Counted from the first letter of the stretch, positions 1 to 62,862 are shown. The stretch is 62,862 nt of DNA from Guillardia theta CCMP2712 (GCF_000315625.1 NW_005434596.1:1-62862); one strand, 5' to 3'. Numbers and translations are program-made. The notes: generated by a model from the letters alone, not told the origin.

Positions 1-3000
1 GACCCCCCAAGGGCAACATGGCCTTGTGCAGGCCCGTGAGCTTGGCGACCTCCGTCCTCCCGTAGCACTCCAGCGACGCTCCCAGGAGGCCGATGCACTC
101 GTTGATCGTGAGGAAGTCGTATCCCGGCTCGAGGGCGAAGGAGGTGAAGTTGAGGGAGATGGAGGAGGCGCCTGGAGGCTGGATGATCCACCGGCAGTTG
201 CTCCCGTCCTCGTACAGGCTTGACAGTGCCGATCCGTCGGACATGGACCCTCTCGCCTCGTCAAACAGCTGGCACCGGCACTTGCCTGTGCAGGGCTTGA
301 GAGCTGAGCTGCAGATGCTGTCCTGCAGCTCCTGACAGGCTAGCGCGTGCTCCCCGCTGTTGCAGACAGGGGTCGAGCAAGCCCTGCAGGAGGACCCGGA
401 GACGTACTGGCCGGGAGCACAGCGAATCTTTTTGATGAGGATGCGAGTGTTCTGACAGTACTGGCCTGATGACAGCGCGTACAGCTCAGCGTCAGCTCGG
501 ATAGACTTGGTCAAGCCGTTGAGGGCCATGACGCGACCAGCAGTCACGTAGTTGTAGTTTGACGTGGCGTAGACTGTGCCGTCGGACACCACGAGCTGCT
601 GGAGACCCCACGGGTAGCGTGCGATGACCTCAACAGTGTCCGTGTCGTTGGGAGCTACTTGCCAGCCGGCCGGCAGCTGGACCATGCCGCACTGAAGCCT
701 CTGGTTGGAGCTCGATAAGGGCCCTTGCAGGGGGTCCCAAGGCTCCGTCATGTTGTCCATGAGCACGGCGTACTCGTCCCCGCTGCGAGAGGTGACGGCG
801 AAGATCCAGCCGCACTGGTAGAGCATCGCATCGGGATAGTCCTGCCTGCACGACCTCGTGATGTTGCACCGCATGGAGGCTGGCCTCACGACGACGTCGC
901 TCTCCGGTGACGGCGGGGGCTTGCAGGCGAGGCAACGCGTGCCTGACTGGAAGTATCCCGGCTGACAGCGCCAAGCGCACTCCTCGTCAGCGGCGTCGAG
1001 GAAGTAGGCGAAGTTGGGAGCGTTCATGCAGGGCACACAAGCGCCTTGACTGCGATAGTGACCCGTGCCGCATCGCCACTGGCAGACCTGACCGCTCGAC
1101 CCGTCGGCTTCCACATAGAGAGCGTTGCTTGGCTTGGGATACCTCGGGTCGCACGACGCGCATCCCTCATACGCCTTGTAGTATCCTGCCCGACAGGTCC
1201 ATCCGCACCCGCCTGGTCCCGAGGAGGCTACCGCGTTGGCCGGTAGGCTGCCCGAGCATGGCGTGCAGTCTTGATCGCCTCGGCCCACGTAGCCGTCATC
1301 ACACTCTAGGCGCACAAGCAGCATCCGCAGGGCGTAGTATCCGTTGTCGCAGGACGAGAGGGCGTAGGAGTTGCCGCTGCTGTAGAGCATGTTGCTGAAG
1401 ATGCGGGTGCCGGGCGTTTGGTAGCTCATGTAGTCCTGGTAAGGCTGCGCCGTCTGGTAAGCGACTCCGTTGGCGAGCACGATGGCTCGAGCTCCCCATG
1501 GGTACGACCCGACGACTCTCACAGCTTCCTCGCTCCATGGCGCCAGCGTCCAGCCCGCAGGAGGCTGCTGGTACCTGGAGCCGTCATGCTGGCAGCTGAG
1601 GTTGAGCGACGTGGGAGCGACGTCGTCGAAGGCTGCGTAGACCTTGCCGAGGTACCTCACCACGTGCGTCAAGCTGTTACTGACGTTACACGCCTCTCCA
1701 TGGCTCTCGCCGCTCGCGCAGGCCCACTGGCATGAGTTGGGCTGGTCCAGCAGGCCCGGGGTAGAGTAGAAGCGTAGGGGGGGATGGGGTTCGTGCAGGG
1801 GAAGCACACCATCCACTCGGAGCTCCGGTAGAAGCCGGCATTGCACTCCCAGGGACACTTGCTGTCCGCATATTGGCTGGGGCTGGAAGGAAGAGCATAG
1901 CTGGCGTTGGCAGGGATGGGGTTGGAGCAGGGGTAGCAGTAAGAGCCGGAGAGGTAGAACCCGGGAGCACAGAAGAGCGACATGAGAAGAATGTCGCTGC
2001 ACGTGTTCCAAGATCGATACATACCGTCATATCCGATCAGTGAGTTGGATCCCCATCTATATGGGTAGTTACAGCATTGACAGCTGCTGGTGTACCAGAT
2101 AGAGCTGTCGGATAGCTGGAGGTAACATACTCCCCACCGCTGAGTCGCGATCGCCATCTGACTGTCCCCGGTGTTAGCAGCTATCGCCCAGCCCGCCGGG
2201 ATGCTGCTAAAGGTCAAGGGTGTGTTGCACTGGTAGGGGTCGTCGGGCCGGTGGCCTTGTAGGGTGGTGTAGAATCGGTTGCCGTACTGGAACATCTCGC
2301 ACTTGCTGGCGTTGACGTTGCTCCCTCCCCCCTGAGATCGATAGTGACCGAAGTCGCACGCCCAGCCGCATGCCGTCCCGTTGCTGCCCTCCCGCAGCCA
2401 GTGAGCCGCCCGCGGCTTCCTGTCCTCGCACGCGACGCACTGACTGTCCTTGAGGAGGTAGCCCGCGCTGCATCGCCACCCGCACTCTGTCCACGACCCG
2501 TTGACCCCCCCCGGCCCGTACGCTACGTACTCCGCGTGCTCCGGCGCCGTCTCGCACGCCTGACACGCCTCGCCTCGTCGCGTGTAGCCCGGGCTCGCAG
2601 CCCACGGGCAGACGCTGTCGGCGTAGCGGCTGGGGTCCTGCTGGGCGACGTAGAGGGCGTGAGGGGGGATGGGGTTGGAGCAGTTGCCGCAGCTCGAGTC
2701 GTTACGGAGGTAGTAGCCCGCCGCGCAGTACTGCGACACGAGCAGGATCGACCCGCACGAGTCTGTCGACCTGTACATGCCGTCGTACGACACCAGCGAG
2801 TAGCAGCACTCTGACTGAGGCGACGACCATGATGACGAGCTACACCCAGACGTGTACCAATTAGAGCCGTCTGACATCATCAGCCTGCAGGGGCCCCAGG
2901 TGTACATCCACGCTGTCATGCGGCTGTCCCCGGTGTTGGCAGCTATCGCCCAGCCCGCCGGGATTGCCTTCAGCCTGGCATAGTTACACCCATAGTAGGG

Positions 3001-6000
3001 CCCGTACGGGGAGGAGCCGTCGAGGGCGGCGTAGTATCGGTTGCCGTGAGAGCGCAGCAGAACACAATCTCCGTCTGCCGACGCGAAGTAGCCGAAGTCG
3101 CACGCCCAGCCGCATGCCGTCCCGTTGCTGCCCTCCCGCAGCCAGTGAGCCGCCCGCGGCTTCCTGTCCTCGCACGCGACGCACTGACCGTCCTTGAGGA
3201 GGTAGCCCGCGCTGCATCGCCACCCGCACTCCGTCCACGACCCGTTGACCCCACCCGGCCCGTACGCTACGTACTCCGCGTGCTCCGGCGCCGTCTCGCA
3301 CGCCTGACACGCCTCGCCTCGTCGCGTGTAGCCGGGCTCGCAGGCCCACGGGCAGACGCTGTCGGCGTAGCGGCTGGGGTCCTGCTGGGCGACGTAGAGG
3401 GCGTGAGGGGGGATGGGGTTGGAGCAGTTGCCGCAGCTCGAGTCGTTACGGAGGTAGTAGCCCGCCGCGCAGTACTGCGACACGAGCAGGATCGACCCGT
3501 ACCTGTCTGTCGACCTGTACATGCCGTCGTACGACACCAGCGAGTAGCAGCACTCTGACTGAGGCGACGACCATGATGACGAGCTACACCCAGACGTGTA
3601 CCAATTAGAGCCGTCTGACATCATCAGCCTGCAGGGGCCCCAGGTGTACATCCACGCTGTCATGCGGCTGTCCCCGGTGTTGGCAGCTATCGCCCAGCCC
3701 GCCGGAATCGCCTTCAGCCCGACATTGACGTTGTAATAGTACCAGTAGTAATTGTAACTGTTATCTCCCCTCCATAGAGAGGAGCCGTCGAGGGCGGCGT
3801 AGTATCGGTTGCCGTACGAGCGCAGCGGCAGACAGTCTCCGTCTGCCGACGCGAAGTAGCCGAAGTCGCACGCCCAGCCGCATGCCGTCCCGTTGCTGCC
3901 CTCCCGCAGCCAGTGAGCCGCCCGCGGCTTCCTGTCCTCGCACGCGACGCACTGACCGTCCTTGAGGAGGTAGCCCGCGCTGCATCGCCACCCGCACTCC
4001 GTCCACGACCCGTTGACCCCACCCGGCCCGTACGCTACGTACTCCGCGTGCTCCGGCGCCGTCTCGCACGCCTGACACGCCTCGCCTCGTCGCGTGTAGC
4101 CGGGCTCGCAGGCCCACGGGCAGACGCTGTCGGCGTAGCGGCTGGGGTCCTGCTGGGCGACGTAGAGGGCGTGAGGGGGGATGGGGTTGGAGCAGTTGCC
4201 GCAGCTCGAGTCGTTACGGAGGTAGTAGCCTGCCGCGCAGTACTGCGACACGAGCAGGATCGACCCGCACGAGTCTGTCGACCTGTACATGCCGTCGTAC
4301 GACACCAGCGAGTAGCAGCACTCTGACTGAGGCGATGACGACGACGTACACCAGGAGCTGTACCAGGAAGAGCCGTCTGACATCATCAGCCTGCAGGGGC
4401 CCCAGGTGTACATCCACGCTGTCATGCGGCTGTCCCCGGTGTTGGCAGCTATCGCCCAGCCCGCAGGGATCGCCCTCAGCCCACCGTTGCAGTTGTTGGG
4501 ATCATACGGAGAGGAGCCGTCGAGGGCGGCGTAGTATCGGTTGCCGTACGAGCGCAGCGGCAGACAGTCTCCGTCTGCCGACGCGAAGTAGCCGAAGTCG
4601 CACGCCCAGCCGCATGCCGTCCCGCTGCTGCCCTCCCGCAGCCAGTGAGCCGCCCGCGGCTTCCTGTCCTCGCACGCGACGCACTGACCGTCCTTGAGGA
4701 GGTAGCCCGCGCTGCATCGCCATTGGCACTCGTACTCGATTTCGTGTCTCATCGTCAACTGGACATACTCAGCATGGGCTGGCAGCGTCGCTCGGTCACA
4801 AGCTACACAATGATCGGCTTGCTGCTTGTAGCCGGCGTTACACACATATGCACAGGTGGAGATGAGCTGGTTGTCTGCTGCTATAAGACTGCCATATGAC
4901 GAGTTGGCAGGCAGCGCGTTACTGCAGGGCACACAGCTTGAGCCGCTCTTGAGATATCCCGGGGCACATTCAGTAGACCTCAGCAGAACTCCCTTGTCAC
5001 AACCATTTGCCTTGTACATGCCGTTGTAGGAGCTCAGATATCCCCAGCAGCATTGCTGCGGACTGGTAGAGCTAGTGCTGCGAGCTGTGTACCACAGAGA
5101 GCCATCTGAAAACACCAAGTAGTTCGATCCCCAGGTGAAGTACCAAGTGACGTACTGACTGTCTTGGTCGTTGGGGGCGAGCTCCCATCCTGCCGGTACC
5201 GGCAAGTACGGATCGTCACGGCAGGTGTAGGGGTCGTTGGGAGCTCTGCCGCTCAGAGTCGTGTAGTATCTTCCGGCGTACTTGGTCCCGACGCACCTTC
5301 CGTTGCTCCTCACATACCCGAACCGACATGACCACTCGCACTGCCTCCCGCTGACTTCGCCTGCTGTGAAGTAGGCGAACTCTGGCAGACTCGTCTCGCA
5401 GGCTTTGCATGCCCCGTCTTGGAGGTAGTAGCCTGCATGGCACGTCCAGCTGCAGCTCTCTCCGGGCTCGCTCGTGGTGTACACAGCATTGGGAGGGGCT
5501 ACCGAGCAGGCAACACAAGAGCTCCCGTAAGCATCCCTGTAGTAGCCGGCGTCGCATTGCCAGTCGCAGTTGTTCTTGTTTGCAGGCGAGCCGCTGCTGT
5601 TGTAGGTGGCGTGATCAGGCTTGTAGCTGCTGCACGGAATGCAGCGGGTCATGTTGGAGGGATCCCTGTAGTAGCCCGCGAGACAGTCCTCTGCTACCAC
5701 CAGCACCGTCCCACAGCTGTCTCGTGACGTGAACATCCCGTCGTAGTTGTACAGTCGCGACGTACAGCACATGCCTCCGTATCCTGTGTTCCATGCCGTC
5801 CCGTCCTCCAGCACGACATTGCTGGCCCCCCACGGGTACTGAGACACCACAGAGATGCTGTCGCCTGTGTTGGGCGCTATCACCCACCCCTCCGGCAGGG
5901 CTCTCGCTCCCTCCCAGCTGCAGGTCGAGCTGTCGTATGGGGCTCTCCCTCCCAAGCTCGCATAGCGCTGTCCGTTGTATCCTACGGTGATGTCGTCGCA

Positions 6001-8561
6001 AGAGCTGCTCCCGCTCTGACGATAACCAAAGTCGCACGCCCACGAGCAGCCTGACCCCTCCCAGTGAGCATTGGGAGGCAGCGAAGACGCGCAGGCCTCG
6101 CATCGCCATCCGTCGACCTCGCGGTAGCCCGGCAAGCAGCTCCAAGCACAGCTGTCTGCCTTGCCCATCAGCCCGGCGCCCACGTAGACGGCAGCAGAAG
6201 GCTTGCCCGCACACTTGGAGCACGTCGAGCCTGACGGGTAGAAGCCAACCTGACAGCTCCACCCGCAGCTGCTCGCCTCCTGAGGGTAGGGCGAGAGCAC
6301 GTACTGTGCGCCGGAAGGGATGGTGTTGGAGCATGGGACACAGCGAGACGCGTTCGTCGATCCGCTTGCAGAGGCTGCAGGAGCGACGGCCATGTAGCCC
6401 GATGCGCATACGGGAGCGAGGAGCAGAACTCGAGCTTCGCAATCTGACGAGCGATAGTAAACTCTGTCATACGTCGAGAGATAGCCGCTACTGTAGTACG
6501 AGCCCGGGTATTGCCAGTAGTACCAATACCAATAATACCAGTTATCTCCTGACATGACGCTGTTGGTGAAGTAGCTCGAGCTGCTGTCCAGCACAAGCCG
6601 AAGAGCTCCCCAGTCGTACTTGGCGGTGACGTTGATGCTGATCTCGTTGTCCGGAGCGATCGACCAGCCCGCAGGCAGCGGCAGGTACTCCTGCCATTCC
6701 GACACACAGCCCCACATGGAGTACTGCGACGTAGGACCGTACCCGCCAAGAGTCGAGAACACGTACCCCTCCTCTTCCACTACCTCCTGCCAGGCACAGG
6801 AGTCCGACCCCTCCCCGCGCCCTGCCGACACAAACACAGCGTTGGCCGGCCTCTTGGTGCAGGGCATGCACACGCTCCCTGACTTGTAGAAGCCAACGTC
6901 GCACGTCCACCCGCAGAGCTCGTCGGAGTAGCTGGCGTTGCTGGGCTTCCCTTCGCACTCAGCGCAGCTCTCGCCTTTGAGGTAGAACCCGGGTTGGCAT
7001 ATCCAATTGCACGACTGCGATGCCGTAGAGAAGTCGGAGGAGTAGATGGCGTTGGGAGGGATGGAGTTGTTGCACAGCACGCACGGCAAGTCAAGCATCA
7101 CATACGGCGACGGCACACCAGAGACAAGCAGACGAGCCTCACGGTCGGGCATGGAGAAAGACGTCAAAGTTGACCCCCTGCCGTCGCTCATCATGTACAT
7201 GGTCGAGAAGTAGGTGTTCTGCATGCCGATCGCGACCCGCAAGGTGTTGTTGGCAAAGAAAGTCACCTCGAAGATGAGGTTCGGATGCCCCGGGAGCCCC
7301 GAGGTAGACGAGGTCCCCTCGAACCTCACCACGTACCCCCGCATGTCTCCCTCCCTGGTGGGGGTCCCGACGATCAGCTGGGCTGAAGTGTCTCCAGCTC
7401 CGACAAACAGAGTCGGGACGTAAGGATTGCTGGCTGACAGGGAGGTGTAGGTCGACCAGGCTTGTCCGAAGGTCAAGTAGCTGTTGGACGATATGTACAC
7501 CGATGATTGCACGTTGTTCCCTCCAACGCAGAAGGGAAACCCAAGGTCCGGCACTCTCCAGCTCCCGTCATCGACAGAGCTTGGCGAGAGGATGTAGGAC
7601 CAATTTCTTCCTACCGCCAGGTCTGACTTGAGGTAGGATGTGTTGAGGATCGTCGCATTCGGAGGGCCTTGGAAGTGCGCAGGCGCTGGGTCTGCAGTCG
7701 CGGAGTCTCGATACCTCGTGGAGCAGAAGTCTGGGGTCTGACCTTGCGGGCATCCCACGTACACGATCAGTATCCGCATGTTGCAAGACGCCGGCCAGTA
7801 CAAGCCGTCGCTGCTGCGTAGAGAGGAGCCTCCATTGGAGCAATACCAGCATGTTGTGCGATAGTATGAGCCGCTTTCGACCAACATGTAATCGGTTCCC
7901 CAAGTGTACTGACTGATGACTTCTCTCGACCGCCAGTCATCCGGAGCGATGGCCCAGCCCTTCGGCAGCCGCAAGGCTTGTGTCTGGCAGTCTTCGTTGG
8001 TGCTGGTCCTCTCCGACATGTAGTATGTGCCGTCGAGGGTGGCAAACTTTCTGCCGCCGTACATGACGCTAGGAAGATCGTCTCCGCGCCGCTCTCCGTC
8101 ATCCTCAGATATCTGATAAATATCAAGGTCAGCAGCTGATGCTTCAGAGATCGTCATGTCACCATGGAGTTGTCGCGGAGCGAGTACTTGCTGTCCGCAG
8201 ATCCCACAGATCGCTGGAGGTCGACATGAAGCGCTCTCAAGTGCGCATTTGATGATGCAAGCGAAGTAGAAACTCCCTTGCGATGAGCTCGATCGCCTTG
8301 ACTCATCGGGCGCAGCTTGTCAGAAGCCGGCATCTTGCTTGAAGAGGAACGCAGCTGACGGTCAAGAGAGTCCTCCTGAGCGATCAATTGCTGGATCTCC
8401 ATCAGGCGTGAGGTGATGGGGGACGAGGCAGATCTCTGAGAGGGGCTGGTAGGCTGTTGATGCAGAGCATCGTCTCCTGTGGCTGAAACAGAAGCAGAGA
8501 CAGAGAAAACAAAAAGGAAAGCGAAAACAATCCCAAGACTCATCAGGCTGATGCGAGCCAT
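1..8561 (-). CDS. Giant secreted cysteine-rich repeat protein, paralogue A (NIDO-like + TNFR-like Cys repeats + CUB). The 3' end runs off the window, and there is a 1-nt deletion at ~1772.
   Basis: Signal peptide MARISLMSLGIVFAFLFVFSVSASVSA starts at ATG 8561. A 50-nt GT..CTGAC..AG intron (8113-8162) joins ORF 8154-8606 in frame to ORF 1669-8157. NIDO-like DDGSWRVPDLGFPF..VYISSNSYLTFG, and many CxxC..PxNA.Y..CxWxCxxGY repeats. Bases 1-1770 are near-identical to the C-terminal, CUB-coding part of paralogue B. Confidence 0.85.
2345..4722 (-). repeat. Three intragenic tandem repeats (periods ~744 and ~762 bp) in paralogue A
   Basis: Anchor gcc(t/c)tcagcc at 2966, 3710 and 4472. Cys-rich linkers are nearly identical while one loop varies. 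Confidence 0.95.
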
Positions 8562-9258
8562 GTCGCGAGAAAATTGAGACTGGAAGAAGAGATCGGTCAG
8601 AAGCATTCAAGAATGGTTGAAGAATGACGAAAAACTTGTGGAAGCAAGGTGATAGTTTTGCATAAGAAACAAATGGAGAAGCAAAATTCACAAAAAAGAA
8701 TGAGAAAAGTAATGCACTTGGTTGACATAGAATCCATAATGCAAGAATTTCAGTTTGCAGGGGCTGTTGAAGAGAGTGAGGCTGGTCAAGATTGCGGGTG
8801 CGAAAGACTAGAGCTGAGATATTCGAAGGGGACAACATGAAGTGAGGAGAGGATGATTCATTTCTAGAGCGATTGAGGAGGAGAGCAAGGAAAGGAAGCA
8901 TCTGGAGGGCACAGGAGAGCAGAAGCCGGGCAAGGCCATGGCCATGGGGAGCGGGAGGGATCCAGTGGATAAGTGCCAGCGATCAAATTCGGAGAACAAC
9001 GTGACTACCCCTACCCTGATTGACTTAGGAAGTACCCCTCTCGTCCAAAGGAAATTAGTGAGCTACACACCCCTATGATGGATGACCCACCCTAGCAATA
9101 CTTTCATGCCCGTGATCCTCTTTTCGACCACCGGTACTTGTGATGCCCCTGGTACTCGAGCAGTTGCGGGAGCTAGTTTACGTAAGGACGACCACCCCTT
9201 CTACATAGTTCGACCACCCCCTGTATGAACATAATAATGATGGGATCGATCAGAGACT

Positions 9259-9380
9259 TTATAGTACTGCCGGTACACTCTAACTTGATGAATTATTAAA
9301 CCGGCGTACTTTTCGTGCCACCTTTTTTTGTCTGAGGCTTGAGCGAGGCTGACTGAGAAATCACTCGTGGCCCCTCGCCG
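9259..9380 (-). repeat. ~120-bp dispersed repeat, inverted copy of 47176-47293, with an internal hairpin and a T7 run
   Basis: The reverse complement matches 47176-47293 with few differences (ccacgagtgatttctcagtcagcctc..caagcctcagacaaaaaaaggtggcacgaaaagtacgccggtttaa..ttcatcaagttagag..accggcagtactataa). Confidence 0.95.
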
Positions 9381-9414
9381 TCCGGGCCCGGCCGATTTCG
9401 CCGGGTCGTCGACG

Positions 9415-10531
9415 ATGGAAGGAGGGATGGGTGAAGATGGAGGAGGAGGAGGAGGAGGAGGAGGAGGCATGACGATGGGGCTGGTCAGTGGCCTACAGGT
9501 GAGGGACACGGATGATCTCAAGATGCCTCATTTTGATGACTCAAATCATTGATACTCTCATAAGAAATGCTTGTTGATGAGTAGCAGTGCAGCTATTATT
9601 GACAAAGGTTCAACAGGCCTGCACGTCTCTGGTCTTGGTGGTGGTTCTGTTGAAAGATTTCTGGCCTGGCCCGTAGGTTTTACAATGACACAACTAGGAT
9701 CTAATGGTTTGTCAGCATGATGTACGGGTGTATGAGCGTCGTCACGGCGTTGGTTGGGCTTCTCTGTTCTTGCTTTCCCAGGTATGCAAGAAAGGCTGCT
9801 TCAGAACTCACATCAGTGCAGCCTGCTGTACTCGTATTACATCCTGAACGCATTGGTGATGAAAAGATCTCGAGCCTGCTATGGAGATTGATGGTTCGCA
9901 GTGCCTGGGGCTGGTGGTTGACCCAGCAATATCTCAGATTCAAGAATGCGCGGTGAGGACAAAGAACGGGACCCAGTTACAAATGCTGGATTTGCTGACT
10001 GTGAAACAGAGTTGCACGCCATCAGATTGTTCTTGTTCCATCTGGCTGTACTAGCAGCTACGCCTTATTCTTGTATCGGTGACATCCTGGTAGAATCCTC
10101 TGCCTCTGTGCAGGGTTGGTCTTTCAAGTGTTCGGCATTGCGACAGCCATGTCGGTGAATAGCCAACCTGTAACGTCGGAGATGGCCGACCACTTTCAGA
10201 GGAGAGAAAACGAAGAGCAGAGGTTCGACCAGTTGGCAGAGATGCTTTGCTGAATTGATCTCAAGTGCTAGCCAACTTCCGACCAGAAGCAATCTGACAG
10301 AGCGATTGATCCAGAGAGGTGCAGATGCTGGCAAGAATCTTTTTGGATGACAGCTTTGCAGATCAAAGTGAACCGCCTGATGATGTAGAAAGAGGTACCA
10401 CCGAAAGAGAACGAGCGGCAAAGAGGGACCAGGTCAGTTCGATTGTTTGCTGCGCTTCTTGTCTCAGAGAGCTGCAGAGGGAGAAGATATCTGAAGAGGC
10501 TCGAAGAATGGCAAAATCTGTGTTTGGATGA
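9415..10531 (+). CDS. Hypothetical multi-exon protein with an N-terminal poly-Gly tract
   Basis: ATG 9415 (MEGGMGEDGGGG..) followed by a gtgag donor at 9499. Several coding-like ORF pieces (9717-9956, 10319-10531) are separated by short intron-like gaps. No family recognised. Confidence 0.45.
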
Positions 10532-10599
10532 AACATGGTTCTCAGCATTCTGCTGCCGAGATGTATATTACAACTTCAAAGAATTCTAGTAAATTGTTT

Positions 10600-12615
10600 T
10601 CATGTCGATTTAAAAGCTCGACGTGTCAAATCCTTTGCCCAAAGATAGTCCAGACTACATCGCAATGTTAGAACAACGAAATCAGCGAGGTGGTAACAGC
10701 ATACCGTAAGGAACTCTCGAGAGCCGGCTATCTTCCTCTTCATCTTCGTCCTCAGCTCTTCTTGTGTCAGCGGACGAGCATCGTCGTCCTTCTCCTCGTC
10801 GTCCGACTTCTCATCGCCGCTCTTGTCGTCCCTGCAGTTCACCATCACTCGCTACCTTCCACCTCCTAACCTCCTCACGTGTCGATCTTGGGCGGCTGCA
10901 CTTTGACGAGGGAGGCTCCGACAGGACCAGCAGGGCCCAGCCCGAGGGGGCTCTTCGAGGACAGCGTGATACCTTTCTTGACGACCTCGTCGGGTACAGT
11001 GATGCCCTCATGAAGTAGCTCGTAGATCAGTTCGGAGGCTCGCTGCTCGATGATGCCAAGGAAGAACATCATGTTGTTGTCAGTGATCACCGGGTGCCCG
11101 TCCTCGCACTGAAAGCTGTTCTGGACATCAAGTAACTTTGAGCATCCCAGCTCCTCGTACATCCTCCGAATGATTTTGAGGATCTCTTGGACTTTGGAGG
11201 ACTCATCTTCCTCGCGTTCGAGAAGGTCCTCGGCTTTTGCCTGCACCCTCGCAAGTTCTTCCTCTATCTCCTTCTGATACTCCAGCTTCTTGACGTCATT
11301 CTTTGAAACGTTTTCAACGGAGAACTCTCTTTTGATCTTGTTAACCTCTTCTGTTAATCTTTCCTCCTCCTTGTTCAGTTCGTTCACAAATCTGAACAAT
11401 TTGAAATTTTGATTCTCAGCCTCCAAGAAAGTTTCCACCAACTCATCAATATCCTTCAAACCTGTAGCCTCTTGCAATTGCGTGAAAGCTCTTTCAAAGT
11501 TCTCCAAGTCTGCCTTTGAAGCCTCATACTTGGAAGTGATTTCATGCAGCTGAGCTTTCTGTGCAGCGTCATCTTCATGGAACTTTAACTTTCGTGCTTC
11601 GTCCTCAATCCGAGCTTTTACTTGCCTTCTTCGTTTCTCCTCGCTCTCCATCTCGTTGTCCAGTTTTCGCCATTCTGCATCAAATTCTTGTTGATTCTTG
11701 AGAAGCTCAGCTTGATAGTACTTAATCTTCTTCTGAGCCTCGTCCCTGGTTTCCAGAGCGACGTTGGTCACTTCAATTGTATTCGCGATCTCTGTTTTCT
11801 TCTGAAACAGAAGAGATTCCATCTTGGTATGGATTCTGTCAAACTGAAGCCGTTCTTTCCTGAGATGCTCAATCTCTTCCCTAAGTTTCTTATTCACCAC
11901 CAATGATTCATTGAATCGTATCAAAGTTTTTTGCATTCGACCCTCCAGCATAGCAAGCTTCTTCTTCACCTTGCTTTCTTCTTTGTAGGACAGTGCCCGA
12001 CAAACATCATTCTTATTTCGGAACTTTTCTCCGTTTGGGGCTAACCAGTGTGTCATGCTCCCTTCCTTGATTGTCTTGTACCCCATTGTTTCAAGCTCTT
12101 CCATACTCAGGTTTGCTGGTCTTGACTTTGCCCGTATTCGATCTTGTATATCGTCGATTTTACTTGATATCGACTCAATCTCCCGTTCAAGGGCTTCATT
12201 TTGCCTCTTGTCAAGTTCAAGTTTGGCCGTGAACGTGTCGCTCTGGTCGTTGAGTTTTGATTGGTACTCTTCTAGATCCATGAGGGTCTTGATGCTGGGC
12301 CTGCTCATGTCATTCACTTTCACACGCAGACGTTCATTTTCTTCTCGGAGATGTTGCTCTTGTTTCCTGCAACATCCGTCACTTTCATCCCATTCACGTT
12401 GCCTCGTATACTACCTCTGATATTCCAATTTGCTCTCGCAATCTTTCTTCAACTGCGAGTTTTCTTTTTCAAGGAGTTTCACCACTCGTCTCAGCTGCTT
12501 CAACGCTACAGCAGCAGTCATGAACATTCTTTCATAAGTATTCCTCACCTTTCTGCTCATCAGGCCCTGGAGAACCCCCGATCTGTTCAGGAAGATCCGT
12601 GAGAAACGTCGGCAT
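10600..12615 (-). CDS. ODAD1: Outer dynein arm docking complex subunit (ODA1/DC2, CCDC114/CCDC63 family)
   Basis: Coiled coil with AFTQLQEATGLKDIDELVETFLEAENQNFKLFRFVNELN, ITDNNMMFFLGIIEQR and an acidic tail ending RPLTQEEL. Probable first exon MPTFLTDLPEQ from 12615. Confidence 0.8.
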
Positions 12616-13038
12616 TGTCACTGGCAGGGAAATCGATCCGTGATTCAGACTTGTGCTCTAGACAGATCTAGATCAGTCAGAAGACTTGAAGGGAGATGGA
12701 ACATGTATACCTTGATTATCTCATTATGAGGCTTAACATCAGGTCATTCCCTTGTATCTTCCAAGATGCATCAGACCTTGAATGTATGACTGTCAGTGAT
12801 ATTATTCCTCCACTTGTCACTTTTGGTTGTTCTGGCACTCACGAAATACATGCTCCACTTTATCCTACCCATGGTCTCCCACCTCCTCTCACCCTCTTCA
12901 TCTTACATACACCAAAACCTCTCTTCAATCCCTTATTTTCTCCTCCGCCTTATCTATGGCTTATCATTCTCCTTATTCGCTATCTAATCATCAAATCCCT
13001 TGTATCTGTTTCTCGCTTCTCTTTCTACCTTTCATCGC

Positions 13039-13205
13039 TCTTCTTCTTCTTGCTTCTTGCTTCTGCTTCGTCTTCTGCTTCGTCTTCTGCTTCTGCTTCG
13101 TCTTCTGCTTCTGCTTCTGCTTCTGCTTCTGCTTCTGATTCTCCTTCGTCCTCCTCCTCCTCCTCCTCCTCCTCCTCCTCCTCCTCCTCCTCCTCCTCCT
13201 CCTCC
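13039..13205. repeat. Compound microsatellite (CTT/CTTCTG)n followed by (TCC)n
   Basis: Directly visible. It generates spurious poly-S/E/G/R ORFs. Confidence 0.97.
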
Positions 13206-13408
13206 ATCTTCTTCCTTGCCCTCCTCGTTCACGCATCTCCTACTCACCATGATTTCCGTTAGGCTCGGACCTACCCCTTCCCTTTTCACCCCCACCCCCA
13301 CCTCCGCCTTGTTTGATGTAGATAACTACCCTACCCCCTTATTCCGATGTTTCTGAACCCCCTTCACTTCCAGCTTCGCTTCCAACTGACGGCGGGGCTA
13401 CGCTCCTA

Positions 13409-13456
13409 GAAGGGAGTACAAGGAAGGAAGGGAGTACAAGGAAGGAAGGGAGTACA
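13409..13456. repeat. 18-bp minisatellite GAAGGGAGTACAAGGAAG, ~2.6 copies
   Basis: Directly visible. Confidence 0.85.
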
Positions 13457-13617
13457 GCATACGAGGATGACTCGTACTGTACAAAGGAAGGCAGAGAGGT
13501 CAAGTAGAGGTTGATGAGACGGAGATTCTATCAGTAAGCAAAATACAAACATTCACTACGTCTAGGCATACAAAGATGATCTAAGATTGAGAGGTCGATG
13601 TTACAAACAAGTAGGGA

Positions 13618-16600
13618 TCAATGCTCCACGGTGTTCCGTTTAGCTGTCCTCTTAGAAGCATGGTAGAAATCGGCAATCGCTCTTTGTTCTCTCAAGGCTT
13701 CTTCCATGAGCTTCTTGAATTCCGATTTCTCCGCTTCCAAGTGAGATTGCTTCCTCTGAAGAGTTGCAATCACGTCCATTGAGTTTTTCTTGAATTGCTT
13801 CAAATAAAATAATTTCCAAAGATGAAATTCTTTCCAGAGCAATGGAGCCAATGTTTGCTTCAATGAAAACCTCAGATGTTGTATTTTCATCTTTTGGAAT
13901 TCACATTTCAATTCCAAGAATCCGACTGACATTCGCATATAGTCAATGTTCCACAATAGGTGAGCATTGAGTGATTCGAGATATTCGATTTCGCTGCTTT
14001 GGTCGTCGGCATGTCTGCATGTAGATGCATGCACAAGTTTGCATACAGCAAGCTGAAACTCCTTGAAAGCGAAGAACATCAGGGAATCATCGTATTCCTT
14101 CCTGCATCGCCTCGTCTCCTTTCCTACTTGAGCTGCAAACTTCCACTGCGCCAGCCACTCTCTCCATCTTTCAAAAACTTTGCCAGCGATGATGCTGTTG
14201 ATTGCTATCTGCTGTCCCCAAGTCCCGATGATGGCCGACAGAATCATACGGCGAGTCTGGCTAGTCAAACGAGATGAGATCAAGTGATACTTGGCGAGCC
14301 GCTGACACACTTCCTCCCAACCTGTGAATGCATGCTTTATCAAGCAAATCTCACGCTTCCGTAGAAATCGTGAAAGTTGACGACCCGAAAGTGACAAGTC
14401 TTGAAATCTTTTAAAACTGCGTCGAAGAAAGCAGACAGTAGGAAAACACAAACTGAACTGACTCGCAGACATCTGAGCAGAGCGAGCGAATGCTGCACAA
14501 CTCTCAAACATACCTCTCAGTGCGTGTGCTTTCAACCTTCGATCCAATCTCCGTTTGCACAAATTGAGCGATGCTTGAAGGAAAGTGCTTCTACAAGCAA
14601 CTTGTCTCCACACTGAGATGCTCGTCTCACACAGCATCGAATCCATCCTTGCCTGCATCGCCCTCGCTGCCCTCAGCCCTCCTCTCGATACCTCTACCGC
14701 CTCCCGCAAAGCCCTGATCGCCGCCCTACAGGTCCCTTGCTCTACCCGCTTCAGCTCCCGCTCCGCCAGCCTCCTCGTCCTCTCTTCCTCCCGCCACTCT
14801 GCCATCGCCCGTCTCTGTAGCCGCCTGCTCGACTGGCTGCACAGAGCTCTTCCCCGTCCCGATAGTCTCCGGCGGTATCCTGCCCAGCCTGTCCACGCGC
14901 GCAGGCAAGTGCTGGCTGTGTACTGCCGCGCTCGGCCGAGGAGCGTGTCGCGTACGCGACGGAGGCGCTTGGCAGAGAGGCTGGCCTCGGCCCAGCGCTG
15001 CAAGGTCCTCGACATACAACGAAACAAAAGAGACTTTGACATTCGAGCTTCGTAAACCCTCAGAAACGTTTGATACCGTGAAGATCGTTTCCAAAGACCA
15101 AATGTTTTGCGATACATGTATTTGATAGATTGCTGAATATTTCGTTTCACCTCCACTTTCAGATCATTCAAGTATTTTGAAAGATTTTCTTGGATTAGGC
15201 GAATCCAATGGAAGAAGCCGACCCTCATATGCTTTTTTTGCTGATTCTTCACAAAATTTTGAAATTGCTTGCGGATTCGAAGAAGATTGCTCCAAGCATT
15301 TAACATGCATTTTGAGGTATTGAAAATTCGCTTACGGCAAACAGATTCATTCCGAGACTTCATCATCTTCAAATGACCGGAGAATTGCCTTATTGTGATG
15401 AAAGATATTGTTATACAAGCTAAACGTTTTTTGGTTGTGAGCAGCGTGCACACCATGTTTGCTCGTTGTCTTCTATAACAATGGAATGCTAGGGAGTGTA
15501 ACGCTTTCCTGCAAAGATTTCTTCTTCGTTTCATATTCAGTCGAAGTCGACGAGACTCATAAAGAAACAGCCTTTTCCACGAGAATAGGATCCGATTCAA
15601 CCAATGCAACTCGATCTCCCTTATTATTCGATTCTGAAAAATTCGCTCCATTTGCACTGACCTGGAGAAACTGCACCACGCCACATACCCTTGTGTTACA
15701 GTCTTCAGGTCTCTTCTATCAACCAGAACCTGTATACTGGCAGAATTCGACTTTTTGATGTTTTTCCCTTCTTTCCAACTGTTGAGCATTCTATGTTGCA
15801 CACGAGCAATCATCAACTGCTTCAAAAATTGTGATCGTTTCTCGTTCATTCGTTCACGCAATCCATGCTCAAAAAGGGCTCTGAACACATGCTTGTAACA
15901 ACAAGTAACCTTTCGATGCTGTATTTGCTCCACTTTCTGCACATATTCGATATTTCGTTCCACAACCTCCAACCATTTTCGAAAAATAAGATATTTTCGA
16001 CTTTTCCTGTATTTTCTGAGGTGAGATTTCAATGCAATGTTCAGCTTTCTGCTTATTTTAGTAATAAATCTCCAACTATCATACCCATTGCGCAAACTTG
16101 ACCTGCTTGTAATAAACCGAAGGGAATTGTGAAAGTTATGGAGCATCTTTGTGAACGAGATGAAACATCGAAAGAATCGAGCCAAACACCAATTCTGAGA
16201 TTTCAGAGCTACTACTGACCTTGCAACTTCCACCTGCTTCAGACGAACACATTCAAACTTGAAACTGTTCCAAGCACGGAAACACAACAACGAGTTCGAG
16301 ATGCGGCTTATCACTTGTCGTTTGAGATGATGTTCAACACGTCCAGCTGGAATGCGACTCTGATCGATAAGCCGCAAAGATCGAAAGAGCTGCCAACGTT
16401 TGAAGAATGCTTTTAGCAGCTTCAATCTCTTCCAATGAAGCAACTTCAGCTCAATTTCAGCTGGAATAGAGGGAGATTGAGCCAGCTCTTCAACGTGCTC
16501 CCGAAGCCACCTCTTTCCAAGTTCTCGCGTCTGCTTGGCCCATATGACTGAAGACTGTAACTCCAGTTGGTCCTCAACGATCTCTTGCCTTTCCTGTCGC

Positions 16601-19600
16601 ACGTTCCAATGATCAAAGTCAGCCTCATCCGAACGAGTTGCACATGAATGCCAAAGGCGAAAGAAGTGAGAAACAAAATATCGATTTTCCTTGTGTCGAA
16701 TAGCGATACGTAACTCCAAAACGAAGCGGCGGATGCTGCGATCGTTCTTCGAGACCTTTGTCACGATTGCAAAGCAATGAAATGCTCTTTGCAGGTGAGA
16801 GATTTGACGAGCATTTAACATTTCAATCATCTTTGAAGATCTGATCGCCTTCTCTCGGCTTCGGTGGTTGCACATACGATCCCAACACTGGAAATATGTA
16901 CCATAATGAAGCTGCCACAAGCTTCTCATTCGAGACACCTCTAGCCATTTACGATGCATACAAGAAAAACGATTGAGAAGAGCCCATTCACGAAGCACCA
17001 AACCTGCAAACAATCTCTCCTTCGCCCTTAAACACTTATTCACAAACAGCTTCAATTGAATGTTCTGTCTGACCGATCCCTGCCATCTCCCCAGAGCCTG
17101 CCCCGCCTCCTTCCGCACCCACCGTGCCTGCATCGCCCTCGCTGCCCTCAGCCCTCCTCTCGATACCTCTACCGCCTCCCGCAAAGCCCTGATCGCCGCC
17201 CTACAGGTCCCTTGCTCTACCCGCTTCAGCTCCCGCTCCGCCAGCCTCCTCGTCCTCCCTTCCTCCCGCCACTCTGCCATCGCCCGTCTCTGTAGCCGCC
17301 TGCTCGACTGGCTGCACAGAGCTCTTCCCCGTCCCGATAGTCTCCGGCGGTATCCTGCCCAGCCTGTCCACGCGCGCAGGCAAGTGCTGGCTGTTTGCTG
17401 CCGCGCTCGGCCGAGGAGCGTGTCGCGTACGCGACGGAGGCGCTTGGCAGAGAGGCTGGCCTCGGCCCAGCGCTGCAAGGTCCTCGACATACAACGACTT
17501 GCTGATTGCTTCGCGAGGCGCAACGCCAGGCGCCCTGAGGCTCTTGTACGCCTGACAAGATACACCCACGCCTGCCATCTCCCCAGAGCCTGCCCCGCCT
17601 CCTTCCGCACCCACCGTGCCTGCATCGCCCTCGCTGCCCTCAGCCCTCCTCTCGATACCTCTACCGCCTCCCGCAAAGCCCTGATCGCCGCCCTACAGGT
17701 CCCTTGCTCTACCCGCTTCAGCTCCCGCTCCGCCAGCCTCCTCGTCCTCCCTTCCTCCCGCCACTCTGCCATCGCCCGTCTCTGTAGCCGCCTGCTCGAC
17801 TGGCTGCACAGAGCTCTTCCCCGTCCCGATAGTCTCCGGCGGTATCCTGCCCAGCCTGTCCACGCGCGCAGGCAAGTGCTGGCTGTGTACTGCCGCGCTC
17901 GGCCGAGGAGCGTGTCGCGTACGCGACGGAGGCGCTTGGCAGAGAGGCTGGCCTCGGCCCAGCGCTGGAAAGTTCGCAATTGTGTCCATCGAAGGTGAGA
18001 TTGTATCATCAGCATCAGAGCTGTTTGATTTGAAACCTTTGATCGAGACTGATTTTTCTCTATGGCCTGTTGCTGCATGAATGATTGTTTCCAGAGAGTG
18101 AAAATATTTGCCGTGGCTGTAAGTACGGAACAAGATAAGGCCAAAGCATTGGAAGTCTGTGTCTTCACAGGATATATCTGTTGAATATTCAATTGTATAT
18201 TGAAATGATTAGATCTTTGCTCGAAATTGCAAAGCTGATGCCACAAAATCCATGTTCTCAACACATTTGTTTTGATAACTCCGTCCTGTTTTGTTGCTCT
18301 TGAATGCAAATATTGCTTCAAATCATTTTTTTGGAATATCCCTTTTCGAAACGCGTGCACAACGTTTGCAACCAGCTTGTGCCGCCTCCTTGCAAGCATT
18401 TGAAATATCACCTTATTTTTATAAAAGACATTGGAGAGCAACTTGAGCCATTTTCTAAATGTTGAGATCAAACGCTTCAAATTCCATGTTTTCCTAACCT
18501 CAACAGAGGCAATTTGGTTTCCTTTCACGTTCATCCATAAACATCCAAATGTTCGTTCCAAAGAAGTCCTCATTTTATTATCCCTTATCCATGTAATATT
18601 GTACAATTTCCATTGACAAATTTGACAGTAAAGTTTCAGATATCTGACCATACGTTTCAGGAGGACTCTATAATGTGCCATCTGAATTTTGGTTTTGCAA
18701 GCTTTGAAAAACAAATCATGCCTTCTGAATTCTTTCCAGTAGAAAACGGCTTGCAGAAGGCAAATCTTTCTTTTCTGGAATCGAATACAGCAGAAAGTTT
18801 CGATTTTCATCTGAATAGCAGATCGAATAACCATTTGAGCATGGATGGCATCTTCGATGGCCCTCTCCAATGATTCAGTCTGACGTCTCCTCAAATTTCT
18901 CTCCCATGTGACAAACGAATAAAATTTCAAGAAGAAGTCGTCAATGTCCATGCATGTCTGCCATAGTTTGATTGTTTGTCTGCCTTTGCAATGGTCCACG
19001 AATGATGTGAATGCTCTCAGTGCGAGAAACTTCGAATCAACACCATGAGATCTCCTGCAAAATCTTCGATATTGGTGGAAGGATCGCCAAGTATACAGGG
19101 CACGATGTCTTGTCTTGCTCTCTCTCACTTGTTTCTTGGACCTTACAATGCTGTTACGTCCCTCTGTCCGAAACTTGAACTCCAACCAGTGATTAAAATT
19201 CAAAGACGTCAGTCGTTCAAGTCTCTGCGATAGAGTCTGTATAACAAGTAGGTAGTCTCTCACTCTCATCGAGCTATGCTCAGCGCTGAACACTCTTCCA
19301 TGCAAACCACAGATGTTGGTTGAAGGGATCTCCCTCTTGTTTGACAAGTGCAAAGTTGTGGACAAAATCTCTCCCCTATCCCAAGGACCTGATTTGAGTG
19401 CTTGGAAGCACTCGAATAATACGTGGTCGTTTTGCTTGGAATATCCGTGCATGATTGAAATCCACTTTGTGCAAATTTTGGTATATGAAGTTCTCATGGA
19501 TTTTTGCAATCCTGTCCAAGTTTGAGTCACAACGCGTGTGACATTCTTGTAGCTCTCATTTTTCTTCACATTGTAGATCCATTCGCGCAATTCTAAATTC

Positions 19601-22600
19601 CTTGTTTGACTTCGGGACAAACTCAACAGGACTGCTGTTGACTGACCGCAAATCATTCCTTCAATATTGCTTGTAACTGTCACTGTCTGAGAACCATGAC
19701 TCAATTGCTGGCATATCTGTTGTAGTTTTGCGTTTATCTTCGCTTCAGACTCATTTTCACTCAATTGTATTGCATAAAGCCTTGCTTGTTTAAAGTCAAG
19801 TATTGGGAAGAAATCTTTCGCAACAGATTCATGACTTATAGCTAATTTCTCTTGAATCCAGTCAATCAAGATAGGATATTCTGATTTGTTTCTGCCTTCA
19901 CTAGAAACCTTGATCCAGCATAAAATCCAATGCTTTGGACCCCAGAAACGATCCTGGACTATCGAAATCCATTTTTCAAAGCAACATTTCTTCGTGCTGT
20001 CCATGTGATGAAGATAAAACTTACGTGCAATCAGATGATTCATCACAAACTTGCTCCAGAGCCTCACGACATGCAACAAAGACAGCAACCGACGGAGACG
20101 CTCAGTTCTGAGAGCAAAAGCTCGTTGCCTTTTATGATCGTTCCATTTGAAAAACCACACATTGAAGCATCCTAGAACAATAGAATGCTTCTTGTTGTTT
20201 TGAAGAATCAAGAGCATATGAATAATGTTCACCGATTGTTGCTCAGGTCCTTTCAAGACAGCGACGACCTTAGAGAGCAGAGAGCGGGTAGATCTCACCT
20301 GAATGGAATGTTGCAATCTCTTATGCATTTTAAACTCCATGCACATGTTGTGCCAGCTGCCAAATGAGGTTGAGACCATCACCTGATGTTTAGATTCTAT
20401 GCTTCTGCAAAGTTCAGAGACTTTTCCACATCTGCTCACTCCTTCTTGATGAGAGATCCTGAAATATGTTCTGAAGCTAGAAAAGAAACGATTGCAATGC
20501 TTGCTCCGACCCCATCTCATGGTTCGGACAACAAGGATCCAGCAGTCAAATATGTCTTTCTTCGCTGTAATTTCTAGCCTATCAAATAGTGAAAGTATCC
20601 CTGATTTTAACCTTTGTTCAAAACAACAAAAACCTTGATTGTGCATTCTTAATCGATGCCAGCTGCTGAAGATCGATCGAGTTGACTTTTTCGCATTATC
20701 TTTGATAAAGTTGGCGATGTACTTGAGTAGATGATAGTTTCTTAATAGGGAAAATTTAGAGACAAGTTGGGAGTGACAAGATCGCTCCTGCATCAATTTT
20801 TCTTTCAAAGCGTTGATGGTTTCCCTGAAATTTGCTCGATCCCTCACTACAGTATCTTCTAGAGCGTTTTTGATCATCTGTACGTCCTTGGACTTTGCCA
20901 TATGGCAATCAAGCTTCCAAGTGAAAAATATCTTTAGCTTGTAGAATTCTTGTTCAAACTTGGACTCCCGATCGTAATGTGCATTGATTATGTCAATGGA
21001 TAGATCATTCGTTGTGAGTAATGTACTCCGCCTCGTCAAATGGCAAATTCCTTTCACAGCTCGCTCAGGCGTGAGGGACAACATTTGCGATATCAATGTT
21101 GAAAGTGAATATTTGTAATGTATTGCTCTTGCAAAGAGAATGATCGATTGCTGAAGCAGAAAACATTCATAGAAGCTGTTTTTCATCCGAGAAAAGGCGA
21201 AAACGAGTATGAGCTTGCGTAAGTGTTTGACGGCAAAGATTTCTATGCGTTTGCACAGTCCCTTCCTCAAAATCAATCTTTGCCAAAATATGAAAGCACT
21301 CTGTAGTCGTGACAAGTGGGTTTTAGAAGATTGAGCTTTCATTTCTGTTTGAAAATGGGTGGCAAACATAATATATTCTTTCCAAGCATGAAAACTAATT
21401 TTCTCCTGATAACGGAGTTTACTTTCCAGATATGCAATGTACTTCCATGCATTATTTTGACCAAGTTGTTTTGAAGCTATGCAATCCACTGACCATGCAC
21501 AGAACGCATGCTTTTTGTGCTTTAAGTTCCAAGTTATTTCTTTATCCTCAACATATCTCTTCGCTTTCATCAACTCTCGGAAAGCAGTAAAAGATCGCTG
21601 ACAAAGAAATCGTTTTCCTACAGAAAGTTGCAATTTGGTCACCATTCGAATGAACTTCTGCAGAGTCAGTGTCAAGCGCCACGATTGAAACGTTTCTGAC
21701 TTTACAGACTGCGAAAATCTAATCCGTTGAATCTTGTCTGACATGCCTGCACGTGTGCGATCAAGTTCACAAATCCACATGGATGTAATCCATTGGCGAA
21801 AGAAAGCCGATGATTTTTGCATGGATCTCCTGCGAATAAGCATCTCCTTTTTCAGATTGAAATGCAAACTTTCCAACTGCTTGACTTTATTCAACATGCT
21901 TCCAACTTTCCCTCCCAAATAAACTCTGCAAAATGAATTGAAGTATGCTGATTTCATAAAATTCACATTCTCCATGTTTAAGAATTTGTAAGAAGAAGTC
22001 AACGATTGTGATTTCCAAGTCATCAAAGCCTTTGATGCTCCGAGACGATGTTGGAGCAATTCAATTTTTGCAACAAATCTTAATGTGATTTCAGAAGAGG
22101 CATTCGCAAATCTCACCCTTTCCCGCAAACAACTCAAAATCATTCTCCGATACTGTTTGAAGCTTCTTTGTACAAGCAATGCAAGATCTGTGCAAGAATT
22201 GCAGATCATTTGCAAGTTTTTGAAAGACCTCATGATTAAGTGTACATCATGTCTCCAAATACTTTGATATTGTTTCCTTATGATAGAAAACGAAGATATC
22301 TTGCCTGTCAAAATTCCAGATCGAAGTGTGCTGTTTGTACTCACTGATTGTCTTTCCAGTGCACGTACGACTGAAAGTAAGATGTCACCTTTCCACCTGT
22401 GTTGCTGCTCTTGCAATAAGACAAATTGCAAACACATCTCTATGTCCGATTCCATGTCGATACAATCGATGTCAAAGTTGCAACATGGAAATGGAATTTT
22501 TCTCTGAATACAGAAACTCATTATCGACCGATTGAGATCAATCAAAACATTTCTCCTGATAAGCTCTTTTCCATACTTGTATTCTCGTACATCAAATCTT

Positions 22601-22800
22601 CTCAGAGTCAACCGGCAATCAATGTTCTTGCAGAATCTTTGGACATAGAGGCGCTGCAATTTGCCCTTCTTCTGGATACATTGATTCCAAGAATGCAGCA
22701 CATTACGCAACAATCGATTCTGCATCCTTGAAATTGAATTCTTCAGCAATGAATACTTCCTGTTCTGCAGCCTCCATTCTTCAAACTGTAACCTGTACAC
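13618..22800 (-). CDS. Giant basic helical protein with Sfi1-like (centrin-binding) F/LxxW repeats. Further exon(s) probably lie upstream (22781-23071).
   Basis: 3060-aa ORF with dozens of periodically spaced F/LxxW[KR] motifs in Arg/Lys-rich helices (e.g. LKAFFKRWQ, CLRAWTGW, AMAEWRE). Confidence 0.65.
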   Translation of the reverse strand: MYRLQFEEWRLQNRKYSLLKNSISRMQNRLLRNVLHSWNQCIQKKGKLQRLYVQRFCKNIDCRLTLRRFDVREYKYGKELIRRNVLIDLNRSIMSFCIQRKIPFPCCNFDIDCIDMESDIEMCLQFVLLQEQQHRWKGDILLSVVRALERQSVSTNSTLRSGILTGKISSFSIIRKQYQSIWRHDVHLIMRSFKNLQMICNSCTDLALLVQRSFKQYRRMILSCLRERVRFANASSEITLRFVAKIELLQHRLGASKALMTWKSQSLTSSYKFLNMENVNFMKSAYFNSFCRVYLGGKVGSMLNKVKQLESLHFNLKKEMLIRRRSMQKSSAFFRQWITSMWICELDRTRAGMSDKIQRIRFSQSVKSETFQSWRLTLTLQKFIRMVTKLQLSVGKRFLCQRSFTAFRELMKAKRYVEDKEITWNLKHKKHAFCAWSVDCIASKQLGQNNAWKYIAYLESKLRYQEKISFHAWKEYIMFATHFQTEMKAQSSKTHLSRLQSAFIFWQRLILRKGLCKRIEIFAVKHLRKLILVFAFSRMKNSFYECFLLQQSIILFARAIHYKYSLSTLISQMLSLTPERAVKGICHLTRRSTLLTTNDLSIDIINAHYDRESKFEQEFYKLKIFFTWKLDCHMAKSKDVQMIKNALEDTVVRDRANFRETINALKEKLMQERSCHSQLVSKFSLLRNYHLLKYIANFIKDNAKKSTRSIFSSWHRLRMHNQGFCCFEQRLKSGILSLFDRLEITAKKDIFDCWILVVRTMRWGRSKHCNRFFSSFRTYFRISHQEGVSRCGKVSELCRSIESKHQVMVSTSFGSWHNMCMEFKMHKRLQHSIQVRSTRSLLSKVVAVLKGPEQQSVNIIHMLLILQNNKKHSIVLGCFNVWFFKWNDHKRQRAFALRTERLRRLLSLLHVVRLWSKFVMNHLIARKFYLHHMDSTKKCCFEKWISIVQDRFWGPKHWILCWIKVSSEGRNKSEYPILIDWIQEKLAISHESVAKDFFPILDFKQARLYAIQLSENESEAKINAKLQQICQQLSHGSQTVTVTSNIEGMICGQSTAVLLSLSRSQTRNLELREWIYNVKKNESYKNVTRVVTQTWTGLQKSMRTSYTKICTKWISIMHGYSKQNDHVLFECFQALKSGPWDRGEILSTTLHLSNKREIPSTNICGLHGRVFSAEHSSMRVRDYLLVIQTLSQRLERLTSLNFNHWLEFKFRTEGRNSIVRSKKQVRESKTRHRALYTWRSFHQYRRFCRRSHGVDSKFLALRAFTSFVDHCKGRQTIKLWQTCMDIDDFFLKFYSFVTWERNLRRRQTESLERAIEDAIHAQMVIRSAIQMKIETFCCIRFQKRKICLLQAVFYWKEFRRHDLFFKACKTKIQMAHYRVLLKRMVRYLKLYCQICQWKLYNITWIRDNKMRTSLERTFGCLWMNVKGNQIASVEVRKTWNLKRLISTFRKWLKLLSNVFYKNKVIFQMLARRRHKLVANVVHAFRKGIFQKNDLKQYLHSRATKQDGVIKTNVLRTWILWHQLCNFEQRSNHFNIQLNIQQIYPVKTQTSNALALSCSVLTATANIFTLWKQSFMQQQAIEKNQSRSKVSNQTALMLMIQSHLRWTQLRTFQRWAEASLSAKRLRRVRDTLLGRARQYTASTCLRAWTGWAGYRRRLSGRGRALCSQSSRRLQRRAMAEWREEGRTRRLAERELKRVEQGTCRAAIRALREAVEVSRGGLRAARAMQARWVRKEAGQALGRWQAWVYLVRRTRASGRLALRLAKQSASRCMSRTLQRWAEASLSAKRLRRVRDTLLGRARQQTASTCLRAWTGWAGYRRRLSGRGRALCSQSSRRLQRRAMAEWREEGRTRRLAERELKRVEQGTCRAAIRALREAVEVSRGGLRAARAMQARWVRKEAGQALGRWQGSVRQNIQLKLFVNKCLRAKERLFAGLVLREWALLNRFSCMHRKWLEVSRMRSLWQLHYGTYFQCWDRMCNHRSREKAIRSSKMIEMLNARQISHLQRAFHCFAIVTKVSKNDRSIRRFVLELRIAIRHKENRYFVSHFFRLWHSCATRSDEADFDHWNVRQERQEIVEDQLELQSSVIWAKQTRELGKRWLREHVEELAQSPSIPAEIELKLLHWKRLKLLKAFFKRWQLFRSLRLIDQSRIPAGRVEHHLKRQVISRISNSLLCFRAWNSFKFECVRLKQVEVARSVVALKSQNWCLARFFRCFISFTKMLHNFHNSLRFITSRSSLRNGYDSWRFITKISRKLNIALKSHLRKYRKSRKYLIFRKWLEVVERNIEYVQKVEQIQHRKVTCCYKHVFRALFEHGLRERMNEKRSQFLKQLMIARVQHRMLNSWKEGKNIKKSNSASIQVLVDRRDLKTVTQGYVAWCSFSRSVQMERIFQNRIIREIELHWLNRILFSWKRLFLYESRRLRLNMKRRRNLCRKALHSLAFHCYRRQRANMVCTLLTTKKRLACITISFITIRQFSGHLKMMKSRNESVCRKRIFNTSKCMLNAWSNLLRIRKQFQNFVKNQQKKHMRVGFFHWIRLIQENLSKYLNDLKVEVKRNIQQSIKYMYRKTFGLWKRSSRYQTFLRVYEARMSKSLLFRCMSRTLQRWAEASLSAKRLRRVRDTLLGRARQYTASTCLRAWTGWAGYRRRLSGRGRALCSQSSRRLQRRAMAEWREEERTRRLAERELKRVEQGTCRAAIRALREAVEVSRGGLRAARAMQARMDSMLCETSISVWRQVACRSTFLQASLNLCKRRLDRRLKAHALRGMFESCAAFARSAQMSASQFSLCFPTVCFLRRSFKRFQDLSLSGRQLSRFLRKREICLIKHAFTGWEEVCQRLAKYHLISSRLTSQTRRMILSAIIGTWGQQIAINSIIAGKVFERWREWLAQWKFAAQVGKETRRCRKEYDDSLMFFAFKEFQLAVCKLVHASTCRHADDQSSEIEYLESLNAHLLWNIDYMRMSVGFLELKCEFQKMKIQHLRFSLKQTLAPLLWKEFHLWKLFYLKQFKKNSMDVIATLQRKQSHLEAEKSEFKKLMEEALREQRAIADFYHASKRTAKRNTVEH
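14651..17967 (-). repeat. GC-rich ~370-420-bp module present three times within the Sfi1-like ORF (14651-15022, 17079-17496, 17571-17967)
   Basis: Near-identical DNA encoding RTLQRWAEASLSAKRLRRVRDTLL...GLRAARAMQAR. Confidence 0.95.
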
Positions 22801-23876
22801 GAAAAATCGTTCTTAGTGCATCTTTGAACATTTGACAAGCTATCATTCTTACCTCAACAAATATTGGTTTGCTATGCTGACCTTTGTGAATTCGAACCAT
22901 TTGAAAAGTGAGTTCATGATCTGCAAGTTTTGAATTACACATACTTTTTGATTCGAGGAAATCGCAACTCACACGAAAAGACCTGACGGACTCTGTTGGA
23001 GAGTCTGTGTAATTCAAACTGAGCTCCATTTTCTCACTCTTGTGATACCAAATTTCAGGACAGGTTTTCATCTGCCCTCAATTCGGTATAGAGGAGGAAG
23101 GCTACATCGCCTGTCTTGTGAATGAAGTCAAGGATAAGCGTCAAGGTACATGAAGTTCATTCTCTTCCATCGATCGCATTTGAACTACTTGCTGCAAAAA
23201 TTCCACTCCACATTATAGATGCAGTACTAGCTTGTCCTCGGGTAGTCAACATGACTCCATCAGCTTTTTTAAAATCTAATCATTCCATCTATTCGATTCG
23301 CCAAATCTTGTCTTGCGCCCTTTAAAATGCTACTCTTTCGCTACCTAATCCGCCATCGAACTCGCCGCACTCTCTATCTCAAGATGCCCGCCGTTCTGCC
23401 CAAGGTGGAAACGACTACACTTCTTCTTTTCTGTATATCCTTCACGTGTGTGCAGCATTCTTCAGAGTCTCTTCCTTTCTTGTCATATTCTTGTTCAATC
23501 ACACTTCCCCCGGGCTTTTTTTCTCCCGGTTTTGCCGAAGTTCATCGTCAGCGCCAGCAGCAACGGGGACATCAGCAGCAGCAACATCAGCAGGGGATGA
23601 TAATACCATCTCAGCATCACATTCTTGCTCTCTACTCCATCGTCATTTTCTCCTTGCCTCATTCGAACGCTCTTATTACTTTCCCCGCCATTTCGCCCTG
23701 TCCACACACTACGGTACTCCGACCAGGCTGCTGCCTTTAAGAAACATTCATACTTGACCTAATCACTCGCTGCTGCCCCACTACTAACTCTCTGACTCGG
23801 GCCTACTGACATCTTTAAAAAATTATTGAGCAATTTAGTGGGCGACGGGCCCTGCGCTTGTGATTTCAAGCTCGCC

Positions 23877-25300
23877 TCACCCTTGAGTGTTGGAGACAGA
23901 ACACGGTATGCCTAATGCATTTTCGCTGCCTTGGATTGTTTTTAAAACGGGCTCGTGACCGAGGAAGGAGGAGGCCGCCCCAGGGCCATGCACGGATAAA
24001 TGGAATGCGATGAATGGGGGAGGGGCGGCCAAGACGTAAATGCTGAAGGAACTTGCGGGCATCATACGAGTTGAGCCAGCAATCAAAGTTCAGCAGACAT
24101 GTTATCATTGATGTCGTGTGTTTCACTGATTGCTTGCTTGATTGCTGAACGATTTTCATATACATCTGCCTGAGGAGAACCAGTGGTCCACATACATGGG
24201 GTTTAACGTGCGGGTGGTCGTCGTGAGCACCTGTAAGTTGATCTCTTCTCTTCCTTGATGTGGATCGTCAGATTCAAGATCGGAAGTATGCATCTCATCC
24301 GTGCTCAGCATTTCCTTCTCTCAAGCTCGATCACTTTGTTAAATAAATTGTACAATAATCTGCTGTAACTAAACGTCTCTTTCCACTCAAAAAAACTGAC
24401 TGGTAGCGTATCTCACAAAATAGATGGCCAAACAAGCATGTGGTGTCGTGTCATACAAATCACCTGAAGTCCCGGACCATTTCGCCCTCCCCTTCCAGCC
24501 CAAGGCGGCAGGGAGCGCTTCAGATCTACCGTTACAAAGAATAAATGGCCAGCACGGCAAACTGTCACAAAGAGCCATGCGCAAATCTTGGCAGCTGTCA
24601 TGATCACGAGATTGTACAACGACCTGTGCAAGTAGAATATCAGAGATTGTCATGGTCAACAGCATCGCAGGTTCTTACAGCCGCTCTTTTGAATGTCATT
24701 CTCAAACTTGTGCTCATTCCCGTTCAAATCCTGTACCATCAGTCACGACGAAGGCATCTAGGAATTCTCTGTCACCTTGTCCATAGTCGGAGGCAGCTTG
24801 GAGGTAGCTTCTATGACAAATTCAGGTATTTCCAACAATCATTCGTGAATGTACCCTGAGGAGGCTCTGGCGCAGCTTCATATGATGGTTTCTCTCTACT
24901 TGCTTGCTCCTTTCTTGTCCGTCGTTCTTCCACCTCTTCTCTCTTCTCATCTCTAGCCGTCAGCGGCGGGCCAGACTTAGCCTGCGGGCTTGAAGTGGCA
25001 TACAGGTTCTCATTCTGGGGATTGTTTTGTTGAGCAAGAGCCGTGGTGGCAGGGCTGCGCAGGCTTCCAGATGAACCTCTTTCATCCCCTGGGGTATACT
25101 TTGTCTCCCTTCGAGCTTCATACTTGCTGTTGCTTGACTTCTGCAAAACAAGCGCAGTCACATGAGCTCAATCAAATGCCGGCTGCAGCATAATCGAACA
25201 TGACAAAAGCATTCAAGGGAGAAGAGGAGCAAGAATCTTACATCGGGTTGTTCACTTCTTTCTGTCCCTTTCGCCGATCTACAAGAAAATGATCAGCAAT
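23877..25300 (-). CDS. Coding exons of unknown function, possibly the C-terminal tail of the TTBK gene
   Basis: Same-strand coding-like ORF pieces 24811-25161, 24413-24631 and 23877-24086, bounded by plausible GT/AG sites. Confidence 0.4.
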
Positions 25301-25749
25301 GTTGTAATATGACACTTCCGAGGGAAGTATTTCACCTGTCAAAATACGAGTCTTGGCTTCCCTTCAAGAATAACGTCAGTTTTGGCAAAAAGATATCATC
25401 ACAAGTACAGAATGAGATTGTCGAGAATCTCGCTTCACACGGTCTACCCCATTTAGCTGAGTGAAAAAAAAATCAATTTGCTTCAGAACAATATGCCAGG
25501 GTACCTTGACTCCACTTCCAGATACATAGCTGGATGACCTTCCTCGCTTTTCACTGGAGCAAGTTTTTCAAATCATAGTTCGAGTTGCCAGGAATTCTTG
25601 CAACCTTTCCACCCTGTTGCTCTCAGACCTCAATGCTCCATGACGCGGTGTCATGACAGAGCTGTAAATCCTCAACATCATATTAAGTGCAAGGAATATC
25701 ATAGCACTTCACCTGCTTCCATCAAAGCGGACATTCCCCGTTCCATCAT

Positions 25750-27516
<1,767 letters not shown>

Positions 27517-29097
27517 TCCGTCTAAACCGAAGACGTTATCCTACGGCTCAGCTTGTGCCATCCATGTTCCAAGATCAGCAACACGACAGCTAATGCTAGT
27601 TCCTGGAGTGACAAGAAAGCCAAAGTTACAAACATTCAGAATTGACCGAAATGCTTTGACAAAATTCTCCCATGGAATGTTAGGAATTGAAAGGTGATCA
27701 ACACAGGATGATCTCTATATACTACAAACCATGACCAAACTCTGAAGATTACATGTATATGCTTCTATCCATCGAGTGGTTCGATCAGCCATGAGCGCTT
27801 TCTGCTTCCATAAAGTTGGACCGGATGCAAACCATCAGGTGTCCTACACTGCTCCTTCCAGTCATCACCCATAAGTTACTGGTCTGATTGTCCAAGCACT
27901 AGCTTGTATTAGCATTCTTCGTACTTGATTCGAATTCTGTCTATCTCATATGTACCTTTGTTTATCCCCATCTCTTCTCGAAGTCCTACACGCCTTCTCC
28001 TCGAGTTCTAATTCTATAACATGACTGATTACCCACATTCTTATACCAAATTCATATGTCCAAATAATACTCCTTGCTACGAATCAAAGAAATGGTGGTA
28101 TGGTACTGCTAATCTGTTCCTGACACATGGACATGATCCAAAGTCTTCAGTTCCCGAGCCTTAAATCGATCTTGATACACACATTCGAAAAATATTATCC
28201 CCTGTTCCCATGATTCTTATATGGAGTCATGATGGATTATGTTTACATGTTTCAAAAATCTCCTTCTTCTTCGTTATTCCTACCCTCAGCATCTCCTCCT
28301 CCTTCTTCTCCCCCTCCTTACAACCTTCCCCCCTCCTTCCCCATGAGCGCTCATCAACCTCTGACCAATTGATGACCACCCCCACTACCTGGACCCCTTT
28401 TCCCCTTACACCCACCCTACTCGGGAAGTTGTCACCTACCCATCAGATTCTCTCCGCACCCTACCCGTACCCACAATGACCGATCACCCACTGTTTATCC
28501 TTGAATAGACCCACCTTTTCCCCTCAAAATACCCCACCACATCTGACCTCACCCTTCCGAGCTAGGCATCGATTCATCCCTGGACCCCTACCCAGAACTT
28601 TTTTGTTGATCGTCGGGGGTGGGTATCTCCACCCCTCCATTGCATAGCAAAATCACCTTTCCAAGTACCCCTACACTGACCTTCTCCCTACAGCCCATCG
28701 CAGGTTTGATTCGTACCATTGAAATATTGACTAAACACTTTTCAAAAACTTTTTATAACTCAATATTCAGTTACGGCAGTTACGGTGGTGAAGGGGCGTC
28801 AGGAATGGTGATGCCTACCCCTAGCCGGAAGTTGGCAATGGCGACGGCGACGGCGACGGCGATTGCGATGATGGTGAGTGAAATTTTATTAGAGAAAGTT
28901 TGACAAGTTGTGTGGCTGAGTGGAACGGGAAGGTGTACGGTGGAGGGAGAGATTGTGCGACAGAGGAGGGGAAATCATGCCGTAACTCAATCTTCCTTTG
29001 CAGTTAGCGCTGGGGATCGGCATCCTCAAACAGGATCTGAACCCCCTTTCCAACAGTGTGGACGAACCTGTTGGATTGTTCCAAGGAAATCAGGTGA

Positions 29098-30235
29098 TTG
29101 ATCAAGAAATCTGATGTGTTTTTCGCTTCTGAAGAATGGAAGTTGACTTTTTCCCATCAGAATGGGCGAATTTACCAGGAGCGACCGATATACAATGAAC
29201 TTCAACCTCAATGGAACTCAAGAATGTCGAGAATTTATGCGAACACGCTCAACGGTTGGCAACAAAGGAACGGGTACAGAAGAGAGAACACCAGAGCAAA
29301 GATTCCTATGCAGAGGATAGCAGTTGATTTTGAAGATGAAATTACCCCCCTCAAGAGATCTGTCGAAGTTATTCAGGGCGAAATCAACGACATGCAATCA
29401 GAGATTGCCAACCAGCAGAAGTTGATCAATTCTTGGAGGCGAAGCCGCACCAATCCTGCCGTTACAGCAACTCCTCAGCTTCAGTTCAAGGTGCCGGGAC
29501 CCATTGAAATTGACCATTTGAGTTTGCCTGGTGGCTCATACTCACTCAGTCTGTCTGATACGTCTGCCGGAAGCACTGCAGTTCTGCAGTCTGGTAATCA
29601 TCAGTACCAGGTTGCTTTGCAGAGGCAGGCGAATACAAAAAAGGCAGCGATTCCGCTGTCCGAGATTGACAAAAGTGAAGCGAAGCGGGCAGTCAGGCTT
29701 TATCTTCAACAACGTGCAAAGGCATTGGAGGCCATGAGAAATTATCATAATTCGGTATCCTCCCAGCAGACCGACAAGGAACATGTGTCTAGCTCGTTGA
29801 GCTCAAAAGAGAAGTCGAAACACGCAGGTGGTAATGTGGGGCCGACCGCAGTGCAGAGCTTGAGGAGCAAACTATCTCGGCAGTTGGCAAGACAAGAAGA
29901 GGAAACCAAGATTCTTGAAGAAGCGACCCGTCTGAAAGCCAAAACTGAAGCTGCTGAGGCACAACATGCCAAACAAAGATTTACACGTTTCTCGAACAGT
30001 GTGGGCAAGGAAGCCAAAGATATTATCGCGAAGTTGCTTTCAAAGGATCTAAGAAGAAAATCTCATCAAGCGAGTGAACGGGAGGGAAAACAGGTCAACT
30101 CTCCTGTGATCTTGGCAACCGTAAACTAACGATGGTGAACAACAGGACCAAATGGGGAAGCAGGATCCACATCTACAACTCATCGACGAGGTTGATAGAG
30201 CACTGAAAAATCAACTCAAGAACGACCAAGTGTAG
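29098..30235 (+). CDS. Hypothetical coiled-coil protein
   Basis: 343-aa ORF with heptad-like segments. A probable intron follows 30093 and leads to a short last exon. The start is uncertain. Confidence 0.55.
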
Positions 30236-30486
30236 TACTTTAAATGTTTACTATGTAAAGTTGAAGACGTCAAACCAAGCTTCCGTTTCACAGTGTTGGA
30301 TGATATATGTCCTTCTGCAGTATTAACTATAACTAAGAGGATCATGCAGAAACGAGCAACAAAACGAAACTTCGTTCAATGGCACAGTGTCCAGTGGATG
30401 CTTAATGTATTCATTGAGATCAAATTTCACGGCTCACGACAAGAGTAACGCAACCGCTTGCAAGCACATGTAAATGACGTTTGTGA

Positions 30487-30975
30487 TCATCGTCGCACGA
30501 CCTTGATATCATGCTGCTCTTCAAAATTTCTAAATTCTGTTGTCTTCTCACTGAATGCTTGTTCGAGATCCCGTGTCGCTTTGTCTAGCAACTGCTCCTC
30601 ACTCTTAATTGCGGATAATATCGTGCTAACGTTCGACTGCATAAGAACCCCTCCGATGGAGCGATAGCATGAACGGTTACCATCATACTGAGCCAGAATT
30701 TCTGCAGTTTGTGCATGGGTATCTCTGTCTTCTGACATCACTGAAAGTCTTTCAGATATTTTCTTCAGTTCCTGTCGTCGTTCCTGGTACTCGTTCAAAA
30801 GTGCTTGGTTTGCTTCCTCCACTTTCTCACCACCGCCCCTAAGTGGCTGAATAACGGTTCGAGAAATTTGGACTAGTTTGGTCCTGGTGTCATGTAAACA
30901 TTTGAAACTCCCTTGGCATTCGATGTTCAACGTGAGAACAAGAAAAGTTGCTGTTGCAACACGAAAGGGATTCAT
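30487..30975 (-). CDS. PFDN2: Prefoldin subunit 2-like protein with a signal peptide + LRGG presequence (candidate periplastid isoform)
   Basis: RSCYRSIGGVLMQSNVSTIL beta-hairpin between two coiled coils. N-terminal extension MNPFRVATATFLVLTLNIECQG...QPLRGG. Confidence 0.8.
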   Translation of the reverse strand: MNPFRVATATFLVLTLNIECQGSFKCLHDTRTKLVQISRTVIQPLRGGGEKVEEANQALLNEYQERRQELKKISERLSVMSEDRDTHAQTAEILAQYDGNRSCYRSIGGVLMQSNVSTILSAIKSEEQLLDKATRDLEQAFSEKTTEFRNFEEQHDIKVVRR

Positions 30976-30981
30976 TCTCGT

Positions 30982-31155
30982 TTACTTCTGCTTGATACCT
31001 TCAGCGGCCTTTGCAGCAGGAACATTGTCAGAGAATTCGCTCAAGGCATCCGCGGTCTTCTTCATCTTAAAGATAGTGAATGAGTACGTTCCAAGTGCAA
31101 ACACGGCCAAGGCCGCCGCTATCTGCTTATTCCTTGTCAACATTCCTGCATCCAT
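30982..31155 (-). CDS. Small single-TM protein, COA3/CCDC56-like cytochrome c oxidase assembly factor
   Basis: RNKQIAAALAVFALGTYSFTIFKMKK resembles the COA3 RN..TM..YxYT pattern. 57 aa. Confidence 0.55.
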   Translation of the reverse strand: MDAGMLTRNKQIAAALAVFALGTYSFTIFKMKKTADALSEFSDNVPAAKAAEGIKQK

Positions 31156-32214
31156 TTTTCCTGCCAAGAAATATGAGGATCGGAGCAACAAATTGAGAAA
31201 TGTTTGTCTACAGAAACAACATGAGAAACAGCTCAACTTCTGAAACATCTCAAGGTTTCATGCATCGGGGTATGTTTGCACGAACACACCATGAGTGACC
31301 AAAATCCAAGATATGCAATACTGTGGCATCCTATCAACGCTCCTTCTATGCCCGGCAACGTCAAGAGTGCTTTACTACATGCTCTCCATGTTACTTCTTA
31401 TCTATCATCACGGTCCCTTCCTTTCTTCTCTACTGCATTGCTGTTCCTCGCCGCGATCAGGTTTTACATGACACTACCCCCCTGTATCCGACACCCCAGT
31501 ATCGATCGAAAGTACCCCCCGTTGCAAGTAATCAAATCCATTTCCTGAGCCCTAGGGGTGATGACCATCACCCCCTTTATTCTCTTCTAGGCTGCGTCGA
31601 CACCTGGCAAGCAGAGTCTACCCCTACTTATGATATAATGTATAGGTCAAAGTTATGGGTAGGGTAGTCGGATAGAACTTCTCGATCACCTAGCTGTCGG
31701 CATACTGAGGGTCCCCCGGTCCCGGCCCCCGGGCCGGGCCTTAGCCAAACTCACTGTCAGTTTAAAACTGAGTTAGTTCAAGTCTAGCCTGAGAGCCGGT
31801 GCGGCACTCGGCCCTCGGAGGCTGATCCGAGCCCCGAACAGGCTTCGGAACGGCGGACCGTCGAGTCAATGACAATGACATGGAACTCTCGGAGTACCGT
31901 CGTACTCCGAGAGTTCAAGTTACTGACGGTCAAGTTACTTCACAGAGTCACCCTGACACCGTCACTGTCCGGTCGCACCGTTGAGCCGGCGGAGGCCATA
32001 CGGCGAGAAGAGAAAAGTCAGAAAGTACAATTTCATGATAATGCACTAGTCACTGAGTAGCTGCAACCGTGAGGCTGGTGGATTCGTGCCGCAGTGCCGC
32101 TGTCACAGTGCGGAGGCCAGTCAGCCTACAGGCTAGTACGGTCGCCGCCCATATCGTATCATAGTTTACTCTTTGGATCATATAGAGCTCATGACACCCA
32201 GCTCATTGCTAAAA

Positions 32215-32983
32215 TTAGAAGGTAGAACCATCATATCCCATGTTCTCACGAGGAACGTCGCGGAATTCGATGTAGACCTTCATGACGAAAGTCATTCCTA
32301 AAACATCGCAAGACATTCGCAAAACATACTCGGTTTGAACGAATTCCAAAAGGTTCCTCTTGCAGAAGATTGCAAACTTCCTTGCTGACAGCCTGTTGAC
32401 AGCAAGGATTAAATGATAATAAGCTTGTCCGATTGAAATGCTGACCTTGTTGTTCTTTCCATTGATGCTTCCGAGAGATGCCAACTGGCAAAGCGCGCAA
32501 GGCTCATCCGAACCTCCCCACATCATGCTCTGTCGCAACAATGGTATTAATATCAGTGAATGCCTTCGATACGGAGGCAAACCTGGTTGTCATTGATCTG
32601 AATGGCTACGTAAGAATCAGGCTTGCCTAGAGTCTTTGCCACGACCTGGACTTCAATCAATCTTTGACGATATGTAACAGGGAATAGATGGAACACATGT
32701 GTTGCATAAAGCAAACACGAAGTTCGCAAAAAGGGAAATCATGATAGTAAAATTAGAAGACGACAACAAGATGGAATTATCGATTGTGAAATAGCAAAGT
32801 CTTGTGCTTTGAAACAGAGAGCACAAGGAAACCAAGACAGCAGAAGGGAATAAGCAAGGTGAGGAAGGGAAAAGGGCTAGAGGGAAAGGATAAAGATCAA
32901 ACCTGAGTGAGTTTGGTCATCAACTCCTTCTTCTTGTCGCTGCTGTCGACCTTGACGTTCGTTGAGATCACCAGACTCGGCAT
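32215..32983 (-). CDS. MIF: Macrophage migration inhibitory factor / D-dopachrome tautomerase family protein
   Basis: Exons MPSLVISTNVKV..LTQ|VVAKTLGKPDSYVAIQINDNQ|SMMWGGSDEPCALCQLASLGSI..|VYIEFRDVPRENMGYDGSTF*. The catalytic N-terminal Pro is present. Confidence 0.92.
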
Positions 32984-33280
32984 TGCTCCGCGGTCAGATC
33001 CTCTCCCCGAGACCGTGGGTGGTTTGCTGGATTGTAGAAGGGGTACTTTGCGTCTTAACAAAGTAGGGTGGGTGGTAGCACCTATCGTATGGTGAAGACA
33101 GTGGGGTGGGGTAGTGGAAAACAGAAAGTTCTAGACCTATCTATAGGGGGTAGGGTTATCCTTTTTGGGCGGTCTGAGGCAGGGTCTGAGGCAGGGTCTG
33201 AGGAGCACTCCGGACAAGAGGGGGATGAGGGCACAAGGCGTGGTGTTTCTTTGAATTTCAAATTCAACTGTTCCGCCGCC

Positions 33281-35814
33281 ATGGCACCTAACAGAACAGC
33301 CCTACGGGACGTGTCAAACAAGGTGAGAGATGATACAAACACGAAACCGAAGAGAGAAGTCATGGATGTTAGGATGTTTTTGATAAGAGAGTATTCTTTG
33401 CTATCAAATCCACTTATACATGAAAGCACGGTAGAGTTCTCCCAGCTGAGATGTGTTTGAATGCAAACAGGACAACATATTGAAGCCCAGTACCGAAAAG
33501 CATCAGCAGAAAGTGAGAAGTGTATCAATTATCTGGTTTGAAAATGACACCTTTGCCTAAGTTTTTGGCACAGACACGTGATTATGCCATCAAACAAGCT
33601 TTGGAAAGGTATTCAGCCTTTCTAGCAGTGCACATGATTGACTCATGCTTCTATTGAAAGTGCTTCAAGCTCTCCAGTTCTTGAAGAGTTCAACCACTCA
33701 CGAGTACCTTTTGTTTCTCCTCAAAACTTCTCTGTATCTACTTGTTGCTGATCATCAGCACTCACTGACTGTTCTCGGAGACTGGAGAACAATCCTTCGT
33801 CAAGCATGATTCAGCAAGTGAGACGAAAGAAGCGCTCGACAGCTGCATCCGGCAGCTTGATATGATTTCGTTGAAGAACAATAGCAACCAAGAGGGAGCA
33901 AGCAAACTCTCTCCTGCTCCACAGGAACGATCAGGTGCAACTGAAGAGAAATTCCTCACCCCAGGTATCTCAACCTACTTCAAGGGTGAGCGAAGAAAAA
34001 CAGAAACTCATGAAGATAATTTTGCAGATTCTCAATTGGAAAGCTTTCAGCCTGATGTAGTGGCGACGGATCGAGCTGTTGCTACTCTGGGTAGGCTGTG
34101 TTGCATTTCAGTTGGTTCACTTTTCTCAATCCTTGCCCAGGCCTTGCAATGAGAAAGCTTCAAAAAGAGCTGAAAATGCTTGGAAACGAGCTGAGAGGTT
34201 CGAGTAAATCTCCCCGGACTGAGGCTCAGATGACAATGAGTGATACTTGTGGCCCAGAGGACTGCCTGGTTCGTCTTCGAAATTCACTCGATCTGTTACT
34301 TATGGGTTTTCTCAGAATTTGTCAAATTCCCAGCCGTGCGATGTATCAACCTCATCGCTGAGAGTCTGTCCTGGAACAGCAAAGAAAGGAGAGCAAGAAT
34401 GGCGAATCAGTTCAGACTTCACTCAAGATCTTGATGCGTCGGTTCAAGAAGACTCGCCCTCTATGCCATGTGCGCATGACCAGATCTCGGAATCAACAGC
34501 CCTGCAGAACGAGTTGAATGGTCGGACTGCAGGTAGACTAAACCATCCGATGATGTACATGTAAAGCTGATCGTCATGCAGAGGTGCAAGCTCTGTCTTC
34601 ACACCTGACTTTGGTCACCCAAGCTTTCAAGAGACTCTTGGCTTCCAAGGTCTGCCCGCTGGCTTACTGTACGTAAAGTTGATCTTGAGTCAGGATGAAG
34701 AGATTGCAAATTTGAAGGGCATGCTTCAAATCAGAAAGAATGGGTCGACACCAAGAGGAGAATTAGAGTCTTGTTTGTCTGGGAGCAATGAGGTCAGTTG
34801 CATCAAGCATGTTTCTTGTGCCAGCTTTTCATGAAGATCTGAATTTAGTTTGAGCAGGCGAGATCAAATTCTGACTTGATGATTTGTAAGCACAAAGAAA
34901 ATTCTCCTCTCTCTGACGCTTAAAGGAACCTGCTTCCAGTGATGCATGCGGCACGCGATGCTTTAAGAGAGAAGGATATACAGATCAAGGTATGTTCCTA
35001 CTCAGCCTGGTTATTGTGTCAAGATCTCACATAGAATCGCACAGGATTTGCAACAAGCACACTTGCAGCACATCTCGGAGCTGGAGAAGAAACACTTCGA
35101 AGAGATTCGTAGGTTGCAGACAGGAACTCAACCAAGAAGATCGCAGGAGACGCAGGTAAACAGCATGAGGACGAGAGTTCGATCATTGAGGTACACCACA
35201 GTGCTCTTTGGATGACGGAGAAACGATCACGTCAGTAGGAAGGCTTGCGACTGTGTACAACAGGTTGAAGATTTTGCCTGTCCCTCCCTCCTCACTAGAG
35301 CGTGCAGTGAGTTGATGAGACACGCTCAACGAGCGGAGGAGCTGCAAAGGCTTGTCGACTCTCAGCGGCTTCAGCTGAACAGGATGCATCATGTCTCGCA
35401 AGAGAGCATCTACGCCAAGTTCACCAAGGTGAGTCCAGCTGGACCTTCACCTGAATGTCACACTATTCCCAGATGACAGCTGATGGATCTAAGAAAGAAG
35501 CAGTTGACCCCCCAGGTTGGGTGACAATCAAAGCAGGTAACGAAAATATCTTCTTTCCCCACAACTTTGCTTCCTGTCCTGTAGCCTCCTTTCTTCTCGT
35601 CTTCTGGTAATTCTTGTTCTGCCTTGTGACTTCCTCCAAGGTATCAGTGAAACCAAGATCCTTGGTGACTTCTCTGGCCCAAAGCGATTCTCTACCTGAG
35701 CACAAGCTGAATATCCAAATTCTCAGCTGGGCCCCAGCTGACTCTTGTACTTTTTATAGCCCTTCTCCATTACTAACTTTCGGTGAGAATGCTGAAATGA
35801 GTCTCAACAAATGA
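33281..35814 (+). CDS. Hypothetical multi-exon coiled-coil protein with an N-terminal destruction box
   Basis: MAPNRTALRDVSNK followed by a gtgag donor. Later exons include KLQKELKMLGNEL, DEEIANLKGML and ALREKDIQIK. The 3' end is uncertain. Confidence 0.55.
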
Positions 35815-35832
35815 AAATTTCATTGCGATAAA

Positions 35833-37190
35833 TCACGAATCTTCGGGCAGAAAGCCGTAATGTTTCAACCCCTCCAGCACTCCGAAGGCATGTCTGACAG
35901 GGCGATTTGTTATTGCAGTTGAACTCGGTCTCTTGTCCTACCTTCCCGTCGCATGCAGATGCTCCTGCCTCTTCACTGCTAGCAGCTCCTCCTTGGCGTT
36001 GCCAACCATCACCCCATGAGGAGCGTCCTCAAACCTGAAGAAGCCGTGAGAAGAGAAGTGGATGCGATCAGAGAGGACATGGAAGCGTCGTTGCCAGAAT
36101 CTCCAGCAACCTGCCCAAGGAGCGAGGTGAGAAGAACGGTGAGGGAGACAACACGAGAAATGAAGACTTCGGGAAGAGAGCAGGATATGGGGATTAGTAG
36201 ATCTCACCAGACACTCCGAGGGCGAAAGATTCAGGAGTTTCATGACATGTTTCTGTGCGTTGCCTACAAAATCAACATCTTGAACGCAATTTCAAAGTTC
36301 TACCTTTCCCTGCAGACTTGGGGAGGACGTCGACGAAGAAACAACCTGTTGTGTTTGCTGCCATCTATGTCATCATGGGGCAGTAAGGCAGGTAGAGCAC
36401 AACCAGGAACATCGTCTAGTCCAGAAACAGTTGTGTTCACATGATAAGAAACCGAAGCGATGTTCATAAGGAATGCGATGCGCGGCTGATGCTGAGCATT
36501 GTCCGTTTCGATCTCACGTCTCAGATCTTCTCTCAACTGCTTACGTGTCAACTCCCGTGTCACAGGCGACAACTCACCTGGTCCACGGTGAAGTCAGCCT
36601 GAGGGATCTTGAAGGAGAAGAGGAAGGGGTTGCCCATGGACTCCCTCTTCTCCTTTATGCTCCCGTAGCAGCGTCTCAACCTCTCGCTGCCCATCACACG
36701 TTGTTGTACCACTTCACGAGGACATGTCAGAGGGTCATGGTAAGGCTGTGACGGACACACCTGTCTTGTCCCAGTCTCGGTCTAGCGTTTGCTTCCAACC
36801 CTCGATCTCGTGATAGTTGCCGTCGCTATCACAAGAGTAGATTTGCGTTCCACATGCTCCAATGAAGAAATCAGGAGTGATAATGTTCCATTTCTCTTTC
36901 AGCACTAGGTAGTCTTCGAAGCTCCTGCCTGTGTTGAAGACAAGTTTCCCTCCTGCGCCTTGGAAGTTACATTTCGACCTTCGGCTTTCAAATATGTACC
37001 TGAAGTGCGGCAGGAACGCTCCCACAAGGTGTTAAAGGATGAGAGCGAAGGTTCATCTCCCACAAGGGTGTCGTCCATGTCCGCAATAAGGGCAAACCTC
37101 GCCACATCGTCTTTCCCTCCCCTCAGTCTCAAGGATACATAGGATTTGCCATGAAGAGATGGCGAGGATGAGGTAAGGCAGGTAAGAAGA

Positions 37191-37232
<42 letters not shown>

Positions 37233-37300
37233 ACATCCACCAGCGCTGAGAGCATGGTGAAGAGCGTTAGCATCCCGCCCATCATCCCGCTTCTGAGCAT
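35833..37300 (-). CDS. Sucrose-phosphate phosphatase-like HAD-IIB hydrolase with a signal peptide + LRLRGG presequence
   Basis: LIADMDDTLVGD (motif I), VFNTGRS (II), DVLPKSAGKG (III) and VAGDSGNDASM (IV), then GVMVGNAKEEL. Ends GVLEGLKHYGFLPEDS*. Confidence 0.88.
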
Positions 37301-37630
37301 GGACTGACTTGGAGGCGTAGTCGGCCTGACAAGGCGTAAGTGCCCCGGGCCGGGCCCGACGACGAGGGGCCGGCTGGGGCCGGCGGACTCGGGGGCACTG
37401 ATTCGGCGTGTTAGGTTTGGGGGACAGCAGTCAGCAGAATGAGCAAGTGGTTCCGAAGTTCTGTCCTCGACTCTCCTGATTATCCTCATACTGATTTAAC
37501 TTAACTTTGAGTAAAGTTATCACTACTCGCTCTGGTTTCTTGCGGTACTCATTGCTTCATCGAATGTTTTCATTCAGAGTTAGGAATCTTATTAGCAGCA
37601 GCGAGTGACATGATACAAGGCTGGCCGCCA

Positions 37631-40600
37631 TCACGAGCCGATCAGGGTCAGGAGAGCTTCATCTGCCTCCTGCGAGTAGGCCCCACTCGTCTGGCTCAGC
37701 AAGGCATTTCCCAGCTCCGTCCTTGCCTCTTCAACAGCTCGAGCGAACGTTCCCTCCTGGAGGAGCATGGAGACGAGCATGATGGAGGCTCTCCTCATGC
37801 GCACGGGGCCCTTGTTGAGCATCGCGACGAGCATGTGCGTCACCTCGCTCTCGAAGTTGTTGCGCCCAGCCCCTGAGACGGTGGCGATGGAGGAGGCGAG
37901 AGGAGCGCGGAGGTCTTGGATGAAGGCGCGAGGGTCCTGGAAGGAAGGGAATCTTGCTAAGACATCAGCCAACCTGGTAAAACCTGCGCTGGGACGTGAG
38001 AGGGAGGAGGAGCAAGGTTCAGCTGCTCACCTCGGTTCTTGCAAGCGATAGAGAGCTCGTTCATCGTCTGACCATCATCATCAGCACCGGCCGCTCGATC
38101 ACTCTCCTGCCTTACCTCCCTGTTGTCTTCGGAGCCCAGCTGGTCACCCGACAGGACCTTGGGGAGCTGGACAACCACGCAGAGGATGGAGTGGCGAGGG
38201 GTCGTGTCGAGGAGGATCCCTCCGGACAAGTTCATCACTTTGAGGAGGAGGCGGGAGCAGGCGTCGTAGCTCTTCTCGCTGCATATACCTTTGAGCAGGA
38301 GCGGCTTGATGCCCTCGTAAGGAGGGTTCCAGTCCTGCGGCGAATGAGCGAAGAGGATGTTCTGCGTGCAGGAGTCTCTGAGGTCGTAGCTGTGCAGGAT
38401 CTGGAGCATGAGGGAGACGCCAGAGCAGTACACATCCTCGTTGAGTGAGAAGAGGAGGGCGATGGAGGACCAGAAGAGCTCCGGGACCAGAAGCAGCTTC
38501 GAGCTCGGCATCGAGCTGGCCATGAACTGCAAAGTCTTGACGCAGTCCAGCTGCTGCTGGAGGCTCCCTGGGGAGCGGGAGAGGAGGGAGGAGAGCAACT
38601 TGAGCATTCTCAGCACGTCCTGGCACTGCACCTCAGCTCGCAGTCTCCGGAAGATGGTCAGGCTCTTGGAAAGCTGCAGCCCTCCGTCAGCCTCTCTGCC
38701 CGAGCACACGGCAGAGTTGAGCGCCTCCTGCGCCCAGGCCTGCCGGAGGTCGAGGGAGTCTGACATGCCAACGGCTTCCAGGACCCTGTTGAGCTTCAGG
38801 TCGAGGAAACTTTCCAGCAAGTGAAGATCTCCTTCTCCTGCCGCGCTCGCTTCGAAAACGCTTGAAGCGATGCTCTCTATGGCCGAGTGCCTGTTCACTT
38901 CCTCCTGCCCGTCCTCTCCCTTGCCCCTCTCTTCGCCCGACCAGTCTCCTTCCTCCTCAGGGCTGACGATGCGGAACAAGTTGGAAGTACTTGACCTTGG
39001 GGAGGGCGATCGCATGAGGATACGCATCAGCGACACCAGCACAAACTTGCAGCTGGACTGCAGGCAGGTGCTGCTCGTGTCCTGCAGGCCACACACGCAG
39101 GTGTGAAGGAGAATGGCTGATTTCTCGCGCAGCAGGTTCCAGTCCTCCTGCTCGCAGCGAGCAAACTTGTTGATGATCCCGGCAAGCAGGATGATGACTG
39201 ATGATCTCTTCACTCCGCTCGTCTCCTCCTCCTCCACGTCTGCCTCCTCATCCTCCTCCTGCTTCCCAAGAAACGCAGCGTTGACGTGCAAGGAAGGGTT
39301 GAGCTGGGCTTGCGAGGAGAGGGGATGGGGAGAAACTCTGAGCAGATCGCAGAGGAGGAGAATCACTTCGATCCCCGAGCTGCCGCATGCGCCAGCGGCT
39401 GCGCAGTGAACCTGCTTGAGGACGCGGTCGTTGCCTTGCGGGTCGAACTTGCCAGAGGAGAGGAGGCGGAGGAGGAGGAGGATGAAAGTCTTGCGGTTGC
39501 CAGGGACGGAGGTGAGAGCCTTCCAGAGGTTTAGCTTCTCCTCCTGCATGCTGTCAGAGATGCCGTCGAAGAGGAAGAGAAGGTCTGTGAGCAGGGCGTC
39601 AGCGTCTCCCCCCAGGGCAGCGAGGTCCAGCACAGACATCCAGGCAGAAAGTGCAAGCAGGAGAGCACGCGTGCGCTGCAGGATGTGCTCCTCCCTCGCC
39701 ATCCTCTGCAGCTGGAACAGTCTGGCGAGGAAGGAGGAGGACACGCGTCGGATCACGTCCCCTCTGTCACCGAGGGAGCACAAACTCGCCACGTGACTCG
39801 ACGCCCGCCTTCTCAGCTCCATCCGATCCCCTGCCGACATCACCCTCGTCCCGTAGGTCTCCGACTTGCTGATGCTCGAGGAACGCGATGTCCACGTCAT
39901 CCTCGCCAGCGGGTCCAGCTGCTCGCACGTCCGCGCCAGCAGCTCGGCCGCGTGTCTCCGGGTCTCCTCGCGCTCGTCGCCGATCATGAGGATGAAGGAG
40001 ACTATGATCTCCTCCTCCGGCAGGCTCACCTTCCCAGCTAAGATCGAGGAGGCAAGCACGTCAAAGTGACAGCTGGACAGCCAGCTGGAGGACAGGTGGA
40101 CGCATTGAATACTCCACTGCTTCCCTGTAGGGTCCCCAAGGAGATGATGGTGAAGGGCGAGCTTGCCGCACTGCTGCTGCAGGAGGGCAGCATGGCACAG
40201 GCTGTCGTTGATCCATCGCTTCGTCCCTCCGGCCTCCTCCTGCTCCCCTTCCCGTCTTCTTGAGCACAGCTCCCTCTCGCTGTCTTCCGAGAGCTCGAAG
40301 GAGGGCCCAGCTAGCAGGGAGGAGAGAGCCCAGAGCTTCGGGAGGACGATGACGTCACCACCTGAGAAGTCAAACAGGTGAGGAAGGTGAGTCCTGGCAC
40401 CTTCCTGGGTCTTGCTGGGATCCAGCATGCAAAGGTAGTCGAAGAGTTTTCTTCTCAGCTCGGGGGACCATGCAGAAGGAGACGCGTGAAGATCGAGTAG
40501 AGGAGCCGCAAAGACGACGAACTTACAGAGGGGAAGCAGCAGGACCATTCGCTTCTCCTCTGATGCTGTTGCGAGGTAGCCAACGGCGTCCTGGACGACG

Positions 40601-43600
40601 AGGAGGAGCCTCTCTGCCTGCTGCTTGGCATCTTGGGTGAGAGGGAAACGAAGCATCTGGGCAGCAAGAGAGGAGTAGAGGCGCAGGCGGCGGAGGAGGA
40701 TGACTGAAGTTTTTGCCTTCTTTTTCATTTTGGGCTCGTCGATCACCTTGATGTTTGACAGGGTCGCTGCCGCCACCTCCTCCATACCCGAGGACTTCCC
40801 CAGCACAAACTCGAACATGTAGGAAGCTTGATCGTCGAGAGGATCCTTGAGATGAGCCGCCAGCTGCACAATGACATCATGCTTCTTGTGTGCTCCCTTG
40901 TGATCGAACAGGCGAAACTGACTCCAAGCTCCTCCTCCTTCACCGCCTGCGATAGCCATGACTGCGCAACACATCCATTCCCTCCAGAAGCCCCGCGGGA
41001 TCTCATCTCCGCTCTTCTTTGTCTCGTACTCCTTGCTCAGCTCGAAGAACCTCCGGGTACAAACTTCTCCCACATAACGCGCAAACAGCTTCTTCCTGCA
41101 AGAGAGCGACGACGCGGCCTCGCACATCATGTCACTCCACGCGAACATCTCGAGCAAGCTCTCGTCCTGGCTGAAGGCGTCCAGACATCGGAGAATTTCG
41201 TCCTCACGTCCCTTCTCATGCTCCTCCTCCGCGTACCTGCTCAGGTCTGTGATGCTCTTCAGTTTCAGCCTGAAGTTTCTTCCCTCTTGGAAGCAAGTCA
41301 TCAAGCAGTTGATCGCGCTGTCTTGCCTCCTCCTCCCTCCGAAGAGACTCCTTGTCATCCACATCACCTTCATGCCCAGGCGTCGCACGTCAGACGAGCG
41401 ATGAGCGAGCGCAACCACCCCAAGCGCCTCCAGCATGTCCACAAGATCGTCCACCAGAGAGTCTTCTTCCCAGCTGGCCGACAGGCTCGAAACCCCCGCA
41501 AACTCGTTGACATGCATCAGCATCACCATGACGTCGCTCAGCCGCTCCTCGAAGATAGCATGCACGCAGAAGAAAAGCTCGAGGCAAGAGGATGCGAGCG
41601 ACTCTAACAGCCTCTTCATCCTCCTCGCAGCCCTGCTGACGTCATCTTCTCCCTGCAGAGTCTCGAAGAGCGAGGAGAGGAGCAAGCGCGCCATGGCGGA
41701 GAGAGCATGCGACCGGATGGTGGGGGACTCGTTCGCCGATAGTCTTGTCAGCAGGGCAATCAGCTCCTCCTCCTCCATTGCTGGCTCCATGAAGGGAACG
41801 CAAGAGAGGGCTGCTATGACGCCCTTGCTTGCCAGAGGTTTGCTGGAGGAGCTGCTGTGCGAGCTCGTCTTCTTCGTCTTGTGCTGGAGTGGGAATACCG
41901 AGATCGACCCGACCTGAAGGTCCAACTCCCTCAGAACATCCGTGAAGGAATTCTGAAGAGGAGAAGAGAAAAGTTGCCATCTGCTCCTCCACTCGTAGAG
42001 TTTCGTTCCCTCCTCCTCCTTTGCCACAGGGCTCAGCATGACGCATATCCTCTGCATCGCAAACACTCCGACAAGCCTCTGGTCGAAATCTCCTTTGAGG
42101 AACGAAGTTACAACCTCGAAGGTCCAATCGCAACCAATGAAGGACAGGATCTTGTTCTGCTCTGCAGTCAACTGGGACATCTTCAACTCGTTCGCGTATG
42201 ACATGTCGTTTCCAAAGAGGGTGATCAGATCTGCGGTCGCTTGCATAACTGCGATAGAAGTATTGCCCTTGGAGATGTTTGGCAGGTTTTCCTTGATCTT
42301 GTGCAGAGCCTGAAAGACACGAAGGCATCTCAACAGTCAACTGGAGGTCAAATATGCTCAACTCTACACACCTGACATGATTGCGGGATTTTACTTCTCT
42401 CGCAACCTGAGCATGCAGACAGGACTGTCCAGAGGCTTTCAAGGGCCATCAACTTCATCTCGCAACTGGTTTCACAACGATCAGATCTCATGCAGAACAT
42501 CCTATAGCAGGAGAACCAACCTGCTGCTCCCCTTCCCAAACACTTTGCCGAATGTTCCTGCGGTCTTTGACGAGCAGATCACATCGAAAATGTCCTTTGT
42601 CAACAACTCCGACGCTCTTTTGTCAAACTTGTCGGCCGGAAGGGCTGGGAGGAGGGCAGCCATGAGAGGAACAGCGCTGAGAGTGTACTTGTTCTTATCC
42701 TTCATCACAGCACAACGACTCCACAGCTCCTCAATAGCTGAGCCCCACGCCTTGTTGTTCAAACTCAACTTTTCCTGGCTGCTTGCAAAGTCTTTAAGAC
42801 AAGTTGAAAGGATAGCTAGTAGGTCTTGACGGAATTCCGTCTTCTTGAACTTGATGCTTTTGCTCTTGCAGAGCTCTGTCATCACTTTCAGTGCATGGAC
42901 TGACTCCACAACATTCTCTTCGCTGCAGAAGTTGAAGGAGACTGATCTGAAGAGACTGACCAGTCGCATGCCTGTCAGTGTGGTGGTCAGGTTGATCAAA
43001 GCAAGGGTAAACATCGCATCAACACCTTCAGCCTTCTCTGATGATTGCAGGTTGAGGATCGCCGACCGAAGTTTGGAGACGAACGACTGCAGACGAAAGC
43101 AGCAGATCATCGAGAGGACTTTGACCTCATTGTCATGCTCGGACTCCAACCTTTGACAACGGGCTACGATCTGATCTGTGATCTCGTCGATCAACTGGGA
43201 GTCAAGGTTCCTTCCATCAAAGGATTCCATGATGGTTGCAAACACATCCACCATCAGACCTTCTCCAAAACTTTCGATCTCAGCAACATCGCGGTTTGAG
43301 CCCGACGATTCTAGAATGCTTTTGATCTTACTAAGATGTTCGACGTCTTTCTTCTCATGAATCGTCTGCAGATGTGCTTTGAAGAGCCCATCATCCACAG
43401 TCGTTCGGACTGCATCAAACAGTGATCTCTTCCACCTCTGCAGCAAAGAAACGACAAGCTGAAGCTTTTTCTTCGCCAAAGTGTTTAAGTTATGCAAACA
43501 CCTGTCGAATGCAAGATGGATGTCTTCATTTCGCGCCGGAACCTTCAATCCCGCTGCAGAGAAAATTTTCTCTTCGGCGATTTCAATGAAACCATCAACA

Positions 43601-43647
43601 ATCCTTCTTTCCAGTACAGTGAGTGAATCTTGTGTACTGTTAGCCAT
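37631..43647 (-). CDS. FRY: Furry/MOR2/TAO3-like cell morphogenesis scaffold (HEAT/ARM repeats)
   Basis: Three same-strand ORFs (42502-43722, 37957-42333, 37631-37972). C-terminal PELFWSSIALL..DVY and YEGIKPLLLKG match the MOR2-PAG1 C domain as I recall it. Confidence 0.7.
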
Positions 43648-44554
43648 GATTCTTGGTGATATTCGAATCAGATATTGTGAACTTCCAGCATTTTGACCTG
43701 AATAACAAGTTACTATATGCATGCTTGAAATTGCTGCTTTTCAATCCAAGATTAAAAATTTCTTGAGTCTCAATCATAGAAGCAATCTGAATGGTTTGAA
43801 CACACAAATTATGTTCGAGACATCTTGTAACTTTATATCCTTCCTCTTCGGCTACGATGCAAGAAATGGAACCTGTGTATCCCTCTTTTATCCTTCTTGT
43901 CTTCTAGCTGCATCCCATTCTCCCCCTCATCCTGTCTTTCTCCCTTCCTGGATTTCTTTCCCTCTCCTCCCATCTTCTCGTCCCTTCCCCTAAGGAAGCG
44001 CTTCCTTGCCCTTACACTGGCACGCCATTTCAAAATCCCACTTAGGTACCCCCACCTACTGAATTCCTGTTCAAACCACCGGTGAATTTAAACCTACCCT
44101 ACCTTATTTTCCTGGTAGAAGCAGGGGTAGGTACTCTGAAACGCACTGAGGAAATGTATGCTCCGACTGGGATGCCTCTGACAGTGACTGGATGAGAACA
44201 GCTGGCCTGATGTTGACCCGAACTCAGATACATGTCTTACTCACAGGTAAGGTACGAGTTGACTACACATGTGATGCACACGTTTTGGTCTTGACGGAAG
44301 TCATTCGGAATAGATGCTCACTGTTCATGGAACATTGATCTATATCTACAATTCATCTCTTCTTCCAGGTGTATGTGGTTGGTCCGCTTGGGAAGAGAGA
44401 ATAAAACGGCATTAACAAGGTCAAAGAGAAATTCATGCATTAACTTATATACATAGAGACACACAAGTTGATGATAAAAGGTATTAAGGATCTTCAGCCC
44501 ACAGCGCTGGCACTTGCCTGTGAACTAGTCAAGGCATATATGTCGCAGATCGCG

Positions 44555-46474
44555 TCATACCGCTTCACTTGTGTCTGGATCGGATTGAGTGGAAATTGTG
44601 CCAATGAGCCCAGAGGATTCTGACTGTAATACACTGGCTCTACGCCTGCTTGATGAGTCATATCGCAAGAAAGGTATCAACACAGGTGTACCTCCTGCAA
44701 ATCCGTTGCTGTATTGCGTTTGTGTGGGTGAGGGGGTCAACTGCTTGGGCATGTAATGGTCTCGGGGAATTGCATATCCATTCTGATTTGTGTAGGACTG
44801 ATTTTCTGACAGAGCTCCAGTCGTATCGTACCTGTTGACGATCCCATCAACAACAAGGTAATATGCAATGATGCTACTCACTTCATGGTGTCATTTCGAA
44901 ACTGCTGTGCCTTGCCTGTAAGAGAATGGCTAGTCTCTAGAGAGTACGAGTAGACGTTCCCTGAGTGAGAGTATTGAGGAGTCTCTACGGCTTCAATCTC
45001 ACCTGTTCATCACCCATCAGAAGACTATGTACACAAGAAGCAAACACAATACCTTGATAGTATTCATCATCCATCGGAACTTCAGTTATGCGGGGCTGTT
45101 CGAAGTTTGATAGCACTGTCGTAAAGTGGCTCAGGGCAGGACAAATAGAGCTGGCAAGGAACAAGGCCCAAAGAAGCGAACCGAACCCCTCCAGAGCAAT
45201 ATGACCATTTTGATAGAAGTAGAGGAGGACGATGTAGCTGATCTCGCTTCCTTGCCCCCATATCAATCCAGCAAGGATGGACTTCGAGATGACCTGCTTC
45301 TCACGGAACATGAGCCCGAAGGATACCATCCCAACACCGAACAAAGTGCCCAAGATCCCCGCGACAGACACCTCAATGCCCGCACTGATGGCCTCACCCC
45401 TGTTACCCATGGAATTCGGCATGAGGAAACCAAGAGAGCAAGAGAAGAAAATCCGATATAGCCAAGGGCCGATGTTCTTTGTATTCTTCTCCCAAATATC
45501 TCTTGCGCTCTGTATCTTGGAAAAGCTCAGCCCACCAACAAATACTCCGACAATGTATGGCACTTGGACTACCTCGGCTGCGAGGCCACATCCAACTCCT
45601 GTACAGATCATGAAGACCATTATGACAGATTCATGCAGCTTGAAAGTTTCATCTGTCTTTTTCTCGATTGCCAGTAGTTGTATAAGTGGAGGGCAGCAAA
45701 GGAAATTCCAACAAAGCGTCAGGACAACACAACCGATCAAGAACACCAACGAGAAGAGTAATGGTTGCAGTATATTCCACCACTGACCCACAGGCTGCTC
45801 ATTCAATAGTGGGATTGTTCCATTAAGAAGAGATAGCAAAACCATTCCAATCATAACTCCAATAGTGGTCGAACCTGAAATAGTCTCATTGAAGATTTCA
45901 TCCCCTTCAATCAAATTTGATAATTTCTTTTTTGACCAGCCAAACTCAACAATTCCGCAAACAGGTATTGAGAATGCTAATGACGCGCAAACACTCTCAG
46001 TCATCGAGTGCCCTTTCAATCGAAAGACGAGGGCAATCCAGAACATAGACACTGTAAGAGAGAGGTTTGCTAGTGCAATGCTACGTGGAAACTGCTTCAC
46101 TGCAAACAGAAAGTCAGACGATCGCCTGAATTTTCGTTCTCAAGCAGGAATGACCTATATCGTCAAGTTTTGATGTGAGCCCTTTCTCGAAGATGATGTA
46201 GACTGCTCCGAGCTGCCCCATCATAGCAAAGGCTTCCGGGTAGGGTACAATGTTGTAGTGCATCGGTCCAAGGAAGAACCCTGCGATGGTTTCTCCGACA
46301 TGCGTCGGTCCCGTGAACACCAGATACGTGATATATCCCCACACATCCGCAAGCAACCAGAATGCTCCCAGCCTGTTTGATACGTTGAGTATTCCGTCTG
46401 ATAAATATGGATGCATACTTGCTGACTTGATACAGATGCAAAGGAGGCCAAGTGGAGACTAAACTCACGGCCAT
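44555..46474 (-). CDS. Cation/H+ antiporter (CPA2-type Na+,K+/H+ exchanger family)
   Basis: Many TM helices. Motifs VGETIAGFFLGP, GQLGAVYIIFEKGL, IVGVFVGGLSF, IFFSCSLG and GQGSEISY. Confidence 0.78.
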
Positions 46475-47175
46475 CACTTCAGTTCGATTCAGAGCAAGAT
46501 TCAAGGAGATGAATTGAAGTGAAACATCTGGATATGAAACGTTAGAAAACAAGTGCTTCTGTTTTGCATTTCTGATACGAAACGACAAATTGATTTAAAT
46601 CATTGGCATCTTACCCGTACACAGAAACGATCCTTCTTGAAGACTTGCTGAAAATCAAAATGTTCAGGATGACACACAAGTATCTCAGTTGATAACGATA
46701 AAACATCGTTTGAATTCCACCCATCTTGAGGCGAACGAAAGGAAATTCCAAACACTTCTCGATAGGGGGTTTTGCATGAAATATGGAAGGATAGTAAGAG
46801 CAAACTTTGAAAGATGTGAATGAGTTCATCGAGCAGTGCATGGAAAGCTAAGCATGAGAGCTGCATGCAAAGGGCGCTTGATCTACTGAAAGCAGCGCAT
46901 TTCCTCGTCATTGCAACGGTTTCAGCATTGTAGAGTGAAAGTGTAGGTCCTGGCCCCATCGTTATTTGAAGGGGTGGGTGGTTTTACGTGGTAGATTGAA
47001 AGAGGGTAATGGGGTGCTATTGAGGGGTCCATGTCTCTGGATTGAAATGGTATCGAATGGGTAGGGTGGGTTGAGAGGACCTGCTGGGGGGATGAAAGTA
47101 AAGTAGACTGAGATGTGAAGGGGTAGGGGTAGTCGTTGACCGGGACAAGTTTGAATTTGAAACTACAGGAGCCTC

Positions 47176-47293
47176 CGGCGAGCGGCCACGAGTGATTTCT
47201 CAGTCAGCCTCCTTTCAAGCCTCAGACAAAAAAAGGTGGCACGAAAAGTACGCCGGTTTAATTCATCAAGTTAGAGCACCGGCAGTACTATAA
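47176..47293 (+). repeat. ~120-bp dispersed repeat abutting the Fanzor left end
   Basis: Inverted match to 9259-9380. Homology stops at the TA(A) at 47291-47293. Confidence 0.95.
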
Positions 47294-47473
47294 TGGTTAA
47301 GTGACACACTATGACCAATGGTGACCCAAAAATTAGAATCTCAAAAAAAACGTCGAAATCGCGGTGTGGTGCAAACCCCGAACGGTAAAACAACAAAGGA
47401 GCAACGAGAATATAGAATGTTGTGATTAAAAAAAAAGAACATCCCTGCAAATCCACCTGTACAAATCAATTCT

Positions 47474-47957
47474 TCCGAAGTCTAAACACCCGTCTGTTTA
47501 TCTATCAAAGTAGAAGTAGGGGTGGGTACCAGGTTTGTGGCTCAACAAACTTCGAATATTTCCCGCCTTCCGAAGTTCCCGCCTTCCCGCCTTCATCCGA
47601 AGTCTAACTACCCGTTTGTTTATCTTTCGAACTTGAGTAGGGGTGGGTACCAGGTTTGTGGCCTTCCCGCCTTCCCGCCTTCATCCGAAGTCTAACTACC
47701 CGTTTGTTATCTGTCGAACTTGGGTAGGGGTGGGTACCAGGTTTGTGGCTCAACAAACTTCGAATATTTCCCGCCTTCCGAAGTTCCCGCCTTCCCGCCT
47801 TCATCCGAAGTCTAACTACCCGTTTGTTTATCTGTCGAACTTGAGTAGGGGTGGGTACCAGGTTTGTGGCCTTCCCGCCTTCCCGCCTTCATCTGAAGTC
47901 TAACTACCCGTTTGTTATCTGTCGAACTTGAGTAGGGGTGGGTACCAGGTTTGTGGC
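47474..47957 (+). repeat. Higher-order tandem array: five ~66-bp cores with alternating 54-bp and 21-bp linkers (period ~208 bp)
   Basis: Cores TCCGAAGTCTAACTACCCGTTTGTT..GTAGGGGTGGGTACCAGGTTTGTGGC begin at 47474, 47596, 47684, 47804 and 47892. Confidence 0.97.
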
Positions 47958-48133
47958 TCTGTAAAGATTTCCCCGCCCTCCCGCCTTCTCTCCCTCCCTC
48001 CCATCCTCCCTCCCGCCTTCTCTCCCTCCCTCCCATCCTCCCTCCCGCCTTCCATCACTCCCTTCTTCCCGCCCTCCCTCCCTCCCTCCCTCATTCCCGC
48101 CTTCCGAAGCTCCCGCGTTCACCCTGATCAAAT

Positions 48134-50062
48134 ATGGGGAAAAGGAAAAGAGGAAAACAAAGAAAGTCTTGTTCTGATTCACAGACGACTGTCAAGATGT
48201 GTTTGAAAAAACATCTCAAACAACACACAATGATCGGTGTGATTGATGATTGGGTGAAACATATAAGCAAAATAAGCCATCGAGGTAGCATCATCTTCAA
48301 TCATCTATTGTTATGGTGTTTTGAGAAGGATTCAATGCAATGTGATGATACGTACATTACAAGGCTGTTTGATCAGATATACAATCGTACTAGAAAAGTA
48401 ACAGACAAAGAAAAAGAAGAAGGGATGCAAGAAGATACGGTCAAGACCAATGGTGGAGATAAAGTTTTCTTTCGGACCTGTTTTCTGATGGGTGAAAAAC
48501 GCAGAGGTAATGCAATTCAGTTTGATATTTTAGACGAGTTTTGGCAAGAAAAAGGGAACAAGTATCCACCAATACAACGCAGGAAAGAAGGGGATATTCG
48601 AGTACTGTACTATTCTGCTGATCAATATGCAACAAATTTCCAAAATTACATATTCTATACGATGGGACAAAAACAGACTAGATACATAAAGGAATGGGGA
48701 AAGCTCAATGGGATTTCTTCAGAAAAGGAGATACAGGATATACGGAATGCAGTAAACGGATGGAGCTTTCCACCAAAAACTCGTGTTCTCGAAAGACAGG
48801 ATGTCATTGATTTCATAAGGGAACAAAAAGAGATCATTGGATGGGACAATCATTATAACTTGTCATGGGCCCGTGACAAAATCAAGAAAAACCCTGATCA
48901 GCAAAAATGGATGCAATTACACATGCCAAATCTTGTCAAGTACCATTTTTCGGTTCTGAGGTTTTTGGAGATTCATGATATATCTGATCGATACACGATC
49001 GCTCCGATTTTTCAGATACGCAAACAATTTATTCGCGTAGACATTTGGGGTTTATTCTACATCATGGATCAATCTGGTCTGTTGCAATATTCAAAGGGTG
49101 GGAAAAGCAAATGCATGAAAAAGTTCACACAACAAAAACATAAGCGATTCTTGTCGGTGTTGAAGCTACAATCAAATTTGAGAAAGAAAGGGACAGTTGA
49201 TAGCATACAGACTGACGGAGTCGCACTCTGTGTGACGTTCAAGAAGAGAATACACAATGAGACAGACAATACTACTACAAAGAAAAGCAAAACAAGAGAT
49301 TGTGATGTGTCCTCAAGACGAGTTATTGCAATCGATCCTGGTCGCAATGTACTGATATGCGGTGTCGAGCAAATACCTGGTCAAGAAAAACCAAAGCAGT
49401 ATCGATATACTCGAAGGCAGTACTATCATGAGTCTCATATTACTCGGAATAACGCCAAGTTAGAAAAATGGAGACAAGGCATAACAGAGGAATCAAACGA
49501 TATTGCAAGAGTGTCAGCAAAAACGTCTCGGTTGGATCACTTTGAAAGATACATCGACACCGTGGTGAGACTAAGCGAGATCCTGTTCGAACACAATTGT
49601 CAAAACAAGTTCGCACGCCTGAAGATGGATAACTACATCCACAAACACAAGGCGATTGATACGTTCTTCAAGAAGATGAAAGGTAATGGGACAGATCAAA
49701 ATCCAATAATTGCATACGGTGATGCATCATTCGGTTGTACTGGGCGTGGAGAGAAGTCAGTGCCTGTAAAATGGATCAAAAGGCGATGTCAGAACTTCTT
49801 CGAGGTGACGGCAGTTGATGAATACAGAACGACAAAATGTTGCAATCAATGTCATCAAGAATTGTATGATTTGAGACGCAAACAAATCAACAAGAATGGT
49901 ATACTTGCTGACGAAGTGTCAGTGGTGCGGGGTTTGAAATGGTGCAGATCCACCAATTGTGTTCAAAACCGTATCAAGTCTCGTGATGTCAATGCTGCTA
50001 TGAATATTCTATTGTGCTACATGTCTCTACCAGCACGACCAGATTTTCTGAAACGGCCTTGA
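48134..50062 (+). CDS. Fz1: Fanzor (probably Fanzor1): TnpB/Cas12-related RNA-guided RuvC endonuclease, 642 aa
   Basis: TDGVALC motif; RuvC-I IAIDPG (D401); IAYGDASF; rearranged RuvC-II VDEYRTTK (E563); Zn finger C570xxC573..C604x4C609; RuvC-III RDVNAAMNI (D618); tail RPDFLKRP. The ORF is intronless, AT-rich, and has a basic NLS-like N-terminus. Confidence 0.93.
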   Translation: MGKRKRGKQRKSCSDSQTTVKMCLKKHLKQHTMIGVIDDWVKHISKISHRGSIIFNHLLLWCFEKDSMQCDDTYITRLFDQIYNRTRKVTDKEKEEGMQEDTVKTNGGDKVFFRTCFLMGEKRRGNAIQFDILDEFWQEKGNKYPPIQRRKEGDIRVLYYSADQYATNFQNYIFYTMGQKQTRYIKEWGKLNGISSEKEIQDIRNAVNGWSFPPKTRVLERQDVIDFIREQKEIIGWDNHYNLSWARDKIKKNPDQQKWMQLHMPNLVKYHFSVLRFLEIHDISDRYTIAPIFQIRKQFIRVDIWGLFYIMDQSGLLQYSKGGKSKCMKKFTQQKHKRFLSVLKLQSNLRKKGTVDSIQTDGVALCVTFKKRIHNETDNTTTKKSKTRDCDVSSRRVIAIDPGRNVLICGVEQIPGQEKPKQYRYTRRQYYHESHITRNNAKLEKWRQGITEESNDIARVSAKTSRLDHFERYIDTVVRLSEILFEHNCQNKFARLKMDNYIHKHKAIDTFFKKMKGNGTDQNPIIAYGDASFGCTGRGEKSVPVKWIKRRCQNFFEVTAVDEYRTTKCCNQCHQELYDLRRKQINKNGILADEVSVVRGLKWCRSTNCVQNRIKSRDVNAAMNILLCYMSLPARPDFLKRP

Positions 50063-50240
50063 ATCACACATGGGTCTGGTTATACTTCAACCTGTTCTTC
50101 ATAGAAAGGATGAAGTACGAGTCAGACACAAGGAAATATTGGCGTGTGGGTCTTCAATGATCCATAATTTCGACGGAAAATTTAGAATTTTGAAATTTTA
50201 TGTTTTGTGTCGTTTAGCTAATACAGGAGCCTCATACCCA
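50063..50240 (+). ncRNA. Putative Fanzor omega-RNA (scaffold to ~50223, guide from flanking DNA)
   Basis: Hand folding gives a long hairpin at 50071-50130, a closing stem TATTGGC(50137)/GCTAATA(50217), and internal hairpins at 50146-50165 and 50171-50212. The position between stop codon and right end is typical. Confidence 0.7.
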
Positions 50241-50819
50241 CTTACGACCATGGGGTACCCCTTCTAGAACACCAGAAAGCATGTTTCATTTCATTCTGCT
50301 CAAGGAAAGACAGCAGTCAACTTGTAGGGCTACTTGTACATTTCCTCATGCTGGAGGACAGCAGACCCGGTCTGGTCAGCTGCTGGTCAGACTGCCGCAT
50401 GTTACAAATGTTGAGCTGCTAGGCTTCATAGCAGTTGTTGGTTGTACGTCGTTCTGACTGAACTTCTCTGATGTTTCATGAGGAAAGGGTTCAGTGAATG
50501 TTTGTAATCTGCGCGACACTGGCAAGCAAGCTAGACGCAGAGGCGAGATACATGATCCGCGGAACGGGATGTACGTTCAAGATTTCGTCATGTTCATTGG
50601 AAACGTTGAACCATCAGGGTGAGAAATCACTTAATAATATCCACTAACACACACAAACACGCACGCACGCACACACAAAAGAGAGGGAGAGAAAGAGACA
50701 GTTCTGCTGCTCCAGCTGTTGGTGAGCAAGCTGCCATAGGTTGCTTCTTGTCTCATCTTCCCCCTTATATCGCCATCTCGACGACATGGACGAGTGAGGT
50801 CGGGGGGACGCGAGAGGCT

Positions 50820-53800
50820 CTAGAAGAGCTTCAGGTGGCTCGCCATGTCCCTGCGTCAAAGTCAATAGCAAACCAGCAAACGAGTCAACTGAGTCACGAG
50901 GACGCACCAAGGGACGAAGAGCTTCTTCTTCTCGTCGTAGATGTAGCAGAAGGCGTCTCCAGCCAACGCGCACGCGTCGACGTAGCTACACACCCACACC
51001 TCGAGCTCGCGTCTGACCATGAGCTGTCCGAGGCCTCCCATCTTGAAGGTGCTGTTATGAGTATCGAGGCTCGGAACGATGTCTTTCCAGGTGTGAAGCA
51101 TCTGACAGTGAAGGTACTTGCTGCTCACAAACCAGTACTGTGACAGCGCGTCGCTCGAGATGTTTGCCGTCCACGTCATCGTGAAACCCTGATACGCCAC
51201 GCTCTCGTCCGCCTCGAACAAAACCTCCAGCACCCGCGAGCTCGCCGTCACCGTCAGGCTGCCGGGCTTGTGCAGGCCCGTGAGCTTGGCGACCTCCGTC
51301 CTCCCGTAGCACTCCAGCGACGCTCCCAGGAGGCCGATGCACTCGTTGATCGTGAGGAAGTCGTATCCCGGCTCGAGGGCGAAGGAGGTGAAGTTGAGGG
51401 AGATGGAGGAGGCGCCTGGAGGCTGGATGATCCACCGGCAGTTGCTCCCGTCCTCGTACAGGCTTGACAGTGCCGACCCGTCGGACAAGGACCCTCTCGC
51501 CTCGTCAAACAGCTGGCACCGGCACTTGCCTGTGCAGGGCTTGAGGGCTGAGCTGCAGATGCTGTCCTGCAGCTCCTGACAGGCTAGCGCGTGCTCCCCG
51601 CTGTTGCAGACAGGGGTCGAGCAAGCCCTGCAGGAGGACCCGGAGACGTACTGGCCGGGAGCACAGCGAACCTTCTTGATGAGGATGCGAGTGTTCTGAC
51701 AGTACTGGCCTGATGACAGCGCGTACAGCTCAGCGTCAGCTCGGATAGACTTGGTCAAGCCGTTGAGGGCCATGACGCGACCAGCAGTCACGTAGTTGTA
51801 GTTTGACGTGGCGTAGACTGTGCCGTCGGACACCACGAGCTGCTGGAGACCCCACGGGTAGCGTGCGATGACGTCAACAGTGTCTGTGTCGTTTGGAGCT
51901 ACTTGCCAGCCGGCCGGCAGCTGGACCATGCCGCACTGAAGCCTCTGGTTGGAGCTCGAGACGGGTCCTTGCAGGGGGTCCCAAGGCTCCGTCATGTTGT
52001 CCATGAGCACGGCGTACTCGTCCCCGCTGCGAGAGGTGACGGCGAAGATCCAACCGCACTGGTAGAGCATCGCATCGGGATAGTCCTGCCTGCACGACCT
52101 CGTGATGTTGCACCGCATGGAGGCTGGCCTCACGACGACGTCGCTCTCCGGTGACGGCGGGGGCTTGCAGGCGAGGCATCGCGTGCCTGACTGGAAGTAT
52201 CCCGGCTGACAGCGCCAAGCGCACTCCTCGTCAGCGGCGTCGAGGAAGTAGGCGAAGTTGGGAGCGTTCATGCAGGGCACACAAGCGCCTTGGCTGCGGT
52301 AGTGACCTGTGCCGCATCGCCACTGGCAGACCTGACCGCTCGACCCGTCGGCTTCCACATAGAGAGCGTTGCTTGGCTTGGGATACCTCGGGTCGCACGA
52401 CGCGCATCCCTCATACGCCTTGTAGTATCCTGCCCGACAGGTCCATCCGCACCCGCCTGGTCCCGAGGAGGCTACCGCGTTGGCCGGTAGACTGCCCGAG
52501 CATGGCGTGCAGTCTTGATCGCCTCGGCCCTCGTAGCCGTCATCGCACTCGAGGCGCACAAGCAGCATCCGCAGGGCGTAGTATCCGTTGTCGCAGGACG
52601 AGAGGGCGTAAGAGCTGCCGCTGCGGTAGAGCATGTTGCTGAAGATGCTGGTGCCGGGCGTTTGGTAGCTCATGTAGTCCTGGTAAGGCTGCGCCGTCTG
52701 GTAAGCGACTCCGTTGGCGAGCACGACGGCTCGAGCTCCCCATGGGTACGACCCGGCGACTCTCACAGCTTCCTCGCTCCATGGCGCCAGCGCCCAGCCC
52801 GCAGGAGGCTGCTGGTACATGGAGCCGTCATGCTGACAGCTGAGGTTGAGCGACGTGGGAGCGACGTCATCCAAGGCCGCGTAGACCTTGCCGAGGTACC
52901 TCACCACGTGCGTCAAGCTGTTGCTGACGTTACACGCCTCTCCATGGCTCTCGCCGCTCGCGCAGGCCCACTGGCATGAGTTGGGCTGGTCCAGCAGGCC
53001 CGGGGTAGAGTAGAAGGCGTAGGGGGGGATGGGGTTCGTGCAGGGGAAGCACACCATCCACTCGGAGCTCCGGTAGAAGCCGGCGTTGCACTCCCAGGGA
53101 CACTTGCTGTCCGCATACTGGCTGGGGCTGGAGGGAAGAGCGTAGCTGGCGTTGGCAGGGATGGGGTTGGAGCAGGGGTAGCAGTAGGAGCCGGAGAGGT
53201 AGAACCCGGGAGCACAGAAGAGCGACATGAGAAGAATGTCGCTGCACGTACTCCAAGATCGATACATACCGTCATATCCGATCAGTGAGTTGGATCCCCA
53301 TCTATAAGGATAGTTACAGCATTGACAGCTGCTGGTGTACCAGATAGAGCTGTCGGATAGCTGGAGGTAACATACTCCCCACCGCTGAGTCGCGATCGCC
53401 ATCTGACTGTCCCAGGTGTTCGCAGCTATCGCCCAGCCGTCAGGGATGCTGCTGAAGGTCAATGGTGTGTTGCACTGGTAAGGTTCGTCAGGCCGGTGGC
53501 CTTGTAGGGTGGTGTAGTATCGGTTGCCGTACTGGAACATCTCGCACTTGCTGGCGTTGACATTGCTCCCTCCCCCCTGAGATTGATAGTGACCGAAGTC
53601 ACACGCCCAGCCGCATGCCGTCCCGTTGCTGCCCTCCCGCAGCCAGTGAGCCGCCCGCGGCTTCCTGCCCTCGCACGCGACGCACTGACCGTCCTTGAGG
53701 AGGTAGCCCGCGCTGCATCGCCACCCGCACTCTGTCCACGACCCGTTGACCCCTCCCGGCCCGTACGCTACGTACTCCGCGTGCTCCGGCGCCGTCTCGC

Positions 53801-54986
53801 ACGCCTGACACGCCTCGCCTCGTCGCGTGTAGCCGGGCTCGCAGGCCCACGGGCAGACGCTGTCGGCGTAGCGGCTGGGGTCCTGCTGGGCGACGTAGAG
53901 GGCATGAGGGGGGATGGGGTTAGAGCAGTTGCCGCAGCTCGAGTCGTTACGGAGGTAGTAGCCCGCCGCGCAGTACTGCGACACGAGCAGGATCGACCCG
54001 CACGATTCTGACGACCTGTACATGCCGTCGTATGACACCAGCGAGTAGCAGCAGGTAGACTGAGGCGACGACGACGAATAACACCGAGAGCTGTACCAGG
54101 TAGTGCTGTCAGACATCATTAGGGTGCAGGAGCGCCAAGGGTACATCCACGCTGTCATGCGGCTGTCCCAGGTGTTCGCAGCTATCGCCCAGCCTGCCGG
54201 GATCGCCTTCAGCCCTTGATTGCAGTTGTAGTAGTAGTAGTAGTAGTCACTATTTTCCCAGTTCCATGGGGGAGAGCCGTCGAGGGTGGCGTAGTATCGG
54301 TTGCCGTAGGAGCGCAGCGGCAGACAGTCTCCGTCTGCCGACGCGAAGTAGCCGAAGTCGCACGCCCAGCCGCATGCCGTCCCGTTGCTGCCCTCCCGCA
54401 GCCAGTGAGCCGCCCGCGGCTTCCTGCCCTCGCACGCGACGCACTGACCGTCCTTGAGGAGGTAGCCCGCGCTGCATCGCCACCCGCACTCCGTCCACGA
54501 CCCGTTGACTCCTCCCGGCCCGTACGCTACGTACTCCGCGTGCTCCGGCGCCGTCTCGCACGCCTGACACGCCTCGCCTCGTCGCGTGTAGCCGGGCTCG
54601 CAGGCCCACGGGCAGACGCTGTCGGCGTAGCGGCTGTGGTCCTGCTGGGCGACGTAGAGGGCATGAGGGGGGATGGGGTTAGAGCAGTTGCCGCAGCTCG
54701 AGTCGTTACGGAGGTAGTAGCCTGCCGCGCAGTACTGCGACACGAGCAGGATCGACCCGCACGATTCTGACGACCTGTACATGCCGTCGTACGACACCAG
54801 CGAGTAGCTGTATGTAGACTGAGGCGACGACGACGACGTACACCGAGAGCTGTACCAGGCAGAGCTGTCAGACATCATTAGGGTGCAGGAGCGCCAAGGG
54901 TACATCCACGCTGTCATGCGGCTGTCCCAGGTGTTCGCAGCTATCGCCCAGCCCGCCGGGATCGCCTTCAGCCCTTGATTGCAGTT

Positions 54987-55017
<31 letters not shown>

Positions 55018-58000
55018 GAGTAGTAGTAGTAGTAGTCACTATTTTCCCAGTTCCATGGGGGAGAGCCGTCGAGGGTGGCGTAGTATCGGTTGCCGTAGGA
55101 GCGCAGCGGCAGACAGTCTCCGTCTGAAGACGCGAAGTAGCCGAAGTCGCACGCCCAGCCGCATGCCGTCCCGTTGCTGCCCTCCCGCAGCCAGTGAGCC
55201 GCCCGCGGCTTCCTGCCCTCGCACGCGACGCACTGACCGTCCTTGAGGAGGTAGCCCGCGCTGCATCGCCACCCGCACTCTGTCCACGACCCGTTGACCC
55301 CTCCCGGCCCGTACGCTACGTACTCCGCGTGCTCCGGCGCCGTCTCGCACGCCTGACACGCCTCGCCTCGTCGCGTGTAGCCGGGCTCGCAGGCCCACGG
55401 GCAGACGCTGTCGGCGTAGCGGCTGGGGTCCTGCTGGGCGACGTAGAGGGCATGAGGGGGGATGGGGTTAGAGCAGTTGCCGCAGCTCGAGTCGTTACGG
55501 AGGTAGTAGCCCGCCGCGCAGTACTGCGACACGAGCAGGATCGACCCGCACGATTCTGACGACCTGTACATGCCGTCGTATGACACCAGCGAGTAGCAGC
55601 AGGTAGACTGAGGCGACGACGACGAATAACACCGAGAGCTGTACCAGGTAGTGCTGTCAGACATCATTAGGGTGCAGGAGCGCCAAGGGTACATCCACGC
55701 TGTCATGCGGCTGTCCCAGGTGTTCGCAGCTATCGCCCAGCCCGCCGGGATCGCCTTCAGCCCTTGATTGCAGTTGTCGTAGTAGTAGTAGTAGTAGTCA
55801 CTATTTTCCCAGTTCCATGGGGGAGAGCCGTCGAGGGTGGCGTAGTATCGGTTGCCGTAGGAGCGCAGCGGCAGACAGTCTCCGTCTTCCGACGCGAAGT
55901 AGCCGAAGTCGCACGCCCAGCCGCATGCCGTCCCGTTGCTGCCCTCCCGCAGCCAGTGAGCCGCCCGCGGCTTCCTGCCCTCGCACGCGACGCACTGACC
56001 GTCCTTGAGGAGGTAGCCCGCGCTGCATCGCCATTGGCACTCGTACTCGACCTCGTGTCTCATCGTCAGCTGGACATACTCAGCATGGGCTGGCAGCGTC
56101 GCTCGGTCACAAGCTACACAATGATCGGCTTGCTGCTTGAAGCCGGCGTTACACACGTATGCACAGGTGGAGATGAGCTGGTTGTCTGCTGCTATCAGAC
56201 TGCCATATGACGAGTTGGTAGGCAGCGCGTTACTGCAGGGCACACAGCTGGAGCCGCTCTTGAGATATCCCGGGGCACATTCGGTAGACCTCAGCAGAAC
56301 TCCCTTGTCACAACCATTTGCCTTGTACATGCCGTTGTAGGAGCTCAGATATCCCCAGCTGTATTGCTGGGGGCTGGTAGAGCTAGTGCCGCGAGCTGTG
56401 TACCACAGAGAGCCATCTGAAAACACCAAGTAGTACGATCCCCAGGTGAAGTACCAGGTGACGTACTGACTGTCCTGGTTGTTGGGGGCGAGCTCCCATC
56501 CTGCTGGTACCGGCAAGTACGGGTCGTCACGGCAGGTGTAGGGGTCGTTGGGAGCTCTGCCGCTCAGAGTCGTGTAGTATCTTCCGGCGTACTTGGTCCC
56601 GACGCACCTTCCGTTGCTCCTCACATACCCGAACCGACATGACCACTCGCACTGTCTCCCGCTGACTTCGCCTGCTGTGAAGTAGGCGAACTCTGGCAGA
56701 CTCGTCTCGCAGGCTTTGCATGCCCCGTCTTGGAGGTAGTAGCCTGCATGGCACGTCCAGCTGCAGCTCTCTCCGGGCTCGCTCGTGGTGTACACAGCAT
56801 TGGGAGGGGCTACCGAGCAGGCGACACAAGAGCTCCCGTAAGCATCCCTGTAATAGCCGGCGTCGCATCGCCAGTCGCAATTGTTCTTGTTTGCAGGCGA
56901 GCCGCTGCTGTTGTAGGTGGCGTGATTAGGCTTGTAGCTGCTGCACGGAATGCAGCGGGTCATGTTGGAGGGATCCCTGTAGTAGCCCGCGAGACAGTCC
57001 TCTGCTACCACCAGCACCGTCCCACAGCTGTCTCTTGACACGAACATCCCGTCGTAGCTGTACAGTCGCGACGTACAGCACATGCCTCCGTATCCTGTGT
57101 TCCATGCCGTCCCGTCCTCCAGCACGACATTGCTGGCCCCCCACGGGTACTGAGATACCACAGAGATGCTGTCGCCTGTGTTGGGCGCTATCATCCACCC
57201 CTCCGGCAGAGCTCTCGCTACCTCCCAGCTGCAGGTCGAGCTGTCGTAGGGAGCCCTCCCTCCCAAGCTCGCATAGCGCTGTCCGTTGTATCCTACGGTG
57301 ATGTCGTCGCAAGAGCTGCTCCCGCTCTGACGATAACCAAAGTCGCACGCCCACGAGCAGCCTGACCCCTCCCAGTGAGCGTTGGGAGGCAGCGAAGACG
57401 CGCAGGCCTCGCATCGCCATCCGTCGACCTCGCGATAGCCCGGCAAGCAGCTCCAAGCACAGCTGTCTGCCTTGCCCATCAGCCCGGCGCCCACGTAGAC
57501 GGCAGCAGAAGGCTTGCCCGCACACTTGGAGCACGTCGAGCCTGACGGGTAGAAGCCAACCTGACAGCTCCACCCGCAGCTGCTCGTCTCCTGAGGGTAG
57601 GGCGAGAGCACGTACTGTGCGCCGGAAGGGATGGTGTTGGAGCATGGGACACAGCGAGACGCGTTCGTCAATCCGCTTGCAGAGTCTGCAGGAGCGACGG
57701 CCATGTAGCCTGATGCGCATACGGGAGCGAGGAGCAGAACTCGAGCTTCGCAATCTGACGAGCGATAGTAAACTCTGTCATACGTCGAGAGATAGCCGCT
57801 GCTGTAGTACGAGCCCGGGTATTGCATGTAGTAATAAAACCAATAATACCAGTTATCTTCTGACATGACGCTGTTAGTGTAGTAGCTCGAGCTGCTGTCC
57901 AGCACAAGCCGAAGAGCTCCCCAGTCGTACTTGGCGGTGACGTTGATGCTGATCTCGTTGTCCGGAGCGATCGACCAGCCCGCAGGCAGCGGCAGGTACT

Positions 58001-59871
58001 CCTGCCATTCCGACACACAGCTCCACATGGAGTACTGCGACGTAGGACCGTACCCGCCAAGAGTCGAGAACACGTACCCCTCCTCTTCCACTACCTCCTG
58101 CCAGGCACAGGAGTCCGCCCCCTCCCCGCGCCCTGCCGACACAAACACAGCGTTGGCCGGCCTCTTGGTGCAGGGCATGCACATGCTCCCTGACTTGTAG
58201 AAGCCAACGTCGCACGTCCACCCGCAGAGCTCGTTGGAGTAGCTGGCGTTGCTGGGCTTCCCTTCGCACTCAGCGCAGCTCTCGCCTTTGAGGTGGAACC
58301 CGGGTTGGCATATCCAATCGCACGACTGCGATGCCGTAGAGAAGTCGGAGGAGTAGATGGAGTTGGGAGGGATGGAGTTGTTGCACAGCACGCACGGCAA
58401 GTCAAGCATCACATACGGCGACGGCACACCAGAGACAAGCAGACGAGCCTCACGGTCGGGCATGGAGAAAGACGTCAAAGTTGACCCCCTGCCGTCGCTC
58501 ATCATGTACATGGTCGAGAAGTAGGTGTTCTGCAAGCCGATTGCGACCCGCAAGGTGTTGTTGGCAAAGAAAGTCACCTCGAAGATGAGATTCGGATGCC
58601 CCGGGAGCCCCGAGGTAGACGAGGTCCCCTCGAACCTCACCACGTATCCCCGCATGTCTCCCTCCCTGGTGGGGGTCCCGACGATCAGCTGGGCTGAAGT
58701 GTCTCCAGCTCCGACAAACAGAGTCGGGACGTAAGGATTGCTGGCTGACAGGGAGGTGTAGGTCGACCAGGCTTGTCCGAAGGTCAGGTAGCTATTGGAC
58801 GATATGTACACCGATGATTGCACGTTGTTGCCTCCCACGCAGAAGGGAAACCCAAGGTCCGGCACTCTCCAGCTCCCGTCATCGACAGAGCTTGGCGAGA
58901 GGATGTAGGACCAATTTCTTCCTACCGCCAGGTCTGACTTGAGGTAGGACGTGTTGAGGATCGTCGCATTCGGAGGGCCTTGGAAGTGCGCAGGCGCTGG
59001 GTCGGCAGTCGCGGAGTCTCGATACCTCGTGGAGCAGAAGTCTGGGGTCTGACCTTGCGGGCATCCCACGTACACGATCAGTATCCGCATGTTGCAAGAC
59101 GCCGGCCAGTACAAGCCGTCGCTGCTGCGTAGAGAGGAGCCTCCATTGGAGCAATACCAGCAGTTTGTGCGATAGTATGAGCCGCTTTCGACCAACATGT
59201 AATCGGTTCCCCAAGTGTACTGACTGATGACTTCTCTCGATAGCCAGTCATCCGGAGCGATGGCCCAGCCCTTCGGCAGCCGCAAGGCTTGTGTCTGGCA
59301 GTCTTCGTTGCTGCTTGTCCTCTCCGACATGTAGTATGTGCCGTCGAGGGTGGCAAACTTTCTGCCGCCGTACATGACGCTAGGAAGATCGTCTCCGCGC
59401 CGCTCTCCATCATCCTCGGATATCTGATAAATGTAAGGTCAGCAGCTGATGCTTCAGAGATCGTCATGTTACCACGGAGTTGTCGCGGAGCGAGTACTTG
59501 CTGTCCGCAGATCCCACAGATCGCTGGAGGTCGACATGAAGCGCTCTCAAGTGCGCATTTGATGATGCAAGCGAAGTAGAAACTCCTTTGCGATGAGCTC
59601 GATCGCCTTGACTCATCGGGCGCAGCTTGTCAGAAGCCGGCATCTTGCTTGAAGAGGAGCGCAGCTGACGGTCAAGAGAGTCCTCCTGAGCGATCAATTG
59701 CTGGATCTCCATCAGGCGTGAGGTGATGGGGGACGAGGCAGATCTCTGAGAGGGGCTGGTAGGCTGTTGATGCAGAGCATCGTCTCCTGTGGCTGAAACA
59801 GAAGCAGAGACAGAGAAAACAAGAAGGAAAGCGAAAACAATCCCAAGACTCATCAGGCTGATGCGAGCCAT
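50820..59871 (-). CDS. Giant secreted cysteine-rich repeat protein, paralogue B (intact, ~2,980 aa; NIDO-like, TNFR-like repeats, C-terminal CUB)
   Basis: ATG 59871 with signal peptide. Introns 59424-59472 and 50851-50907 restore the frame, and the last exon reads ..W-DMASHLKLF*. CUB motif CRWIIQPP..ISLNFTSFALEPGYDFLTI..FEADESVAYQGF. No C-terminal TM seen. Confidence 0.9.
53590..56033 (-). repeat. Three intragenic tandem repeats (periods ~759 and ~789 bp), each with a (TAC)n poly-Tyr microsatellite
   Basis: Anchor gccttcagcccttgattgcag at 54205, 54964 and 55753. (GTA)n tracts of different lengths follow each anchor. Confidence 0.95.
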
Positions 59872-60818
59872 GTCGCGAGAAAATTGAGACTGGAAGAAGA
59901 GATCGGTCAGAACACAATATATTTGCAGGGCTTTAAAAGCACGATTAAGTCACAAGATAGTGAGAATGGTCGAGTGTTGGCAAGGTTTGCAGTCAAAGAG
60001 CTATGATTGCACTGCGAAACATCGGACTAGAGCTGAGATATTCGAAGGGGACAACATGAAGTGAGGAGAGGATGATTCATTTCTAGAGCGATTGAGGAGG
60101 AGAGCAAGGAAAGGAAGCATTTGGAGGGCACAGGAGAGCAGAAGCCGGGCAAGGCCATGGCCATGGGGAGCGGGAGGGATCAAGAGGATAAGTGCCAGCG
60201 ATCAAATAAAGGATACTAGTCGTCTTTGAGTAAAGGAGTGAGTCGTCCACCCCCTTTCCTCTCGAGTTCTGCGTGACTACCCCGACCCTAATTGACTTAG
60301 GAAGTACCCCTCCCGTCGAAAGGCAATTAGTCAGCTACACACCCCTGTGATTAATGACCCACCCTAGCAACGCAGACACGCCCGTGATCTTCTCTTCGAC
60401 CACCGGTCCTGATGTCAACTTTGGTACTCGAGCAGTTGTGGAGCTAGTTGAATGTTCCCTCTTTCCACCCCACCCTGCCCTACCGTACCCTGCCCTACCG
60501 TGCCGTACCCACCACCTCAACCGAAAATTGATTTTAGTTCCCCTACCCCTCCTCATGATGCTCAACTCACTTCTATTTGACATCCCTCTTGCTACGTCTC
60601 GTGGGCATACCCCTACTATGCCCTCCCACCCTACCCCTGTCTCTCGCTTAATTGCCCATTACTGAGATTCCATGGGGTCGTGACCCTTGTCAGAGTCTTG
60701 TCAGTGACCCCCGGCCCATTTTAGAACAGTGTCCTCTGAGTCACTGAAACTCCGGCAGCCCCGGGCCCGGGCTGACTCCGGCAGCCCCGGACTTCGGCGG
60801 ATCAGAGAGATCGGGCTC

Positions 60819-62862
60819 ATGGCGGGGGTAGAGGTCGCGCGGGCGGGAGGATATGAGCAGGGGGAGATGATGGACTGGGAGGACGGGAACAGACGTTGTC
60901 TCGTCAGGTAGACTGATGTTCCTCCTCCTGTATCCCCTCCCATGTCTGCGCTCTCTGGCTCTTTCTCTCTTTCCCACTTGCTTGTCCTCCTCGGACTGCT
61001 GTTTGACGCTTGATCCTGGTAAGGTTTCGCCATGGCGAGGAGACATGCTGGATCAATGACAGTTTGATCCGTCTGATACCCGAAGAGCATGATCGCGCTG
61101 GGTTCAGTCCGTCTCCCGGGGATGTTGTCGAGGCAGCGTTGCCCGACGAGAATGGGAACTTGAGGTACTGGTGGGAAGGAGTAGTGAACGAGGCAAAAGG
61201 AAATTTCTTTGTCGTCGAGTTTCCCCATGAGCGACACTCGAAGAAGAAGGAAGTGGTAGAATTGGATCATCTCAGGCCAACTTACGGACACCCTACGTTG
61301 TGCATCGAAAAGAAGATGATCGAATTTCCTCCGAACATGCAAGCCTCCAATGAAAGAGTTGAGAAGTTCCTTGATTCCAAACTCAAGAACGTCATCGGCA
61401 TTGTAAGCATGCATTGCTTTCTTCCTCCAATCCTTTATTAACTCTCCATTTCTAGAGAGGACTGATGACGTCGAAGCTGGATGTTGAGAACAGACATTTA
61501 TGCTTGATAGGAACGGTTGTGACTCTGACCTTGCCTTGACGATTTCATATTGACTTCCCTATAGCTTCCTGCAGTGGAGGTTGCCTCAAATCTCGTGGAT
61601 ATAATCTTCACACAAGTATGCTGAAGATGAGACAAGTGGAACTCGATCTGACAGTCTTTCGAGGCCATACACATGAATCTCGTGAACAATGCGCAGAAGA
61701 ATACAGTGAGTAGCTTCCTGATTGTACATCGTTTGAAGTGAAGGTGTGAACAGGAATTTATCAACGTGGAGAAGAAATATGGTGACCTCGACTTTGCAGT
61801 TGCTCTTCGCTGGCTCTGACAAAGGTTGGCAGCATGCGTGAGCTTCCAAGTTGATCCCAGGTACCTGGGGCTCGTGATCGGACCCCAAGGAAGAAACTTG
61901 AAACCAGCCAAGGAGATTCAAGGTGAAACAAGTCGGATTGCTCTGCTCATTGTAATGAATGCGCGTGAAGGCATTCAGAGCATCGATGTGTATGCCAACG
62001 GACTTGTCAACATCTACGGGGACAATCAGAATGTGTGAATCTTATAGCACTGCTGCTATCTCGGTCTTGGTCTTTCCTGACACTCCTCTGCTTCATACCA
62101 GGTGGTGGAAGAAGCTCGGAAGGAGCTGGAGCTGGTGACAGAGAAGTAGGTCGGGTTTGAGAGTTGGAGTGATGTTGATCGATGTGCTCGAAGCATTCCA
62201 ATCCATCGGAATCAAGTTGGGCTGATCATAGGGAAGGGAGGATCCCAGGTAAGGAAAAGTTCTCCTTTGGATTGAAGAATGTCGATGTGAGGTTGAGATT
62301 GTTAGATCATTGAGCTGCAAAAGTTTTCGTCCTCTCGAATGGTCGTCAAGCAGGTTGGACGATCAGCGAATATCCTTGTGTGGGAAATTTTGTTTTATCT
62401 TGTTTGCAGGTGGAGGATACTGAAGAAGCATATTACATCCAAATGTTTGGAACTCGGCATTCAATAGAGACGGGGCAGGTGATTTTTCATCGCTTTCAAG
62501 CTGCGATAAGGTCAGCTGACGCTATCTTAGGCGCTTGTCAAATATTTGATCTCAACTTTCCAAGAGAAAGAGGAGAAGCAGGTCATTGATTGAAGCTTTC
62601 AGACTCTTCTCTCCTCTTCTCTACTGCCTCTTCCATTCCTCTCTCCTTCACCCGTCTCTCCTCTTTTCTCTTCTCCTTCTCTCCCTCCCTTTTCCCTCTC
62701 TCCCTCTGTCTGTTTTGCTTCGCTCCCTCCATCTTCATTTGCTCTTGCCCCCTTTCAATCCCGCTTGTTTCCTCGTCTCTGAGTGATTCTCCCCTTTCCA
62801 GGCTTTGATATCGAATCTTTCCGACGAGCTGAGAACCATGTCCCATCGCAAGCTCAGACCTG
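60819..62862 (+). CDS. FMR1/FXR-like RNA-binding protein (Agenet/Tudor + tandem KH). The 3' end probably lies beyond the window.
   Basis: GDVVEA..YWWEGVVNEAKGNFFVVEF..EVVELDHLR (Agenet); FQVDPRYLGLVIGPQGRNLKPAKEIQ|GIQSIDV..IYGDNQN|VVEEARKELE (KH1); IHRNQVGLIIGKGGSQ (KH2). Confidence 0.8.

Follow-up and report, generated by a model that had tools for sequence, protein, structure and literature searches.

Can the ends, the guide and the target motif of a mobile RNA-guided nuclease be read from a single genomic copy, and what put that copy in place? These questions are raised by a locus in the window, by which we mean the whole stretch of Guillardia theta CCMP2712 DNA that was analysed (62,862 nucleotides; GCF_000315625.1 NW_005434596.1:1-62862). 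Fanzors are compact eukaryotic RNA-guided nucleases that are of interest for genome editing, and to our knowledge only a handful have been characterised. Comparison of the locus with the nuclear assembly (87 Mb in 669 contigs) leads us to an answer that we hold to be very probable, namely, that it is a young non-autonomous Fanzor1 transposon served by a transposase that acts in trans and makes a 4-bp duplication, and that the window copy was formed by one-ended copying.

The Fanzor1 nuclease gene (48134..50062, plus strand) is a single, intron-free open frame that encodes 642 aa. The protein contains a basic N-terminal stretch (KRKRGKQRK), the RuvC triad D401 (in IAIDPGR), E563 (in VDEYRTTK) and D618 (in SRDVNAAMN), and, between RuvC-II and RuvC-III, a zinc-ribbon/TNB region (C569/C570/C573 and C604/C609). 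Single-sequence searches were uninformative: there was no match in NCBIfam and none by phmmer against the PDB (GtFz1, 9CER, included), and Pfam gave nothing beyond a weak TNB match under the curated cut-off (PF07282, E = 2e-4). Profile and fold searches were therefore needed. A family profile was built from 46 homologues, of which 38 match PF07282 (best E = 1e-10) and in all of which D401, E563 and D618 are unchanged in the alignment. This profile matches the solved Fanzor1 proteins PpFz1 (1e-29), SpuFz1 (1.7e-28) and GtFz1 (8e-20) across REC, WED, RuvC and TNB (profile positions 20-579). The AlphaFold (AF2) model (pLDDT 90.2, pTM 0.89), when searched with Foldseek, has Fanzor1 structures as its best seven matches (E 7e-20 to 2e-17), with SpuFz1 first (E = 7e-20, TM 0.65-0.71) and GtFz1 at TM 0.53; Cas12h, Cas12f, Fanzor2 and TnpB rank below (E ~1e-4 for Fanzor2 and TnpB). 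The protein family is large, with 1827 representatives at E<=1e-3. By profile and fold, the product of 48134-50062 is a full-length Fanzor1 whose D-E-D RuvC site is invariant and which has a zinc ribbon. It adds one more member to a known class, the TnpB/Cas12-like RNA-guided endonucleases, and RNA-guided cleavage is predicted for it by analogy. An uninterrupted 642-aa frame, the three catalytic residues, a zinc finger and Fanzor identity had all been claimed from the sequence alone, and all of them hold.

The genome contains at least nine full-length copies, seven with an intact ORF, and more than a dozen partial copies at unrelated sites with identical boundaries. Diversity of the ORF among copies is 0.5%, with codon position 3 twice as diverse as positions 1 and 2. 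The Fanzor1 is encoded in a eukaryotic transposable element, multi-copy and with ends in common: a young, non-autonomous DNA transposon (2.93 kb) of the cryptophyte nuclear genome. Aligning the genomic copies to fix the ends, as had been proposed, gives a common right end at 50223 and a common left end at 47294. The right terminus lies at window position 50223 (..GTTTAGCTAATA) in every genome copy, and left-end homology begins at 47294 (TGGTTAAGTGACACA). The element proper, with its one gene, is 47294..50220 (plus strand, 2927 bp), with boundaries common to 7 left and ~22 right ends. Its terminal inverted repeats are TGGTTAAGTGACACA on the left (47294..47308, plus strand) and, in minus-strand reading, TAGCTAAACGACACA on the right (50206..50220, minus strand); they match at 11/15 positions, a level that random 15-mer pairs from the element reach in 0.03% of trials, and matching ends are recognised by the inverted-end sequence TRGYTAARYGACACA. 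The sequence-only reading had delimited 47291-50240, which comprises the element, flank bases and ~17 bases of presumed guide; its right end was correct to within 1 nt, as was, in consequence, the approximate start of the predicted guide. Its description of imperfect inverted repeats each bounded by TA stands in part, in that TA is present at 47291-47292 and 50222-50223, but one extra base intervenes between each TA and the inverted repeat, and the flank repeat of the family is the 4-bp ATAN. The non-coding leader (47470..48114, plus strand) is composed of 2.3 units of a 208-bp tandem repeat (47470-47959) followed by a CCCT-rich tract (47972-48114); its number of repeat units differs among copies and its diversity is the highest in the element (4.3-4.8%), whereas variation is lowest in the non-coding 3' part (0.15% diversity, that is, copies 99.85% alike). 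Nothing besides the Fanzor1 ORF is coding in 47294-50220, so that the earlier claim that the element lacks a transposase was right.

The left flank of the window copy is imported. The segment of 118 bp at 47176..47293 (plus strand) is a transduced donor left flank, ending in the donor ATAA flank repeat (47290-47293). Its sole other copy in the 87-Mb genome lies at window 9259-9380 on the minus strand (92% identity), and the homology breaks off exactly at the left end of the element. The 12-bp sequence TACAGGAGCCTC is found in exact repeat at 47164..47175 and 50222..50233 (both plus strand), its left copy adjoining the independently set start of the 118-bp segment, and the original target read AAAC[TACAGGAGCCTC]ATACCC. 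The ATAC at 50221..50224 (plus strand), at the position of the 4-bp ATAN flank repeat of the family, differs from the left ATAA (47290-47293) because the latter came from the donor. Since the window copy carries donor flank inside the 12-bp duplication, the empty site that had been proposed, GTACTATA^CAGGAGCC, is wrong: it never existed, the left 118 bp having come from a donor paralogous to window 9259-9380. For annotation, the lesson is that a TAM and an empty site are unreadable from one copy. The structure of the junctions suggests that the window copy arose by unusual one-ended copying and not by canonical cut-and-paste. Its anchor, as in many members of the family, is the right end; from there copying would have proceeded through the left end and then 118 bp into the donor flank, and the copied block would have been sealed into the target with a 12-bp duplication, 'one-ended' in the sense of the Chlamydomonas Fanzor1 elements (PMC3627910).

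Right-end anchoring is seen across the family. Right ends outnumber left ends by ~3 to 1 in the genome (~22 vs. 7-8). Duplications adjoin both junctions in the window copy (12 bp) and in the copies on C6 (10 bp), C191 (12 bp), C27 (11 bp) and C101 (~20 bp); in several truncated copies, duplications of about 10-20 bp start at ATA, the window copy having TA in its place. Some of the truncated copies may be plain deletions, since about half are without a duplication.

What makes such copies might be the nuclease itself, an idea to which we give a low but appreciable probability. Right-end-anchored, 5'-truncated copies between 9-20-bp duplications that start at the target motif could be in vivo footprints of Fanzor activity, that is, of RNA-guided cleavage at a set distance from the TAM and then abortive right-end copying: the Fanzor would cut, 7-20 nt from the TAM, a target that is empty; the right end of the break would copy the filled template, beginning at the right end of the element; and, after synthesis aborted, end-joining to the unresected left end would yield TAM + p1..pk + truncated element + ATA + p1..pk. 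Consistent with this, the duplications begin at the motif, and the 7-17 nt duplicated beyond it agree with the 14-21 nt published as cutting distances of Fanzor1, if any trimming is deducted (PMC10432273). A second Fanzor family of the same genome, with a TTAA target, includes a truncated copy whose two junctions each carry TTAA+ACTAC, and in Chlamydomonas the syndrome is frequent in Fanzor carriers, as opposed to 1/200 copies in non-Fanzor relatives (PMC3627910). Such copies thus occur in the family described here, in the second Guillardia family and in Helitron2-type elements of Chlamydomonas. If the idea were true, the syndrome would be a trait of the nuclease cargo, whichever the transposase, and the natural function of a Fanzor could be read from the genome sequence by itself. 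However, the foreign 118-bp left flank of the window copy implies that the template was ectopic, in which case a guide from the donor would not match the target; in addition, 2/5 duplications have no preceding pyrimidine, and Chlamydomonas duplications of 44-443 bp have been reported.

Alternatively, although this seems to us improbable, the right-end-anchored copies, the window copy included, could be retrocopies, made when a LINE-type enzyme reverse-transcribed element transcripts at nicked ATA targets, with the transcript behind the window copy starting 118 nt upstream in the donor. In these copies the 5' end is truncated, the duplications are of variable length (10-20 bp) and a target motif marks the 3' junction; the window copy adds 5' transduction. 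All of these are classical signs of target-primed reverse transcription. Yet all copies stop exactly at the inverted repeat plus ATA, with neither a poly(A) nor a microsatellite tail, and none carries the right flank of a donor, whereas a Fanzor transcript would be expected to run on beyond the end; moreover, inverted ends and a 4-bp duplication of fixed size mark the canonical copies.

That duplication is central to the reading that we prefer, a DNA transposon mobilised in trans. In 4/5 canonical copies, the base between the TA and the left inverted repeat, which varies among copies, equals the base after the right ATA, and hence the flank repeat is 4 bp (ATAA, ATAG, ATAT and ATAA); the fifth copy has ATAC/ATAA, with no matching repeat, and the 4-bp duplication rests on few copies. 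The canonical ATAN duplication is preceded by a pyrimidine, giving the left-flank consensus YATA(N), and each of the seven young left flanks finishes with ATA and a single further base. A sister family, non-coding and with copies 99% identical, shares the inverted ends and duplicates CTAG, CTAG and CTGT; these sister elements contain no ORF >100 aa and have no Pfam match. Searching the loci compared for a paralogous empty site of the full-length copies gave none, the flanks having no paralogues among them. The copy on C14 sits 32 nt beside a satellite, outside the satellite itself.

The sequence-only reading had taken the element for a Tc1/mariner-IS630 passenger with a TA duplication, the empty site already discussed and a TAM read at 47284-47292, which we now consider very unlikely. 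The two TA dinucleotides, the uniform ATA plus one base in the seven young left flanks and the presence of two DDE_3 loci in the genome agree with it, but the variable base shared by both flanks and the CTGT duplicated besides CTAG in the sister family do not, and on the ATAN, CTAG and CTGT duplications together the inference fails. The genome search that had been suggested for a mariner-like transposase with matching inverted repeats, here run with DDE_3, led only to C345:4420 and C7:893922, neither of them near any of the 35 end-motif matches. For the window copy, whose left flank is the imported 118 bp inside the 12-bp duplication, this explanation is contradicted outright. A search with PF14214 (Helitron_like_N) gave no match, but the controls were blank as well. 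We infer that the mobilising transposase acts in trans, makes 4-bp duplications and is not a Tc1/mariner enzyme.

By analogy with SpuFz1 and GtFz1 (PMC10432273), the guide-RNA (omega/reRNA) scaffold is predicted at 50040..50223 (plus strand), where it would overlap the last codons of the gene, include a subterminal hairpin (50171-50212) and run through the right inverted repeat. Folding of 50000-50223 gave a z-score of -3.3, in keeping with the structured 3' tail that had been claimed. The predicted guide segment is 50224..50246 (plus strand), with 50224 as its start or, should the scaffold take in the 4-bp repeat, as has been reported for the flank repeat of other Fanzor1s (the scaffold/TSD rule; PMC10711439), 50225; the predicted 23-mer has no second match in the genome, even with up to 3 mismatches allowed. 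If SpuFz1, GtFz1 and the insect-virus Fanzor1s are a guide, the last ~180 nt (about 50040-50223) would give rise to a structured scaffold RNA whose transcription continues for 15-20 nt into the flank, from 50224/50225, and the RNA-protein complex would cut DNA bearing the flank sequence beside a YATA(N)-like motif; under the TnpB homing model, the target cut would be the site emptied by excision of the element. The predicted TAM is YATA-like, and the TA-ending TAM proposed earlier is compatible with the left-flank consensus YATA(N). Together with the sharply defined right end, this prediction makes the system directly testable.

Rfam returned nothing meaningful over 46800-50600. In the ~6% of one RNA-seq run that was examined, we observed a pile-up at 50146-50223 only, with no sense RNA ending beyond 50223 and neither a full-length mRNA nor a guide RNA; the piled-up reads derive chiefly from another contig, on which a truncated copy contains, inside its right end, the polyadenylation site of an antisense host transcript. 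Three other runs, which we presume to be of RNA, supplied contigs that cover 49057-50223 and trace to truncated copies. Outside this genome, a DNA encoding an 87%-identical protein (L075) is without ~147 nt of the 3' RNA region, and the contig of P0004 stops 76 nt after the stop codon. As no transposase was found and the RNA data examined lack a full-length mRNA, one might take the locus for a host gene after domestication, or for a dead relic, with ends that are coincidental. This is scarcely credible and contradicted by copy structure: nine full-length and more than a dozen partial copies, 0.5% divergent, have identical boundaries at sites that are unrelated, and the inverted ends are common to a second mobile family with 99%-identical copies.

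Compared with the Fanzor already solved from apparently the same host genome, GtFz1 (PDB 9CER-9CET), the protein is of the same class and overall fold but of a different family, since single-sequence search finds no solved relative; the suspicion that this is a distinct family is thereby confirmed, by the missing phmmer match to 9CER and by the TM of 0.53. GtFz1's third catalytic residue is the non-canonical N658, whereas D618 occupies that place here (PMC11423790). The TAM of GtFz1 is TTAAN and its loci are reported without inverted repeats (PMC11423790, PMC10432273), as opposed to ATAN flanks and clear inverted ends in the present family, which shows neither close sequence kinship to GtFz1 nor its third-position N nor a TTAA(N) flank. 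The C72-type and C23-type Fanzor families of the same genome were also tried as GtFz1, and neither is GtFz1.

The best structural match is SpuFz1 of Spizellomyces punctatus (PDB 8GKH, 9CEU-9CEZ), with a strong profile match but an identity to the 642-aa protein of only ~17%. The two share the canonical D-E-D triad, a similar size and a single-gene non-autonomous element with inverted ends, those of Spu-1 being 30 nt long; no right-end-anchored, duplication-flanked copies of Spu-1 are reported in PMC10432273. The TAM of SpuFz1, determined by experiment, is CATA (PMC10432273), resembling the YATA left-flank consensus. In the profile alignment, however, the TAM-contact residues of SpuFz1 (Q129, Q130 and N133) are not conserved in the 642-aa protein, so that this likeness is no evidence for the TAM. 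The family offers a naturally intact 642-aa enzyme with canonical D-E-D, whose structure is closer to that of SpuFz1 than to that of GtFz1, which edits poorly.

Among transposons with Fanzor1 cargo, the Sola2-Fanzor1 chimeras of dictyostelids likewise have inverted ends that are short (12-21 bp) and imperfect, with 4-bp duplications of AT-rich sequence (ATAT, AAAT and ATTT; PMC3627910), to be compared with ATAN here, but the CTAG and CTGT duplications of the sister family differ from that pattern. The Chlamydomonas reinhardtii Fanzor1 elements CRe-1,2,3 (Bao and Jurka 2013, PMC3627910) resemble the present family in their excess of 3' ends and frequent 5' truncation, in variable duplications (~7-19 bp) right after the target motif and, like the window copy, in that they sometimes include sequence from upstream of the consensus 5' end. 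They are assigned to Helitron2, and their full-length copies insert after TTTT without a duplication (PMC3627910). The 3'-anchored, 5'-truncated copies with variable duplications after a target motif are thus a Helitron2-type trait found here, but the symmetric inverted ends and the 4-bp duplication of the full-length copies argue against membership. One-ended copies with flanking duplications were first seen in a green alga, in Fanzor elements of Helitron2 type; that a transposon with terminal inverted repeats and a 4-bp duplication shows them too raises the question of whether the nuclease cargo, rather than the transposase, is the cause of such copies.

We identified a single open reading frame of 642 amino acids at 48134-50062 (+), uninterrupted as the sequence-only reading had described it, whose RuvC-I, RuvC-II and RuvC-III motifs carry D401 (IAIDPGR), E563 (VDEYRTTK) and D618 (SRDVNAAMN). 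The stretch that separates RuvC-II from RuvC-III contains cysteines 569/570/573 and 604/609, and the basic, disordered N-terminus (KRKRGKQRK; pLDDT <50 in the model) appears to resemble a nuclear localisation signal. Searches with the single sequence gave a sub-threshold Cas12f1-like TNB match in Pfam, no match in NCBIfam and, with phmmer, no match among all PDB chains. Exhaustive HMMER searching yielded 1827 cluster representatives (E<=1e-3); all three catalytic residues are invariant in an alignment of 46 of these, and the profile of this alignment matches exactly the three solved Fanzor1 proteins over nearly the whole length (E = 1e-29 for PpFz1, 1.7e-28 for SpuFz1, and 8e-20 for GtFz1). 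The AlphaFold2 model built from the homologue alignment is confident (pLDDT 90.2, pTM 0.89), and a Foldseek comparison with the PDB puts Fanzor1 structures in all of the first seven ranks (E = 7e-20 and TM 0.65-0.71 for SpuFz1, TM 0.53 for GtFz1), with Cas12h, Cas12f, Fanzor2 and TnpB ranking far below. Taken together, the profile and fold matches show that the protein is a Fanzor1; the Fanzor finding is real and its class assignment right. The closest homologue outside this genome is labelled Hanusia phi. In GtFz1 the third catalytic residue is N658 and the TAM is TTAAN (PMC11423790, PMC10432273), whereas the window protein has D618 and different flanks, which rules out membership of the GtFz1 family and bears out the earlier suggestion of a distinct one. 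Nor is GtFz1 either of two further Fanzor families that we tested in this genome.

Across the genome (87.1 Mb, 669 contigs), nine full-length copies of the element were found, seven with an intact ORF. Left-end homology begins at window position 47294, and every copy has its right end at the equivalent of 50223 (..GTTTAGCTAATA). The ends common to the copies form the imperfect inverted repeats noticed earlier, TGGTTAAGTGACACA vs. TAGCTAAACGACACA, with 11/15 positions matching, a score reached in 0.03% of trials with random 15-mer pairs from the element. No coding sequence other than the ORF lies between these ends, so the element indeed lacks a transposase of its own. Upstream of the ORF, a leader at 47470-48114 comprises 2.3 units of a 208-bp tandem repeat (47470-47959) and, after them, a CCCT-rich tract. 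This leader, which may serve as promoter or spacer, differs among copies in its number of repeat units and varies more than any other part of the element (pairwise diversity about 4.5%). Diversity is 1.0% in the left end, 0.5% in the ORF (0.39%, 0.36% and 0.74% at codon positions 1, 2 and 3, respectively), and 0.15% in the 3' non-coding 160 nt, the most conserved part. The family is thus of very recent origin, and purifying selection on it is mild. An open frame of 2837 aa lying 640 bp downstream (50862-59375, minus strand), with long near-identical Cys-rich modules and tyrosine runs of variable length, is unrelated to the element.

The last 224 nt of the element fold better than shuffles (z-score -3.3), which, with the conservation of the 3' non-coding stretch, suggests a guide RNA from the 3' end; a hairpin at 50171-50212 reaches into the right inverted repeat, and an Rfam search returned nothing for the predicted RNA. 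Judged by published Fanzor1s, the guide would start at 50224; should the scaffold include the 4-bp repeat, as PMC10711439 reports, it would start at 50225. The 23-mer at the predicted guide position occurs nowhere else in the genome. Coverage by one RNA-seq run, of which about 6% was read, and by contigs of three further runs of guessed RNA status is confined to 49057-50223, and flanks and variants assign it to truncated copies on other contigs. At one copy (G000:C82:64573-65460), an antisense host transcript enters through the right flank and receives its poly(A) tail within the right end: at window 50181-50223, 37 reads have a loose poly(T) end at 50181. The Fanzor relic at that locus provides a host poly(A) site. 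A 2047-nt contig from JGI sample 3300016466 (L075) encodes a homologue with 87% identity (P0002, 630 aa), from which about 147 nt are missing, covering the final codons and the greater part of the presumed RNA scaffold. The terminal hairpin is retained, as is an end with the sequence ..GTTTAGCCA.

In all seven young copies, the left flank is ATA plus one variable base, with C or T before ATA, a consensus from which we predict a YATA(N) TAM. This recalls the CATA TAM of SpuFz1, but stays a prediction because the CATA-reading residues of SpuFz1 are not conserved in the window protein in the profile alignment. In 4 of the 5 canonical copies, the variable base recurs directly after the ATA on the right (ATAA, ATAG, ATAT, ATAA); the fifth has unequal flanks (ATAC/ATAA). 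A degenerate end-motif search recovered a non-coding sister family of 2.4-2.5 kb with 99% identical copies (G000:C14:255941-258476, C157:23929-26451, C199:42681-45108, and C12:718796 onward; loci L068-L071), perfect 15-bp ends that both read TGGCTAAGTGACACA, and flanks of CTAG/CTAG, CTAG/CTAG and CTGT/CTGT. A perfect 36-nt palindrome adjoins one end. With no ORF >100 aa and no Pfam match, the sister elements are non-autonomous too, and since they have ends in common with the Fanzor element, both probably use the same transposase. The enzyme moving the two families makes 4-bp duplications, which excludes Tc1/mariner-IS630; the mobilisation model of the sequence-only reading, with its TA duplication, is wrong. 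The proposed search for a mariner-like transposase found DDE_3 at two loci only in the genome, neither linked to any end motif. The closest published parallel is the AT-rich 4-bp duplication of Sola2-Fanzor1 chimeras (PMC3627910).

The left end motif occurs 7-8 times in the genome and the right one about 22 times; many copies start at arbitrary internal positions, and all of these reach the right end. A lone left-end-anchored fragment, the 41-bp left end after ..TGTATAT, lies at G000:C191:90001-90041 (L063). Five right-end-anchored copies are bracketed by direct repeats abutting both junctions: 12 bp for the window copy (TACAGGAGCCTC), 10 bp for a copy on contig C6 without its first 7 nt, 12 bp for a 47-bp fragment on C191, 11 bp on C27, and about 20 bp on C101. 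Four of these repeats start with ATA, and that of the window copy with TA; no repeat brackets the junctions in about half of the truncated copies. Right-end-anchored fragments also occur in a second Guillardia Fanzor1 family (L059:60-2720, 2.66 kb, TTAA/TTAT flanks). In one of them (G000:C53:368854-369565, L077), each junction carries TTAA+ACTAC, and element sequence at the breakpoint matches the 5 added bases too (microhomology).

Immediately left of the window copy lie 118 bp (47176-47293) that have exactly one other copy in the genome (window 9259-9380, opposite strand, 92% identity), and the homology stops precisely at ..ACTATAA, where the element starts. The block of 118 bp plus element is bracketed by the exact 12-mer at 47164-47175 and 50222-50233. 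This paralogy and bracketing show that the donor of the window copy occupied a paralogous version of the 9259 site; synthesis presumably began at the right end, passed the left end and continued for 118 bp into the donor flank. The target was AAAC[TACAGGAGCCTC]ATACCC. The empty site read earlier from the flanks, GTACTATA^CAGGAGCC, is wrong, as its halves were never adjacent and a 118-bp donor flank lies between the two copies of the 12-bp repeat.

For the odd copies we favour DNA-level one-ended copying begun at the right end, because every copy stops exactly at the terminus of the DNA element; their right termini have no tail and no donor right flank. The duplications might instead be marks of cleavage by the Fanzor itself, 7-20 nt from the TAM, with the copying that followed being aborted. 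Such an origin would suit the geometry of the duplications and a syndrome that recurs in three types of transposon, but it is contradicted by the 118 bp of foreign flank in the window copy, and we consider it rather improbable. Retroposition accounts for truncation, variable duplications and 5' transduction, but leaves the precise right end unexplained. One-ended copying has a published counterpart: the Guillardia right-end-anchored copies present the same syndrome as the Chlamydomonas Fanzor1 elements CRe-1,2,3, which show 3' overabundance, have 7-19-bp duplications directly after the target motif, and sometimes capture sequence upstream of the consensus 5' end, a syndrome that Bao and Jurka (2013, PMC3627910, section 8) named one-ended transposition.
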